From contig CAVYJN010000014.1 of the NCBI GenBank assembly GCA_963768885.1, forward strand, positions 129,997 to 193,996: 64,000 nucleotides of DNA, read 5' to 3'. Below are positions 1 to 64,000 of this stretch, in pieces. The translations under genes were made by a program, and so were the position numbers. How positions within the stretch are numbered: the first letter of the stretch is position 1; each line of letters opens with the position of its first letter. The DNA comes from an uncultured Solirubrobacterales bacterium. GTDB lineage: Bacteria; Actinomycetota; Thermoleophilia; Solirubrobacterales; JBBDJG01. The notes under the pieces are model-generated. The model saw only the letters and a program-made list of their open reading frames with translations, did not search any database and was not told the DNA's origin.

Positions 1-74
1 GGCAAGGCCGCCTCGGCGGCCGCCGGGACCAGCAGCGCCGGCGATCAGCACGAGAGCAGGCTCCCCCTTGCCAT
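1..74 (-). CDS. Possible 5' end of an exported protein running off the window edge (frameshifted)
   Basis: ATG at 74 on the minus strand; signal-peptide-like ALLVPAAAEAAL only in a shifted frame. Confidence 0.25.
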
Positions 75-130
75 GAGCGCACCCTAACCTCGGCACGGGC
101 CTCCGCCAATACCCAACTATCCTTACGCGC

Positions 131-1786
131 ATGGCCAAGGCCCCACCGAGACCCGGCGCCGTCGACTCCTCGCATCCCGGCATCGCCCCGGACGTCGGCC
201 CCGACGACCCGCGGCGCTTCACGGACTCCGGGATCGAGATCAAGACGGTCTACGAGCCCGAGGACGTCGCCGACCTCGACCTCGAGGAGCGGCTCGGCGA
301 GCCGGGCGAGTACCCCTTCACGCGCGGCGTCCATCCGGAGATGTACCGCTCGCGGCGCTGGACGATGCGCCAGTACGCCGGGTACGCGACGGCGCAGGAG
401 ACCAACATCCGCTACCGCTACCTGCTCGAGAAGGGCTCGACCGGCCTCTCGATGGCGTTCGACCTGCCGACCCAGCTCGGGCGCGACTCCGACGACCCGC
501 TGTGCCTGGGCGAGGTCGGGCGCACCGGCGTCGCGATCGACTCGATCGACGACATGCGCACGGCGTTCGACCAGATCCCGCTGGACCAGGTCTCGACGTC
601 GATGACGATCAACGCCCCCGCCGCGATCCTGCTCCTTCTATATGAGCTGGTCGGCGAGGAGCAGGGCGTGCCGTCCGAGCAGCTGCGCGGCACGGTCCAG
701 AACGACATCCTCAAGGAGTACGCGGCGCGCGGGAACTTCATCTACCCGCCCGAGGGCGCGATGCGCCTCACGACCGACATCTTCGCCTACTGCCACAAGC
801 ACGTCCCGAAGTGGAACACGATCTCGATCTCCGGCTACCACATGCGCGAGAAGGGCTGCTCGGCGGTGCAGGAGGTCGCGTTCACGCTCTCCAACGCGAT
901 CGCCTACGTGCAGGCCGCGATCGACGCCGGCCTCGAGGTCGACGAGTTCGCCCCGCAGCTCGCGTTCTTCTTCAACGGGCACAACAACGTCTTCCAGGAG
1001 ATCGCGAAGTTCCGTGCGGTGCGCCGCATGTGGGCGGAGATCATGCGCGACCGCTTCGGCGCGAAGAACGCGCGCTCGCAGATGATGCGCTTCCACACGC
1101 AGACCGGCGGCTCCACGCTGACCGCGCAGCAGCCCGAGAACAACATCGTGCGGGTCGCGCTGCAGGGCTTCGCCGCCGTGTGCGGCGGCACGCAGTCGCT
1201 GCACACCAACGGGTTCGACGAGGCACTGGGCCTGCCCACGGAGCGCTCCGCCAAGATCGCGCTGCGCACGCAGCAGGTGATCGCGCACGAGTCGGGCGCG
1301 GCCGACACGGTCGACCCGTTCGCCGGCTCCTACTACGTCGAGCGCCTCACCGCCGACATCGAGGACCAGGCCCGCGCGCTGATGCAGCGCGTCGAGGAGC
1401 TGGGCGGATCGGTCCACGCGATCGAGGCGGGCTTCCTCCAGAAGGAGATCGAGGAGGCCGCGTGGGCCTTCCACACGCGCATCAAGACCGGCCAGGACGT
1501 GCTCGTGGGCGTCAACGACTACGTCGAGGAGGACGGCCAGCTCGACGTCGAGATCCTGAAGATCGACCCCCGCACCGAGCAGGAGCAGGTCGACCGGCTC
1601 ACCCGCTTCAAGAACCAACGCGACCAAGAGGCGGTCGCGCAGCGGCTACAGGATTTGCGCGAAGTGGCTCAGGGCGACGGCAATTTGCTCTACCCGATCA
1701 AGGACGCCCTCCGCGAGCGGGCCACGATCGGCGAGGTCTGCAACGTGATGCGCGAGGTCTTCGGCGAGTACAAGCCCCCCGTTTGA
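131..1786 (+). CDS. Methylmalonyl-CoA mutase family, large/catalytic (N-terminal domain) subunit
   Basis: PGEYPFTRG, WTMRQYAG, GLSMAFDLPTQ, QNDILKEY, SISGYHMRE, SLHTNGFDEAL motifs; no cobalamin-binding domain. Confidence 0.95.
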   Translation: MAKAPPRPGAVDSSHPGIAPDVGPDDPRRFTDSGIEIKTVYEPEDVADLDLEERLGEPGEYPFTRGVHPEMYRSRRWTMRQYAGYATAQETNIRYRYLLEKGSTGLSMAFDLPTQLGRDSDDPLCLGEVGRTGVAIDSIDDMRTAFDQIPLDQVSTSMTINAPAAILLLLYELVGEEQGVPSEQLRGTVQNDILKEYAARGNFIYPPEGAMRLTTDIFAYCHKHVPKWNTISISGYHMREKGCSAVQEVAFTLSNAIAYVQAAIDAGLEVDEFAPQLAFFFNGHNNVFQEIAKFRAVRRMWAEIMRDRFGAKNARSQMMRFHTQTGGSTLTAQQPENNIVRVALQGFAAVCGGTQSLHTNGFDEALGLPTERSAKIALRTQQVIAHESGAADTVDPFAGSYYVERLTADIEDQARALMQRVEELGGSVHAIEAGFLQKEIEEAAWAFHTRIKTGQDVLVGVNDYVEEDGQLDVEILKIDPRTEQEQVDRLTRFKNQRDQEAVAQRLQDLREVAQGDGNLLYPIKDALRERATIGEVCNVMREVFGEYKPPV

Positions 1787-1793
1787 TGCGCGC

Positions 1794-2562
1794 ATGGCGC
1801 TGAAGCTCTATTCCATACCCGGGTCGCACCCAGCCGCGGCGGCGCGCGCGATGCTCGAGCACAAGGGCATCGCCTACCAGCGGGTCGACATGCCGCCGGT
1901 GGCGAGCCGGGTGCTGATGCGGGCGGCAGGCTTCTCGGGAAACCGGGTGCCGGCGCTCAAGTTCGACGACGGGCGCCGGGTCCAGGGCTCGCGCGACATC
2001 TCGCGTGAGCTCGACGCGCTGAAGCCCGATCCGCCGCTGTTCCCATCGGATCCCGATCGCCGGGCCGCCGTCGAGGAGGCCGAGCGCTGGGGCGACGAGG
2101 TGCTGCAGCAGATGCCGCGCACGATCAGCTGGTGGGCGCTGAAGCGGCACAAGTCCGACCAGGTGAGCTTCCTCGAGGGGGCCGGGCCGGGCGCGCGGTT
2201 CGGCATGCCCCCGCGGGTGGCGGCCGCAACCTCGGGCCCGATCCTGCGCGTCGCGATCCGGATGAACGACTCCACCGACGAGACCGTGCGCCGCACGCTC
2301 GCGGACCTCGGTCCGGCCCTCGACAGGGTCGACCGCCTGATGGAGGAGGGCGTGCTCGGGGGCGAGGATCCCGAACGCGGCCGACTTCCAGATCGGCGCG
2401 AGCATCGCCCTGCTCATGACCTTCGAGGACGTGCGGGCACGGATCGAGTCGCGTCCGGCCGCCGATCTCGCCCGGCGCCTGTATCCCTGGTACCCGGGCA
2501 ACGTGCAGCCCTCCTTCCCGCCCGAGTGGCTCGAGCCGCTGCACCCGGCCGCTCCCGCTTAA
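1794..2562 (+). CDS. Glutathione S-transferase family protein (frameshift near 2370)
   Basis: KLYSIPGSHP...VPAL...GSRDI N-domain; continues in another frame as PNAADFQIGASIALL... to TAA at 2560-2562. Confidence 0.8.
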
Positions 2563-2609
2563 CAACTTTCGCGGCAGGAATTCGGGACCCGGCGGCAAAC
2601 TCGCGGTTG

Positions 2610-2930
2610 ATGGCACCGATCGAGGTCGAGCGCACCCTGGTGAAGTCACCGCCCGAGCTGTGGGAGGAGATCGGGACCGCGGACGCCCTCGGCCGCTGGC
2701 TCGGCGACGTGCGCGTGGAGTCGGCCGAGCCGCCCGGCCGGCTCGAGTGGGCGCGGTCGGACTCTGCCGGCGTGATCGAGCTCGAGGCCTCGGGCTGGGG
2801 CACGCGGGTCCGCGTCGTCGCGAAGGCGAAGGGCGTGCCCTGGGAGCGCGGCCACGCGAAACGCGACGTGGAGAGCGCGCTCGCGGAGCTGCTCGACGCC
2901 CTCGGCGCCAGCTCGCTGCAGGCCGGCTGA
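2610..2930 (+). CDS. Small SRPBCC/START-like protein
   Basis: MAPIEVERTLVKSPPELWEEI...PPGRLEW...GWGTRVRV; artificially fused to the GST in the ORF track. Confidence 0.6.
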   Translation: MAPIEVERTLVKSPPELWEEIGTADALGRWLGDVRVESAEPPGRLEWARSDSAGVIELEASGWGTRVRVVAKAKGVPWERGHAKRDVESALAELLDALGASSLQAG

Positions 2931-2933
2931 GCC

Positions 2934-3626
2934 CTAACCCGCCTTGCAGGGCGTGTTGGACGCGAGCCGCTGCGAGGAGCCGTCCCTGTAGGTGAAGATC
3001 GTCGCGGTCGTCCAGACGCCGCTCGGCGGACAGGTCGTGGGCGTCCGCAGGTAGGCCCGCCGCTTCCCTTTGTACCTGCGGTAGTGGCGCGGGATGTGCG
3101 CCTCGAACCTCGTCAGCGCCACCCCGCCGGGGATCTTGAGGTTGACCGCGACCGAGCCGCCCCGCACGTCGTCGCGGAAGTACGTGATCAACCGGCCGTC
3201 GTCGACGAGCCTGACGACCACGATGATCTGGCGGCGGCCGTTGAACAGGGTGGCGATGGTGTTGAAGGGATTGCCCGTCACGATCAGGCCCTGGCCCTTC
3301 ACCGTCCCGATCCTGCTCGAGCGCGGGCACGCGCGCACCGAGAGGTTCGCGATGTCCTCGTCCGATGCCCGGCAGCGCGGCAGCGCGGACGTGTCGAACT
3401 TCGTGCCGGGGCTTCCCACGAACTCCATCTTCGTGACTCCCTTCGGCACGCCGTTGACCCCGCCCGGATCGCTCCACGCGGCGTTCACGTCGACGCCGGA
3501 CGGCGAGCCGGGCGTCGCCGAGGAGAACGTCACCGCGACCGTGGAGGAGAACTGGGGGCTGGCGATCGCGGTGGCACTCGTCGCTGCCAGCAAGGCGCCG
3601 GCCACCAAGGCCGGCAGCCGCTTCAC
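2934..3626 (-). CDS. Hypothetical secreted protein
   Basis: GTG start overlapping the upstream stop; signal peptide [22 protein letters not shown]; beta-rich, 4 Cys. Confidence 0.7.
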   Translation of the reverse strand: MKRLPALVAGALLAATSATAIASPQFSSTVAVTFSSATPGSPSGVDVNAAWSDPGGVNGVPKGVTKMEFVGSPGTKFDTSALPRCRASDEDIANLSVRACPRSSRIGTVKGQGLIVTGNPFNTIATLFNGRRQIIVVVRLVDDGRLITYFRDDVRGGSVAVNLKIPGGVALTRFEAHIPRHYRRYKGKRRAYLRTPTTCPPSGVWTTATIFTYRDGSSQRLASNTPCKAG

Positions 3627-4348
3627 GGGATGAACACGCCCTGCGTCAGGAACGTCTGGGCGCCGTCGCCGGTGGTCGCGTCGCCGTCCGCGCCGCCGTC
3701 CAGCACACGCACATGCCCAAGCTCGAGCAGCATGCGCTTGGTGTCCTTCGCGACTCCCGGGTACAAGAACTCGAGATAAGTGAAGTTGTTGCACGTGGCA
3801 CCCACGGCGGGGTCCGAGGTGGCCACGCAGCCGACCGGGGCGCTGATCTCGATGTCCTGCATGGTGGCCGGATCGGTTCCGCCGCCCGGCGCAATCGCGT
3901 TGAAGTGGTCGGTCAAACGCACGCCGATCCGCACTTCGAGCTGGCCGGCGTAATCGGCGCCGGGAGCGGCACACCCGCCGCTCGCCGCCACACAGCGCAC
4001 GTCGGTGATCGACGTGGTCATGGGAGCGCCGGAATCGTCCGGCGGGCCGGGCGCGCCGACATGGACGCTCATGTAGAAGCTGCCGATCATGTTCGCGGGC
4101 GCTACGGGCGGGTTGCCGATGGTGAGGCGAGTGGTGACCTGCTGGGGCGACGAGCAGGACGGGAAAGCGAGCGGCGGGCCGTGCGTGCGGTCCGGCGCCG
4201 TGCAAGGCTGGTAGGCCGGAACCAACGAGGCGCGCAAAGGAGTTGCGCCCTTGGGGCGCGGGTGTGTCGCGGCCGCCTGGGATACGAAGAGCAGCGTCGC
4301 GATTGCGGCGAGGGCCATTCCCAACTTCGCGGCCACCCCTGTTCCCAT
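3623..4348 (-). CDS. Hypothetical secreted Cys-containing protein
   Basis: Signal peptide ending SQAAA; [21 protein letters not shown]...; 6 Cys; ends FLTQGVFIP. Confidence 0.7.
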
Positions 4349-4412
4349 GCCGGGTACGAGCTTACTCCCCGGTGGGTCGGAGTCAACGTGGGTTGTACGA
4401 TTCCGGCCCCCG

Positions 4413-5981
<1,569 letters not shown>

Positions 5982-5989
5982 AGAGAGGG

Positions 5990-6029
5990 CCGTCATTTCC
6001 TTAGGCGGAAATGACGGGAGCTCCGGGGG
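5990..6029. repeat. REP-like palindromic element, copy 1
   Basis: CCGTCATTTCC-TTAGGC-GGAAATGACGG followed by GAGCTCCGGGGG; related copy at 18740. Confidence 0.6.
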
Positions 6030-6068
6030 TTCGGCCGCGTCGACAGGCCGGCGAGACATAATGGTCTC

Positions 6069-6716
6069 GTGGCCAAGTCGCCCCCCAAGCCGGCCAAGCG
6101 CCAGCGCCTGCGCCCGGAGGTCCGCCGCGAGCGCCTGGTGGAGGCCGCCACGCAGGTCTTCGCCGAGCGTGGCTACGAGGGCGCGCGCGTCGAGCAGATC
6201 GCCGAGGCTGCGGACGTCTCGCCCGGTCTTCTGTACCGGCACTTCGAGGGCAAGCAGGAGCTCTACACGGAGATCCTGAACCACGCGAACCGCGAGCTGC
6301 TCGCGCATCTCACGCAGGCGGCCGCCCCCGACCAGGCGACCGACGAGCGGGTGCGCCGCGGCCTCGACGCCTTCTTCACCTTCGTCGAGAACCACCGCGA
6401 GCTGTGGCAGATGCTCATGAAGGACGTGCTCGAGCCGGAGATCGCCGAGATCCAGGCCGGGGTGATGGACCGCTCGGTGAAGATCATCGCCGCGCTCGCG
6501 GCGCAGGACTACGACCGCGGCGAGGGCGAGCTTCCCCACGGGGTCGAGCTCGAAGGCGTGGCCGTCGCGATGGTCGGTGCGGCGATCTCGCTCTCGACGT
6601 GGTGGAACGACCATCCCGACCTGCCCCGCGCGATGATCGTCGCCCTCGCGATGGAGGTCCTGTGGGTGGGGCTCGAGCGGGCGCGCGCCGGTGAGCGCTA
6701 CGACGGCAGCGGGTAG
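6069..6716 (+). CDS. TetR/AcrR family transcriptional regulator
   Basis: N-terminal HTH AATQVFAERGYEGARVEQIAEAADVSPGLLYRHF. Confidence 0.92.
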   Translation: MAKSPPKPAKRQRLRPEVRRERLVEAATQVFAERGYEGARVEQIAEAADVSPGLLYRHFEGKQELYTEILNHANRELLAHLTQAAAPDQATDERVRRGLDAFFTFVENHRELWQMLMKDVLEPEIAEIQAGVMDRSVKIIAALAAQDYDRGEGELPHGVELEGVAVAMVGAAISLSTWWNDHPDLPRAMIVALAMEVLWVGLERARAGERYDGSG

Positions 6717-6762
6717 GACCAGGCCGACCTCACGTTCCGCGCGGCCGCAGCGTTCAACGACT

Positions 6763-7227
6763 GTGGCTCCGCCTCCATTCCAGGCGTTCCTGGACGAGCA
6801 TCGCGAGCACGTCTACCGGTTCCTCGTGGCCTGCGTGGGCCGGCAGGACGCCGACGACTGCTTCCAGGAGACGTTCATCTCGGCGATGCGCGCGTATCCG
6901 CGTCTGCGCAACGGGTCGAACCTGCGCTCCTGGGTGCTCACGATCGCGCATCGCAAGGCGATGGACAACCACCGCGCCCGCAGCCGCCGGCCGGTCCCGA
7001 TGGACGCCCTGCCCGAGCAGGCGAGCATCGACGGCGCCGCGCACGACGAGGAGCTGTGGGCTGAAGTGCGCAAGCTCCCGGCAAAGCAGCGTGCCGCTGT
7101 GGTGCTGCGCTTTGCGAGCGACCTCCCGCACGACCAGATCGGGCGGATCATCGGATGCTCCGACGAGGCCGCGCGCAGGAACGTCCACGAGGGACTGAAC
7201 AAGCTGAGGTCGACATGGGATCGCTGA
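6763..7227 (+). CDS. ECF RNA polymerase sigma factor
   Basis: DADDCFQETF, SWVLTIAHRK (region 2); LPAKQRAAVVLR...IGRIIGCS (region 4); start uncertain. Confidence 0.88.
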   Translation: MAPPPFQAFLDEHREHVYRFLVACVGRQDADDCFQETFISAMRAYPRLRNGSNLRSWVLTIAHRKAMDNHRARSRRPVPMDALPEQASIDGAAHDEELWAEVRKLPAKQRAAVVLRFASDLPHDQIGRIIGCSDEAARRNVHEGLNKLRSTWDR

Positions 7228-7964
7228 GCAGGCTGGAGCAAGCGCTGTCGAAGGCCGGGCGCGCCGACGTCGCAGCGCCGGCGGAGGCGGCCGCGGAGCA
7301 GCTCGCGGCGCGGGCCGCCGACCAGGGCCTGCTCGACGTGGCCTACACGACGCTCGAGACCCCGGTCGGCAAGGTGCTGGTCGCGGCCACGCGCCGCGGC
7401 CTCGTGCGGATCTCGTTCGGAGACGACTACGACCCCGACGCGGTGCTCGCCGAGCTGAGCCGGCGCGTGTCGCCCCGCGTCGTCGAGGCGCCCGGCTACT
7501 TCGACGCGGTGCGGCACGAGCTCGAGGAGTACTTCGAGGGGCGCCGGACGAGGTTCGGCCTGCCGCTCGACTGGCAGCTCACGGGCGGGTTCGGGAGGCG
7601 CGTGCTGCGCCGCACGGCGCAGATCCCCTACGGCGTGGTGTCGACCTACCGCGAGGTCGCCGGCGCGGCGGGGAGCCCGCGTGGCGCACGCGCGGCGGGC
7701 AACGCGCTCGGCTCCAACCCGATCCCGATCGTGGTGCCGTGCCACCGGGTGCTGCACTCCGGGGGCGGGCTCGGCGGCTACGGCGGCGGACTCGAGAACA
7801 AGGTCTTCCTCCTCAAGCTCGAGGGCGCGATCGGCGACGACGAGCCGGACCCGCCTAGAGCGTCAGAGTTTGGGCCCGCACCGCGCCCGCCCGTAGCGCC
7901 TCGAGCGCGCCCAGCGCGATCGCGAGGTCCTGGATCGCGAGGCCCGTCGAGTCGAAGAGGGTGA
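7215..7964 (+). CDS. ogt: Methylated-DNA-[protein]-cysteine S-methyltransferase
   Basis: IPYGVVSTY, NPIPIVVPCHRV active site, LLKLEG; the tail beyond ~7857 overlaps the convergent gene and may be a lost-stop artefact. Confidence 0.9.
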   Translation: MGSLSRLEQALSKAGRADVAAPAEAAAEQLAARAADQGLLDVAYTTLETPVGKVLVAATRRGLVRISFGDDYDPDAVLAELSRRVSPRVVEAPGYFDAVRHELEEYFEGRRTRFGLPLDWQLTGGFGRRVLRRTAQIPYGVVSTYREVAGAAGSPRGARAAGNALGSNPIPIVVPCHRVLHSGGGLGGYGGGLENKVFLLKLEGAIGDDEPDPPRASEFGPAPRPPVAPRARPARSRGPGSRGPSSRRG

Positions 7965-8814
7965 CCTCGTCGTCGGAGCCGCGCCCCTGGGCGAGCCCCG
8001 CGCACACCTCCCCCAGCTCGGTCACGTCCTCGCGGTGCACGATGCCCGCTGCGACGGCCCCGGTCAGCTCGCCGCCGTGGCTCGCCTGCTCCCACTCGTC
8101 GCAGAACAACCGGCCCTCGGACAGGACCCGCTCGACCGCCTGAACCGAGGCCTCGGCCTTGCCGGGACCGTCGGCGCCGAGCAGGTTCAGGTGCTGCCCG
8201 GCGCGCAGCGCGTCCGCGGGCACGAGGGTCTCGCCGCCTGGGGTCACGGTGCAGACGACCTCGCAGGCGAGCGCCTCCCGCAGGTCGCCGACCTCCCAGC
8301 CGAGCTCCGCGGCGACGCGGCCGGCGGCATCCGGGTCCGGGTCGAAGCAGATGCCCGGGCCGTACTCGGCGTCCGCCAGGCAGCGCCCGACCCACAGGCC
8401 GTGGAGGCCGCATCCGACGAGGCCGATCGTGTCCGCGTCCTCGCGCGCGAGCTCCTGCGTGGCGACGGCCGCGGCCGCACCGGTTCGCAGCGCGGTGACC
8501 GCCCGCGCGTCGAGCATCGCGAGCGGCTCCCCGTTGCCGGCGTCCGAGACGAGCACGATCCCCGTGACCGTCGGCAAGCCGCGGCGCGGGTTGCCCGGGA
8601 AGGAGGTGATCCACTTGAGGATCGCGAGGCCTTCACCGCGCACCGGCATCGCCCGGAAGTCGCCGTTCGGCGGGCTGGGCAGATACACCTTGGGCGGCAT
8701 CTGCCACTCGCCGCGCGCGAAGCTGACGAACCCGTCGCGGACACGCTCGATCGCCTCCTGCGGCGAGACCGCCGCCAACACGCCGTCGTGATCGAGTACG
8801 GGTATCGTGGCCAC
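7855..8814 (-). CDS. Ornithine cyclodeaminase / mu-crystallin family protein
   Basis: TALRTGAAAAVA, FDSTGLAIQDLA motifs. Confidence 0.9.
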   Translation of the reverse strand: MATIPVLDHDGVLAAVSPQEAIERVRDGFVSFARGEWQMPPKVYLPSPPNGDFRAMPVRGEGLAILKWITSFPGNPRRGLPTVTGIVLVSDAGNGEPLAMLDARAVTALRTGAAAAVATQELAREDADTIGLVGCGLHGLWVGRCLADAEYGPGICFDPDPDAAGRVAAELGWEVGDLREALACEVVCTVTPGGETLVPADALRAGQHLNLLGADGPGKAEASVQAVERVLSEGRLFCDEWEQASHGGELTGAVAAGIVHREDVTELGEVCAGLAQGRGSDDEVTLFDSTGLAIQDLAIALGALEALRAGAVRAQTLTL

Positions 8815-8823
8815 GCGAACAGC

Positions 8824-9063
8824 ATGACTGGCAACGGCAAAAGGCGCCCCCCGCGGCCGGCGATCGAGCTGATCGCCCCCGCCGCGAGTCCCCGGCAGGC
8901 CGCGGCGATCGCAGCTGCGCTCGAGCGGTTCCTGCACGACACGGCTCCGGTGATCGAGCCGCACGACGATGACGGTAGCCCGTGGGCGCGCGCCGCGATC
9001 GCCGAGGGCGTCGGGCTGGAGGCGCCGACGCCGTGGGGCGACGCCGAGCCCTGGGGTAGCTAG
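8824..9063 (+). CDS. Small protein, acyl-CoA carboxylase epsilon-subunit-like
   Basis: 79 aa; ASPRQAAAIAAAL helix then SPWARAA, the pattern of AccE/PccE subunits. Confidence 0.55.
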   Translation: MTGNGKRRPPRPAIELIAPAASPRQAAAIAAALERFLHDTAPVIEPHDDDGSPWARAAIAEGVGLEAPTPWGDAEPWGS

Positions 9064-9119
9064 ACGCCCGAAAGCGGATACAACTTCGCGATCACCCCCG
9101 AATACGGAGGAGGAGGAGC

Positions 9120-9326
9120 ATGGCGGCAGTCAAGATCATCGAGCTGATCGGCACCTCGAGCAAGAGCTCGGACGACGCGGTGCAGCAGGCGCTCGCCGAG
9201 GCGCGCAGCTCGCTTCGCAACATCAAGGCCGTGGACCTCGTGTCCACCGGCCTGCGCGGCGACAACCTCGACGAGTGGCGCGCGCACGTGCGGGTCGCCT
9301 TCCTGGTGGAGCGCGTCTCCGAGTAA
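9120..9326 (+). CDS. Dodecin family flavin-binding protein
   Basis: KIIELIGTSSKSSDDAVQQAL...SLRNI; strong GGAGGAGGAG RBS. Confidence 0.88.
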   Translation: MAAVKIIELIGTSSKSSDDAVQQALAEARSSLRNIKAVDLVSTGLRGDNLDEWRAHVRVAFLVERVSE

Positions 9327-9384
9327 CCGCTGCCCGTCTTTCAGCGAACCCGTCCGGCGGCCTGCCGACGGACGGTGCATTATT

Positions 9385-9417
9385 GAGAGGCCCGCGCTCC
9401 GGCGGGCCTCTCTTCTT
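9385..9417 (+). terminator. Intrinsic terminator after dodecin
   Basis: GAGAGGCCCGC / GCGGGCCTCTC stem followed by TTCTT. Confidence 0.7.
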
Positions 9418-9547
9418 GGCGCGCTCGAGGTCCTCTGCGGAGTGCCCGAAACATCCCCGGAATCCAAATAGGCCTAATTCCAGTCGGGATTGTGTTATTT
9501 TGTCGACTCCGGAGGGAATGCTCCGCCCGACCCCGAAAGGATCTGCG

Positions 9548-10261
9548 ATGCCCACAGCAACGAAGAACTGGACAGCCGAGGAGCTGGAACAGGTCGCCGC
9601 CGAGCTCGAGCCCCAAGGACCGGAGGCAACCCTGCGGTGGATGGTGGACCAGTTCCACCCCAGCCTCTACGTGGCGTGCTCTTTCCAGCAGGAGGAGTCG
9701 GTCCTCCTCGACATGCTGCACCGGATCGAGCCCGAGATCCGGGTCTTCTACCTCGACACCGACGTCCTGTTCGACGAGACCTACGAGACCCGTGACCGCT
9801 TCGTCGAGCGCTACGGCTTCAATTTCGAGCGCTACCACAACATCTCCCTCGAGGAGCAGGCGAAGCTGCACGGCGACGAATTGTGGGCGCGGGAGCCCAA
9901 CCAGTGCTGCGCGATCCGGAAGGTCGAGCCGCTCAAGCGGGCGCTCGGCTCCGTCGACGCCTGGATCACCGGCATTCGCCGCGACCAGGCCCCCACGCGG
10001 GCCAACTCGCGCAAGGTCGAGGTCGACGACAAGTTCGGCCTGATCAAGGCGAACCCGCTCGCCGACTGGTCGCTCAAGGACGTGTGGGCGTACATCCACG
10101 AGCACGATGTGCCCTACAACCCGCTGCACGACCAGAACTACCCCTCGATCGGCTGCACGCACTGCACCCGCCAGGTGATGCCCGGAGAGGACCCGCGCGC
10201 GGGTCGCTGGGCCGGCCAGGACAAGGTGGAGTGCGGACTGCACCCTTCAGAGTCGAAGTAG
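9548..10261 (+). CDS. cysH: APS/PAPS reductase
   Basis: [34 protein letters not shown]; the CC...CxxC pattern indicates the [4Fe-4S] APS-reductase type. Confidence 0.93.
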
Positions 10262-10277
10262 CCCCGGCGTCGCCGGC

Positions 10278-11444
10278 ATGATCGAGCCCCACGGAGGCGA
10301 GCTGGTGGACCTGCTCGCGCGCGCCGAGAAGCGCGACGAGCTGCTCAAGGAGGCAGGTTCGCTCGACTCCGTCTCGCTCACGCCGAGGCAGGCCGCCGAT
10401 CTCGAGTTGCTGGCGGTCGGCGGCTTCAGCCCGCTGCGGGGCTTCCAGGGCTCCGAGGACTGGCGGCGCGTCGTGGACGAGATGCGGCTCGCGAACGGGC
10501 TGCCCTGGAGCATCCCGGTCACGCTCGCGACCGATGGGGAGGCGTCCGAAGGCGACCGCCTCGCGCTGCACGGCGCGGGTGGCGTCCTGCTCGGCGTGAT
10601 CGACGTGGAGGAGGTGTTCGAGCGGGATCTCGAGCGCGAGGCGCGACACGTCTACCGCACCGACGACCGGGAGCACCCCGGGGTCGCAGCCGTCTACGCG
10701 GAGGGCACGCGCTGCATCGCCGGGCCGGTGCGCGCGATCGACCTTCCGGAGCACCCCGCGGCTTTCAAGCCCTACATCCTGCCGCCGGCGGCATCCAGGG
10801 CGGCGTTCAGCGAGCGCGGCTGGAAGACCGTGGTCGGCTTCCAGACCCGCAACCCGATCCACCGCGCGCACGAGTACATCACCAAGGCTGCGCTCGAGTC
10901 CGTCGACGGACTGTTCATCCACCCGCTGGTCGGGGAGACCAAGTCCGACGACATCCCCGCCGACGTGCGGATGCGCTGCTACGAGGCCCTGATCGACCAC
11001 TACTACGTGCCCGATCACGTGATGTTGGCGGTGAACCCGGCCGCGATGCGCTACGCCGGGCCGCGCGAGGCCATCTTCCACGCCCTGATCCGGAAGAACT
11101 ACGGCTGCACCCACTTCATCGTCGGGCGCGACCACGCCGGGGTCGGGAGCTACTACGGGACCTACGACGCGCAGGAGATCTTCTCCGAGTTCGACCCCCA
11201 GGAGCTGGGGATCGAGCCGATGATGTTCGAGCACTCGTTCTACTGCAAGCTGACCAAGGGCATGGCGACCAGCAAGACGAGCCCCGCGGGTCCCGACGAC
11301 CGGGTCTTCCTCTCGGGGACGAAGGTCCGCGAGATGCTCGCGGCCGGTGAGCGCCCTCCAGAAGAGTTCACAAGACCAGAAGTTGCCGACATACTTATCA
11401 GTGCGATGCGGGAGAGCGCCGAGGGGCAGAGCGTGTCGGCCTGA
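10278..11444 (+). CDS. sat: Sulfate adenylyltransferase (ATP sulfurylase)
   Basis: [32 protein letters not shown]. Confidence 0.96.
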
Positions 11445-11471
11445 GCGCCGGCATCCGGGGGAAACACACAC

Positions 11472-12362
11472 ATGGATCCGCTCCTGATCCCGTTCGGGTT
11501 CGGCGTTGGCTTCCTGGTCGGGATGACCGGCATGGGAGGCGGGTCGCTGATGACGCCACTCCTGATCCTCGTGTTCGGCACGTCACCCGTGACGGCCGTG
11601 GGCTCCGACATCACCTACGCCGCGGTCACGAAGAGCGTCGGCGGATGGCGCCACCTGCGCCTGAAGACGGTCAACCTGGAGCTTTCGGCCTGGCTCGCGC
11701 TGGGCAGCGTCCCGGCCGCGATCGCCGGGGTCTGGGTGATCGAGTGGCTGCACGAGCGCTATGGGAGCCAGCTCGACGACATCGTCCTGACGATGCTCGC
11801 GATCGCGCTGATCGTGGTGGGCGTGATCGTGCTCGGCCGCGCCCTGTTCGCCGTGGCCGCGCACGCCCGCGAGCGCGAGCACTTCACGCTGACGCGCGCC
11901 CACAAGGTCGCCGCCGTCGCGATCGGCGCCTCGACCGGCTTCGTGATCGGCCTCACGTCGGCGGGGTCGGGAACCCTGATCGCGGTCTTCCTGATCGCGT
12001 ACTACCGGCTGGTGCCCCGGCAGGTCGTCGGCACCGACGTCTTCCATGCGGCGGTCCTGCTCACCGCCGCGGCGATCGCCCACATCGTGGCCGGCAACGT
12101 GAACTTCGGGCTCGTGGGGGCGATCCTGATCGGGTCGATCCCGGGAGTCTGGCTCGGAAGCCATCTGATCGTGAGGCTGCCGAGCGGGTTGCTGCGCACG
12201 GCGCTCGGCGTCGTGATGATCGCCGCCTCGCTCGCGCTGTTCGACAAGGCGGGGCTCGACGTGCCGCTCGCCGCGATGCTCGCGATCCCGGCCGCCTTCG
12301 CCGCGGCGATGGTGGTGCGGAGCGTCACCCGGCGCGGCCGCGCGGTCCGCGCCACCCCCTGA
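11472..12362 (+). CDS. Sulfite exporter TauE/SafE family permease
   Basis: GMTGMGGGSLMTP; multiple TM helices; VGTDVFHA. Confidence 0.9.
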   Translation: MDPLLIPFGFGVGFLVGMTGMGGGSLMTPLLILVFGTSPVTAVGSDITYAAVTKSVGGWRHLRLKTVNLELSAWLALGSVPAAIAGVWVIEWLHERYGSQLDDIVLTMLAIALIVVGVIVLGRALFAVAAHAREREHFTLTRAHKVAAVAIGASTGFVIGLTSAGSGTLIAVFLIAYYRLVPRQVVGTDVFHAAVLLTAAAIAHIVAGNVNFGLVGAILIGSIPGVWLGSHLIVRLPSGLLRTALGVVMIAASLALFDKAGLDVPLAAMLAIPAAFAAAMVVRSVTRRGRAVRATP

Positions 12363-12373
12363 CACCGCCGCGG

Positions 12374-12467
12374 GTGTTGCTCGCACCGGCGGTGCCACGT
12401 CGCGCGGTGTTGCTCGGCGGTGTTGCCCGCCGTCAGCGGTGTTGCCGGCGGTGTTGCCGCGTGTTGC
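12374..12467. repeat. Cluster of six GTGTTGC direct repeats
   Basis: Copies at 12374, 12407, 12420, 12439, 12451, 12461 between two convergent stops. Confidence 0.8.
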
Positions 12468-12472
12468 CGGCG

Positions 12473-13162
12473 TCAGCCGAGGACTTCGGCGAGGCGCTCG
12501 AGCGTCTTCGGGCTCGGCGAGTGGTCGCCGCCCTCGATGCGCGAGACGACCGTGTGGCTGATGCCGGCCCGCTTTGCCAGCTCGCGCTGTGACAGGCCGA
12601 GCGCCTCGCGGCGCGAGGACACCAGCCTGGCGATGCCCGGGGCGAGCGTCGCGGCGGACTCGGGGGCCGTTTCGGCACCGTTCTGAAGCGTTGCGGTGGG
12701 CGCCTCCGCCGGCTCGTTCTTGGCGGTGCGCACCTTGCCGCTCCCGTTGAGGGCGGGCTCGGGCACGACCGGCGGCGCGGCCGCGGCCGGCGTGCGCCGC
12801 AGCGAGTAGTCGCCGAGCAGCGCGCGCTGTAGGACGGCCCCCGCCAGGTAGGCGACGAGACCCACCAGGAGGAGCCGCACCAGGAGCGTCCCGCTCTTGC
12901 CGAGGAGGCGCTCCGCGAACGACGACGAGTCCTCGGTCGTGGTCGTCGTCGTGCGGCTCACGCGCGGCCTCGAGGCCTGCGACTTGCCGTCGGCGGGCTC
13001 GCGCGTGCGCAGCTTCTGCGTCGTCGTCCCGACCACGAACGGGTCGCTGCGGTAGACGTCGTCCCAGTGGTCGATCGCCGGCTTGACGACGATCAGCCCG
13101 CCGAACGCCATCACGGCGATCGCAAGTGCGGCGGCGCTCCAATCGGCGATCCCTCTTCTCAT
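12473..13162 (-). CDS. Membrane-anchored XRE-family (HTH_3) transcriptional regulator
   Basis: Two hydrophobic segments, a Pro/Ala linker, and a C-terminal RREALGLSQRELAKRAGISHTVVSRIEGG...TLERLAEVL. Confidence 0.8.
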   Translation of the reverse strand: MRRGIADWSAAALAIAVMAFGGLIVVKPAIDHWDDVYRSDPFVVGTTTQKLRTREPADGKSQASRPRVSRTTTTTTEDSSSFAERLLGKSGTLLVRLLLVGLVAYLAGAVLQRALLGDYSLRRTPAAAAPPVVPEPALNGSGKVRTAKNEPAEAPTATLQNGAETAPESAATLAPGIARLVSSRREALGLSQRELAKRAGISHTVVSRIEGGDHSPSPKTLERLAEVLG

Positions 13163-13417
13163 CGCGACGAACAATTCCAGGGAGAAAGCAAAGTCGGAAG
13201 CGAATCGCGCGCCCCTGCACAGCCGATTGCGCGTGCAATTCGAGTTGCAGTTCCGACTTGTGGGTTGCGCTTCCCGGAATCGCGTGGATAGCTTCCGCAG
13301 CAGAGGGGATCTGGGTCCCTCAACACGGACGTTCCTCGCCAAGGAAATGCAGGAAAGGTGAAGGCCTCACGTGTCGACTTTGTTTCACGGCCCAGGCCCC
13401 GTAGCGCACACCGGAGC

Positions 13418-14257
13418 ATGCCGGCTCCCCTGAACTTGATTCGCGCAGCGTTCGTCGCGGCGGTCTGCGTCGCGATGCTCGCGACGTGCGCGCCTGCGGC
13501 GGTCGCGCAGGTGGCGCCGCCCGCCGACGGCAACGTGATCGTCGCGCCGGACCCCACGCCCACCCCTGAGCCTCCCGCGCCGGACCCCGCGCCCGCACCG
13601 GAACCGCCGGTCAACCCCGCGCCGCCGGAGCCGCCCGCGGACCCGGTCCCGCCGGAGCCGCCCGCCGACTCCGTTCCGGCGGACCCGCCCGCGGACAACG
13701 CGCCGCCGGCCGAGCGTCGCACCGACAGCGGCACGCCGCAGCGGGTCGACGCTCCGCGCAACGACCCGGCGACCGCTCCGCAGTCCTCGGTCCCGGCCGG
13801 CTCGAGCGACCAGTTTGCGGCGCCGGCGCAGCTGCCCGCCGGGGGCGCCGGCGAGGACTGGGCATGGACCGACCAGGGTGACGCCTTCATCGTCGGGACC
13901 GGCGGCTCGAGCAGCAGCGGGACGCACGGCGCGCTCGCGCTCTTCACCGGCGCGGGCTCGATCGCGACGGCCGCGCGCGTGCCCGCGCTCGGGTCGCGCG
14001 AGCGCGCCGCCCATGACGCCGCACAGGCCTACGCCAACGGGTCCGCAGTGACCCTGTCGGACGCCGGCAGCGGCCTGTTCGCCGGCCTCTTCGGCGGGGG
14101 CACCGGCGGTGGTGCCGGCGGCGTGTTGCTCTTGACGGTGTTCGGCATCCTGGCGGTGTTCCGCCTGGTGCGACCCGACTGGAACGAAGCTTTCCGCACA
14201 TCGACGGCCACGTGGAGGCCGTCGGCATACGTGCCTCCGATCGAGCATCCCGGCTAG
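13418..14257 (+). CDS. Pro-rich exported protein with C-terminal TM segment
   Basis: Signal peptide, PEPPADP repeats, TM VLLLTVFGILAVF, C-terminus RPSAYVPPIEHPG. Confidence 0.7.
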   Translation: MPAPLNLIRAAFVAAVCVAMLATCAPAAVAQVAPPADGNVIVAPDPTPTPEPPAPDPAPAPEPPVNPAPPEPPADPVPPEPPADSVPADPPADNAPPAERRTDSGTPQRVDAPRNDPATAPQSSVPAGSSDQFAAPAQLPAGGAGEDWAWTDQGDAFIVGTGGSSSSGTHGALALFTGAGSIATAARVPALGSRERAAHDAAQAYANGSAVTLSDAGSGLFAGLFGGGTGGGAGGVLLLTVFGILAVFRLVRPDWNEAFRTSTATWRPSAYVPPIEHPG

Positions 14258-14330
14258 CCGCCCCGGCTGGCAGATAGGGCCACGCCGGGGGTCTTTGGCC
14301 CGGCGATCAATTCGATCAGGAGGAATCACA

Positions 14331-16706
14331 GTGAAGAGCAAGCTGGCTCTCGCCGTGAGCATCCTCGCTCTGACCATCGGTGGTGCTCCGGCCGTTTCAT
14401 TCGGCCAGGACGCCGGCGCCGGGGACGACGTCACGCAGACGCAGTCCGGCACCGACTCCAACAGCACCGGTCAGACCGCGACGGACACGGCGACCACAGA
14501 TCAGAACAACACCGCAGGGGCCGAGGGCTCCGGCTCGGGCGACCGCTCCAACAACGGAGCGCTCGAGCAGGGCAACGAGGCCGACACGACTGCCGAGGGC
14601 GAGAACGAGAACGCCACCGAGCAGGGCAGCGAGCAGGAGCAGGCCGCGGGCGGCGCCGACCACGAGGGCGCAGGATCCGGGGACGTCGTCGACCAGACCC
14701 AGTCCGGCGACAACAGCAACAGCACCAGCCAATCCGCCACGGGAACGGCTACCACGGTGCAGAACAACGACAACTCGGGCACCGGCTCCTCCGAGGGCGG
14801 CGACCGCTCCAACAACGGAGAGGTCGAGCAGTCCAACGAGGCCGAGACCGAGGCGTCTGCCGAGAACGGCAACGAGACCGAGCAGGGCAACGAGCAGTCC
14901 CAGGCCGCTGGCGGCGGGGACTACGAGGGCGCCGGCTCGGGCGACGACGTAACCCAGACCCAGTCTGGCGACAACAGCAACAGCACCGAGCAGTCCGCCA
15001 CGGGGACTGCCACCACGGTCCAGAACAACTCGAACGGCGGAGGCTCGGGCAGCTCCGGCGACCGTTCGGACAACGGGGACGTGGAGCAGGGCAACGAGGC
15101 CGACACCTCGGCTGACGCCGAGAACGGCAACGAGACCGAGCAGTCCAACGAGCAGGAGCAGTCCGCGGGCGGCGGCGACTACGAGGGCGCCGGCTCCGGG
15201 GACGACGTGACCCAGACCCAGTCCGGCTCCAACTCCAACGGCACCAGCCAGTCGGCCACGGGCACCGGCACCACGACGCAGAACAACTCGAACGGCGGCG
15301 AGGGCTCCGGCTCCTCCGGCGACCGCTCGAACAACGGCGACGTGGAGCAGGGCAACGAGGCTGACACCGAGGGCTCTGCCGAGAACGAGAACGGCACCGA
15401 GCAGTCGAACGACCAGTCGCAGACGGCTGGCGGCGGCGACAGCGAGGGTGCGGGCGCGGGCGACGACGTCACCCAGACCCAGTCGGGCTCGAACTCGAAC
15501 GAGACCAGCCAGTCGGCCACGGGCACCGGCACCACGACGCAGAACAACTCGAACGGCGGCGAGGGCTCCGGCTCCTCCGGCGACCGCTCGAACAACGGCG
15601 ACGTGGAGCAGGGCAACGAGGCTGACACCGAGGGCTCTGCCGAGAACGGCAACGAGACCGAGCAGTCCAACGAGCAGGAGCAGTCGGCCGGTGGCGGAAG
15701 CCACGAGGGCGACGGCTCCGGGGACGTCGTTGACCAGACTCAGTCCGCCGACAACAGCAACGGCACCAGCCAGTCGGCCACCGGTACGGCCACCACGACG
15801 CAGTCGAACTCGAACGGCGGAGGCTCGGGCAGCTCCGGCGACCGCTCGAACAACGGCGACGTGGAGCAGGGCAACGAGGCCGACACCTCGGCCGAGGCCG
15901 AGAACGAGAACGGCACCGAGCAGTCGAACGACCAGTCGCAGACGGCTGGCGGCGGCGACAGCGAGGGTGCGGGCGCGGGCGACGACGTCTCCCAGACCCA
16001 GTCCGGCTCGAACTCGAACAGCACCGGCCAGTCGGCCACCGGCACGGCCACCACGACGCAGTCGAACGACTACGTCCCGGCCGGCACGACGATCGAGTGC
16101 GAGCGTTGCTTCAACGGCGACGTGGAGCAGGGCAACGAGGCCGACACCTCGGCTGACGCCGAGAACGGCAACGAGACCGAGCAGGGCAACGACCAGTCCC
16201 AGTCAGCGGGCGGCGGCGACCACGAAGGCGCCGGCTCCGGGGACGACGTGAGCCAGACCCAGAGCGGGTCGAACTCCAACAGCACCGACCAGAGCGCTAC
16301 CTCCACGGCCACCACGACGCAGAGCAACAGCTACGTCGGGCCCGGGGTGACGATCGTCTGCCGCCGGTGCTTCAACGGCGACGTCAGCCAGAACAACACG
16401 GCGTCGACCACCGCGAAGTCCAACAACAAGAACAGCACCAAGCAGTCCAACGACCAGGACCAGTCGGCCGGCCAGGCACAGGAGGAAGAGGGCGAGGAGC
16501 CCGCGCCTGTGACGCCCCCGGTCACGACGACGGTCGTCGTGGTCCACCACTACGTGGCCTCGCCGGCGCCTGCCGCGAAGTCCACGGTCACGAAGGCCAA
16601 GAGCAAGAAGTGCAAGTGCGCCAAGAAGAGCAAGAAGAGCAAGAAGGCCAAGAAGCGGTCCGGCAAGGTCAAGGGCCAGGTCAAGTGCGTTCGGCGGTCC
16701 TGCTAG
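14331..16706 (+). CDS. Secreted Gln/Asn/Ser/Thr/Glu-rich tandem-repeat protein (amyloid/beta-fibre-like)
   Basis: AGGAGG RBS plus GTG; signal peptide; eight ~86-aa repeats; two CxxC; Lys/Cys-rich C-terminal tail. Confidence 0.85.
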   Translation: MKSKLALAVSILALTIGGAPAVSFGQDAGAGDDVTQTQSGTDSNSTGQTATDTATTDQNNTAGAEGSGSGDRSNNGALEQGNEADTTAEGENENATEQGSEQEQAAGGADHEGAGSGDVVDQTQSGDNSNSTSQSATGTATTVQNNDNSGTGSSEGGDRSNNGEVEQSNEAETEASAENGNETEQGNEQSQAAGGGDYEGAGSGDDVTQTQSGDNSNSTEQSATGTATTVQNNSNGGGSGSSGDRSDNGDVEQGNEADTSADAENGNETEQSNEQEQSAGGGDYEGAGSGDDVTQTQSGSNSNGTSQSATGTGTTTQNNSNGGEGSGSSGDRSNNGDVEQGNEADTEGSAENENGTEQSNDQSQTAGGGDSEGAGAGDDVTQTQSGSNSNETSQSATGTGTTTQNNSNGGEGSGSSGDRSNNGDVEQGNEADTEGSAENGNETEQSNEQEQSAGGGSHEGDGSGDVVDQTQSADNSNGTSQSATGTATTTQSNSNGGGSGSSGDRSNNGDVEQGNEADTSAEAENENGTEQSNDQSQTAGGGDSEGAGAGDDVSQTQSGSNSNSTGQSATGTATTTQSNDYVPAGTTIECERCFNGDVEQGNEADTSADAENGNETEQGNDQSQSAGGGDHEGAGSGDDVSQTQSGSNSNSTDQSATSTATTTQSNSYVGPGVTIVCRRCFNGDVSQNNTASTTAKSNNKNSTKQSNDQDQSAGQAQEEEGEEPAPVTPPVTTTVVVVHHYVASPAPAAKSTVTKAKSKKCKCAKKSKKSKKAKKRSGKVKGQVKCVRRSC
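14415..16470 (+). repeat. Eight intragenic tandem repeats of ~258-261 bp
   Basis: Recurring GDDVTQTQSG...NNGDVEQGNEADT...EQSNEQEQSAGGG units, near-identical at DNA level in the middle copies. Confidence 0.92.
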
Positions 16707-16713
16707 CGCGCAC

Positions 16714-16898
16714 GCCGATGACAAGCGATGGAAGAAATCGAGAAGGAGTGATGTCTATCGGCTAAGGGACGAAACTCCGGGCCGGGCAAAGGCAGGGAAA
16801 AAGCTCGCGCCGGCCCGGAGACCGAATGAGTGAGGCGCCTCAACCCAGAGAGCGCGCCTCGAAGGCTTCGATGCCCGCCCCACCCGGGGCGGGCATCG
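16714..16898 (+). ncRNA. Candidate structured RNA or 3' UTR with four hairpins
   Basis: Stems GCCGATGACA/TGTCTATCGGC, CTCCGGGCCGG/CCGGCCCGGAG, GAGGCGC/GCGCCTC, CGATGCCCGCCC/GGGCGGGCATCG with purine-rich loops. Confidence 0.35.
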
Positions 16899-16949
16899 GC
16901 CTGCCGCGGCCCCGAGCGATCCGGGGGCCGCCGATATAGTCCGGCGCCG

Positions 16950-18736
16950 ATGTTCTCCAAGGTGCTGGTGGCAAACCGGGGCGAGATCGCCGTGCGCGTG
17001 ATCCGCGCCCTCAAAGAGATGGGCATCGCGTCGGTCGCCGTCTACTCCGAGGTCGACCGCGAGGCGCCCCACGTCCGGATCGCGGACGAGGCCTTCCTGC
17101 TCGGTCCCGGCCCCGCGACCGAGAGCTACCTGAAGGTCGACAAGCTGCTCGAGGTCGCGGCGCAGGCGGGCGCCGAGGCGATCCACCCGGGCTACGGCTT
17201 CCTCGCGGAGAACGCCGCCTTCGCCCATGCCTGCAAGAAGGCGAAGGTCGTCTTCATCGGCCCGCCGCCCGAGGCGATCGAGGCGATGGGGTCCAAGACG
17301 AAGGCGCGCGAGCTGATGCAGGCCGCCGGCGTCCCGATCGTGCCCGGCACCACGGACCCGGTCGAGTCGCTCGACGGACGCCCGGAAGGTCGCCGCCGAG
17401 ATCGGCTACCCGGTCGCGGTCAAGGCGGCCGGCGGCGGCGGCGGCAAGGGCTTTCGCGTCGCGATGACCGAGGACGAGCTGGAAAAGGCGCATGGAGGGC
17501 GCGGCGCGCGAGGGCGAGAAGTTCTTCTCGGACCCGACGGTGTACCTGGAGCGCTACCTGCCCGACCCGCGCCACGTCGAGGTCCAGGTGCTCGCGGACT
17601 CCAAGGGCAGCGTCGTGCACCTGGGCGAGCGCGACTGCTCGGTCCAGCGCCGCCACCAGAAGCTGATCGAGGAGACGCCGGCGCCCGGCGTCGACGACGC
17701 GTTCCGCGAGCGCATCGGCAAGATCGCGACCGACGCGGCCGCCGCGATCGGCTACCGCTCGGCCGGCACGATCGAGGGTCTGCTGGCCCACGACGCCGAG
17801 GGACAGCTCGAGTACTTCTTCCTCGAGATGAACACCCGCGTCCAGGTCGAGCACACGGTCACGGAGATGGCCACCGGCATCGACATCGTGCGGGAGCAGA
17901 TCCGGATCGCCGCCGGCGAGCCGCTCTCGTTCACGCAGGAGGACGTGCAGCTGCGCGGATCGGCGATCGAGTGCCGCATCAACGCCGAGGCCGCACACAA
18001 GAAGTTCGCGCCGGCACCGGGGCGCATCACGACCTACAAGGAGCCCGCCGGGCCGGGCGTGCGCGTCGACTCGGGCGTCGAGCCGGGCGCCGAGATCTCG
18101 CCGATGTACGACCCGATGGTCGCGAAGCTGATCGTGTGGGACGCCGACCGCGAGGCGGCGACCGCGCGCATGCTGCGCGCGCTCGACGAGTACGAGGTGG
18201 GCGGCCTGACCACGCTGATCCCCTTCCACAAGGCGCTGCTCTCCTCCCAGCAGTGGCAGAACGCCGAGACCTGCCGCGACCTCGTCGAGGACCCGAAGTG
18301 GCTGAAGTCGCTCGCGCCCGCGGAGCCCGCCGCGGCCGGCGCCGGCGAGGAGGAAGAGGAGAAGGTCGAGCGCGACTACACGGTCGAGGTCGACAGCCGC
18401 CGCTTCACCGTCAAGGTGATCGGCCCTCCGCCCGCCGGCGGGGTGGTCGCCGCGGGGACGAACTCGACGGGCGCGCGCCAGGCGCCCCGGCGCGATCGTG
18501 CGGGCGCAGGCGCGGCCGGCGCCGGCGGCGCGCTCGTGTCACCGCTTCAGGGCACGGTGCTGCGGGTCAACGTCGAGAAGGGGCAGGAGGTCGAGGCCGG
18601 CGCCGTCGTGTGCGTGATCGAGGCGATGAAGATGGAGAACGAGATCACGGCGACCGCGGCCGGGAAGGTGACCGAGCTGCACGTGAAGGAAGGCGCGTCG
18701 GTGGGGAGCGGCGACCCGATCGCGGTTATCGAGTGA
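16950..18736 (+). CDS. Acetyl/propionyl-CoA carboxylase alpha subunit (biotin carboxylase plus BCCP); frameshifts near 17380 and 17490
   Basis: KVLVANRGEIA, HPGYGFLAEN, ERDCSVQRRHQK, FLEMNTRVQVEH, biotinyl motif EAMKM. Confidence 0.92.
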
Positions 18737-18739
18737 ACA

Positions 18740-18805
18740 CCGGAATTTCCTGTAGCCGGAAATTCCGGGAGCTCCGTAGTTCCTTAGCCGGACGAGCTCC
18801 GGGGG
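18740..18805. repeat. REP-like palindromic element, copy 2 plus a partial copy
   Basis: CCGGAATTTCC-TGTAGCC-GGAAATTCCGG-GAGCTCCG, then TTCCTTAGCCGGA..GAGCTCCGGGGG. Confidence 0.6.
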
Positions 18806-18811
18806 CCTAGG

Positions 18812-19522
18812 CTAGGCCGCGCCGAGCAGCTTCACGGCCGAGCGCAGGTCCTTCACGATCTCGGTCGGCTTGCCCTTCACGCCCTGCGGCCAGCCCTCCT
18901 TCTTGCGGTCGACCCAGATCACGGGGACCTTGGCCTTCACGCAGGGCATCACGTCGGTCTCGAGGCCGGTCGCGATGTGGACCCACTTCGTCCTGGCGCC
19001 GATGCGGCGCTTGGCCTCCTTGAAGTGGGCCGGGTCCGGCTTGTAGGAGCGCACCTGCTGCGCGGTCACGACGAGGTCGAAGTCGGTGCGCAGGTGACGC
19101 CGCGTGGCGCCGAGCAGCTTGTCGTCGATGTTCGAGATCAGGCCGATCCCGGTGACGCCCGCGGCGCCCGCGTCGTAGAACTTCTTGCGAAGGCGGTCGA
19201 GCAGCGCGTTGGTGTCGCGGAACGGCGCCCACGAGGGCACGCTGTTCGGCAGGAAGCTCGAGCGCACGGGCTCGAGCTCCCACCCCAGCTCCTCCGCCAC
19301 CGCGATCGCGGTGCGGCGCAGGACCTCGGCGTAGAGCTCGTACGAGCCGGACATGATCTCGCGCTGCTTCTCGAGGAACAGCGGGATCAGCCGGTCCTTG
19401 TCGATCGTGAAGCCGTCCCTCTCGGCCTCCTTCTGAAAGGCCGTGTGGATCCCGTTCTCCCAGTCGATCAGGGTTCCATAGACCTCGAGGCTGACGAAGT
19501 CGACTTTCTTTGGTAGCGGCAT
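18812..19522 (-). CDS. HAD-superfamily hydrolase, haloacid-dehalogenase-like
   Basis: SLEVYGTLIDWE motif I, ISNIDD, TAQQVRSYKPD. Confidence 0.85.
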   Translation of the reverse strand: MPLPKKVDFVSLEVYGTLIDWENGIHTAFQKEAERDGFTIDKDRLIPLFLEKQREIMSGSYELYAEVLRRTAIAVAEELGWELEPVRSSFLPNSVPSWAPFRDTNALLDRLRKKFYDAGAAGVTGIGLISNIDDKLLGATRRHLRTDFDLVVTAQQVRSYKPDPAHFKEAKRRIGARTKWVHIATGLETDVMPCVKAKVPVIWVDRKKEGWPQGVKGKPTEIVKDLRSAVKLLGAA

Positions 19523-19576
19523 CAGGGTCCTTGTTGATAGCGTCCCGCGCCGGTCGGCGGGCGGCCGGAACGATAC

Positions 19577-20722
19577 ATGGACCTCCTCGAGTACCAAGGC
19601 AAGCAGCTGTTCGCCCGGCGCGGCGTCCCCGTGCCCGAGGGTCGTCTCGCGACGTCCCCGGCCGAGGCGCGGAAGGCTGCCGAGGAGCTGGGCTTCCCCG
19701 TGGTCGTCAAGGCGCAGGTCCAGATCGGGGGCCGCGGCAAGGCCGGCGGGATCAAGCTCGCCAACGACGCGGCCGAGGCCGAGACACATGCCGGGGCGAT
19801 CCTCGGGATGGACATCCGGGGCCTCACGGTCCACGAGGTCTGGGTCGAGCGGGCCTCCGACATCGCGGCCGAGTACTACGCCGCCGTGGTCTTCGACCGC
19901 AGCGCGAAGAAGCCCCTCGTGATGCTCTCCGCGGCCGGCGGGATGGAGATCGAGGAGGTCGCGGAGGACAAGATCGCGCGGCTCCACGTCGATCCGCTCG
20001 TCGGGTTCCTCCCCTTCCACGGACGCCGGCTCGCCTTCGAGGCCGCGATCGACGCCGACGTGGTGCGGCCGGTCGGAGCGATGCTCGCGAAGCTCTACGA
20101 CGCGTTCGTCGGGTTCGACGCGATGCTGGTCGAGGTCAACCCGCTGATCGTCACGGGCGACCGCCAGGTCACGGCGCTGGACGCCAAGGTGACCGTCGAC
20201 GACAACGCGCTCGGGCGCCAGCCGGACATCGCGGAGATGCGCAACCCGTCGACCGAGGACCCGCAGGAGCAGATGGCAAAGGAGCGCGGCGTCACATACG
20301 TGAAGCTCGACGGCGAGATCGGGATCCTCGGCAACGGCGCCGGGCTCGTGATGTCGACGCTCGACGTCGTCGCGCAGGCCGGCGGCCGGCCCGCGAACTT
20401 CCTCGACGTGGGCGGCGGCGCCAAGGCGGAGGAGATCGTCGCCGCGCTCGAGGTGCTGCTCTCCGACGAGAAGGTCAAGGCCGTCCTGTTCAACATCTTC
20501 GGCGGGATCACCCGCTGCGACGAGGTCGCCAACGGCATCCTCCAGGCGCTCGACCAGATCGACGTGTCGGTCCCGATCGTCGTGCGCCTCGACGGCACCA
20601 ACGACGAGGAGGGCCGCCGCATCCTGGCGGAGGCGGACGCGGCGCAGCTGCACCCGGCGAAGACGATGCTCGAGGCCGCGGACCTCGTCGTGAAGCTCTC
20701 GAAGGAAGGGGCGGCAGCCTAG
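19577..20722 (+). CDS. sucC: Succinyl-CoA ligase beta subunit
   Basis: MDLLEYQGK, KAQVQIGGRGKAGG, GNGAGL, NFLDVGGGA, NIFGGI. Confidence 0.97.
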   Translation: MDLLEYQGKQLFARRGVPVPEGRLATSPAEARKAAEELGFPVVVKAQVQIGGRGKAGGIKLANDAAEAETHAGAILGMDIRGLTVHEVWVERASDIAAEYYAAVVFDRSAKKPLVMLSAAGGMEIEEVAEDKIARLHVDPLVGFLPFHGRRLAFEAAIDADVVRPVGAMLAKLYDAFVGFDAMLVEVNPLIVTGDRQVTALDAKVTVDDNALGRQPDIAEMRNPSTEDPQEQMAKERGVTYVKLDGEIGILGNGAGLVMSTLDVVAQAGGRPANFLDVGGGAKAEEIVAALEVLLSDEKVKAVLFNIFGGITRCDEVANGILQALDQIDVSVPIVVRLDGTNDEEGRRILAEADAAQLHPAKTMLEAADLVVKLSKEGAAA

Positions 20723-21601
20723 ATGGCGATCCTCGTCGACCAGGACACGAAGCTGCTCGTCCAGGGATTGACCGGCCGCGAGGGCTCGTTCCACGGCCTG
20801 CGCAACCGGGAGTACGGGACCGACCTGGTCGCCGGCGTGACTCCCGGGAAGAAGGGCCAGGACGTCGAGGGCGTGCCGATCTTCGACACCGTGCACGAGG
20901 CGGTCGGCGAGACCGGTGCCAACACCGCGATGGTCTTCGTGCCGCCGCCCTTCGCCGCAGATGCGATCTACGAGGCGGCCGATGCCGGGATCGCGACGAT
21001 CATCTGCATCACCGAGGGGATCCCCGCGCACGACATGCTGCGCGTCTACAACTACCTCAAGGGCACGGAGTCGCGGCTGATCGGCCCCAACTGCCCGGGC
21101 GTGCTCTCCCCCGGCAAGGCCAACGTCGGGATCATCCCCGCGCACTTCTTCTCCCCGGGCGGCGTCGGGCTGCTGTCGCGGTCGGGCACCCTGACCTACC
21201 AGATCGGCAACGAGCTGGCCCAGCTCGGCGTCGGCAACTCCACGATCGTCGGCATCGGCGGCGACCCGATCATCGGCTCGTCGTTCATCGACGTGATCGC
21301 CCAGTTCGAGCAGGACCCCGAGACCGAGCTGATCGTGATGGTCGGCGAGATCGGCGGCGACGAGGAGGAGCGCACGGCCGAGTACATCGACGAGCACGTG
21401 ACCAAGCCGGTGGTCGCCTACATCGCGGGCTTCGAGGCGCCGCCGGGCAAGCGCATGGGTCACGCGGGAGCGATCATCTCCGGGTCGTCGGGCACCGCCC
21501 AGGCGAAGGCCGAGGCGCTCGAGGCCAAGGGCGTGCCCGTGGGACGCAACCCGACCGAGGCGGCGCGCATGGCCGCGGAGCGGGTCGGGGCCAAGGCCTA
21601 G
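20723..21601 (+). CDS. sucD: Succinyl-CoA ligase alpha subunit
   Basis: GPNCPG, SRSGTLTY, RMGHAGA (phospho-His). Confidence 0.97.
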   Translation: MAILVDQDTKLLVQGLTGREGSFHGLRNREYGTDLVAGVTPGKKGQDVEGVPIFDTVHEAVGETGANTAMVFVPPPFAADAIYEAADAGIATIICITEGIPAHDMLRVYNYLKGTESRLIGPNCPGVLSPGKANVGIIPAHFFSPGGVGLLSRSGTLTYQIGNELAQLGVGNSTIVGIGGDPIIGSSFIDVIAQFEQDPETELIVMVGEIGGDEEERTAEYIDEHVTKPVVAYIAGFEAPPGKRMGHAGAIISGSSGTAQAKAEALEAKGVPVGRNPTEAARMAAERVGAKA

Positions 21602-21621
21602 CGCCCTCTATCCTCACCACG

Positions 21622-22725
21622 ATGGCCTCCACCGCCCCCATCTCCTTTGCGCGCGGGGCTCCGAGCCTCGACATCATGCCGGCGGCCGACGTGCTCGCCG
21701 CAGCGCAGCGCGCACTCACCGACGATCCCGCCGGGGCGCTGTCCTACGGGCCGGGGTACGGGTACGCGCCGCTGCGCGAGTGGATCGCGGAGCGCCACGG
21801 CGTCGAGCCGAGCAGCGTCGTGCTGTTCAACGGGTCGCTCGAGGCCGGGCTGATGCTGTTCGACCACCTGATCGATCCGGGTGACCCGGTGATCGTCGAG
21901 GCGCCGTCGTACGACCGCACGCTGCTCGCGCTCGAGGCGCGCGGCGCCGAGCGCTTCGCCGTGCCGCTCCAGCCGGACGGCATCGACGTGGGCGCGCTCG
22001 AGACAGCCCTCGCGGCCGGCCTCCAGCCGGCGTTCGCGCACATCATCCCCAACTTCCACAACCCGGCCGGCTGCACGCTCTCGCTGGAGAAGCGCGAGCG
22101 GCTCGTCGCGCTCGCCGCCGAGTACGACTTCGTGATCTTCGAGGACGACCCCTATCGCGACGTGCGCTTCGAGGGCGCGGACCTGCCCACGATGCTCTCG
22201 CGCGACACCGCGGGCAACGTCGTCTACGCGAGCTCCTTCTCGAAGACCATCGCGCCCGGCGTCCGGGTCGGATACCTGATCGGGCCCGAGGACCTGATGG
22301 CCGCAGTCACCAAGCAGGCCGTCAACACGTACATCTCCCCGAACATGCTGGCGCAGGCGATCGTCGGCGAGTTCTGCCGCTCGGGTGCGATCGGCCGCTC
22401 GATCGACACGGTGAAGCACGCGCTGCGCGAGCGCCGCGACGCGGTCGCAGACGGGCTGCGCGAGCACATCGGCGACGAGGCCCGCTTCGTGACCCCGGAG
22501 GGCGGCTACTTCCTATGGGTCGAGCTCGGCGACGACGTCGACACGACGGTGCTCCAGGCCGCGGCCGCGGAGCGCGGCGTGACGTTCGTCGCGGGCAGCG
22601 ACTTCATGCTCGAGGGCGGCACGAGCGCGATGCGGCTCGCCTACTCGGCGGTCACGCCCGAGCAGGCGACCGAGGGCACCCGCCGCCTCGGCGAGGCGCT
22701 CGCCGCGATCAAGCAGCCGGCCTAG
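21622..22725 (+). CDS. PLP-dependent class I aminotransferase (LysN/MocR-like)
   Basis: IPNFHNPAG, FEDDPY, SFSKTIAPGVRVG, PEGGYFLW. Confidence 0.9.
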   Translation: MASTAPISFARGAPSLDIMPAADVLAAAQRALTDDPAGALSYGPGYGYAPLREWIAERHGVEPSSVVLFNGSLEAGLMLFDHLIDPGDPVIVEAPSYDRTLLALEARGAERFAVPLQPDGIDVGALETALAAGLQPAFAHIIPNFHNPAGCTLSLEKRERLVALAAEYDFVIFEDDPYRDVRFEGADLPTMLSRDTAGNVVYASSFSKTIAPGVRVGYLIGPEDLMAAVTKQAVNTYISPNMLAQAIVGEFCRSGAIGRSIDTVKHALRERRDAVADGLREHIGDEARFVTPEGGYFLWVELGDDVDTTVLQAAAAERGVTFVAGSDFMLEGGTSAMRLAYSAVTPEQATEGTRRLGEALAAIKQPA

Positions 22726-22732
22726 GCCGCGT

Positions 22733-23453
22733 CTAGCGACCGTAGCGGTCTTTGCCCGAGCACCAGCTGCTCGGGCAGCGCGGTGCGCGGCGGCGGCGAG
22801 GGATCGGCCTTCACCGAGACCGTCTCCGCGACGCTGCGGGTGACCGTCAGCGACGATCCGTTCGAGGCGACCACGACGTCGTCGTCATTCGACTCCGCGA
22901 GCTTGCCCGCGAGGCCCGGGTGCAGTCCCGCCCGCTTGAGGTAGTGGAGGATGTCCTCGGCTTCGTTCTCGAACCGCAGGATCACCACGTCGGCGCCCTC
23001 CTCCACATCGGCGAGCGGCACGCCGGGGATCCGGTTTCCGGGTGAGATCGGGTGCCCGTGGGGACAGGTCTTCGCGTCGCCGACGGCCGTGATCATCCAC
23101 TGCTCGAAGGCGGGCGACATCGCGTGCTCGAGCTTCTCCGCCTCCTCGTGCACGTCGTCCCACGCGATGCCGACGACGTCGGTCAGGAACCGCTCGATCA
23201 GCCGGTGGCGGCCGACGATCGCCTCCGCCTGCTCGAGGCCGGTGTCGGTGAACCGCAGGGAGCGGTCCTCCTCGCGCGCGACATAGCCGTCGTTCTCGAG
23301 GCGGCCGAGCATCTCGTGCACCGTCGGCGGCGAGAGCCGCATCGCCCGGGCGATGTTGGCACCCGTGATCGGCAGCTCCGCCTCCATCAACCAGTAGATG
23401 ATCTGGAGGTACTCCTCCTCGGCGGGGGTGGCGTGAGCGTGCTCGACGGACAC
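22733..23453 (-). CDS. DtxR/MntR family metal-dependent regulator with FeoA-like C-domain
   Basis: EEYLQIIY, RHRLIERFL, EAEKLEH, CPHGHPI; a likely 1-nt insertion near 22755 gives the true end ...LGKDRYGR-stop. Confidence 0.9.
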
Positions 23454-23505
23454 GGCTTCAGAGCGTACTACGGGCGCACCGCCGGGCCGGGGCTATGCTG
23501 CGGCG

Positions 23506-24003
23506 ATGGCCCGGGTCGAGGTCCGCGAGGCGGACATCACCAAGCTCGACGTGGATGCGATCGCGAATGCCGCGAACACGCAGCTACTGCACGGCGGCGG
23601 GGTTGCAGGTGCGATCGTGCAGGCGGGCGGGCCGTCGATCATCGACGAGAGCGACGCGAAGTCCCCGATCGGCCTGGGCGAGGCGATCGAGACCTCCGCG
23701 GGCGAGCTGCCCGCGCGCTGGGTGATCCATGCGGCGACGATGGAGCCCGGCGGGCCTACCTCGCCCGAGGTCATCCGCCGCGCGACGGCGAGCACCCTTG
23801 CCAAGGCGGACGAGCTCGGCGCCCGCTCGCTCGCGCTCGTGGCGTTCGGCACCGGCGTCGGCGGGTTCCCGCTGGACGAGGCGGCGCGCATCGAGGTCGA
23901 GGAGGTGCGCGGGCACCTGGAGCGCGGCTCGGCGCTCGAGCTGGTCGTGTTCGCGGTGCGGGGCGACGAGGCACGCGCGGCGTTCGAGCGGGCATTGGCG
24001 TGA
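23506..24003 (+). CDS. Macro domain protein (ADP-ribose/O-acetyl-ADP-ribose hydrolase)
   Basis: ADIT, NAAN..LLHGGGVAGAI, VIHA, AFGTGVGGFP. Confidence 0.92.
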   Translation: MARVEVREADITKLDVDAIANAANTQLLHGGGVAGAIVQAGGPSIIDESDAKSPIGLGEAIETSAGELPARWVIHAATMEPGGPTSPEVIRRATASTLAKADELGARSLALVAFGTGVGGFPLDEAARIEVEEVRGHLERGSALELVVFAVRGDEARAAFERALA

Positions 24004-25070
24004 GCGTGGCCGCGCGGCCGGTACTCGTCGCTCCCGACAAGTTCAAGGGCACGTTCACGGCGCACGAGGCGGCGCTCGCGATCGGGCGCGGCCTCGCGGG
24101 GGCGGGGGTCGAGCCCGTCGAGATCCTGCCGCTCGCCGACGGCGGCGAGGGAACGATGGAGGCGATCGTCCGCGCGCGTGGCGGCCGGATCCTGGCCGCG
24201 CCCGCGAGCGACGCGCTCGGGCGGGAGGTGGAGGGCGCGTTCGCGCTGCTCGTGGGAGGGAAGGTCGCCGTCGTCGAGCAGGCGCAGGCCTCGGGGCTCT
24301 GGCGCGTGGCCGACCACGAGCGCGACGCGCTCGGCGCCACCAGCCGCGGGACCGGCGAGCTGATCGCCGCCGCGATCGCGAGCGGCGCGCGCGAGGTGCT
24401 GGTGACCGTCGGCGGCAGCGCGACGAGCGACGGCGGCCGCGGTGCGCTCGAGGCGCTCGGCGGGCACTTCACGTCGCGCAGCGCCGACGTCAGCGAGCTT
24501 CGCCGGCGCCTGCGCGGAGTGCGCTTGTCCGTCGCGAGCGACGTGCGCAACCCGCTGGTCGGCGATGCCGGGGCGGCCGCCACGTTCGCGCCGCAGAAGG
24601 GCGCCGACCCGGGCCAGGTCGAGGCCATCGAGAAGCGGCTGCGCGCCTGGGCGGCGCTCGCGCGCCGGACCACCGGGCGCGATCCGGCCGCCGAGCCGAT
24701 GGCGGGCGCGGGCGGCGGGCTCGCGGGCGGGCTGTGGGCGTTCGCCGGCGCGAAGCTGCGCCCCGGCGCCGCGCTCGTGCTCGACGTGGTGGGCTTCGAC
24801 GCGCTCGCGCGGGGATCGTTCGCGGTCGTCACGGGCGAGGGCCGCCTCGACCGCCAGACCCTCGGCGGGAAGCTCGTCTTCGAGGTCGCCACCCGTGCGC
24901 GGCAGGGCGGGGTGCCGTGTTACGCGGTCGTGGGCCGCGACGACGTCGAGCCGTTCGAGCGCCACATCATGAACCTCGAGGTCGAGGCCGCCTCACGCGA
25001 CGGAGCGCCGGCGTCGGCGACGGACATCGAGCGGGCCGCCCGCCGCCTCGCGCACCGGCTCACGGCATAG
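24000..25070 (+). CDS. Glycerate kinase (GlxK/GarK family)
   Basis: APDKFKGT, PLADGGEGT, GGSATSDGG, FAPQKGA, TGEGRLDRQTLGGK. Confidence 0.92.
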   Translation: MSVAARPVLVAPDKFKGTFTAHEAALAIGRGLAGAGVEPVEILPLADGGEGTMEAIVRARGGRILAAPASDALGREVEGAFALLVGGKVAVVEQAQASGLWRVADHERDALGATSRGTGELIAAAIASGAREVLVTVGGSATSDGGRGALEALGGHFTSRSADVSELRRRLRGVRLSVASDVRNPLVGDAGAAATFAPQKGADPGQVEAIEKRLRAWAALARRTTGRDPAAEPMAGAGGGLAGGLWAFAGAKLRPGAALVLDVVGFDALARGSFAVVTGEGRLDRQTLGGKLVFEVATRARQGGVPCYAVVGRDDVEPFERHIMNLEVEAASRDGAPASATDIERAARRLAHRLTA

Positions 25071-25074
25071 CGGC

Positions 25075-25881
25075 TCAGCGCTCGGCGAGCGAGCGCACGA
25101 TCGCCTCGTAGAAGCCGGCCGTCATCGGCTCCTCGGTGACCGTGATGTTCGGGTGGTGCGAGCCCGCGGCAAGCTCCGGGTCCTTGTCGAGCGCGTTCGA
25201 GACGAGGAAGAAGCGGCCGACCACCTCCGCGATCTCGAGGTCGCCGCGCGCGTCCCCGATCGCGATCACGTCGTCGGGCCCGAACCCGCGGCGGCGCATG
25301 TGGGCCGCCACCGCGCGCCCCTTGCCGGCCTCGCGCGCGATCAGGTGATAGGTGTGGACCTGGTCGGCGATCAGCTCCGGCGAGCGCCGCTCGGTGATGC
25401 CGTTGTCGACCAGCCGCACGTCGAGGCCGTTGTCGGCGAAGAGCGCCTCGACCTCGCCGAGCGGCACCTCCCCGCGGAACAGGTGAGTGAAGAACCGGTC
25501 CGTGTGCCACGGGGCGTGCGGCTCGATCCGCCGCGGGAAGGCCTCCATCAGCAGGCGCGGCGCGCCGGCGCGCGCGATCTGATCGTGCACCGTCTCGTCG
25601 CCGGGCTGGAACGAGCCGGTCAGGAACACCTCCTCGGGCCCGTCGACCATCGCGCTGCCCATCTCGTAGATGTACGAGTGCTGCCCGATCAGCCGCGCGT
25701 CCTCGTAGACCTGCGCCTTGCGGCGCCCGGACTGGATCACGACCTCGACCCCCGCGCGGTGGCAGGCCTCGAGCGCCCGCACCGCGAGCGTCGAGAAGTT
25801 GCCCTCGGCGTCGCGCAGCAGCGACGCGCCCCTGCCGAGCATGGTCCCGTCGAGGTCCGTGTAGACGCAGCGCAGCGGCAC
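25075..25881 (-). CDS. Cof-type HAD phosphatase, probable glucosyl-3-phosphoglycerate phosphatase
   Basis: TDLDGT, SGR, GK...AIGDARGD; follows gpgS in an operon. Confidence 0.75.
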   Translation of the reverse strand: MPLRCVYTDLDGTMLGRGASLLRDAEGNFSTLAVRALEACHRAGVEVVIQSGRRKAQVYEDARLIGQHSYIYEMGSAMVDGPEEVFLTGSFQPGDETVHDQIARAGAPRLLMEAFPRRIEPHAPWHTDRFFTHLFRGEVPLGEVEALFADNGLDVRLVDNGITERRSPELIADQVHTYHLIAREAGKGRAVAAHMRRRGFGPDDVIAIGDARGDLEIAEVVGRFFLVSNALDKDPELAAGSHHPNITVTEEPMTAGFYEAIVRSLAER

Positions 25882-25889
25882 GGGCGGGG

Positions 25890-26870
25890 TCAGCGGACGT
25901 CCGCCATCGGCGGCCGCTCGAGCACCTTCACGCGGGGCTGCTCGAGCACCACGCCGCCGGGCGTGCACGCGGCGTGCAGGTACGTCTCCGCGTCGGCCGC
26001 GGCCACGTCGGCGGGCAGGCGGCCCTCCTCCGCGACGCGCATCAGCACCGCGCGCGCGACCGCGTACGACATCGCGCCGAGCGCCAGCAGCCGCTGCGAG
26101 CGGTTGTGGCGCGTGCCGAGGTCGACCTGCGCCATCGCGTCCAGGCCCGCGCGGCGCAGCACGTCGATCATCATCGCGGTCTCGACGGCGTAGCCGGTGC
26201 AGAACGGGATCGAGCGCAACAGGTCGCGGCGCGCCGCGACCTCGCCCGCGAGCGGCTGACCGAACCCGCACAGCTGGGGGTAGAAGATGCCGAACAGCGG
26301 CTTCGCCGTGAGCTCGGTGACGCGGCCCGCGTCGTCGACCACGGTGCCGTCGGGCGCCGTGAACGGGCGGTGGTAGGCCCCCTTCACGAACCGCACCGAC
26401 GGCTCCACGAGCAGCGGCCCGAGCAGCCCGTATACGAAGTGGCGCCCGAAGTTCGCCGTGTCGGCGTCGGCGAAGACGATCACGTCTCCGCGCGCCACCG
26501 ACAGTGCCCGCCACATCGCGTCGCCCTTGCCGACGACGGGACCGAAGTCCGGCATCAGCTCCGCCTCGTCGTGGACCTCGGCGCCTCCGCGGCGCGCCAT
26601 CTCTGCCGTGCCGTCGGCCGACCCGGCGTCGACGACGACCAACTGGTCCACCAGTCCGGCCTGCTCGCGCAGCGCGCCGATCTCGTCCAGGATCGGCCCG
26701 AGCGTCGGCGCGACCTCGCGGGTCGGCAGCACGAGGCTGACCGACACGCCGAGGTCCCGCTTGCGCGCGGCAAGGCGCGCGACGTCGGCGAACTGCCCGT
26801 GGCGGTAGGAGCGAGATTCGAACCATTCGCGCCCGGACGGAGCGGAGATGTCCCTCACGGCCACTGTCAT
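25890..26870 (-). CDS. gpgS: Glucosyl-3-phosphoglycerate synthase (GT81)
   Basis: GKGDAMWRAL, FADAD, GRVTELTAKP, QPLAGE, GYAVE, RHNR. Confidence 0.88.
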   Translation of the reverse strand: MTVAVRDISAPSGREWFESRSYRHGQFADVARLAARKRDLGVSVSLVLPTREVAPTLGPILDEIGALREQAGLVDQLVVVDAGSADGTAEMARRGGAEVHDEAELMPDFGPVVGKGDAMWRALSVARGDVIVFADADTANFGRHFVYGLLGPLLVEPSVRFVKGAYHRPFTAPDGTVVDDAGRVTELTAKPLFGIFYPQLCGFGQPLAGEVAARRDLLRSIPFCTGYAVETAMMIDVLRRAGLDAMAQVDLGTRHNRSQRLLALGAMSYAVARAVLMRVAEEGRLPADVAAADAETYLHAACTPGGVVLEQPRVKVLERPPMADVR

Positions 26871-26892
26871 CGCGCCTCTACTGTTACAGACG

Positions 26893-29184
26893 ATGGAGCA
26901 GAGCTGGACGGAAGCGCTCGCGGGACTGCTCGCGGGGGAGGACGAGCGGCTGGTCACCCGTGTCCGGCAGCCCGGTCAGGCGGCCGTGCGGGCGCCGATC
27001 CCCGACGAGCTCCACCCGGACGCGCGCGCGGCGCTCGCCGAAGCGGGGATCACGTCGCTGTACTCCCACCAGGCCGACGCGTGGGAGAGCGTGATGCGCC
27101 GCGGGCACACGATCGTCACGACCGGCACGGCGAGCGGCAAGTCGCTGTGCTTCAACCTCCCCGTGCTGCACGTGCTCTCCTGCGACCCGCGCGCGCGGGC
27201 GCTGTACCTCTACCCCACCAAGGCGCTCGCGCAGGACCAGGCGCGCGCCCTGGCCGCGATGCGCACGCCGGCGCTGCGCCACGCGATCTACGACGGGGAC
27301 ACCCCGCAGGCGGAGCGGGCCGCGATCCGCCGCCACTCCAACGTCGTGCTCACGAACCCGGACATGCTGCACGTCGGCATCCTGCCCCATCACGCGGGCT
27401 GGGGCGACTTCCTCGCCAACCTCGCGCTCGTCGTGGTCGACGAGGCACACGTCTACCGCGGCGTGTTCGGGTCGCACGTCGCGAACGTCCTGCGCCGGCT
27501 GCGGCGGCTCGCGCAGGCCTACGGCACCACGCCGCGGTTCGTGATGACCTCGGCGACGATCGCGAACCCCGGCGCGCTCGCGCGCGAGCTGACCGGGCTC
27601 GAGTTCGACCTCGTCGACCGCGACGGGTCCGAGCACGGCGAGCGCGAGGTCGTGATGTGCAACCCGCCGCTGCTCGACGAGCGCACGATGCGCCGCGCGT
27701 CGAGCCTCAGCGAGGCGGCCAACATGTTCGCGGACCTCGTCGCCGCGGAGGTCCGCACGATCTGCTTCGCGCGCAGCCGCCGCGCGGCGGAGCTGATCTA
27801 CCAGTTCGCGCGCGCCAGGCTCGAGGAGATCTCCGACCATGCGGGCGCCATCACTCCCTACCGCGCCGGCTACACGCCGCAGCAGCGGCGCGAGATCGAG
27901 GGCGACCTCGCGCGCGGCGACCTGCTCGGGGTGGTCACCACGAACGCGCTCGAGCTGGGCATCGACATCGGCCATCTCGACGCGGCGATGTCGGTCACCT
28001 TCCCGGGCACGGTGGCGAGCCTGCGCCAGCAGTGGGGTCGCGCCGGGCGCACCGAGCGCGGCGGCCTCGCGATGTACGTCGCGGGCGACGACGCGCTCGA
28101 CCAGTTCTTCTGCCGGCACCCCGAGGAGTTCCTCGAGCGCCCGGTGGAGGCCGCGATCCTCGACCACTGCTCCGAGACGATCTTCATGAACCACCTCTGC
28201 GTCGCCGCCTACGAGGGACCGCTCGAGCCCGCGGACGAGGACACGCTCGGCCCCGGGATGATCGCGGCGGCCGATCGTCTCGTCGCGGCCGGCAAGCTGC
28301 GCAAGCGCGGCGCGCGCTACCACCCGCGCGACTGGAAGTTCCCCGCCGCGAAGCTCTCGCTGCGCTCCGCCTCCCCCGACAGCTTCACGATCGTCGATGC
28401 CGACGGAGGCGAGGTGATCGGGTTCGTCGAGGCGGAGCGTGCGTTCTCGACCGTTCATCCCGGCGCGGTCTACCTGCACCTCGGCGAGCCCTACGAGGTC
28501 GAGGACCTCGACGTGGACGGACGGCGCGCGCTCGTGCGCCCCGCCGAGGGCAACTACTACACGCAGCCGAAGATCGAGACGGAGACCTTCATCGAGGAGA
28601 CGCGCGAGGAGCGCGACGCGCTCGGGGTCGCGCTGCGGTTCGGAGTCGTGTCGGTGATGCAGGAGGTCGTGGCCTTCCAGCGCAAGCGCATGTCCGATCA
28701 CGAGGTGATCGACCTCCAGACGCTCGACCTGCCCGAGCAGAACTTCGTCACGCAGGCGCTCTGGTACGAGCTGCCCGACATGGTCGAAGCGCTTCCGCTC
28801 GCGGCGATGCTGGGTGCCCTGCACGCAGCCGAGCACTCGCAGATCGCGGTGCTCCCGCTGATCGCGATGTGCGACCGCTGGGACATCGGCGGCCTCTCGA
28901 CCAACCTCCACCACCAGACCGGCTGCCCGACCATCTTCATCTACGACGGGCATCCCGGGGGAGTGGGCATCACACGCCGCGGCTTCGACGAGTTCGAGCG
29001 CCTGGTCGGCGACGCGCGCAGGCTGATCGGCGAGTGCCCCTGCGAGGCGGGCTGCCCGTCCTGCGTGCAGTCGCCGAAGTGCGGCAACCTGAACGAGCCG
29101 CTCTCCAAGCATGGGGCGCTGGACCTGATGGCGCGGATGCTGGGCGCGGGCCACGAGGCGCCGGCGGGCCACCCCGTTGGCTGA
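26893..29184 (+). CDS. DEAD/DEAH-box helicase with C-terminal DUF1998 (MrfA/Hrq1-like)
   Basis: TGTASGKS, DEAH, SAT, ALELGIDIG, QQWGRAGR, CPCEAGCPSC...KC metal motif. Confidence 0.93.
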   Translation: MEQSWTEALAGLLAGEDERLVTRVRQPGQAAVRAPIPDELHPDARAALAEAGITSLYSHQADAWESVMRRGHTIVTTGTASGKSLCFNLPVLHVLSCDPRARALYLYPTKALAQDQARALAAMRTPALRHAIYDGDTPQAERAAIRRHSNVVLTNPDMLHVGILPHHAGWGDFLANLALVVVDEAHVYRGVFGSHVANVLRRLRRLAQAYGTTPRFVMTSATIANPGALARELTGLEFDLVDRDGSEHGEREVVMCNPPLLDERTMRRASSLSEAANMFADLVAAEVRTICFARSRRAAELIYQFARARLEEISDHAGAITPYRAGYTPQQRREIEGDLARGDLLGVVTTNALELGIDIGHLDAAMSVTFPGTVASLRQQWGRAGRTERGGLAMYVAGDDALDQFFCRHPEEFLERPVEAAILDHCSETIFMNHLCVAAYEGPLEPADEDTLGPGMIAAADRLVAAGKLRKRGARYHPRDWKFPAAKLSLRSASPDSFTIVDADGGEVIGFVEAERAFSTVHPGAVYLHLGEPYEVEDLDVDGRRALVRPAEGNYYTQPKIETETFIEETREERDALGVALRFGVVSVMQEVVAFQRKRMSDHEVIDLQTLDLPEQNFVTQALWYELPDMVEALPLAAMLGALHAAEHSQIAVLPLIAMCDRWDIGGLSTNLHHQTGCPTIFIYDGHPGGVGITRRGFDEFERLVGDARRLIGECPCEAGCPSCVQSPKCGNLNEPLSKHGALDLMARMLGAGHEAPAGHPVG

Positions 29185-29668
29185 GGAACGCCGCTACGCG
29201 GCCGTGATCGGGCCGAGCAGCTGTCCCGACGAGACCGGCGACCTCTGCCGGGCGGTCGGGCGCGGGCTGGCCGAGGCCGGGTTCACGCTCGTGACCGGCG
29301 GCATGGGCGGCGCGATGGAAGCGGCCTCGCGCGGCGCGCAGGAGGCCGGCGGCACCGTCGTCGGGATCCTGCCGGGCACGGACCGCACCGCGGCGAACGC
29401 CCACTCCGACGTGACCGTGGTGACCGGCCTCGGGCACGCCCGCAACCTCGCCGTCGTCGCGTCCGCCGACGTCGTGGTCGCGGTCGGCGGCGAGTGGGGC
29501 ACGCTCTCTGAGATCGGTCTTGCAGGGGCGCTGGGACGACCGCTCGTCCTGCTCGCGGGGTGGCGCCTGGAGCACGAATCCCGCATGCCGGGCGGGATCC
29601 GCTACGCACGGGACCCCGCGGAGGCGGTCTCGCTGGCGGTCGAGGCAACTGGACGGACGTCCACTTAG
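29177..29668 (+). CDS. TIGR00725 / LOG-SLOG family nucleotide-binding protein
   Basis: TGGMGGAMEA, GILPG, GHARN, GGEWGTLSEI. Confidence 0.88.
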   Translation: MAEERRYAAVIGPSSCPDETGDLCRAVGRGLAEAGFTLVTGGMGGAMEAASRGAQEAGGTVVGILPGTDRTAANAHSDVTVVTGLGHARNLAVVASADVVVAVGGEWGTLSEIGLAGALGRPLVLLAGWRLEHESRMPGGIRYARDPAEAVSLAVEATGRTST

Positions 29669-29734
29669 CCTCGAAAACGCTCAACAACCGTCGTAGCGCC
29701 GCCGAAACGGGCATTGACGCAAGGAGGTGTCCGT

Positions 29735-30675
29735 ATGGCCGGCAGGGTTGCTGGCATCGCCGCGGGGCTCGTCGCCCTGTTCTCAATTTCCGTTCCCGCC
29801 GGCGCCGAGACCGGCGCGACCGGCGGCACCGGGGTCACGACCCCGCCGCCGGACCCGATCGCGCAGCCGAGCGCTCCCTCGAGCACGGGGGGAACCGGCA
29901 CCGCTGCCGTCCCGGCCGCCCCGCGGACCGTCCGCGCCCGTCCGGTCCTCACGATCTTCACGGCATCCTCCGCGGCCGCCGCCGACAGCGGCGCGGTCGT
30001 GCGCTTCCGCGTCCAGGACCGCGCGCGCAGCGTGCGGGTCCGGCTCGCCTTCATCAGCCTCGCGGATCGCACGACCTACCGCGTCAACCTCGGACGCCGG
30101 CGCACCGCGAAGACCCACAGCTATTCGTGGGCCCGCAAGGTCGCGGCGGGCTCCTACCGCGTGCGCATCACGGCGCGCAATCCGCGCGGCAGGAAGGCCG
30201 TGCGCAGCACGACCGTGCAGGTGAGCGCGGCGCCGCGCCGTGCCCGCGACCGCCGGCGACCCACCGCTTCCCCGTCGCCGGCGCGTACTCCTGGGGCGGC
30301 AGCGGCTCGCGCTTCGGCGCGGGGCGCACCGGCCACACGCACCAGGGCCAGGACCTCGCGGCCGCGGAGGGCACTCCGCTCGTGGCCGTGGCCACAGGGA
30401 CGATCACGTGGCGTGCCTACCAGGCCGGAGGCGCCGGCTACTACCTCGTGCTCGCGGCCGACGGCGAGCCGTACAACTATGTCTACATGCACCTTCAGCA
30501 GGGCAGCCTGCTGGTCTCCAAGGGTGACCGCGTGAGCGCCGGCCAGCGCATCGCGAACGTGGGCAACACCGGCGGCTCCGAAGGACCGCACCTGCACTTC
30601 GAGGTCTGGGACGGGCCCTGGTTCGCGGGCGGACACGCCGTCGACCCCTGGCCGTTCCTGAAGTCCTGGGAATAG
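29735..30675 (+). CDS. Secreted M23 family metallopeptidase (frameshift near 30240)
   Basis: AAGGAGG RBS; signal peptide; HQGQD, YMHL, GNTGGSEGPHLHFE. Confidence 0.85.
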
Positions 30676-30700
30676 GCCCTCGTCTACCATCCCCTTCTCG

Positions 30701-30773
30701 GGCGAGGTAGCTCAGTCGGTAGAGCACACGACTGAAAATCGTGGTGTCGCCGGTTCGATTCCGGCCCTCGCCA
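30701..30773 (+). tRNA. tRNA-Phe (GAA)
   Basis: GGCGAGG/CCTCGCC acceptor stem; anticodon loop CTGAAAA; GGTTCGATTCC T-arm; CCA not encoded. Confidence 0.96.
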
Positions 30774-30859
30774 TTCGGCCGCCAAGGCCACGGGAGCGGC
30801 TCGAAGATGAGAGCCGCGGGCACAATTCCGGCGACGCAACTACTATCCGGCCCCAGGAG

Positions 30860-31468
30860 ATGGCAAGTCGCGTCCCCGCAGAGCAGCACTCCGACGTCCA
30901 GCTGGCCGACCATCGGCGGGCGGACGCGGCCCGCAACGTCGCGCGCATCCAGGAGGCGGCGATCCGGCTCTGGTCGGAGAACCCGACCGCGGGCGTGGCC
31001 GAGGTCGCGACCGCGGCGGGAGTCGGCCGCGCGACGCTCTACCGCCATTTCCCGACGCGCGAGTCGCTGCTCGAGGCGATCCGCTCGCAGGGCCTCGCCG
31101 ACGGCGAGCGCGCCGCGGCGACCTGCCGCCTGGACGAGGGCACGGCCACCGACGCTCTCAGCCGCCTGCTCTGCGCATGGCTCGATCTGGGAGACCGGTA
31201 CCGCGTCGTGGTGGTCAACCCCTCCCGTCCCGACCAGGTCGAGGTCCGCGCGCGGGAGGAGCAGCTCGCGACGTCCATCCAGCGGGTGGTCGAGCGCGGC
31301 CAGGCCCGGGGCGAGTTCTCGACGGCGATCGCCCCGTACTGGGGGATGTCGGCCGTCGGCGCACTGCTCGTCGCGATGATCGTCGCGGTCGGGGAAGGAA
31401 GGATCCCGCGCGAGGACGCGCACGCCCTCCTGATCGAGACGGTCGCCGGCGCCCTGCGCCCGCGGTGA
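30860..31468 (+). CDS. TetR/AcrR family regulator
   Basis: RRADAARN...AEVATAAGVGRATLYRHFPTRE. Confidence 0.92.
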   Translation: MASRVPAEQHSDVQLADHRRADAARNVARIQEAAIRLWSENPTAGVAEVATAAGVGRATLYRHFPTRESLLEAIRSQGLADGERAAATCRLDEGTATDALSRLLCAWLDLGDRYRVVVVNPSRPDQVEVRAREEQLATSIQRVVERGQARGEFSTAIAPYWGMSAVGALLVAMIVAVGEGRIPREDAHALLIETVAGALRPR

Positions 31469-31499
31469 TCGCTCCGGCCGCGGGGGCCGTACTTCCAGC

Positions 31500-32855
31500 G
31501 TGCGGGCCGTCGTCCTCCTCTTCAATCGCGACCTCAGGGTCCACGACCATCCCGCGCTGAGCGCCGCGGCGCGCGGCGCCGAGCACGTCGTGCCGGCGTT
31601 CGTGTGGGACGAGGCGCTGCTGTCGTCGGGTTTCGCGGTCCCCAACCGGCTGCGCTTCCTCGTGGATTCGCTCACCGACCTCGACCGCGCGCTGCGCGCC
31701 CGCGGCGCGGGGCTGGTCACGCGCCGCGGCGACGTCGTGCGCGAGACGATCGCGCTGGCGCGCGAGGCCGGCGCGGAAGCGGTCTTCACCGGCGACGACG
31801 TGAGCGCCTACGCCCGCGCGCGCCGTGAGCGGCTCGCACGAGCATGCGCAGAGCAGCGCATCGAGCTGCGCACCTTCCCCGGCGTGACCGTCGTGCCCCC
31901 CGGCGACCTCGCGCCCGCCGGCGGTGGTGACCACTTCCGCGTCTTCACCCCTTTCTGGCGGCGCTGGCGCGAGGAGCCGCTGCGCGAGGTGCACGGCGCC
32001 CCGCGCAAGCTCTCGCTTCCGCCCGGCGTGGACCCCGGGACGCATCCCCGGCTGGGCGAGCTCACGCGAGGCGACGTCTCACCGGACCTCCCGCGGGGCG
32101 GAGAGGAAGCGGGCCGGCGACGACTCGCGGCGTGGATCCGCTCCGGCCTGGCGCGCTACGGCGAGCGCCACGACGACCTCGCCGGCGATGCGACCTCGCG
32201 ACTCAGCCCGTACCTGCGCTTCGGCTGCGTGTCACCGCGGGAGGTCGTCGAGCGCGTGCGCGACCGGCCCGGGGCGGAGCCGTTCGTGCGGCAGCTGTGC
32301 TGGCGCGACTTCTATCAGCATGTGAGCGCCGCCAACCCCGACCTGCCGCGTGCGGACTATCGCGACAGTGGGCGGCGGTGGCGCTCCGATGCGGACGCGC
32401 TCGCGGCGTGGAAGGAGGGACGCACCGGATACCCGCTCGTCGACGCGGGCATGCGCCAGCTGCGACTGGAGGGCTGGATGCACAACCGCGCGCGGCTCGT
32501 GACCGGCTCGTTCCTCACCAAGGACCTCGGCATCGACTGGCGCGAGGGAGCCGCGCACTTCTGGGAGCTGCTCGTCGACGGCGAGATCGCGAACAACGCG
32601 GGCAACTGGCAGTGGGTCGCCGGCACCGGCAGCGACACGCGCCCGAACCGCGTGCTGAACCCGACGCGACAGGCGCTGCGATTCGACCCGCGGGGCGAAT
32701 ACGTGCGCCGCTACGTGCCCGAGCTGGCCGGCGTGGAAGGCTCGGCCGTGCACGAGCCGTGGAAGCTCGACGTCTCCTACCCGCAGCCGATCGTGGACCA
32801 CGCGCAGGCCGCGGCGCGGTTCCGCGGCCGCCGCAAGCAGGCCGCGCTCTTCTAG
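31500..32855 (+). CDS. phrB: Deoxyribodipyrimidine photolyase (class I)
   Basis: RDLRVHDHPAL, TSRLSPYLRFG, TGYPLVDAGMRQL, MHNRAR, NAGNWQW. Confidence 0.93.
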   Translation: MRAVVLLFNRDLRVHDHPALSAAARGAEHVVPAFVWDEALLSSGFAVPNRLRFLVDSLTDLDRALRARGAGLVTRRGDVVRETIALAREAGAEAVFTGDDVSAYARARRERLARACAEQRIELRTFPGVTVVPPGDLAPAGGGDHFRVFTPFWRRWREEPLREVHGAPRKLSLPPGVDPGTHPRLGELTRGDVSPDLPRGGEEAGRRRLAAWIRSGLARYGERHDDLAGDATSRLSPYLRFGCVSPREVVERVRDRPGAEPFVRQLCWRDFYQHVSAANPDLPRADYRDSGRRWRSDADALAAWKEGRTGYPLVDAGMRQLRLEGWMHNRARLVTGSFLTKDLGIDWREGAAHFWELLVDGEIANNAGNWQWVAGTGSDTRPNRVLNPTRQALRFDPRGEYVRRYVPELAGVEGSAVHEPWKLDVSYPQPIVDHAQAAARFRGRRKQAALF

Positions 32856-33409
32856 GCGGCCTCGGGCGGGGGCGGAGGCTCGTCGCCGAACGCGATCAGC
32901 GCGATCGGCGGAGTCACGACGGCGCCGAGCAGGACCCCGAAGATCGCCTTGTAGAGCACGAACTGCCCTACGGGGACGTCGCCGTAGTCGAACAGCAGCA
33001 CGCCGACGGCCACGATCGGGCCGATCGCCAGCAGGCAGAGCGCCCCGATCCACGTCGCCCTGCGCAGCCGTGTCGCCGGCAGGCGCCCCGCGAAGGACCC
33101 CGCCGCGCGCGGCAGCCGTGTGAGGCGACCCTCGCGCATCTCCTTCCAGATCACGGTCGTGATCGCGAGCGTGGTGAGGAAGGGCAGCACGAAGCAGGTC
33201 GCAACCGAATCGACCAGCACCGAGGGCCCGCCGACGAGCGGCGCCGCCGCCAGTGCGATCTCGTCCTCGCCGAGCGTGAAGAGCCAGGCGATCAGCGCGT
33301 TCAGCACGGCGTTCGCGACAGCCGCGACCAGGAACGCGTCCCGCACCAGGAACCGCCTGTGGGCTGCCGTCAGCTCCCCGGGTCGGGCGCTGGCTCCCTC
33401 GGCCGTCAT
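32852..33409 (-). CDS. Hypothetical membrane protein (about 4 TM)
   Basis: Four hydrophobic segments; GC3-rich codon pattern. Confidence 0.7.
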   Translation of the reverse strand: MTAEGASARPGELTAAHRRFLVRDAFLVAAVANAVLNALIAWLFTLGEDEIALAAAPLVGGPSVLVDSVATCFVLPFLTTLAITTVIWKEMREGRLTRLPRAAGSFAGRLPATRLRRATWIGALCLLAIGPIVAVGVLLFDYGDVPVGQFVLYKAIFGVLLGAVVTPPIALIAFGDEPPPPPEAA

Positions 33410-33413
33410 GGCC

Positions 33414-34670
33414 CTACCCTAAGCGGCGCGCGACTCCCGGTGCAAGCGGTCGAGGTAGACGCCCGGCTCGACCCTGCGCGCGGAGCGCGGCCGCCGCCTC
33501 GGCGAGCTCCTCGAGATCGAGCTGCGACTCCGCCTCGAGGATCGCCGCGCGGGGCACCGCGGTGCGCTGCTTCGCCCCGGCGAACAGGGGGCAGGCGTCG
33601 TCCGCCGCGAGCTCGGAGAGCGAGAGGATCCCGAGCGACGCCGCCTTCGCCATCACCTCGCGCTTGTCCCACGCGAGCAGCGGGCGCAGCACGGGCAGCT
33701 CGGACGACTCGTCCACCGAGGTCATGTTGGGCAGCGTCTGCGACGAGACCTGGCCGAGCGAGTCGCCGGTGACGAGCGCCGCGGCGCCGACCAGCTCCGC
33801 GAGCGCGCAGCCGACGCGCGCCATCTGGCGCCGGTAGAGCACGATGCGGTGCGACTCGTGCGAGACCGCCGACAGCATGCGCTGCTGGTTGCCGAACGGC
33901 ACGACCCACAGCGCGCCCGGCCGCAGGGCCTGGAAGCCGTTCAGCACGCGCGCCTGCGCCTGCGCCTTGGTCGTCGCGAGCGGGTCGAGGTAGGGCTCGC
34001 CGCTGAAATGGAGGAACTCGACGGCGAGGCCGCGCTTCATCGCGAGCAGCGCCGCGACCGGGGAGTCGATGCCCCCGGACAGCAGCGTGACCGCCCGGCC
34101 GCTGGTCCCGACGGGCAGCCCGCCGGCGCCCTCGATCTCGCGCACGTGGACGAACGCGGCGTCGCGATCGAGCTCGACGCGCAGCTCGAGCCCGGGCCGG
34201 CCGAGGTTCACGGGGAGGTCGGTACGCGCCTGCAGCGCCGTGCCGATCTCACGCTCGAGCTGCTGCGAGGTGAGCGGGAAGGACTTGTCGCGCCGGCGCA
34301 CGCGGACGGCGAAGGTCTCGGGGCGCACGCGCGCGAACGCGATCATCGCGACGTCTGCGATCCGCTCCACGTCGCGCTCGCAGCGCAGGCAGACCGATGC
34401 CGTCGCGAAGCCGAACACGCGGTCGAGCCGCGACGCGACCTCGTCCGCCACGAGCTCGTCGGGGACGGGGATCACGAGCACCGAGCCGCCGCTCTCGACG
34501 CGCGCCTCGACGCCGGCGAGCGCCGCCTTCAGGTTGCGGCGCAGGGCGTCGAGGAACCGCCGCCGGTTGCGGCCCTTGAGCGACGCCTCCCCCACCTTCG
34601 CGAGCACGCAGACGGGGGCGTCGATCGTCGCGGGAGTCGCGATCGCGGGGCTTTGCAGGGGTTCCGGCAT
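33414..34670 (-). CDS. thiI: tRNA 4-thiouridine synthase ThiI (THUMP plus PP-loop, no rhodanese domain)
   Basis: GEASLKGRNR, GLPVGTSG, LLSGGIDSPVA, TGDSLGQVSSQT; the last ~20 codons are probably frameshifted. Confidence 0.9.
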   Translation of the reverse strand: MPEPLQSPAIATPATIDAPVCVLAKVGEASLKGRNRRRFLDALRRNLKAALAGVEARVESGGSVLVIPVPDELVADEVASRLDRVFGFATASVCLRCERDVERIADVAMIAFARVRPETFAVRVRRRDKSFPLTSQQLEREIGTALQARTDLPVNLGRPGLELRVELDRDAAFVHVREIEGAGGLPVGTSGRAVTLLSGGIDSPVAALLAMKRGLAVEFLHFSGEPYLDPLATTKAQAQARVLNGFQALRPGALWVVPFGNQQRMLSAVSHESHRIVLYRRQMARVGCALAELVGAAALVTGDSLGQVSSQTLPNMTSVDESSELPVLRPLLAWDKREVMAKAASLGILSLSELAADDACPLFAGAKQRTAVPRAAILEAESQLDLEELAEAAAALRAQGRAGRLPRPLAPGVARRLG

Positions 34671-34726
34671 GCGCCCTTTCTAGCACCGCTGTCAGAGCGC
34701 TGCCGTCCGCATCGACTCCTAATGTG

Positions 34727-35839
34727 ATGAGTGTCTTCGGACAGGGCAACGGCAAGCAAGCTCCTGGGGTTCCTCTGAACGAGTTTTCGGACAACCGTCT
34801 GTTCGAGGCGGGCGATCCTCCCGCCCCCAAATCGCTGTTCGTGCGCGACCTGCGCGAGGCGCAGGACGTGGACACCGTGTTCCTCGTGAAGGAGCGCGTG
34901 CTGGCGCGCAAGCGCAACGGCGAGGACTACCTGCGCCTGAAGCTCTGCGACTGCACCGGCACGCTCGACGGCGTCGCGTGGGAGGGCGCCCGCGAGCTCC
35001 ACGACGCCGCCGAGCCGGGCGGCGCGATCCGGGTCAGGGGGCGCTTCGAGGTGTCCGAGCGATACGGCGCCCAGCTCGTCGTGCGGTCCGCGTCCCCCGC
35101 CGAGGAGGGCCGCTACCGGCTCGCCGACCTGATGGATGCGCCACCGGCGAGCGCCGATCAGATGGAGGCCGACATGCGGCGGTTGATCGGGACCGTGCGC
35201 AACCCTCACCTGAGCCGGCTGCTCGACGCGCTCTTCGGCGAGGACGCGGAGGTGTGGAAGCGGTTCCGCAAGGCGCCGGCGGCGAAGTTCTACCACCAGG
35301 CATACGTGCACGGGCTGCTCGAGCACTCGCTGTCGGTGGGGCAGGCCGTGAGCGCGGTGTCGGGCTCGTTCCCGGGCGTGGACCGCGACGTCGCCGTGAC
35401 CGGCGCGCTGATCCACGACATCGGGAAGATCGAGGCATACAGCGACGACCCGTTCGCGATCGACCTCACCGACGAGGGCAAGCTGCTCGGGGAGATCCCG
35501 CTCGGCTACTACATCGTGCGACGTCAGATCGAGGGCATTCCGGGCTTCCCGCCCGACCTTGCCCGCGCCGTGCTCCACATCGTGCTCTCGCACCACGGCC
35601 TGCTCGAGAACGGCAGCCCGGTCGTGCCGTGCACGCGCGAGGCCACGGTCGTGCACGCGATCGACAACCTCGGGGGCAAGCTCGGCTCGTTCGACCGGCT
35701 CGAGAAGGGCCTCCAGGAGGGCGAGTCGTGGTCGCGGTTCGACCGCGCGCTGTCGGGGTCGGCGTGGTTCGCGCGCCCGGGCCTCGACGAGGCCGATCGG
35801 GAGCTCGAGCAGGCGCTCCCCGCCGCCTCGGGCGAATAG
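34727..35839 (+). CDS. OB-fold plus HD domain 3'-5' exoribonuclease (YhaM family)
   Basis: PAAKFYHQAYVHGLLEH, LIHDIGK, SHHG, HAIDN. Confidence 0.88.
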   Translation: MSVFGQGNGKQAPGVPLNEFSDNRLFEAGDPPAPKSLFVRDLREAQDVDTVFLVKERVLARKRNGEDYLRLKLCDCTGTLDGVAWEGARELHDAAEPGGAIRVRGRFEVSERYGAQLVVRSASPAEEGRYRLADLMDAPPASADQMEADMRRLIGTVRNPHLSRLLDALFGEDAEVWKRFRKAPAAKFYHQAYVHGLLEHSLSVGQAVSAVSGSFPGVDRDVAVTGALIHDIGKIEAYSDDPFAIDLTDEGKLLGEIPLGYYIVRRQIEGIPGFPPDLARAVLHIVLSHHGLLENGSPVVPCTREATVVHAIDNLGGKLGSFDRLEKGLQEGESWSRFDRALSGSAWFARPGLDEADRELEQALPAASGE

Positions 35840-35925
35840 CCGCCGGCGGGCGGCCCCTCGCGGCGCTCAAGCGCCCACTCGCAACGGCCGATGGATGGAC
35901 TGGAGTGGTTCGCCCTCGCCCCGGC

Positions 35926-37242
35926 ATGTCGAACGCGAGAGATCACAAGCTCGGCATCTTCCTGGTCGCCCTGCTGGCGGCCGCTTCAGTGCGGCTGGAC
36001 GACATCTGGTACCGCCGCCCGCTCGACGCGCAGCTGTGGCCCGACTGGCTGATCGGCGTGATCCTGGCGTTCTCGGCGAGCGTTGTCCTGATCGGCACGC
36101 ACCGGCTGCTCGAGTCCCGCGCCCAGGTCACCGAGCTCGCGCGCCGCACGAGCGGCCTCGCGGACGCGGCGTGGATCGTGAGCCGCGGAGGCGAGACCTC
36201 GGCGCTGCTCCGCCGCGTGGCCGAGCAGGCGTGCAGCATCCTGCACGTCGAGCGTGCGACCGTCTGCGTACGGGACCGCAACGACCCGCGGCTGTCGATC
36301 GTGATCGCCGGCCACGGCGTCCGCGGCGAGGTGATCGGCAAGCGCCTCGGCATCGACGAGGGGATCGTCGGACAGGTCTTCCTCACCGGCGAGCCCGTGA
36401 TCGTCGCCGACTACCACGACTTCCCGGAGAACTCCGAGCCCGGCCATGCGCCGACGCGCGCGGGCGGGTCCGCGCCGATCAAGTACGGCGGAGACGTGCG
36501 CGGCGCGATCTCGGTCGGCACGACCGACCCGGAGCGGGCGTTCGGGCACCCGGAGCTCGACTCCCTCAAGCGCCTCGCCGACCTCGGCTCGGTCGCGCTC
36601 GAGCAGGCCGAGATGCGCAAGCACCTCGCGCTCGCCGTCGGGTCCGGCGTCGAGGCCCTGACCGAGGCGCTCGACATGCGCGACCACTACACCTGGCAGC
36701 ACTCCCAGAACGTGATGGAGCTCGCGGGCAAGCTCGGCGAGCGGCTCGAGCTGGACGAGTCCGCGCTCGCGGAGCTCGCGTTCGCGGCGCGCCTGCACGA
36801 CGTGGGCAAGGTCGGCGTCCCCGACTCGGTCCTGCTGAAGGCCGGCCCGCTGAACGACGACGAGTGGGAGATCATGAAGCAGTACCCGTTGCGCGGCGCC
36901 GAGATGCTCGAGCGCGTGCCCGGGCTCGGCAACGTCGCGCAGCTCGTGCTCTCCGAGCACGAGCACTGGGACGGCTCCGGCTACCCGCAGGGGCTGAGGG
37001 GCGAGGAGATCCCGCTCGCCAGCCGCATCATCCTCGTGTGCGACGCATATGACGCGATGACGTCGGACCGCCCGTGGCGCGGGGCGCTCAAGCCGTGGGC
37101 CGCTGTGCGCGAGCTGCGCTCCGGCGCGGGCCGCGAGTACGACCCCCAGTGCGTCGTGCAGCTGATCGGCGTGCTGCGCGAGTCGCGCGCGTCGACGGCG
37201 TTCGCGACGCTGCTCGCCGGGCGTTTGCAGAAGAGCGCGTAG
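35926..37242 (+). CDS. Membrane GAF plus HD-GYP domain protein
   Basis: Two N-terminal TM, GAF domain, LHDVGK, DGSGYPQGL, DAYDAMTSDRP. Confidence 0.88.
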   Translation: MSNARDHKLGIFLVALLAAASVRLDDIWYRRPLDAQLWPDWLIGVILAFSASVVLIGTHRLLESRAQVTELARRTSGLADAAWIVSRGGETSALLRRVAEQACSILHVERATVCVRDRNDPRLSIVIAGHGVRGEVIGKRLGIDEGIVGQVFLTGEPVIVADYHDFPENSEPGHAPTRAGGSAPIKYGGDVRGAISVGTTDPERAFGHPELDSLKRLADLGSVALEQAEMRKHLALAVGSGVEALTEALDMRDHYTWQHSQNVMELAGKLGERLELDESALAELAFAARLHDVGKVGVPDSVLLKAGPLNDDEWEIMKQYPLRGAEMLERVPGLGNVAQLVLSEHEHWDGSGYPQGLRGEEIPLASRIILVCDAYDAMTSDRPWRGALKPWAAVRELRSGAGREYDPQCVVQLIGVLRESRASTAFATLLAGRLQKSA

Positions 37243-37326
37243 CGCGCCGGCGCCCCATCCAGCGCGAACGATGGCGAATCGCGTGCACCCCGCGCACGTG
37301 GAACGCCAAGGTTCGGCGGGACGGGG

Positions 37327-37796
37327 TTACTCGAGCGCACGGCCGATGAACAGCGTGCGTCCCGGGGGCTTGGGCTCGAGCGTGAAGCCGCAGCCCTCAT
37401 AGAGGGCGAGCGCGGCCGCGTTGTCCTCGTTCACGTCGAGCTCGATGCGCCGGCAGCCGCGCTCGCGCGCCCGCGTCGACCGCCCCCTCGACCAGCGCGC
37501 GGCCGAGGCCGCCACGGCGCGCCGCCTCCCGCACGTAGAGGTCCTCGAGCCACGCGTCGTGCGCCGTCTTCCAGACGCTCCAGCGGAAGCGGATCTGGCA
37601 GACGCCCGCGGATCGTCGCCCGCCGATCGGCGGCGCCGAGCAGGAACTCGCCGTCGCCGCCCTCCATCACGCGCCGCACGCTCGCCAGCATGTCGGCGTC
37701 CGACGGCCCGCTGTTGCCCCACCAGTCACGGAACTCGCACAGCAGCCGCGCGACCGTGGGTGCGTCGCCCAAGCCTGCGATCCGGGTCGTGGCCAT
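37327..37796 (-). CDS. GNAT family N-acetyltransferase (several frameshifts)
   Basis: Fragments WLEDLYV, ARERGCRRIELDVNEDNAAALALYE in shifting frames. Confidence 0.75.
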
Positions 37797-37936
37797 CGGA
37801 CCGCAGAGTACGACCACGGGCACGACGCGCGCGGCTCTTCGCGCAAATTCGGCCTTCGGAGCCCTTCCACCCCTGAAGGCAGTCGGGGTTGACTGTTTAT
37901 CCTGAGCCGAAGCGCCCGGAGGGGGAGAAAGCACGC

Positions 37937-40060
37937 ATGGCCAAAGACACGGAGAAGCTCATACGGCAGTTGTCCCTGATCTCGTTCCTGATGGCGGAGC
38001 GACGGCCGGTGTCCGCGCTCGAGATCAAGCAGGACGTCGAGGGCTACAGCGAGATGAACGACGACGCGTTCGCGCGGCGCTTCTACGCCGACCGCGCGGA
38101 GCTCGAGGCGCTCGGCATCAACCTGAAGGTCGAGAAGCCGCCGGAGGGCTACTTCGAGGCGGAGCTCTACACGCTCCCGCCCGAGAACTTCTACCTGCCG
38201 CCGATCGAGTTCTCCGACGGCGAGCTGGCCGCGCTCCAGACCTCCCTCGCGCTGCTCGACGGGCGCTTCGCGTATGCCGAGCCGCTGCGCCTCGCGCTCC
38301 AGCAGATCTCGTGGGGGCGCCCCAGCCCGCTCGGGTCGGGCAACCAGCGCCAGGTCGCCGTGGCCGTCACGGCCTCGGCCGGCGGGCGCGACCTCTCCGC
38401 GCGGCTGGCGAAGATCGAGACCGCGATCTCGCGCCGCAAGACCATCGAGTTCGAGTACTACACGATCGAGCGCGACGCCCAGTCCAAGCGCAAGGTCGAC
38501 CCCTACCACCTGGTCTACCAGGGAAGCCAGTTCTACCTCGTCGGCCACGCGCACGAACGCGACGCGATGCGGGTCTTCCGCCTTTCGCGCATCACCGACA
38601 AGGTGTCCTACGCGACCAAGGCCGAGCACGACTTCACGACTCCCGAGGACTTCGACCCGTGGGCCTACACGCGGCGCGCGGACTGGCAGCTGGGCGAGAC
38701 CGAGGCAACCGCGCAGGTGTGGATCTCCGAGCGGATCGCATGGCTCGTGGAGCGCGACTTCGGCACGCACGGCAGCTTCGAGCCGGTCACGCAGTCCGGC
38801 GACCAGTGGCGCGCCGGGTCGCGGCGGGTGCCCGGCCCCGGCGTGGTCTTCACGACGGACGTCGCGCAGCCGCGCCAGCTGGTCTCGTGGGTGCTGGGCC
38901 TCGGGGAGCACGCGCGGCTGCTCGAGCCCGCCGAGATGGTCGACGAGGCCGCGGAGCGGCTCTCGACGATCCTCGAGCGCCACGCGGACGCGCCCGACTT
39001 CGTGGCGGACCCGGTCTCCCGCCCGCAGGAGCCGGCCGTCAACGGCCACCACGCGGCGCAGGAGCGCAACGGGCACGGCGACACGCCGATCCGCCCGGAG
39101 CGCTTCGCGCGGCTGGTCGCGCTCGCCGGCATCCTGATCCGGTCCGCCCGCGACGAGGCGCGCCCGCGGATGAGCGAGGTGTGCGAACGCCTCCAGATCA
39201 CCGAGCAGGAGCTGCGCGAGGACCTCGACGTGCTGAACGTCGTCAACTTCGGCGGCGGGAGCTACGTGCTCTACGCGGAGATCCAGGGGGACGAGATCGA
39301 GGTCGACCCCGAGCCCTACAGCGACAACTTCGCCCGCCCGGCGCGGCTCCTGCCGCTCGAGGCCAAGGCGCTGATCGCGGCGCTCGACCTGCTCGGCGAC
39401 CACCTGCCGGAAGGCAGCCTCGCGTCGGCGCGTCAGAAGATAGTTGTCGCATTGGGAGAGGACCCATCGCACGAGGGCCTGCAGATCGCGCCGCCCGTCG
39501 GCGACGACGAGACGATGTCGCGCACGATCAACCGCGCGATCGTCGAGAAGCGCCTGCTCTCGATGGAGTACTACAAGGAGAACGAGGACGAGTTCAGCGA
39601 GCGCACGGTCGAGCCCTATGCGCTGATCAACGGGCGCGAGGGCTGGTACGTGTTCTGCTACGACCTCGACCGCGAGGACACGCGCCATTTCAGGCTCGAC
39701 CGCATCAAGCGCGCGAAGCTTTCCCGCAAGACCTTCGAGCCGCGGCCCGAGGTCGACCCGACGGCCGACCTCGAGGGCTGGCCGCGCACGGGGGCCGTCC
39801 CCGCCTCGCGCGTGGCGCGCGTTTGGATATCGCCCGAGCGCGCGCGCTGGGAGCGCGAGCGCCGCGCCGTGTCGGAGGAGCTCGCCGACGGAGCGCTGAT
39901 CGTAGAGCTGCCGTTCGCCGGGGTGGGATGGCTCGTGCGCGAGGTGATGAAGGAAGCCGGCGACGCGGCCGTGCTCGAGCCCGAGGACGCGCGAACGGCC
40001 GTGCACGAGGCCGCGAAGTCGCTCGCCGGCCGGCGGCGGCGGGCGAAGGCCGCGGCCTAG
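37937..40060 (+). CDS. pafBC: Fused PafBC-type tandem HTH-WYL-WCX transcriptional regulator
   Basis: Two modules: RRFYADRAELEALGI...VDPYHL..FYLVG..RVFRLSRI and LREDLDVL...VEPYAL..WYV..RHFRLDRI. Confidence 0.85.
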   Translation: MAKDTEKLIRQLSLISFLMAERRPVSALEIKQDVEGYSEMNDDAFARRFYADRAELEALGINLKVEKPPEGYFEAELYTLPPENFYLPPIEFSDGELAALQTSLALLDGRFAYAEPLRLALQQISWGRPSPLGSGNQRQVAVAVTASAGGRDLSARLAKIETAISRRKTIEFEYYTIERDAQSKRKVDPYHLVYQGSQFYLVGHAHERDAMRVFRLSRITDKVSYATKAEHDFTTPEDFDPWAYTRRADWQLGETEATAQVWISERIAWLVERDFGTHGSFEPVTQSGDQWRAGSRRVPGPGVVFTTDVAQPRQLVSWVLGLGEHARLLEPAEMVDEAAERLSTILERHADAPDFVADPVSRPQEPAVNGHHAAQERNGHGDTPIRPERFARLVALAGILIRSARDEARPRMSEVCERLQITEQELREDLDVLNVVNFGGGSYVLYAEIQGDEIEVDPEPYSDNFARPARLLPLEAKALIAALDLLGDHLPEGSLASARQKIVVALGEDPSHEGLQIAPPVGDDETMSRTINRAIVEKRLLSMEYYKENEDEFSERTVEPYALINGREGWYVFCYDLDREDTRHFRLDRIKRAKLSRKTFEPRPEVDPTADLEGWPRTGAVPASRVARVWISPERARWERERRAVSEELADGALIVELPFAGVGWLVREVMKEAGDAAVLEPEDARTAVHEAAKSLAGRRRRAKAAA

Positions 40061-40087
40061 CGAAGCTCACACCGCGCCGCACCCCGG

Positions 40088-40555
40088 ATGAGCGACACCC
40101 TCCTGATCGCCTACGACGGCTCCCCCGGCGCACGTGCCGCCGTCGAAGCGGCCGGCCGGGTCTTTCCCGGACGCCGCGCGGTGGTGGTCTCGGTCTGGAG
40201 CTCCGTCGCCGACGTCGTGCCGGCAAGCGTGATCGCGATACCGCCCGACGTGGCGCGCGAGGCGTCCGACCTGCTGGATCGCGAGACGGAGACGGGATCC
40301 GAGCGCGATGCGCAGGAGGGCGCCCGCCTGGCACAGGACGCCGGCCTGCAGGCGACGGCGCACAGCGCGCGCTGCGTCGGAAACGTATGGTCGACGCTCG
40401 CGGAGATCGGCGACCGCGAGGACGTCGCGGTGCTCGTCGTCGGGTCTCGCGGGCGCTCGGGCGTCACCTCGCTGCTGCTGGGCAGCGTGTCGAGCGGCCT
40501 GGTGCACAACTGCACGCGGCCCGTGCTGGTCGTCCCGCCGGGGTCCGGCGGCTAG
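40088..40555 (+). CDS. Universal stress protein
   Basis: LIAYDGS, VVGSRGR...LLGSVS, PVLVVP. Confidence 0.93.
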   Translation: MSDTLLIAYDGSPGARAAVEAAGRVFPGRRAVVVSVWSSVADVVPASVIAIPPDVAREASDLLDRETETGSERDAQEGARLAQDAGLQATAHSARCVGNVWSTLAEIGDREDVAVLVVGSRGRSGVTSLLLGSVSSGLVHNCTRPVLVVPPGSGG

Positions 40556-40571
40556 CCCCCGGGCCGGGCGC

Positions 40572-40952
40572 TCAGCGCACGCCGACGAGGTCCACGACGA
40601 AGACCAGCGTCTCGTCGGGGCCGATCGCGCCGCCCGCGCCGCGCTTGCCGTAGGCGAGGTCGGGCGGGATCGTGATGCGGCGCCGGCCGCCGACCTTCAT
40701 GCCCGCGACGCCCTGGTCCCAGCCCTGGATCACCTGGCCCTTGCCGAGGGCGAACTTGAAGGTGCCGCCGCGGTCCCACGACGCGTCGAACTGCTTGCCC
40801 GTCGACCACGAGACGCCGACGTAGTGCACCTCGACGTTCCGCCCGGAGACGGCCTCCTCGCCCTCCCCGACGGCGATGTCCTCGACCTCGAGCTGGTAGG
40901 AGGGCGCCTGGCCCGACGGGACCTCGACCTGGGGCTTCTCGCCGGCTGCCAT
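40572..40952 (-). CDS. FKBP-type peptidyl-prolyl isomerase
   Basis: VHYVG, FDASW, VIQGWDQG, IPPDLAYG, TLVFVVDL. Confidence 0.95.
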   Translation of the reverse strand: MAAGEKPQVEVPSGQAPSYQLEVEDIAVGEGEEAVSGRNVEVHYVGVSWSTGKQFDASWDRGGTFKFALGKGQVIQGWDQGVAGMKVGGRRRITIPPDLAYGKRGAGGAIGPDETLVFVVDLVGVR

Positions 40953-41033
40953 GCCGCGCAGGGTAGCGAAGTGCGCCGGGCGCGGCGCAGAGGCGTATGG
41001 TCACACGACCACGTCGAGCAACTGGAGGTCACC

Positions 41034-41408
41034 ATGAGGCGTCACGCAGTCCCACGCGCGTTTCTCGTTGCCGTTCCGCTCGCCCTGCTCGTGGTCGCCG
41101 TGACGTTCGTCGGCGCGGCCGGCGCGGCCAGGACCCTCAGCGGCACGGTCGGGCCGGGCTTCACGATCTCCCTGAAATCAGGGGGGAAGAAGGTGAAGTC
41201 GCTCAGCCCCGGCTCCTACCGGATCACGGTCAGGGACAGGGCGGACATCCACAACTTCCACCTGCGCGGCCCGGGCGTCAACAAGCGGATCACAGGCGTC
41301 GACTTCGAGGGCACCAAGTCGGTGACGCTGCGGCTCAGGAAGGGCACTTATCGCTACCAGTGCGACCCCCACTCCAGCGACATGCACGGGCGCTTCAAGG
41401 TCAGGTAG
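41034..41408 (+). CDS. Secreted cupredoxin (blue-copper) protein
   Basis: Signal peptide; HNF and YQCDPHSSDM type-1 copper ligands. Confidence 0.85.
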   Translation: MRRHAVPRAFLVAVPLALLVVAVTFVGAAGAARTLSGTVGPGFTISLKSGGKKVKSLSPGSYRITVRDRADIHNFHLRGPGVNKRITGVDFEGTKSVTLRLRKGTYRYQCDPHSSDMHGRFKVR

Positions 41409-41463
41409 CCGGCTCTACGGGGGCCCGTTTCGGCCTTCCGCGACAACCTGAGAGAATCGCGGG

Positions 41464-43863
41464 ATGATCAACCGCTCGACGCTCGGCGGGATCTTCGCGG
41501 GCACCGGGGCCCTGGCCGCGCTCGCGGGCGCGGGCCTGTGGTTCCAGCTCTTCAAGCGCCCGCTCCCCAAGACCGCGGGGCGGCTGATGCTGCGGGGCGT
41601 CGACGCGCCGCTGGAGATCGTGCGGGACCGCTTCGGGGTGCCCCACGTGTCCGCCCGCACGCCGCACGACCTCTGCTTCGCGCTCGGGTTCTGCCACGGG
41701 CAGGACCGGCTGTGGCAGCTCGAGTTCTTCCGCCGCGCGACCGCCGGCCGCCTGTCCGAGTTCGCCGGAGCCGAGTCCCTGCCGGCCGACCGCCTGATGC
41801 GCACGCTCGGCATGCGCCGCGTGGCGGAGCGCGAGGCGCGCGAGATGGATCGCTCGCTCGCCGCGCTCGCGGGCGCATACGTGGCGGGGATCAACGCCGC
41901 GATCGATGCGGCGGAAGCGCTCCCGATCGAGTTCCAGCTCCTGCGGCTCGACCCCGAGCCCTGGTCGCCGGTCGACCTGCTCGCCTCGGCGAAGCTGATG
42001 GGCTTCGGGCTCTCGACCAACTGGGAGATGGAGCTGCTGCGCGCCGAGATCGTGCGCGCGGCGGGCCCGGAGCGCGCGGCCCGCCTCGAGCCCCGCTACC
42101 CGCCCGCCAACCCGGTCGTGACCTCGCCCGGCGACGTCTACGCGGGCGACGGCACCGACGTCGCGGCCCAGATCGCGGCCGTGAAGGAATCGCTCGGGCT
42201 CGGGATGCATGCGACCGGCTCCAACAACTGGGTCGTCTCCGGTGAGCGCAGCGTGACCGGAAAGCCGCTCCTCGCCTGCGACCCGCACCTCACGACGACG
42301 ATCCCCGACCTCTGGTACCAGGCGGACCTCGCCTGCGACGAATACCGCGTCCGTGGCGCGACGCTGCCGACGAACCCCTTCCCCGTGTTCGGCCAGAGCG
42401 CTTTCACGGCCTGGGGCTTCACGAACGTGATGGCGGACACCCAGGACCTGTTCGTCGAGCGCCTCAACCCCGACGACGCGCGGCTCTACGAGTTCGAGGG
42501 CGAATGGCGGCCGGCGGACGTGGTGCACGAGGAGATCCGGGTGAAGGGCCGCGGCAAGTCCGAGGACCTCGAGGTGCTGGTCACCCATCACGGGCCGATC
42601 GTGAGCGAGGCGCTCGGCGCCGCGGAGCCGATCGCGCTTTCGTGGACGGGGCTCCAGTACCCGCTGCTGACCGACTCGGGTCACCGGTTCGCGACGGCCC
42701 GCAGCGGACGGGACGTGATCGAGGCCGCCGAGAACCACCACGTGCCGCCGCTCAACCTGCTGTGGGCGGATCGCGAGGGCAGCATCGGCTACCAGCTCGC
42801 GGGCAAGATCCCGCTGCGCAAGGGCGGCGCGCCCGACCTCCCGAAGCCGGGCTGGACGGGAGAGTTCGAATGGGACGGCACGATCCCCTACGACGAGCTC
42901 CCGCGGCTGGTGGACCCGCAGCAGGGCTTCATCGTGACCGCGAACAACCGCATCGTCGGCGACGACTATCCGCACCACATCACCTCCGAGTGGATGACCG
43001 GCTACCGGGCCCGGCGGATCGAGGAGCGCCTCGGGGCGCGCGACCGCCATTCGGTCGCGGACTTCGAGCGGATGCAGCACGACTTCTTCTCGTACCCCGG
43101 CATCGAGACCGTCCACCGGCTCTCACGCCTGCACCCGCCCGGCCAGCGCGAGATCCGCGCGATCGAGCGCCTCAAGAGCTGGGACGGGAACCTCGACCCG
43201 GACACCGTGGCCGGGACGATCTACCACGCGTTCACGATCGTGTTCGCGGAGGCGATCGTCCGCGCGGCGGTCCGCGACGACCGGCTCGCGGAGCGCTGGC
43301 TGAACAAGTCGGGTGTCGCGCTGTTCGAGGTCGTCTCCTCGCCCTGGCGGTTCCAGGAGCGGCTGCTGACGATGTGGGACGAGGCGGATGCGGAGTGGTT
43401 CGGCGGGCGCGCCTGGGACGAGGTGGCGCTCGAGGCGCTCGAGCAGGCGATCGACGGGCTCGAGCAGCGCTTCGGGCGGGACCCGGCGAAGTGGCGCTGG
43501 GGCCGGGTGCACGAGGCCGAGTTCATGCACCCCTTCGGACAGGCGAACCCGCTCTTCCGGCGGATCTTCAACCGCTCGGCCGAGGCCGGCGGGGCGAGCG
43601 AGACCGTCACGCAGAACGGCTACCTCCCGACCGATCCGTTCAAGGCGGTCTGGGGCCCGGTCTACCGGATGATCGCCGACCTCGGCGATCCCGCCCAATC
43701 GCGCTGGCAGCTGACCACCGGCCAGTCCGGCCAGCCCGGCTCGGCGCACTACGACGACATGATCGAGGGCTGGCGCACCGGCCGCACCAACCCCGTGTAC
43801 CACGAGGAGCACGAGGTGCGCGCGGCCGGCGGCGCGAAGCGCCTGCGGATCGACCCCGGTTGA
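41464..43863 (+). CDS. Penicillin acylase family Ntn-hydrolase
   Basis: RDRFGVPHV, QDRLWQLE, GSNNW nucleophile, DPHL, TANN, GQSG. Confidence 0.93.
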   Translation: MINRSTLGGIFAGTGALAALAGAGLWFQLFKRPLPKTAGRLMLRGVDAPLEIVRDRFGVPHVSARTPHDLCFALGFCHGQDRLWQLEFFRRATAGRLSEFAGAESLPADRLMRTLGMRRVAEREAREMDRSLAALAGAYVAGINAAIDAAEALPIEFQLLRLDPEPWSPVDLLASAKLMGFGLSTNWEMELLRAEIVRAAGPERAARLEPRYPPANPVVTSPGDVYAGDGTDVAAQIAAVKESLGLGMHATGSNNWVVSGERSVTGKPLLACDPHLTTTIPDLWYQADLACDEYRVRGATLPTNPFPVFGQSAFTAWGFTNVMADTQDLFVERLNPDDARLYEFEGEWRPADVVHEEIRVKGRGKSEDLEVLVTHHGPIVSEALGAAEPIALSWTGLQYPLLTDSGHRFATARSGRDVIEAAENHHVPPLNLLWADREGSIGYQLAGKIPLRKGGAPDLPKPGWTGEFEWDGTIPYDELPRLVDPQQGFIVTANNRIVGDDYPHHITSEWMTGYRARRIEERLGARDRHSVADFERMQHDFFSYPGIETVHRLSRLHPPGQREIRAIERLKSWDGNLDPDTVAGTIYHAFTIVFAEAIVRAAVRDDRLAERWLNKSGVALFEVVSSPWRFQERLLTMWDEADAEWFGGRAWDEVALEALEQAIDGLEQRFGRDPAKWRWGRVHEAEFMHPFGQANPLFRRIFNRSAEAGGASETVTQNGYLPTDPFKAVWGPVYRMIADLGDPAQSRWQLTTGQSGQPGSAHYDDMIEGWRTGRTNPVYHEEHEVRAAGGAKRLRIDPG

Positions 43864-44331
43864 TGCCCAGCAGGCGCGACCAGATCAACCTGACGCCGCG
43901 AGGAGGTCGCCGAGTTCCTGGCGGCCGAGCGCGTCGCCAACGTCGCCTCCTTCGGGCCCGACGGCTGGCCGCACCTGATCGCGCTCTGGTACGTGATGCG
44001 CGGCGCCGATCCCTGGGTCTGGACCTACGCCAAGTCCCAGAAGGTGAAGAACCTGGAGCGCGACGACCGCGCGACGGCGCTGGTCGAGTCCGGCACCGAG
44101 TACGCGGAGCTGAAGGGCGTGATGCTGAAGACGCGGGCGCACATCGAGCGCGACACCGAGAAGGTGCTCGACTTCGCCGGCGAGCTGTTCGCCAAGTACC
44201 AGGGCGCCGACCCGGGGAGCGACGACATGCGCGAGGCGCTGCGCGGGCAGGCCGCCAAGCGCGTCGCGATCCGCTTCGAGGTCGTCGAGACCGTCAGCTG
44301 GGACCACTCGAAGCTCGGCGGGGTCTACTAG
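43863..44331 (+). CDS. Pyridoxamine 5'-phosphate oxidase-like (F420-dependent) protein (frameshift near 43895)
   Basis: GPDGWPHLIALWY, KSQKVKNLERD, SWDHSKL. Confidence 0.82.
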
Positions 44332-45786
44332 ATGAACCGCCGCGCGGTCCTCCAGCGCCGCGCGCGCCGCGAGCCGGCCGGGCGCACCGGTCACGGCGCC
44401 GCCGGGATGTGCGCCGGAGCCCGCGAGGTAGAGGCCCTCCACCCCGCCGAAGCGCCGCGGCCCGAACCGGCCCTCGAGCAGCTGATCGCCCAGCATCTCG
44501 CCGTGGAAGATGTGGCCCCCGGTGAGCCCGAACCGCGCCTCCAGCTCCCGCGGACCGAGGACGAGGCGGTCGACCACGCGGTCCGGCAGCTGCGGGCAGA
44601 CCTCGGCGAAGCGCGCGACCGCGGCGTCGGCCGCGGCGGCGGCGTCGCAGTCCGGCGGAAAGCACTGGCAGAAGAGCGACAGCACGTGACGCCCCGGCGG
44701 CGCCAGCGTGGGGTCGGCGGCGGTCTGGCAGGCGGCCTCGATCCAGGGGCGCGCGGCCGGGCGGCCGGCGCGCGCCGCGTCCGCGGCGGCCGCGAGGTCG
44801 GCCAGGGTGAAGCCGATGTCGATCGTCCCCGCCCAGGGCTCGGGCCCCGGCCAGCTGGGGAAGTCGGGGAGTCCGTCGAGCAGCAGCATGACCTTCACGA
44901 CGGGCCCGTCCTGGCGCCAGCCGTCCGGAGGCGGGACACCCGCGAGCGCCGCCGTGCGCCGCGGGTCGGCGTTCGACAGCACCACTCCTGCACGCACCTC
45001 GCGCCCGTCCTCGAGCACGACGCCGCATGCCCGCTCCTCCTCGATCAGAACGCGCGCGACCGGCGCATCCAACCGCACCCGCGCGCCCGCCGCCTCGGCC
45101 GCCGCGCGCAGCGCCGCGGTCACCGCGCCCATGCCGCCGCGCGCATAGCCCCACGCCCCCGGTACGCCGGTCGCCTCCCCCAGGTCGTGGTAGAGGGCGA
45201 CGAAGGCGGTGCCCGGATCGTGCGGCCCGGCAAGCGTCCCGATCAGGCCCTGGATCGCGAAGGGCACGCGCACCCCCTCCGACGGGATGCCGGCCAGGTC
45301 GTCGGCGATCGAGCCGTCGAGCAGCTCCGGTCCGATCGCGTCGAGCCAGCGCCCGCGGTCGGGCGGCTCGAGCAGGAGCGGCCGTGCGCGCGCGGCGGCG
45401 CGCTCCCAGCGCTCGCTGCGCGCCGTGTAGCCCTCGGCGTCGGCCCGCGACCAGTCGCGCTCGAGCTGCGCCGCCGTGCGCTCCCGCCCCGACCAAGTGA
45501 CGACCTTGCGCCCGTCGGGGAAGGGCGCGAACAGGTAGGGCTCGTGCACGTCGACCCGCAGGCCGTGCGCGGCCAGGTCGAGATCGCGCATGATCTCGGC
45601 GCGCAGCAGGGAGAGCGTGTAGGCGCCCGGCGAAGCGCGGACGCCGGGCCACAGCTCCTCCGTCACGCACGCGCCCCCGACCACGTCGCGCCGCTCGAAG
45701 ACCTCGACGTCGAGACCGGCGCGGGCGAGGTAGGCCGCGGCGACGAGGCCGTTGTGGCCGGCGCCGATCACGACCGCGTCGTGCAC
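44328..45786 (-). CDS. Phytoene-dehydrogenase-like FAD oxidoreductase
   Basis: IGAGHNGLVAAAYLA, VGGAC, GGMGAV, GGHIFHG, LAGSGAHPGGAVTGAPG; stop inferred after a probable terminal indel. Confidence 0.85.
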
Positions 45787-45794
45787 GGTCGCGG

Positions 45795-46814
45795 TCAGCT
45801 GCTGCTGACGCACCCGCCGAACGTTCCGTATACGGCGCGGAACCGTTCCTTTCCGAGGAACTCGAGCTCGGCGCGACAGAAGTCCGGGCGGGTCTTGAAG
45901 TCGGCGCGCCGCGGGCCGACCAGCGGCTGCCAGTCCGGCCGGGAGCCGTTGGCGAACACGAGGCGGGGGTCGCTGCCGTCGAGGTTCGTGTACCCGACGC
46001 CGGGGACGCCATGTGCGATCCGCGTTCCGTCCGGAGACCACGCCGGCTCGAGGCGGGGCCCCGGCATCGAGGTGGGGTTGCTCCCGTCGCGGTTCACGAT
46101 CCAGAACTGGTTCTGGAAGACCTCGCGGTTGAACACGACCCTGCTTCCGTCAGGAGACCAGTCGGGAGTGCGGTCCCGGACGAAGTCTCCGAACGTGAGC
46201 TGGGACACGTCGCTGCCGTCGGGCGCGGCCGTATAGATGTGGGACGTGCAGTTGAACGCGCAGTCGCCGCGGAAGTACGCGATCCGCGCCCCGTCCGGCG
46301 ACCACGCCGGATGCTTGTCCACGAGCGGGAAAGCCGTGATGCGCATCTGGCTCGTGCCGTCCGCGTTCATCACGTACAGATCGGAACCGGCAACGTCGCC
46401 TCTCGTGCTCGTGAAGACGATCTGCGAGCTGTCGGGAGACCACGCCGGCTCCCGGTCGCCGGCGGGGTCGTCGGTCAGCCGCTTCACGCGCGATCCGTCC
46501 GCGTTCATCACGTACACGTCGAGGTTGCAGGTGGTCTGGCAGGTCGGATCCGATCCGGCGCGCGCGCTCGTGAACGCAACCTGGCGGCCGTCGGGCGACC
46601 AGGCCGGCTCGATGTCGATGCCCTCGCTTTCGGTCAGCCTCACCAGACCGGTGCCGTCGGGCTCGATCGCATAGATCTCTCCCGACTGCTCGTCGAGGTA
46701 GGAGGAATCGAAGGCGATCTTGCCGTTCTGGCCCGGAAACGCAGCCTGGGCCGGGCCGGCGGCAAGCGCGCAGAGCGCCAGCGCCGCGATCGCCGCCTTC
46801 ACCGATCTCCCCAT
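45795..46814 (-). CDS. Secreted TolB-like (PD40 repeat) beta-propeller protein
   Basis: Signal peptide, AFPGQNGKIAF, repeated PAWSPDG. Confidence 0.88.
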   Translation of the reverse strand: MGRSVKAAIAALALCALAAGPAQAAFPGQNGKIAFDSSYLDEQSGEIYAIEPDGTGLVRLTESEGIDIEPAWSPDGRQVAFTSARAGSDPTCQTTCNLDVYVMNADGSRVKRLTDDPAGDREPAWSPDSSQIVFTSTRGDVAGSDLYVMNADGTSQMRITAFPLVDKHPAWSPDGARIAYFRGDCAFNCTSHIYTAAPDGSDVSQLTFGDFVRDRTPDWSPDGSRVVFNREVFQNQFWIVNRDGSNPTSMPGPRLEPAWSPDGTRIAHGVPGVGYTNLDGSDPRLVFANGSRPDWQPLVGPRRADFKTRPDFCRAELEFLGKERFRAVYGTFGGCVSSS

Positions 46815-46892
46815 GCGCGACATGATATGAGCGATCACTTGGCGGATCAAGACGCTGCGACCCGCGGCGCCGCCCTGTATACGCTGCCGTGC

Positions 46893-47966
46893 ATGGAGAA
46901 CCTCAAGGGCCTCGTGCTCTCCGGGGGCAAGGGCACGCGCCTGCGCCCGATCACCCACACCAGCGCCAAGCAACTCGTGCCGGTCGCCAACAAGCCGGTG
47001 CTCTTCTACGGGCTCGAGGCGATGGCCGCGGCCGGCATCCGGCAGGTCGGCATCATCATCGCCCCGGAGACGGGCGACGAGATCCGCGCCGCGGCCGGCG
47101 ACGGCTCCCGGTTCGGCATCGAGATCACCTACATCGAGCAGGATGCACCCAAGGGCCTCGCCCATGCGGTGCTCACGGCCGAGGACTTCATCGGCGACTC
47201 GCCGTTCGTGATGTACCTGGGCGACAACCTGCTGAAGTCGGGGATCACGGAGCTCGTCGACACGTTCCGCAGCAGCGACCCGGACGCCCTGATCCTGCTC
47301 ACGCCGGTCCCCGACCCCGAGCACTATGGGGTGGCCGAGCTCGAGGACGACCGGATCAAGCGGCTGGTCGAGAAGCCCAAGGAGCCGCCCTCGGACCTCG
47401 CGCTCGTCGGGGTCTACATGTTCAAGTCCTCGATCTTCGACGCGGCCCGCTCGATCGAGCCCTCCTGGCGCGACGAGCTCGAGATCACCGACGCGATCCA
47501 GACGCTCGTCGACCGCGGCCTGCGCGTGGAGCCGCACATCGTGCGCGGGTGGTGGAAGGACATGGGGCAGCTCGACGACCTGCTCGAGGCGAACCGGCTG
47601 ATCCTCGAGGACATCGTTCCGCGCCAGGAAGGCGAGGTGGTCGACTCGCGCGTGGAGGGCAAGGTCGTGATCGAGGCCGGAGCCCGGCTCGAGCGCGCGA
47701 CGGTGCGCGGCCCGACGATCATCGGCGCGGGCAGCCGGATCGTCGACTCCTATGTCGGGCCCTACTCCGCGATCGACGTCGACGTGACGATCGAGCGCTC
47801 CGAGGTCGAGCACTCGATCGTGCTTGCGGGCGCGCGCATCAGCGACCTCTCGTACCGCATGGAGGCGAGCCTGATCGGTCGCAACGTGAGCATCACGCGG
47901 TCCAACTCGCTGCCGAAGGCCTACCGCTTCATGGTCGGCGACAACTCGGAGATCCAGCTCCATTGA
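46893..47966 (+). CDS. rmlA: Glucose-1-phosphate thymidylyltransferase (long form)
   Basis: LSGGKGTRLRP, KQLVPVANKP, MYLGDN, ELEITDA. Confidence 0.93.
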   Translation: MENLKGLVLSGGKGTRLRPITHTSAKQLVPVANKPVLFYGLEAMAAAGIRQVGIIIAPETGDEIRAAAGDGSRFGIEITYIEQDAPKGLAHAVLTAEDFIGDSPFVMYLGDNLLKSGITELVDTFRSSDPDALILLTPVPDPEHYGVAELEDDRIKRLVEKPKEPPSDLALVGVYMFKSSIFDAARSIEPSWRDELEITDAIQTLVDRGLRVEPHIVRGWWKDMGQLDDLLEANRLILEDIVPRQEGEVVDSRVEGKVVIEAGARLERATVRGPTIIGAGSRIVDSYVGPYSAIDVDVTIERSEVEHSIVLAGARISDLSYRMEASLIGRNVSITRSNSLPKAYRFMVGDNSEIQLH

Positions 47967-48814
47967 GGGTGCTGATCACGGGAGGGGCCGGCATGCTCGG
48001 TCGTGACGTGGCGATGGCCGCGCGCGAGGTGGGCCACGAGCCCATCACGCTCGCGCGCGGCGAGCTCGACATCTGCGACCGCGAGGCGGTCGAGCGAGCC
48101 TGCATCGAGCACCACCCGGGGGCGGTGATCAACTGCGCCGCGTGGACCAACGTGGACGGCGCCGAGGAGCACGAGGCCGAGGCGACGGAGGTCAACGGGC
48201 GCGGCGCGGGCAACGTGGCCGCCGCGGCGGCCGCCGTCGGAGCAGCGGTGGTCCATCCCTCGACCGACTACGTCTTCGACGGCACGAACGAGGAGGGCTA
48301 CGTGGAGTCCGACGCGGTCAACCCGATCTCGGGCTACGGGCGATCCAAGCTCGTCGGCGAGCGCGAGGTGGCGGCCGCAAACCCGCGGCACTGGATCGTG
48401 CGGTCCTCGTGGCTGTTCGGGGTCAACGGCCGCAACTTCGTCGAGACGATGCTGGGCCTCGCGCTGGACCGCGACGAGGTCGTCGTCGTGCGCGACCAGG
48501 TCGGGTGCCCGACCTACACGGGGCATCTCGCCGCCGGCCTCGTGCGCCTGCTCGATCGCGAGGACCACGGGATCCACCACATGGCGGGCGGTGGCCGTTG
48601 CTCCTGGTACGACTTCGCGGTGGAGATCTTTCGCCAGGCGGGGGTCGAGTGCCGCGTGCTGTCGATGACCAGCGACATGCTGGACCGGCCCGCGCCGCGC
48701 CCGCCGTTCTCCGTGCTGCTCAGCGAGCGCGAGCACCCGGTGCTGCTCCCCGACTGGCAGGAGGGCCTCGCCGACTATCTCGCGGAGCGCGCCGAGGCGC
48801 AGGTGAGCGCATGA
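47963..48814 (+). CDS. rmlD: dTDP-4-dehydrorhamnose reductase
   Basis: GGAGMLG, NCAAWTNVD, STDYVFDG, YGRSK, DQVGCPT. Confidence 0.93.
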   Translation: MRVLITGGAGMLGRDVAMAAREVGHEPITLARGELDICDREAVERACIEHHPGAVINCAAWTNVDGAEEHEAEATEVNGRGAGNVAAAAAAVGAAVVHPSTDYVFDGTNEEGYVESDAVNPISGYGRSKLVGEREVAAANPRHWIVRSSWLFGVNGRNFVETMLGLALDRDEVVVVRDQVGCPTYTGHLAAGLVRLLDREDHGIHHMAGGGRCSWYDFAVEIFRQAGVECRVLSMTSDMLDRPAPRPPFSVLLSEREHPVLLPDWQEGLADYLAERAEAQVSA

Positions 48815-49821
48815 GGATGCTGGTCACCGGCGGCGCCGGCTTCATCGGCTCGAACTTCGCGCGGCACGTGCTCGAGAGCCATCCCGAGGACGAGGTCGTG
48901 GTGCTGGACAAGCTCACGTACGCCGGCCGCGTCGAGACGATCCAGGACCTGCTCGACGGCGGGCGCGCCCGCTTCGTGCAGGGCGACATCGCGGACGAGG
49001 AGGCGGTGCGCGAAGCGCTCGCCGGCTGCGACGCGATCGTCAACTTCGCGGCGGAGTCGCATGTCGACCGCTCGATCGAGGAGCCCGGCCACTTCATCCA
49101 GACCGACGTCTACGGGACCTACGTGCTGCTCGAGGCGGCCCGCACCGAGGGCATCGAGCGATACGTGCAGGTCTCGACCGACGAGGTCTACGGCTCGATC
49201 GAGGAAGGCTCGTTCACGGAGCGCAGCCCGCTCGACCCCTCCTCCCCCTACTCCGCCTCGAAGGCCGGCGGCGACCTGATCGTGAGCGCCTACTGCCACA
49301 CGTACGGGATGAACGCGACCGTGTGCCGGGCCTCGAACAACTACGGCCCGTACCAGTACCCGGAGAAGCTGATCCCGCTGTGCGTCCTGAACGCCCTGCA
49401 CGGGGACCCGCTGCCCGTCTACGGCGACGGCATGCAGGTGCGCAACTGGCTGTACGTGACCGACCACTGCGCCGCGATCGACACGGTCGTGCGCACGGGC
49501 CGGGCCGGGGAGACGTACAACATCGGCGGTCCCGACGAGCTTCCGAACATCGAGGTCGTCCGCAGGATCATCGAGCTGACCGGGGCCGACGAGTCGCTGA
49601 TCCAGTACGTCAAGGACCGCCCCGGGCACGACCGCCGTTACTCGCTGTCCTCGGAGAAGACGGCCGCCGAGCTGGGGTGGAAGGCGCAGGTGCCGTTCTC
49701 GGAGGGCATCGCCGCGACGGTCGACTGGTACCGCAAGAACACGTGGTGGTGGGAGCCGATCCGCTCGGGCGACTATCGCGAGTACTACCAGCGCCAGTAC
49801 GGCCAGGAGTTGCGCTCCTGA
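48811..49821 (+). CDS. rmlB: dTDP-glucose 4,6-dehydratase
   Basis: TGGAGFIG, AAESHVDRS, STDEVYG, YSASK, NNYGPYQ. Confidence 0.96.
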   Translation: MRMLVTGGAGFIGSNFARHVLESHPEDEVVVLDKLTYAGRVETIQDLLDGGRARFVQGDIADEEAVREALAGCDAIVNFAAESHVDRSIEEPGHFIQTDVYGTYVLLEAARTEGIERYVQVSTDEVYGSIEEGSFTERSPLDPSSPYSASKAGGDLIVSAYCHTYGMNATVCRASNNYGPYQYPEKLIPLCVLNALHGDPLPVYGDGMQVRNWLYVTDHCAAIDTVVRTGRAGETYNIGGPDELPNIEVVRRIIELTGADESLIQYVKDRPGHDRRYSLSSEKTAAELGWKAQVPFSEGIAATVDWYRKNTWWWEPIRSGDYREYYQRQYGQELRS

Positions 49822-50369
49822 AATTTCAGCGGCTCGACACGCGCATCGACGGGCTGGTGCTCGTGGAGCCGAAGGTGATCGCCGACGACCGCGGCTTCTT
49901 CTTCGAGACCTACCGGCGCAACGAGTACGCGAGCCTCGGCATCGACACCGAGTTCGTGCAGGACAACCACTCGCGCTCGATGCAAGGCACGATCCGTGCG
50001 CTGCACTTCCAACTGACGCCCGGACAGGCCAAGCTGGTCCGGGTCGCGCGCGGATCGATCTACGACGTGGCGGTCGACCTGCGGCGCGACTCGCCGACCT
50101 ACGGCCGGTACGAGGCCTTCGAGCTGAGCGACGAGAACGCGCGGCAGATCTTCATCCCGGTCGGGTTCGCGCACGGGTTCTGCGTCACGAGCACGGTGGC
50201 CGACGTCGCCTACAAGGTGTCGAGCTACTACGAGACGTCGACCGAGCGCGGCATCGCCTGGGACGACCCGGACATCGGCATCCCCTGGCCGGCGGATCAG
50301 CCGCTCGTGTCCGACCGCGACCGCACGAACCCGCGCCTGGCCGAGATCGCCGGCGAGCTGCCCTGGTAG
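49818..50369 (+). CDS. rmlC: dTDP-4-dehydrorhamnose 3,5-epimerase (probable CTG start)
   Basis: DDRGFFFE, FVQDNHS, RALHFQ, GFAHGF; AGGAG 8 nt upstream of CTG. Confidence 0.92.
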   Translation: MKFQRLDTRIDGLVLVEPKVIADDRGFFFETYRRNEYASLGIDTEFVQDNHSRSMQGTIRALHFQLTPGQAKLVRVARGSIYDVAVDLRRDSPTYGRYEAFELSDENARQIFIPVGFAHGFCVTSTVADVAYKVSSYYETSTERGIAWDDPDIGIPWPADQPLVSDRDRTNPRLAEIAGELPW

Positions 50370-50771
50370 ACGACCTCGAGAGAGCGCGGCGCGGGTGGGA
50401 GGCGCTCAACCGCGGGGACTTCGACGAGGTGCTGCGGTTCGTGCACGAGGACATCGAGTGGCGACCGGCGCTCGGCCCGGGCGGCGCGGAAGGCAACGTC
50501 TACCGCGGCCGGGACGCGTACGAGCGCTGGCTGCGTACGGAGCTGCTCGAGGTGTGGGACGAGTTCCGTGGGGAGAACCTCGAGTTCCGCGAGCTGCCCG
50601 GCGACCGCATCCTGGCTGCTCGGCGAACTGGTCGTGAAGGGCAAGGCGAGCGGCCTCGAGATGCGCACCCCGTTCGGGCAGATCGCCCAGATGCGGGACG
50701 GCATGGTGATCCGCCTCGACGCCTTCGCCGACCATGCCGCCGCGATCGCAGCCGCCGCCGAGCCCCGATAA
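50363..50771 (+). CDS. SnoaL/NTF2-like protein (frameshift near 50615; start uncertain)
   Basis: EALNRGDFD..HEDIEW..YRG...RDGMVIR pattern across two frames. Confidence 0.7.
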
Positions 50772-50773
50772 GG

Positions 50774-50796
50774 CTGCCTATGCAATGCTTAGGCAG
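50774..50796. promoter_or_regulatory. Palindromic operator candidate for the molybdate operon
   Basis: CTGCCTATGCA-A-TGCTTAGGCAG (10/11 arm match) 2 nt before the regulator ATG. Confidence 0.55.
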
Positions 50797-50798
50797 AG

Positions 50799-51194
50799 AT
50801 GGCGAGGGGCCCCACTAGCCTGACCCTCGGGGAGGCCGCGCGCGAGATCGGCGTGAGCGTCGACACGCTGCGCCGCTGGGAGCGCGACGGCAAGCTGCGC
50901 GCGGTCCGCGACGAGCGCAACCGGCGCCGCGTCCCGCGTCGCGAGGTCGAGCGGCTCGCCGCGCGTCCGCGGCGCCACCGGGCGGGGGACGCGTTCTCCG
51001 CGCGCAACCGCTTCCCGGGGAAGGTCGTCTCCGTCGAGGTCGACGGCGTGATGGCGCTCGTCGAGATCGAGGCCGGCCCGCACCGCGTGACGGCGGCGAT
51101 CACGCGCGACGCGGTCGAGGAGCTCGGCCTTGCGCCCGGTGTCGATGCGACCGCCACCGTGAAGGCGACCTCGGTGATGGTCGAGCGCTCGTGA
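50799..51194 (+). CDS. MerR/excisionase-type HTH plus TOBE molybdate-binding regulator
   Basis: LGEAAREIGVSVDTLRRW; SARN molybdate motif; VKAT. Confidence 0.88.
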   Translation: MARGPTSLTLGEAAREIGVSVDTLRRWERDGKLRAVRDERNRRRVPRREVERLAARPRRHRAGDAFSARNRFPGKVVSVEVDGVMALVEIEAGPHRVTAAITRDAVEELGLAPGVDATATVKATSVMVERS

Positions 51195-51947
51195 CGAGGG
51201 CGGCGCTCCTCGCGTGCGCCGCGCTGCTCGCCCTCGCCGTGACCCCCGGCTGCGGGGACGCAGGCGCGCCGACGCTGCGCGTGTCGGCGGCCGCGTCGCT
51301 CAAGAGCGCATTCGAGGACTACGGCTCGGTGTTCGAGGAGGCCGACGCGAGCTTCAGCTTCGCCGGGTCCGACGAGCTCGCGGCGCAGATCCGCAAGGGC
51401 GCGCGGCCCGACGTGTTCGCGGCCGCCAACACCGAGCTGCCCGGCTCGGCTCCACGCGGAGAGGCTGGTCGAGCGGCCGGTCGCGTTCGCCTCGAACCGG
51501 CTCGTGATCGCCGTCCCCGCGGACGGCGACCGGGTCGCCTCGCTCGAGGATCTCGACGACCCGGGAGTGCGCATCGCCGCCGGGGCGCCGGGCGTGCCCG
51601 TCGGGGGCTACACACGCGACCTGCTCGCGCGCCTCGGCCCGCGCGAGGCGGCCGCGATCGAGCGCAACGTGCGCTCCAACGAGCCCGACGTGTCGGGCGT
51701 GGTGGGCAAGGTGGCGCAGGGCGCGGTCGACGCGGGGTTCGTGTACGTGACCGACGTGCGGGCGTCCGGCGGGCGGCTGCGCGCGGTCCGGCTTCCGGGC
51801 CGTCTGCGCCCGGACGTGGTCTACGCCGTCGCGGTCGTGAAGGGGGCGCGCCGCCGCGCCGAGGCGCGTGCCTTCGTCGAGGGCCTGCTGAGCGGCGCGG
51901 GGCGGCAGGCGCTCGCGCGCGCCGGGTTCGCGCCGCCGGTGACGTGA
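51191..51947 (+). CDS. modA: Molybdate ABC transporter substrate-binding lipoprotein (frameshift near 51445)
   Basis: Lipobox-like PGC, AAASLK, FAGSDELAAQI, VPVGGY, DAGFVYVTD. Confidence 0.88.
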
Positions 51948-52756
51948 GCCGCAGGACCGGCCGCCGGCTCTTCGCGTTGCTGCTCGTCGCAGCGACGGCC
52001 GTCACCCTCTGCTTCCTGACGCTTCCCGTCGCCGCGATCTTCGTGGACGTCGGGCCGCGTGAGCTGCTCGCCAGCCTCGACGACCCGGTGGCCGTCGACG
52101 CGCTCGTGTTGAGCCTCGAGACCAGCCTGCTCGCCGTCGCGATCATCGTCGCAGTCGGCACGCCGGCCGCCTATCTGCTCGCGACGCGCGACTTCCGCGG
52201 GCGGGCGATGGTGCTGACGCTCGTCGAGCTGCCCCTGATCCTCCCGCCGGCCGCGGCGGGGATCGGCCTGCTGGCCGCGTTCGGGCCGCAGGGAATCCTC
52301 GGGCCCGCGCTCACCGACCTCGGCATCGAGCTGCCGCTGACGACCGCGGCCGTGGTGGTCGCGCTCGTGTTCGTGGCGAGCCCGTTCTACGTGCGCCAGG
52401 CGCAGGCTGCCTTCGCCAGCCTCGAGCGCGACCTGGTCGAGGCCTCCCGCACGCTCGGCGCGTCCGAGGCGCACACGTTCGCACGCGTCGCGGTCCCGCT
52501 CGCGCTGCCCGCGCTCGGCACCGGGCTCGCGCTGGCCTGGGGGCGCGCGCTCGGTGAGTTCGGCGCGACCCTGATGTTCGCGGGCAGCTTCCGCGGCGTC
52601 ACCCAGACTGCCCCGCTCGCGATCTTCGAGCGCTTCTCCACGGACTTCACCGCGGCCCTCGCGCTGTCGGCGGTGCTCGTGGCGGTGAGCGGCGCGCTGC
52701 TGCTCGTCGTGAAGCTGCTGGCCGGCCGCGGCGGCGAGGCACATGCTCTCCTTTGA
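51944..52756 (+). CDS. modB: Molybdate ABC transporter permease
   Basis: ELPLILPP, EASRTLGA, RALGEFGATLMFAG. Confidence 0.92.
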   Translation: MSRRTGRRLFALLLVAATAVTLCFLTLPVAAIFVDVGPRELLASLDDPVAVDALVLSLETSLLAVAIIVAVGTPAAYLLATRDFRGRAMVLTLVELPLILPPAAAGIGLLAAFGPQGILGPALTDLGIELPLTTAAVVVALVFVASPFYVRQAQAAFASLERDLVEASRTLGASEAHTFARVAVPLALPALGTGLALAWGRALGEFGATLMFAGSFRGVTQTAPLAIFERFSTDFTAALALSAVLVAVSGALLLVVKLLAGRGGEAHALL

Positions 52757-53801
52757 CGCGCACTTCGCGCTGCGCGACTTCGCGCTCGACGTCGACCTCG
52801 ACGTCCGGGGATGCCTCGCGATCGCCGGGCCGTCGGGCGCCGGCAAGAGCACGATCCTGCGCGTCTGCGCCGGCCTGGTGCGCCCGGAACGCGGCACGGT
52901 GGTCTGCGACGGCGACGTCTGGCTCGACACGGAAAGAGGTGTCTGGGCCGAGCCCGACGAGCGCGCCTGCGGCCTCGTGTTCCAGGACTACGCGCTCTTC
53001 CCCCACATGCCGGCATGGCGCAACGTGGCCTACGGGATGCGCGGCCTCCCGCGCCGCGAGCGCCGCGCGGCGGCCGAGGCGGTCCTCGCGCGCTTCGGCG
53101 TGGCCGACCTCGCCGACGCCCATCCGCGCTCGCTCTCGGGCGGGGAGCGCCAGCGCGTCGCGCTCGCGCGGGCGCTCGCGCGGGCGCCGCGCGTGCTGTT
53201 GCTCGACGAGCCGCTCGCCGCGCTCGATGCCCGCACCCGCGCGGCGGCGGCGCGCGAGCTCGCGTCCACGATCCGGGAGGCCGGCGTGCCCACGCTGCTC
53301 GTGACGCACGACTTCGCCGACGCCGCGCTGCTCGGCGACGAGGTCGCGGTCGTCGACCGCGGGCGCGTGCTGCAGCGCGGTCCGGCGGCGCAGCTCGCGG
53401 CCGCGCCGGCCTCCTCGTTCGTCGCGGACTTCACGGGCGCAAGCGTCCTGTCGGGCGACGCGCGGCCGGCGGCGGACGGTCTCACCGCGCTGCGGCTCGA
53501 CGGCGGCGGCGAGATCGTCAGCACCGACAGGGCGGGCGGGCGCGCCGCCGCGAGCGTCTTCCCGTGGGACGTGACGGTCGAGGCCCCCGGCGCGGCGGTC
53601 CACGGGTCGGCCCACAACAGCGTCGCGGCGACCGTCACCTCCGTATCGCCGGTCGGCAATCGCGTGCGGCTCGCGCTCGCGCTGCCGCAGCCCCTGATCG
53701 CGGAGGTCACCCAGGGCTCCGTGCAGCGCCTCGGGCTGGCGCCCGGAGCGCGCGTCGAGGCGCGCTGGAAGGCGACGGCCACGCGGCTCGTCCCCCTCTG
53801 A
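52743..53801 (+). CDS. modC: Molybdate ABC transporter ATP-binding protein with TOBE domain
   Basis: GPSGAGKS, LSGGERQR, LLDEP, C-terminal TOBE. Confidence 0.9.
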   Translation: MLSFDAHFALRDFALDVDLDVRGCLAIAGPSGAGKSTILRVCAGLVRPERGTVVCDGDVWLDTERGVWAEPDERACGLVFQDYALFPHMPAWRNVAYGMRGLPRRERRAAAEAVLARFGVADLADAHPRSLSGGERQRVALARALARAPRVLLLDEPLAALDARTRAAAARELASTIREAGVPTLLVTHDFADAALLGDEVAVVDRGRVLQRGPAAQLAAAPASSFVADFTGASVLSGDARPAADGLTALRLDGGGEIVSTDRAGGRAAASVFPWDVTVEAPGAAVHGSAHNSVAATVTSVSPVGNRVRLALALPQPLIAEVTQGSVQRLGLAPGARVEARWKATATRLVPL

Positions 53802-53838
53802 ACGTCGCGAGTGGGCCAGCCGTAATACTGCGCCTCGG

Positions 53839-54567
53839 ATGGCCAGCCGCCCGGTACCACGAGCAGCCCCCGCGGCACGAACGGGTGAGGTGCTGCGCGC
53901 GGTACCGCTGTTCTCGAGCCTGTCGGGCCCCGAGCTGGAGAAGATCGCGCGCGTCGCGGTGCCCCGGCACTACGAGGCGGGGAGCATCGTGCTGCGCGAG
54001 GGCGACCCCGGGGACACCTGCTACATCCTGCAGCGCGGCCGCGCGCGCGTCACCCGTCAGCACGCGGACGGGCGCACGATCACGCTCACCAACCTCGGCC
54101 CCGGCGAGATCTTCGGAGAGCTGGCGATGTTCGGCGGCGAGGTGCGCTCGGCGACGGTCGAGGCGCTCGACGACGTGCAGGCGGTCGCGATCCTGGCGGG
54201 CGACCTCAAGCGCCTGCTGAACGACCATCCCGAGATCGCCGTGAAACTCCTCGCGGCGCTCGGCGAGAAGCTGCGCGAGGCCAACGCCCGCATCGCGCGC
54301 CAGTCCTTCCAGAAGGTCTCGAGCCGCGTGGCCGGGGTGCTCGCCGAGCTTGCGGAGACCGGGTCGCGCGGCGGCGGGCACCTCGACGGGCCCCCGCGCG
54401 AGGTGGTGGTGCACTCCACCCAGTCCGACCTCGCCCAGCTGGCCGGCACCTCCCGCGAGGCCGCGAGCCGGTTCCTCGCGACGCTCCAGCGCGCCGGAGT
54501 CGTGACCACGCGGCGCGGGCGCATCGTGGTGCACGACCCGACGGCCCTCCACCGGTACATCTATTGA
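53839..54567 (+). CDS. Crp/Fnr family regulator
   Basis: FGELAM...RSAT cNMP pocket; QSDLAQLAGTSREAASR HTH. Confidence 0.92.
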   Translation: MASRPVPRAAPAARTGEVLRAVPLFSSLSGPELEKIARVAVPRHYEAGSIVLREGDPGDTCYILQRGRARVTRQHADGRTITLTNLGPGEIFGELAMFGGEVRSATVEALDDVQAVAILAGDLKRLLNDHPEIAVKLLAALGEKLREANARIARQSFQKVSSRVAGVLAELAETGSRGGGHLDGPPREVVVHSTQSDLAQLAGTSREAASRFLATLQRAGVVTTRRGRIVVHDPTALHRYIY

Positions 54568-54746
54568 GCGGCCGCGTCATCGCTGCCCTTGTCGTGTACG
54601 GCCTGCTCTGGGGAGCGGCGGTCGAGACCGCCGACGCCGGCCTGGGCGACCCCTTCGAGCCGCTCGACGTGTTCAGCCTGGCCGTCCAGGTCGTCCTCGC
54701 GATCCTGCTCTGGCCGTTGTTCAGGCGCCTCTGGCGAGCGGACTGA
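54564..54746 (+). CDS. Small 2-TM membrane protein
   Basis: TTG overlapping the crp stop; two hydrophobic helices. Confidence 0.5.
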   Translation: MSGRVIAALVVYGLLWGAAVETADAGLGDPFEPLDVFSLAVQVVLAILLWPLFRRLWRAD

Positions 54747-54800
54747 GCGCTCCATATACTGAGCCGCCCGCCCACCCCCCGAAACCGAGCGGTCCCACAC

Positions 54801-55208
54801 GTGTACGTCCTCAACTTCTACTCCCCGGTCTTCGTCGACCAGCTCAAGCGTGGCCGCAAGACGGCCACGATCAGGCTCGGCGACAAGAGCCTCAAGTACC
54901 GCCGCGGCCAGCTCGTCTGGATCACGGTCGGGTACCGCCACGAGCCGCGCGAGAAGGTCTTCACGGCGGTCGTCGACGATGTCGAGGTCAAGCGCGTGCG
55001 CGAGCTGTCGCCCCGCGACATCGAGCACGACAACCCCGAGTTCCGGCGCGTCGAGGACACCGTTCACTTCCTCGAGCAGATCTACGGCCGCGAGATCGGC
55101 CAGGACGACCTCGTCACCGTGATCCGGTTCTCACAGGTGATCGAGACCACCGCCCAGCGCGACTCGCCTCCCGGCAACGGGCACGGGCCGCGCCCCAGAG
55201 GCCTCTAG
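54801..55208 (+). CDS. ASCH domain (PUA-like) protein
   Basis: LNF...GRKTATIR signature. Confidence 0.82.
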
Positions 55209-55216
55209 CGCGCGTG

Positions 55217-55251
55217 AAATTTGGCCCCCGGAGCCGCTCCGGGGCCGATTT
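55217..55251 (+). terminator. Hairpin/terminator after the ASCH gene
   Basis: GGCCCC(C)GGAGC / GCTCCGGGGCC followed by ATTTTT. Confidence 0.55.
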
Positions 55252-55278
55252 TTGGCACTCTGGCTGCTAGAGTGCCAA
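55252..55278. promoter_or_regulatory. CIRCE element (HrcA operator)
   Basis: TTGGCACTC-N9-GAGTGCCAA upstream of groES. Confidence 0.92.
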
Positions 55279-55377
55279 AGGCCTTCCCCCGCGGGCCCGG
55301 CCGTCACGGCCGGCGGCCCGGCGGAGGGGCGACTGCAACGCGGAACGACTTTTCAAGCTGATCCAGGAGGTATGCCC

Positions 55378-55671
55378 ATGAATCTGAAGCCTCTCGGGGA
55401 TCGCCTGATCGTGCAGCCGGTGGAAGAGGAGGAGACCACTGCCAGTGGGATCGTCCTGCCGGACACGGCCAAGGAGAAGCCCCAGAAGGGAAAGGTGCTC
55501 GCCGTCGGGGACGGCCGGTGGGACGAGGACGGGGAGAAGCGCATCCCGCTCGACGTAGCCACCGGCGACGAGGTCCTCTACTCCAAGTACGGCGGCACGG
55601 ACATCGTCATCGACGGCGATGACCTGCTGGTCCTGCGCGAGTCGGACGTACTGGCCAAGGTAGAGGGCTAG
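55378..55671 (+). CDS. groES: Co-chaperonin GroES
   Basis: [30 protein letters not shown]; GGAGG RBS. Confidence 0.97.
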
Positions 55672-55688
55672 ACACCTTAGAAAGGTAG

Positions 55689-57332
<1,644 letters not shown>

Positions 57333-57358
57333 CGAACCGCTCGCGGTTCGCGGTATGC

Positions 57359-57388
57359 GAGGGCCCGGCGAACGCCGGGCCCTCTTTC
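57359..57388 (+). terminator. Intrinsic terminator of groES-groEL
   Basis: GAGGGCCCGGCG-AA-CGCCGGGCCCTC-TTTC, preceded by a second hairpin at 57333-57350. Confidence 0.8.
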
Positions 57389-57401
57389 GTACGATGCCCG
57401 C

Positions 57402-58448
57402 GTGATCCTCGAACGTCCCGAAGTCACGCCGGAGCAGTTGCGGGCTCGTACCGGATGGGACCTGAAGCCCGAGGGACTCTGCAAGGGAGACCGCTGCGTT
57501 TCGTTCGACGACGCAGCTGACGGTCTCGACGTGGAGACGCTCGCGGACCGGCTCGGCATGGCGCTCGTCCACGACGAAGGGCACGGCCTGTGGGCGCTCG
57601 GCCCGGAGTCCGGCGGCCGCGCGCTGCTCACGGCCGAGCTTCCGGACGTGACGCTGCCCGATCGCCGTGGCAACCCGTTCTCGCTTTCGGCGCTGCACGG
57701 CAAGAAGGTCCTGCTCGTGGCATGGGCGTCGTGGTGAGGATGCCGCTTCGACCTGCCCGTGTGGCAGGAACTGCGAGCCGAGCTGCATCCGAAGGGCCTC
57801 GAGATCGTGACCGTCGCGCTCGACGTCGGCGGTGAGCGCGCTGCCGGCCCGTGGATCGACATGGCCAAGCCCGAGCATCCGGCGCTGATCGACGAAGCCC
57901 ACCTCCTCGATGAGCTGCTGGGCATCGTGAACGTCCCGAGCGGGGTCTGGATCGAGGAGCAGGGCACGATCGTGCGCCCACCCGAGCCGGCCTTCCCCGG
58001 TCGCGCCGTGGTCGCGGAGCTGCCGATTCCCGAGGGGGCCCCGCCGCGGATCGCGGAGATGCTCCAGGAGGCGGGCAAGATGCGGATCGAGCCCCAGCGC
58101 TATGTCGCCGCGCTGCGCGACTGGGTGGAGAGGGGCGCCGCCAGCGAGTTCGCGCTCGATCCCGCCGAGGTGGTCGCGCGCTCGACCCCGCGGCCGCCGG
58201 AGGCCTCACGCGCGGCGGCCAGCTTCGAGCTCGCCCAGCACCTGCACCGCAGCGGCCATCCCGAGGACGCGGTCGCTTGGTTTCGCGAGGCGCACAGGCT
58301 CCAGCCCGGCAACTGGACCTACAAGCGACAGGCCTGGGAGTTCGTCGACCCGATCCTGCAGGGACCGAGCGAGCAGTACGACGGCGACTGGCTGAGCGAC
58401 GTGCGGCAGATCGGCGCCGAGAACTACTACCCACCTGTGGACCTCTAG
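57402..58448 (+). CDS. Selenocysteine-containing ResA/TlpA-like thioredoxin-fold protein (WASW-U-GC)
   Basis: ORFs 57402-57737 and 57759-58448 share a frame and are separated only by TGA (57735-57737) at the redox-motif position; SECIS-like hairpin follows. Confidence 0.85.
57747..57770 (+). promoter_or_regulatory. Bacterial SECIS element candidate
   Basis: CCTGCC-CGTGT-GGCAGG hairpin starting 14 nt after UGA, with G/U in the apical loop. Confidence 0.7.
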
Positions 58449-58450
58449 GC

Positions 58451-59494
58451 ATGCGCCCCGGGCTCAAGCCCGACTCCACGCTGGACCGACTCGCGCTCCG
58501 GCTGAACCTCGCGCCGGTCGCGGCCGGGCATGCGATGTTCGGCATGCCGATGTCGCGCGTGACGGTCGCGGGCCAGCGGCTGGGAGTGTTCAAGCGGCTC
58601 GCGCGCGGGCCGGCCGGCGCCGAGGAGCTCGCCGCGGAGCTCGGCTGCGCGCCTGCCGGATTGCTGATGCTGCTCGACTCGCTCGCCGCCCTCGGCCACG
58701 TCGACCGCCACCACGGCACGTACCAGCTCTCGAAGGCGGCGCGCCCGTGGCTCGACCCGGCGTCCGACCAGTACGTCGGCACCTTCATCGAGCACGCCCA
58801 CGACTACTGGGCGTGGTGGGAGCGGCTGGAGGACGTCGTGCGGACCGGGCAGGGCGTCGAGATCCACGACTTCCCGCCCGACGACCCGAGCTGGGAGACC
58901 TACATCCGCGGCCAGTTCGAGCTCGCGCGGATCAGCTCCCCGGAGGTCGCGAAGGCGCTGCAGCTACCGGCGAAGCCCACGTCGCTGCTGGACGTCGCCG
59001 GCGGCCACGGGTGGTACTCGGCCGAGCTGTGCCGGCGGCATCCTGGCCTGCGCGCCACGGTGCTGGACCTCCCCGGCAGCGCCGCCGTCGGCCGTCGCAT
59101 CATGGAGGAGCAGGGCATGGGCGAGCGTGTCGAGCACGTCGACGGCGACATGACGAGCGCCGACCTGGGCGGTCCCCACGACGGCGTGCTCGTCTTCAAC
59201 ATCGTCCATCACCTCCGGCCCGAGGAGAACGTCGCGCTCCTGCGGCGGATCCACGCGGCGCTCGAGCCGGGCGGGACCGTCGCCGTGCTCGATCTCTGGC
59301 TGACGCCCGAGGACCGCCGCCCGGAGGCCGCCGCGCTGCTCGGCCTCTTCTTCCATCTCACGTCGTCGGCCGCGACCTACGCCGAGGCCGACGTGCGCGG
59401 TTGGCTCGCCGCAGCCGGCTTCGACAAGCCGCGCCGGATCACGATCCGGCGGCTGCCGGGCCAGGCGGTGTTCGAGGCGCGAAAGCCGCGCTGA
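58451..59494 (+). CDS. Class I SAM-dependent O-methyltransferase (dimerisation HTH plus MTase)
   Basis: LLDVAGGHG, VLDLP, DGDM, NIVHH, LEPGG. Confidence 0.9.
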   Translation: MRPGLKPDSTLDRLALRLNLAPVAAGHAMFGMPMSRVTVAGQRLGVFKRLARGPAGAEELAAELGCAPAGLLMLLDSLAALGHVDRHHGTYQLSKAARPWLDPASDQYVGTFIEHAHDYWAWWERLEDVVRTGQGVEIHDFPPDDPSWETYIRGQFELARISSPEVAKALQLPAKPTSLLDVAGGHGWYSAELCRRHPGLRATVLDLPGSAAVGRRIMEEQGMGERVEHVDGDMTSADLGGPHDGVLVFNIVHHLRPEENVALLRRIHAALEPGGTVAVLDLWLTPEDRRPEAAALLGLFFHLTSSAATYAEADVRGWLAAAGFDKPRRITIRRLPGQAVFEARKPR

Positions 59495-59504
59495 TCGTCG
59501 GCCG

Positions 59505-60311
59505 CTACTCGCCGATCGTGCGGCGGTAGGCGCTCGCGAACGGCCCGAGCAGGATCGAGTGCGGGCCGTGCCGGCCGAAGTTGGCCGTGACGCGGTTGCC
59601 GATCCCGGGGATCACGACGCGCTTGCCGTTCTCGGCGCCCTCGATGCCGGCCTTCGCGACATCCGCCGCGGTGGACCAGATGAAAGACGGGCCGGGGCTC
59701 TCGCTCCTGAACCCACCCGCCTCGGTGAACTCGGTCTTGACCGGCCCCGGGCAGAGGGCCGTCATCGTGACGCCCGTGCCTTTCAGCTCCGCCGACGTGG
59801 CCTCGCTGAAGCTCAGCACGAACGCCTTCGTCGCGGCGTAGACGGACTGCACCGGGATCGGCTGGAAGCCCGCCACCGACGCGACGTTTATGACCGCGCC
59901 GCTGCCGCGCTCGACCATGCCCGGCAACCACCGGGTCGTGAGGTCGACGAGCGCCTCGATGTTCACGCGGACCATGCCGAGCTGGCGGTCCGGGTTCTCG
60001 TGCACGTCCCCCACGGTCGTGAAGCCCGCGTTGTTGACGAGGATCCCGACGTCCAGGCCCGCCTGGGAGATCACCTCGGGGAGCCGGCGCCGCTCCGCCT
60101 CGTCGCCGAGGTCGCACGCGGCAACCTCGGCGCGCACGCCGTGGTCGCGCTCGAGCTCGGCGGCGAGCGCGCGCAGGCGGTCCTCGCGTCGCGCCACCAG
60201 GAAGACGCCGTATCGCCGCGCGGCGAGCTGGCGGGCGAACTCCTCCCCGATGCCGCTCGACGCGCCGGTGATCACCGCGGTCGTGGCGGGTCCGGGAGGC
60301 GGAAGTGCCAT
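59505..60311 (-). CDS. SDR family oxidoreductase
   Basis: TGASSGIG, NNAG, YAATK. Confidence 0.93.
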   Translation of the reverse strand: MALPPPGPATTAVITGASSGIGEEFARQLAARRYGVFLVARREDRLRALAAELERDHGVRAEVAACDLGDEAERRRLPEVISQAGLDVGILVNNAGFTTVGDVHENPDRQLGMVRVNIEALVDLTTRWLPGMVERGSGAVINVASVAGFQPIPVQSVYAATKAFVLSFSEATSAELKGTGVTMTALCPGPVKTEFTEAGGFRSESPGPSFIWSTAADVAKAGIEGAENGKRVVIPGIGNRVTANFGRHGPHSILLGPFASAYRRTIGE

Positions 60312-60366
60312 GGCGGTGAGCTTATCCGGCGGCAACCGCCCGGTCATGCCCGCCTACAATGCATGC

Positions 60367-60642
60367 ATGGAAGGTGCCGACCCCTTCGGAGGCCTTTTCG
60401 GAGACCCGGACGACCTGCAGCGCCGGCTGGGCGAGTTCGCCGAGCAGATGCAGGGCGCGCAGCGGGTGGCGTGGGCCGACAACGCGATCAAGCTGGCGGT
60501 CGACATGACCGTGGCCGCGATCCACACGATCGACCTCTCGGGCTCCCCGGACGAGCAGGCGGTCCAGATCCGCGACGCGATCCGGATGATCTTCCCCGAG
60601 GCCGTGACACTCGTGCGCGAGGCGCGCGAGGGTCTCGCCTAG
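60367..60642 (+). CDS. Hypothetical helical protein (91 aa)
   Basis: Clean GC3-rich ORF; TACAAT 6 nt before ATG. Confidence 0.7.
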   Translation: MEGADPFGGLFGDPDDLQRRLGEFAEQMQGAQRVAWADNAIKLAVDMTVAAIHTIDLSGSPDEQAVQIRDAIRMIFPEAVTLVREAREGLA

Positions 60643-60644
60643 AT

Positions 60645-61655
60645 CTAACCGGGCGTCGCCTCCTCCGCGGCGCGCTGGTCCTCGCGACCGCGGCGCACGA
60701 CGCTGCGCAGGTCGGTCGTCCCCGCCATCAGGAAGAGCGCGATCACCGCGACGCCGACGTTGAACGCGGCGATCGCGATCTGCTGCCCGACGCTGTAGGC
60801 GAGCACCGCCGTCCGCGACGCCTTGCCGCGGAACACGTACACGAGCAGCGCCTGCTGCGCCCCCGCGCCGCCGGGCGTGAACGGCGTGAGCGTGGAGAGC
60901 GCCTGGACGCTCATCACGAGCAGCGCGTTCTCGACCGACCCGCCGATGTTGAACGCCTCGAGGAAGAAGTAGAAGGAGAAGAAGCGCAGCAGCCAGGCGA
61001 CCGCCTGCCACGCGGCGACCTGGCGCAGATAGCGCCGGAAGTCGGTGAGGATCACGACACCCTGGCGCACGCGCCGCCAGAACACGACGGCGCGGATCGA
61101 CAGCACCGCGTAGACGACGAGCAGCGCGACGATCAGGAACGTGATCGTGAAGAGCGCGAAGCGGGGATGGTCGGCCCAGAAGGAGAGGTCGAAGGCGCCG
61201 ATGTCGGGCAGGTTGGGAAGACTCGGCAGCACGCCCTGCGTGAGCGCGAAGAGCATCACCAGCGCCCCGATGCTCGTGTCGAACAGCGACTCGACGAAGA
61301 AGGAGGAGGTCACCGCGGGATAGGAGGAGTTGGGGACGCTCTGCTTGGCCAGGTAGATCTTCGCGACGTCGCCGCCGCGCGCGGGGAGGATGCTGTTGAC
61401 GCCCACGCCGACCACGTAGGACCCGAGGATCCGGCGCCACTCGATGCGCTCGGCCGGATACGCCGCGCGCAGCGTGTTGAACCAGCCCCGGCTACGGGCG
61501 CACATGTGGCCGAAGTGCAGGAGCAGTGCGAACAGCAGCGCACCCCAGTGGACCGCGGCGAGGTTGGAGAAGAACGTCTCGACGGCGTCCCAGAACGTCT
61601 CGAGGCTCGAGCCGAGGGATGCGGTGGGGAACGAGACGAGCGGCGGGCGACCCAT
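60645..61655 (-). CDS. Lysylphosphatidylglycerol-synthase-TM / UPF0104 flippase-like membrane protein
   Basis: NSILPARGGD and TPGGAG motifs; ~8 TM. Confidence 0.85.
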   Translation of the reverse strand: MGRPPLVSFPTASLGSSLETFWDAVETFFSNLAAVHWGALLFALLLHFGHMCARSRGWFNTLRAAYPAERIEWRRILGSYVVGVGVNSILPARGGDVAKIYLAKQSVPNSSYPAVTSSFFVESLFDTSIGALVMLFALTQGVLPSLPNLPDIGAFDLSFWADHPRFALFTITFLIVALLVVYAVLSIRAVVFWRRVRQGVVILTDFRRYLRQVAAWQAVAWLLRFFSFYFFLEAFNIGGSVENALLVMSVQALSTLTPFTPGGAGAQQALLVYVFRGKASRTAVLAYSVGQQIAIAAFNVGVAVIALFLMAGTTDLRSVVRRGREDQRAAEEATPG

Positions 61656-61695
61656 CTCCCTAAGCTAACCAGCCCCATCCCCAGGAGGTGCGAGG

Positions 61696-61983
61696 TTGAA
61701 GCTCTACGTCTGTTACGGCACGTTCGGATCACCCCGTCCCGGCGGCCATCCATGCGGCAACGCCTACCGGGCGCTGAAGGAGGCCGGCCACGAGCCCGAG
61801 GTCAAGAAGGCGTACGGGCTCGGCGTGCTGCCCGACTTCCTCAACACGCGAACCCGCAAAGAGGTGAAGAAGCTCACGGGCAACAGCTTCGTGCCCGTGC
61901 TGGTCACCGACGACGGCGAGGTCGTGAGCGACTCGAAGAACATCGTCGCCTGGGCGGAGGCGCACCCGGCGCGCCCCGCGTGA
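61696..61983 (+). CDS. Glutaredoxin / GST-N-like small protein
   Basis: AGGAGG plus TTG; HPC, VPVL, DSKNI. Confidence 0.8.
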   Translation: MKLYVCYGTFGSPRPGGHPCGNAYRALKEAGHEPEVKKAYGLGVLPDFLNTRTRKEVKKLTGNSFVPVLVTDDGEVVSDSKNIVAWAEAHPARPA

Positions 61984-62017
61984 CGCGGGGCGCGTGGATG
62001 CGTGCTCTCGGTGCGTT

Positions 62018-62673
62018 CTAGTTGAAGCTGGATGCAGAACCGGTTGTTGGTGCAGGGCGTCCTGGCCGCGTCGAACGATCGAGCACGCCGGCGTCCTGGT
62101 ATCCGGCCGGGCATACCGCCGTGATCGTGGTCCGAGCACGGATGGGCTGCCCGACGGCACCGTTCGGTGAGCCGACGAATCCGCTCGCGCGGACGACGAC
62201 CATGTTCTTCGGACGTGAATCCGAGCTTGAAGCAGTAGCGCCCCGGGTTGGTCCCGAGCACGGAGTCGATCACGTTGAACGAGTTGGCCGTGTCGAGGGA
62301 TCCGTCGTCGTTTACGCTCCGCATAGGCGACGACGGCGGCGCTGATGCGCCCGACTTGCGCGAACCCGGCCGAGTCGACGCCGTCGAGCGTGTCAGCGTT
62401 CGTGGCGCTGCCGGCGCTCGTCGCGCTGTCCGCCTTCGTCGCCGACGGGACCTTGCCGAGCTTCGACTCGTTCACCTGGGTACCGGTGACCGTGTTGTTG
62501 CGCAGCTTGTTTCCTGCGATCGACTTCTTCTTGATGTTCTTGCCGTTCAAGACCTTCGTCTTGGCGAACTCGACCGCGTTGTCCGCGACAGCCGTTCCGC
62601 TGAGTGCGGCGATCAATGCGATCACCGCAACGATCATCGCCGCCGACGGGCGGCGTGCGCGCATGCGCTGCAT
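62018..62673 (-). CDS. Hypothetical secreted protein (several frameshifts in the 3' half)
   Basis: AGGAGG RBS; RPSAAMIVAVIALIAALSGTAVA signal; NADTLDG; GRYC fragment in another frame. Confidence 0.65.
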
Positions 62674-62759
62674 CTTCGATACCTCCTGAGTAGAACCGAC
62701 GCCTCTGGTGCGTGCAGCGTTCCACACGGTCCGGTCGTTTCAAGACCGGCTGGACGGAC

Positions 62760-63755
62760 CTACGAGGAGGGCGCCGGCGCCTCCGCGGCAACCTTGCGGA
62801 TCACGCCCAGCACCTCGTCGGCGAGCCGGGGACCGTCCGCATCCGAGACGGGCGTCGCCTGGATCCGCACCACGACGGAGTCCGCGTACACCTCCTCCAG
62901 CGAGATGTCGGGCTCGTCGCGGGTGGGCACCTTGACCTCGGTCGATAGCAGCTGCTCCAGCTCGCTCGGGAGCACGCCGTCGCGCAGCCGCGCCCGCAGG
63001 TCGACGCCTGCCGGCGCGCGCAACGGCACGATCGTCGCGCTCAGCACCGCGTTGTTGGGCACCATCAGGGTCCCGTTGCCGCGCGCCAGGGTCGTGTAGA
63101 TCAGCCCCTGGCTCGCGACGGTGCCCTCGACGGTCGCGCCCAGCGTGCCGCCCTGCATCCGCACCCGCTCCCCCACGCGAAACGGGCGCGAGGTCTGCAG
63201 CATGATGCCCGCGATCACGTTCCCGAGCGTGCTCTGCGCGGCGAGGCCGATCACGACCGCGGTCACGGCGCCCCCGAGCGCGATCGCGCGCGGGTTCAGG
63301 TCGACGATGCGAAGCGCGACGACCACGATCACGAGCAGCGTCACGAGCTGCACGAGGAACCCGACCGTGGAGGCGGTGCCCGGGTCGAAGCGGCGCATCA
63401 GGCGCGGCCCCATCGCCCGGCCGATGTCGCGTGCGAAGCGCCATCCGACCGCGGCCAGGAGCAGGGCCGTGGCGATCCGGACCGGGACGTCGGTTCCGAA
63501 CAGCTCCTCCCGCCAGCGCCAGAGCACGAGCAGGACGGCGACCACGGGCAGGAGCAGCAGCGCCTCGCGGCGGGCCTTGCGCGCGCGCCGCGCGGCCTCC
63601 GCGGTCATGAGCCGCGACAGCGCGGACTGCTTGTAGTAGCTGATGTCGCGCGTGACGGTCGCGTCGTCGGGGCCGCCGCGCTGGGCGGCCACCTCGTCCT
63701 GCCGGCTCTCGCTGCCGTCGTGCACGCGCACACCGTAGCGGCTGGAATTGCCCAT
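62760..63755 (-). CDS. Small-conductance mechanosensitive channel (MscS family)
   Basis: GLAAQSTLGNVIAG, RPFRVGE, VPNN; start uncertain. Confidence 0.9.
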   Translation of the reverse strand: MGNSSRYGVRVHDGSESRQDEVAAQRGGPDDATVTRDISYYKQSALSRLMTAEAARRARKARREALLLLPVVAVLLVLWRWREELFGTDVPVRIATALLLAAVGWRFARDIGRAMGPRLMRRFDPGTASTVGFLVQLVTLLVIVVVALRIVDLNPRAIALGGAVTAVVIGLAAQSTLGNVIAGIMLQTSRPFRVGERVRMQGGTLGATVEGTVASQGLIYTTLARGNGTLMVPNNAVLSATIVPLRAPAGVDLRARLRDGVLPSELEQLLSTEVKVPTRDEPDISLEEVYADSVVVRIQATPVSDADGPRLADEVLGVIRKVAAEAPAPSS

Positions 63756-63767
63756 ACAGTGGGCTGC

Positions 63768-64000
63768 ATGGCGGCAGCGCAGGACGGCTACTTCGATCCC
63801 GACGGCGTCGCCCGCCGGATCGCCCGCGAGCTGGCCCTGATGCTCGGCGGCGGCCGCGCCCTGCTGCTCCAGCTCGCACATCCGCTCGTGGCCGCGGGCG
63901 TGGCGGAGCACTCCGGCGTGGGACCCGGGCCGCGCGGCGCTCGTCGCCGCCTCACGCGAATGGACGCGGCGGGTCGCGATGCCGCTGCTGCCGGCGCGCC
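63768..64000 (+). CDS. DUF2236 / MpaB-like oxygenase family protein, 5' part (truncated by the window)
   Basis: GGGRALLLQLAHPLVAAGVAEHS signature. Confidence 0.75.
   Translation, partial: MAAAQDGYFDPDGVARRIARELALMLGGGRALLLQLAHPLVAAGVAEHSGVGPGPRGARRRLTRMDAAGRDAAAAGA

Follow-up and report, generated by a model that had tools for sequence, protein, structure and literature searches.

Results and Discussion

Genes and Intergenic Spaces

The analyzed window, a 64,000-nt stretch of DNA from a soil actinobacterium, contains the genes for an XRE regulator, for a Pro-rich exported transmembrane (TM) protein (ProTM), and for a secreted protein with eight Q/N-rich repeats, all three at the place given in a preliminary description of this DNA. 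The regulator is encoded on the reverse strand (12473–13162; 229 residues from a conserved Met) and contains two TM segments, which a Kyte–Doolittle scan located as two hydrophobic 19-mers (residues 8–26 and 93–111), and a C-terminal helix-turn-helix domain (Pfam HTH_3, E = 6.1e-15). Divergent from it lies the ProTM gene (13418–14257, forward strand), which codes for 279 residues comprising a signal peptide, a Pro-rich low-complexity ectodomain, a Gly-rich stretch, and a TM segment. The N-terminal hydrophobic segment (residues 11–29) is followed by A-V-A-Q, and the second spans residues 233–251. After the TM segment, the protein is predicted to end in a cytoplasmic tail of 28–31 residues that closes in Pro-Gly-stop. 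The repeat gene (14331–16706, forward strand) starts with GTG 8 nt 3′ of an AGGAGG sequence. Its 791-residue product consists of a signal peptide, the eight units, an acidic linker, a short hydrophobic strand, and a Lys/Cys-rich basic tail; the N-terminal, signal-like stretch is its sole hydrophobic segment.

All four intergenic spaces carry noncoding structure, as the preliminary description had claimed: direct repeats, palindromes, structured RNA, and hairpins. The convergent spacer from the TauE stop to the XRE stop (12363–12472) holds about seven direct repeats of the GGTGTTGC type, which were recorded as repeat-search families D1–D6 and as Tandem Repeats Finder rows. The 3.5-Mb genome contains 107 exact GGTGTTGC copies, 6 of them in this spacer. 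Orthologous convergent spacers contain scattered GTGTTGC/GCAAC motifs with 0–2 exact copies each and no tandem array. In the divergent promoter region (13163–13417), where G+C dips to 0.60, we found conserved TTGCG-cg-TGCAA, TGCAA-n6-TTGCA, and GGTTGCGC motifs as well as a perfect 9-nt inverted repeat (13191–13199/13251–13259). The TTGC/GCAA palindromes are kept across six same-genus spacers aligned with MAFFT, and these motifs may constitute a putative operator. The third space (14258–14330, forward strand) is a 73-nt structured RNA that includes a hairpin (14283–14289/14299–14305). In the fourth (16707–16949), two perfect hairpins follow the repeat gene (16775–16898, forward strand), one of 11 bp (16775–16785/16810–16820) and one of 13 bp (16869–16881/16886–16898); they lack a T-run and are at most putative terminators. 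Structure beyond chance was assessed for the third space by covariation and, roughly, for 12363–12472 by local clustering. A promoter-consensus scan returned no promoter-like sites, and terminator-like sites (7 versus 3.1 ± 1.7 in shuffles) all fall outside the intergenic spaces. Rfam gave no significant family (best BTH_s19, E = 0.057, far under the gathering score).

Repeat Family and Predicted Fold

Tandem Repeats Finder describes the repeat gene by a period of 261 nt in 7.4 copies (79% matches, score 1909). With boundaries drawn by eye and by regular expression, eight Q/N-rich units of 86–87 residues extend from 14406 to 16484 on the forward strand. In units 7 and 8, a CxxC loop (…ECERCF… and …VCRRCF…) replaces the Gly/Ser loop, and many homologues also have recurrent Cys motifs (CxxC, CxC) between their units. 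The repeat region contains 20.6% N+Q, 17.8% D+E, 3.4% Val, and almost no other hydrophobic residues. The mature protein has 128 D+E versus 32 K+R (computed pI ∼4); the pI of the C-terminal tail is 10.7. An alignment of 43 units from 10 genomes (A1) contains nine invariant columns, all of them Q or N with i,i+2 spacing (Q13, N19, Q23, N35, Q56, N68, Q74, Q78, and Q80). Columns just short of invariance hold Q, N, T, A, or G, and those with Q, N, T, or A extend this spacing. The same ladder appears in units of two distant genomes and in a 60-protein alignment, which agrees with the curli-like logic that had been suspected for these repeats. In β-solenoids and amyloids, stacked ladders are recognized by just such a face, on which every unit strictly keeps its Q/N.

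At E ≤ 1e-3, the A1 unit profile matches 567 representative clusters, of which 343 reach E ≤ 1e-10 and 110 reach E ≤ 1e-30. All holders are soil or sediment metagenomes. For the repeat protein and ProTM (the window proteins and eight homologues), Pfam and NCBIfam contain nothing above cutoff; the repeat profile has no match among PDB sequences at E ≤ 10, and Foldseek searches with two predicted models gave none at E ≤ 0.001. The repeat unit defines a large family outside the described Pfam, NCBIfam, and PDB entries, so that the earlier statement that the locus resembles no recognized system stands for these two proteins.

AlphaFold2 modeling of the repeats, which the preliminary description had proposed, did produce two strands of about 30 residues per unit, 16 in total, but for the window protein with moderate confidence (mean pLDDT 65.5, pTM 0.56; five models from 48.8 to 65.5; residues 717–791 below 50). 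A 482-residue homologue from another family of the phylum was predicted with the same layout of two strands per unit, a mean pLDDT of 75.8, a pTM of 0.69, and 198 residues at or above 90. Among the Foldseek rows, none of them significant, the best scores belong to CsgA (E = 0.021) and FapC (E = 0.34), with mostly parallel β-helices behind them. The predicted strands would fit parallel stacking (solenoid) or an antiparallel meander alike, and the low-hydrophobic composition of the window protein, modeled with moderate confidence, would also fit disorder.

A Two-Gene Cassette

In 13 of 13 loci of the same family, ProTM is the gene that directly precedes the repeat gene. The upstream gene ends in a TM segment, 23–31 residues, and Pro-Gly-stop in all 14 family loci and in the nine assessable loci outside the family (L044, L045, L047, L052, L058, L059, L068, L069, and L072; from Acidimicrobiia, "Actinomycetes", and unclassified Actinomycetota MAGs), the latter with [E/G/D]-x-P-G-stop. 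The spacer between the two genes measures 65–82 nt in each of 20 cassettes. Genes flanking the cassette vary from locus to locus, and no recurrent third gene was found beside it in the loci compared. ProTM and the repeat gene form a conserved, self-contained cassette in several classes of Actinomycetota. Since the pair recurs in other classes amid unrelated gene neighborhoods, ProTM is a true partner and not a mere neighbor of the repeat gene, as had been proposed.

The regulator is distributed differently. Full-length homologues of the TM-XRE protein occur in 10 of 17 genomes of the family, spanning three genera, and in 0 of 43 genomes from other families of the order. Because XRE is patchy within the family and was not found in these 43 genomes or beside any distant cassette, we regard it, judging from gene content, as a lineage-specific add-on in three genera. 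From the compact three-gene module with its own regulation that the preliminary description had envisaged, the ProTM–repeat pair is retained across several classes of the phylum; the regulator is not. It is nevertheless a serious possibility, although we would not favor it, that the three genes form one system, with the membrane XRE as a regulator devoted to fiber production through putative binding. In all 9 family genomes with both XRE and the cassette, the two are adjacent (9 of the 13 loci in the family), no full-length homologue occurs elsewhere among the 60 relatives searched, and the divergent promoter contains conserved palindromes. In G011 (L021), where the trio lies outside the cys–acc neighborhood, XRE is found downstream of the repeat gene and is still adjacent. 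This idea is weakened by the absence of XRE from the other 4 of 13 loci (G007, G009, G012, and G016, two genera that keep the cassette) and by the distant cassettes, which have MarR, DeoR-like, or kinase genes as neighbors instead.

Conserved Tail and Predicted Shine–Dalgarno Masking

ProTM has 44 database matches including itself, none with a Pfam family. In an alignment of 28 sequences, all 11 invariant columns fall in the tail (F259, W266, P268, S269, Y271, P273, P274, I275, E276, P278, and G279). The last 21 codons (14192–14254, forward strand) encode this conserved peptide and also the 5′ arm of an RNA helix. The invariant residues vary in their synonymous codons (P: CCA/CCG; Y: TAC/TAT; P: CCC/CCG/CCT; G: GGC/GGT), and pN/pS of the last 14 codons is 0.33 across 13 family loci. 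Together with the position of the invariant columns, this pattern argues that the tail is selected as a peptide. Part of the conservation may be RNA-driven, because the CCCGG of the Pro-Gly codons sits in local hairpins. In each of 23 cassettes, nothing separates Pro-Gly from the stop, whose codon nonetheless varies (TAG, TAA, TGA). Pro-Gly-stop is not avoided in the genome (25 ORFs observed versus 14.5 expected, from crude ORF calls), so that the motif alone is at most a putative impediment to translation. By analogy, the tail is a candidate for SecM-like pausing at termination.

The 5′ arm of the helix (14234–14244, forward strand; anti-Shine–Dalgarno CCUCC and GAUCGA) lies within Pro-Pro-Ile-Glu codons. 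In the RNAfold minimum free energy (MFE) structure, it pairs with the 3′ arm (14312–14323, forward strand), which consists of UCGAUC, a bulged A, and the Shine–Dalgarno GGAGG of the repeat gene. A covariance model (R1) recovers 14 of 14 family loci at E ≤ 1.3e-12. In the R1 alignment, itself fitted to the structure, 87.8% of cells are paired versus 27–46% after sliding partners, and 8 of 26 pairs have changes on both sides. In the MFE folds of 19 of 20 cassettes, the partner of the Shine–Dalgarno lies at nucleotides −17 to −32 before the stop; in the remaining one, it lies at +12 to +16. Cognate arms pair with −21.8 versus −16.7 kcal/mol for noncognate arms (14 nonredundant loci), and 0 of 20,000 arm permutations were as good (p ∼ 5e-5). 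In the native sequence, the fraction of Shine–Dalgarno bases paired to the ORF end is 0.79, and after dinucleotide shuffling of the last 36 nt it still averages 0.45; composition thus accounts for part of the pairing with this C-rich end. We read the predicted masking of the repeat-gene Shine–Dalgarno as translational coupling, with the same cautious preference that we give to the whole explanation below. The conserved tail and the masking would also suit the earlier guess of an export monitor.

Proposed Function

The account that we lean toward, with some reserve, is a cassette in which a translationally coupled, tail-paused ProTM accompanies an acidic, β-stacked subunit of a fiber or sheet. 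What the analysis itself shows are the genes, the unit pattern, the family size, the recurrence of the cassette, the amino acid conservation of the tail, and the predicted helices with their covariation. The product of gene 2 would be exported by Sec and built from 86-residue units, each with two strands of about 30 residues; one strand face would present the conserved Gln/Asn/Thr/Ala ladder, the other would be acidic or hydroxyl-rich. Stacked units may form a large, very acidic β-solenoid-like body ("polar zipper"), most likely the building block of an extracellular or cell-surface fiber or sheet, and the Lys/Cys-rich basic tail seen in this family could link it to the envelope or to the subunit that follows. 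ProTM, the product of gene 1, would be exported, membrane-anchored, and of low complexity, with the C-terminal TM segment and the 23–31-residue tail as its conserved functional part. Since the last ∼10 codons of gene 1 are predicted to pair across the spacer with the Shine–Dalgarno region of gene 2, gene 2 would be translated mainly while the ribosome finishes gene 1. At that moment, nascent ProTM would keep the mRNA at the membrane, and the conserved tail probably lengthens the moment by slowed termination or elongation, as in monitors of the SecM/MifM type. The fold details, fiber formation, export, coupling in vivo, and pausing are what we infer. A point that weighs against this account is that such a secretion monitor would control cargo and not secretion machinery.

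By comparison with known fibers, a functional amyloid is a plausible identity for the repeat protein. Curli (CsgA/CsgB with CsgE/F/G) share secreted imperfect repeats, a conserved face of alternating Gln/Asn, and a dedicated accessory gene. With both models, Foldseek places CsgA of Pontibacter first, although the scores are weak (E = 0.75 and 0.021). In contrast to curli, with a repeat of about 20 residues, the present unit has 86 residues and two ∼30-residue strands, the host is monoderm, the protein surface is strongly acidic, and Foldseek TM-scores are ≤0.08. Membership in curli was rejected, as Curlin_rpt has no match in the repeat protein, and a search of the genome, which is 87% complete, found neither Curlin_rpt nor CsgG. 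Fap resembles the present system in its repeat-based secreted subunit, an amyloid in Fap and a candidate one here; FapC (9u4u) ranks second or third in Foldseek (nonsignificant, E = 3.8 and 0.34). Fap depends on an exporter in the outer membrane, which the monoderm host does not have. The chaplins and rodlins of Streptomyces are also actinobacterial surface amyloids, but these are small hydrophobic proteins, and the large, acidic, polar repeat protein is set apart by description.

Long-range Shine–Dalgarno sequestration couples translation in phage MS2 and in ribosomal-protein operons. There, too, coding sequence upstream pairs with the ribosome-binding site of the next gene until a translating ribosome opens it; the present case differs in a 5′ arm fixed in the last ∼10 codons, the conserved terminal peptide, and the conserved spacer length. 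In monitoring substrates and arrest peptides (SecM–secA, MifM–yidC2, VemP, ApcA/ApdA/ApdP), the upstream ORF likewise encodes an export signal at its N terminus and a conserved sequence at its C terminus, and the Shine–Dalgarno that follows lies in a stem that a ribosome would open on reaching the end of this ORF. We group stop-dependent uORFs (NSP-stop, NAP-stop, DGMK-stop) with them as comparators of ProTM. Unlike in these systems, the downstream gene here encodes secreted cargo in place of Sec or YidC, the ORF before it is long (279–480 residues, second TM segment 23–31 residues from the end), and the putative arrest motif is [E/D/G]-x-P-G-stop and not RAPP-like. Passages of Fujiwara et al. 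(bioRxiv 10.1101/2023.09.02.556018) describe actinobacterial ApcA with R-A-P-G and some arrests that require the stop codon. According to passages of Fujiwara et al. (EMBO J 2025, PMC12992588), small RAPP/RGPP proteins precede diverse genes in Streptomyces lividans, which shows that arrest peptides of actinobacteria are able to act on genes outside the secretion machinery; the motif differs from that of ProTM, and these main-text passages mention no repeat-protein target.

Plain translational coupling in the absence of programmed pausing is a less probable alternative, in which the helix serves stoichiometry or membrane-localized synthesis, and the tail is kept either by RNA constraint or because it binds a partner, cytoplasmic or in the membrane, that is universal (a protease, for instance, or the Sec/YidC machinery). 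Neither the helix nor its covariation requires pausing, Pro-Gly-stop is not depleted in the genome, and "RPG" has zero occurrences in the consulted text of the EMBO J 2025 survey of impeding motifs (PMC12992588). Moreover, the anti-Shine–Dalgarno and the helix sequence UCGAG overlap Pro-Pro/Ser-Leu and Glu codons, so some residues would be fixed by RNA. This alternative has difficulty with the stop codons that differ and yet always follow Pro-Gly, with the synonymous codons at invariant residues, and with a TM-to-stop distance that is constant at 23–31 residues, about one exit-tunnel length. A binding partner would also need to exist in all of these lineages, which have no other neighbor gene in common.

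Doubts about the fiber lead to two further alternatives. We think it rather unlikely that the repeat protein is a nonpolymerizing monomeric or sheet-forming surface coat whose large and flat faces, acidic and rich in hydroxyls, bind cations, mineral, or water, with roles in hydration or desiccation protection, metal buffering, or mineral or ice interaction, and with the basic tail holding it to the envelope. The opposite charges of body and tail, the recurrent Cys motifs, the soil and sediment habitats, and the long flat strands in AlphaFold2, which are not a compact solenoid of known type, would suit such a coat. The Q/N ladder on one face of every unit speaks for stacking instead; selection is strongest on this face and not on the acidic one, and no Pfam-known ion-binding motif was found in the repeat protein. 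Still less probable, in our estimation, is an intrinsically disordered repeat region, an acidic hydrophilic spacer or "brush", with the AlphaFold2 strands as an artifact of repeat alignment. This would account for the very low hydrophobicity, the spread of pLDDT among the five models, and the low ESM-Atlas recognition (best score 0.85). Disordered repeats, however, do not keep invariant alternate positions as the 43 units do; the pattern persists over 60–70 divergent proteins, and more hydrophobic homologues fold with strand pLDDT of 94–96.

Finally, four of four metatranscriptome runs from soil contain contigs that match the repeat gene, in many cases at ≥99%, and some contigs span the ProTM–repeat spacer, for example over 14215–14338 with four differences.

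Genes at the Locus

The three genes named in the preliminary description are present in the window, between sulfate-assimilation genes and a biotin-carboxylase gene. The upstream flank codes for a PAPS reductase-like protein, ATP sulfurylase (10278-11444) and TauE (11472-12362); the biotin-carboxylase gene follows from about 16950. The XRE regulator gene (12473-13162, minus strand) encodes 229 aa, counted from the Met common to all orthologues. This protein has hydrophobic segments at residues 8-26 and 93-111 (hydropathy) and a C-terminal Cro/C1-type helix-turn-helix (HTH) that passes the Pfam cut-offs (HTH_3, E 6.1e-15; HTH_31, E 4.3e-13). Divergent from it lies ProTM (13418-14257, plus strand), which codes for a protein with a signal-like N-terminus, a Pro-rich region, a moderately conserved Gly/Ser/Ala segment, a Gly run, a transmembrane segment (TM, residues 233-251) and a tail of 28-31 aa. 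The repeat gene (14331-16706, plus strand) begins with a GTG codon at 14331, 8 nt past AGGAGG. Its 791 aa product begins with a signal-like segment; eight units of 86-87 aa follow, and then an acidic linker, a short strand of Thr/Val and a tail rich in Lys and Cys. TRF describes the gene by a period of 261 nt, 7.4 copies and 79% matches. No usable result came from scanning the window for Rfam families, promoters and terminators. The gap between the repeat and carboxylase genes (16707-16949) contains two perfect GC-rich hairpins without a T-run, one of 11 bp with a 24-nt loop and one of 13 bp with a 4-nt loop.

A Recurrent Two-Gene Cassette

ProTM lies immediately upstream of the repeat gene in 13/13 loci from genomes of the same taxonomic family, and XRE is adjacent in 9 of these 13 (tblastn). 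Since the 13 family loci also share the cys and acc flanks, we examined distant loci. The cassette of ProTM and repeat gene is flanked by pentose-phosphate/pgi-like and phosphatidyltransferase-like ORFs in one distant carrier genome (G412), and by panB-like and rpsF-ssb-rpsR-rplI-like ORFs in another (G276). In both, the upstream gene codes for an export signal, a low-complexity region, a TM and a short tail ending in …ERPG-stop. The same plan recurs at loci L047, L052, L058, L059, L068, L069 and L072 (the last close to G276), with tails of 23-28 aa that end in …ERPG, …GEPG or …GRPG before the stop. Altogether, the plan was found in 9/9 assessable non-family loci and in 14/14 family loci, where the tail reads …PPIE[H/R/L/S]PG-stop. 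Assessable loci were those with upstream DNA and an intact repeat ORF; we left out L050, L056, L065, L066, L070 and L074, each truncated by the end of the locus, and L053, in which the repeat ORFs are fragmentary and a kinase-like ORF lies upstream.

A Pfam search of ten neighbours of five distant cassettes revealed no recurrent third gene; these neighbours encode a cyclase-AAA-TPR protein, a ParA-like protein, BNR, ACT, an ABC transporter, MarR, a hydrolase, UppS and a cNMP-binding protein. Linkage of the cassette to the cys operon was rejected because the neighbours of distant cassettes are unrelated. ProTM and the repeat gene thus form a novel, widespread two-gene cassette, consisting of the repeat protein and a leader-like membrane protein that would gate translation of the repeat gene.

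We found full-length XRE homologues in 10 of 17 genomes of the family (9 of 16 if the unpublished genome G008 is set aside) and in 0 of 43 genomes of other families, where matches cover the HTH only. The gene adjoins the cassette wherever both are present; in genome G011 the trio is located elsewhere in the genome, with XRE downstream of the repeat gene. In two genera the cassette is present but XRE is not. The preliminary description had proposed a three-gene module with its own regulator. What survives of this module is the pair, which recurs in distant loci, while XRE is missing from 4/13 family loci. Adjacency and conserved TTGC/GCAA palindromes in the divergent promoter speak for XRE as the regulator of the cassette in some family genera, whereas the two genera without XRE speak against it. 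A regulatory link is plausible only in the genera that possess XRE. The convergent spacer behind the XRE gene (12363-12472) contains a dense cluster of about seven GGTGTTGC-type direct repeats, including six of the 107 exact copies of GGTGTTGC in this genome. Orthologous spacers contain scattered GTGTTGC/GCAAC motifs with 0-2 exact copies each and no array. Both the GGTGTTGC-type motif and the divergent-promoter palindromes contain TTGC.

Sequence and Distribution of the Repeat Family

The repeat gene is present in a single copy in its own genome. A search of 60 relatives detected the protein in 13 of 17 same-family genomes and, among 43 genomes of the order outside that family, produced one marginal match (5.3e-4). 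A word-based database search returned 15 proteins, all without a Pfam family and with "hypothetical protein" as the sole name given. They contain the same ~85-aa unit; its loops are more hydrophobic in them, and Cys motifs separate the units.

In an alignment of 43 units from the window and nine family loci, each of the nine invariant columns is occupied by Gln or Asn, and near-invariant columns hold Gln, Asn, Thr, Ala or Gly. Near-invariant Q/N/T/A columns alternate along two stretches of ~30 residues, with Asp/Glu/Ser/Thr at the positions between. A profile of this alignment, searched against 1.84 billion representatives, matched 567 clusters at E ≤ 1e-3, 343 at ≤ 1e-10 and 110 at ≤ 1e-30. 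Only 2 carriers were found in an even sample of 400 other genomes from the phylum, which makes the distribution of this large family patchy. A degenerate DNA pattern derived from the invariant columns, run against species-representative genomes, matched 31 stretches, which besides Solirubrobacterales include Baekduia, Acidimicrobiia, "Actinomycetes" and unclassified Actinomycetota MAGs. Among the 31 is also a single match at the edge of an Acidobacteriota-labelled contig.

This last match (L070, 1-412) is the only one outside Actinomycetota by record title and may reflect a binning error. Like L050 (2-275), it encodes the terminal unit of a relative resembling the database protein P0005; L070 has a long KDKDDRDH-type repeat ahead of this unit, of which L050 has only a short remnant. 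Two relatives are very large. In L074 (1-6264), from an Actinomycetota MAG, the open frame spans at least 2088 aa and has 22 unit matches; L066 (1-2560), from a Baekduia MAG, has at least 12 units, divergent in style. Both are cut at the locus start. In the family loci L018, L022, L024 and L025, all on MAG contigs, the repeat gene is broken across two or three frames, which is probably due to assembly or consensus error rather than to real pseudogenes. The database protein P0014 (975 aa, from a metagenome) contains a repeat protein in-frame behind a long "PVTDA"-type low-complexity region; this fusion probably arose because the gene call ran through from the upstream partner region. In the window protein, a CxxC loop (…CERCF…, …CRRCF…) is confined to the last two units (residues about 580-600 and 667-690; window 16070-16400), and in other genera of the family it occurs in every unit. 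Pfam DUF7685 weakly touches this loop (E 0.025, under the cut-off).

Predicted Fold and Relation to Known Families

As the preliminary description had anticipated, nothing above threshold in Pfam or NCBIfam matches either protein of the cassette. Scans of the window repeat protein and eight homologues with both libraries returned sub-threshold noise only, and a repeat-unit profile search of PDB sequences found none at E ≤ 10. The best ESM Atlas score (0.85) was under the 0.9 lead level. No paper on the repeat family was found in our literature search.

AlphaFold2 with a 60-sequence alignment predicted the window repeat protein with a mean pLDDT of 65.5 and a pTM of 0.56. Each unit contributes two strands of ~30 residues to the model, 16 in all, at a strand pLDDT of 70-87; the loops are weaker and the C-terminus is disordered. 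The 482 aa homologue of G412, from another family of the phylum, was predicted from 70 sequences with better scores (mean pLDDT 75.8, pTM 0.69, 198 residues at ≥90) and with the same layout plus a 3-residue strand in the first loop. Neither model had a PDB match at E ≤ 0.001 by Foldseek, and TM-scores were at most 0.08. Among the weak rows, CsgA of Pontibacter (E 0.75 and 0.021) and FapC ranked highest, and most of those below them were parallel beta-helices.

The alternating Q/N/T/A face, the acidic opposite face and the invariance of Gln and Asn in each unit fit stacked polar ladders, as in a putative beta-solenoid or "arcade" with very long rungs; the models would alternatively fit an antiparallel meander. 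The window protein is very hydrophilic, indeed the most hydrophilic variant seen, as might be expected of a disordered repeat region, but the conservation by position speaks against disorder and makes this explanation unlikely. Functional amyloids form cross-beta fibres that bind ThT or Congo red and resist SDS; the Q/N ladder and the all-beta AlphaFold2 models could point indirectly to a fibre of this kind. The repeat protein is curli-like in logic, yet unrelated to curli: the Curlin repeat and a CsgG-type outer-membrane channel are curli features, and neither was found here. Specifically, the Curlin repeat (PF07012) was not detected in the repeat protein at E ≤ 0.1, in eight homologues at E ≤ 1 or in the 87% complete genome at E ≤ 0.01, with the E. 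coli control detected. The channel family (PF03783) was not found in the same genome assembly, with controls detected in 4/14 named genomes. A complex predicted for the ProTM ectodomain (125-235) and a repeat-protein fragment of units 7-8 and the tail (545-791) scored 0.00 (mark 0.32) and counts neither way.

Little is known about functional amyloids or beta-solenoid fibres in monoderm soil bacteria. Among the papers listed for Solirubrobacter, Thermoleophilia, Acidimicrobiia and curli-like proteins, none contains the term "functional amyloid". The repeat family comprises hundreds of clusters and has no match in Pfam, NCBIfam or PDB. If the models are right, its beta architecture is held almost wholly by polar ladders, with rungs several times longer than those of known solenoids, which is relevant to the folding of polar-zipper structures and to protein materials.

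The Conserved Tail of ProTM

ProTM has an N-terminal hydrophobic segment at residues 11-29 followed by A-V-A-Q, and its homologues begin likewise (hydropathy). An alignment of 28 homologues, with identities to the window protein down to 32%, contains 11 invariant columns, all within the last 21 residues. Pro-Gly-stop terminates the protein in 23/23 cassettes. Invariant tail residues are encoded by synonymous codons, and pN/pS is 0.33 over the last 14 codons. From these two observations we infer that the tail is under selection as a peptide and not as RNA alone. The second TM lies 23-31 aa from the end and the N-terminal signal more than 200 aa. A sortase-type or other C-terminal sorting signal was rejected on layout, because the tail after the TM is 23-31 aa long and carries a conserved terminal motif.

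Pro-Gly-stop is not depleted in the ORFs of this genome (25 observed, 14.5 expected, in a set from which a GC2 filter left out ProTM itself), and part of the motif overlaps local hairpins. The tail-coding region contains a second local hairpin, CGACGGCC … GGCCGUCG (window 14180-14225, ProTM codons …STATWRPS…), and most of the 13 family loci folded share it in their MFE structures. In distant cassettes, the R-W-L-R-L codons are spanned by a different hairpin. Elsewhere in the genome (contig C6, 317769-318180), a CorA-like ORF with a GMN motif ends in a TM, a short tail and …EAPG-stop, a likeness that is probably coincidental.

A Predicted RNA Helix Covering the Shine-Dalgarno

The spacer between ProTM and the repeat gene measures 65-82 nt in 20/20 cassettes. 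We folded each cassette from 75 nt before the ProTM stop to 15 nt past the repeat-gene start (RNAfold), and in 19/20 MFE folds the Shine-Dalgarno of the repeat gene pairs with nt -17 to -32 before the stop. The exception is L052, where it pairs with +12 to +16. For the window sequence, the predicted partners are CCUCCGAUCGA (14234-14244, codons Pro-Pro-Ile-Glu) and UCGAUC-A-GGAGG (14312-14323). When the 5' arm is shuffled, the C-rich end of the ORF in many loci keeps its pairing with the Shine-Dalgarno (mean fraction 0.45 vs 0.79 native). We therefore dropped pairing alone as an argument, which is carried by covariation instead.

The helix arms vary between lineages and keep their complementarity. 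Among 14 non-redundant loci, cognate arms pair with a mean of -21.8 kcal/mol vs -16.7 for non-cognate arms, a difference equalled by 0/20000 permutations. A covariance model built from 7 family sequences finds 14/14 family loci at E ≤ 1.3e-12 and reaches distant cassettes poorly (L058, E 0.003; L047, E 0.49; others not found). Pair counts were taken from the alignment fitted to this model, since a MAFFT alignment of the spacer misplaced the Shine-Dalgarno; in this fitted alignment 87.8% of cells are paired, compared with 27-46% when the partners are slid. Both sides changed in 8/26 pairs, compared with 2.2±1.2 in shuffles, and 0/500 shuffles reached 8. In silico, the downstream Shine-Dalgarno is sequestered in a stem that a ribosome at the end of ProTM could open.

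Proposed Coupling to Completion of ProTM

Melting of a helix by a ribosome translating the upstream gene is the established logic of translational coupling. Here, a ribosome on the last ~10 codons of ProTM would have to melt the helix, so that the ribosome-binding site of the repeat gene would be open mainly during completion of ProTM. At that moment the nascent protein, its signal peptide long engaged, would tether the mRNA to the membrane.

The cassette shares with the monitoring substrates SecM, MifM and ApcA a conserved terminal peptide and a masked Shine-Dalgarno. Two more features of the searches for these peptides recur as well: the stop is fixed after Pro-Gly (the stop codon varies), and the distance from TM to stop would correspond to the length of the ribosomal tunnel. 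Monitoring substrates have an N-terminal secretion signal or TM and a conserved C-terminal sequence, and ProTM is predicted to have both. In contrast to monitoring substrates, which are encoded by uORFs of a sec or yidC gene, ProTM precedes the gene of the repeat protein. Fujiwara et al. (bioRxiv 10.1101/2023.09.02.556018) describe the criteria for monitoring substrates, the R-A-P-G sequence of the actinobacterial ApcA and stop-codon-dependent arrests; a second report (EMBO J 2025, PMC12992588) describes Streptomyces arrest peptides upstream of non-secretion genes. Works listed for "arrest peptide" together with "functional amyloid" were, by their titles and the opening of their abstracts, unrelated.

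Because these four features resemble those used to find SecM, MifM and ApcA, pausing at or near termination of ProTM, although somewhat short of an even chance by this analogy, would be likely enough to test. Considerably less probable is the combination of all elements, namely a widely distributed actinobacterial "self-licensed" functional amyloid. Its 86-aa-rung polar-zipper beta-solenoid would have a Gln/Asn/Thr/Ala core and an acidic shell, and its synthesis would be permitted only at the membrane by the termination-stalling, force-sensitive [E/D/G]-x-Pro-Gly-stop tail of the upstream exported protein. If true, this would be the first case of a monitoring substrate acting as the gate for a dangerous cargo in place of the secretion machinery, and the beta-solenoid would be of a new architecture that lacks a hydrophobic core. 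The cassette would offer a clean natural case in which a covarying RNA helix and a conserved nascent tail tie translation of a possibly aggregation-prone secreted protein to the moment at which a membrane protein is completed. It makes the question whether arrest or pausing peptides gate cargo proteins directly testable.

Environmental RNA Contigs

The stretch was matched in soil and sediment metagenome runs and in six soil metatranscriptome runs. Contigs of four RNA runs align to the repeat gene between about 14211 and 16807, many of them at 99% identity or more; the depth of these contigs cannot rank genes, and DNA carry-over is possible. A few bridge the spacer (14215-14338, with 4 differences; 14276-14486). 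Cover of ProTM (13418-14070), XRE and accA is next to nil in these four runs, and the uncovered part is no finding. The confinement of cover to one gene among its flanks is a weak hint of transcription. Since soil metatranscriptome contigs contain the repeat gene, they suggest that it is used in nature. The RNA contigs become sparse near 16772-16807, within the gap that contains the two GC-rich hairpins.
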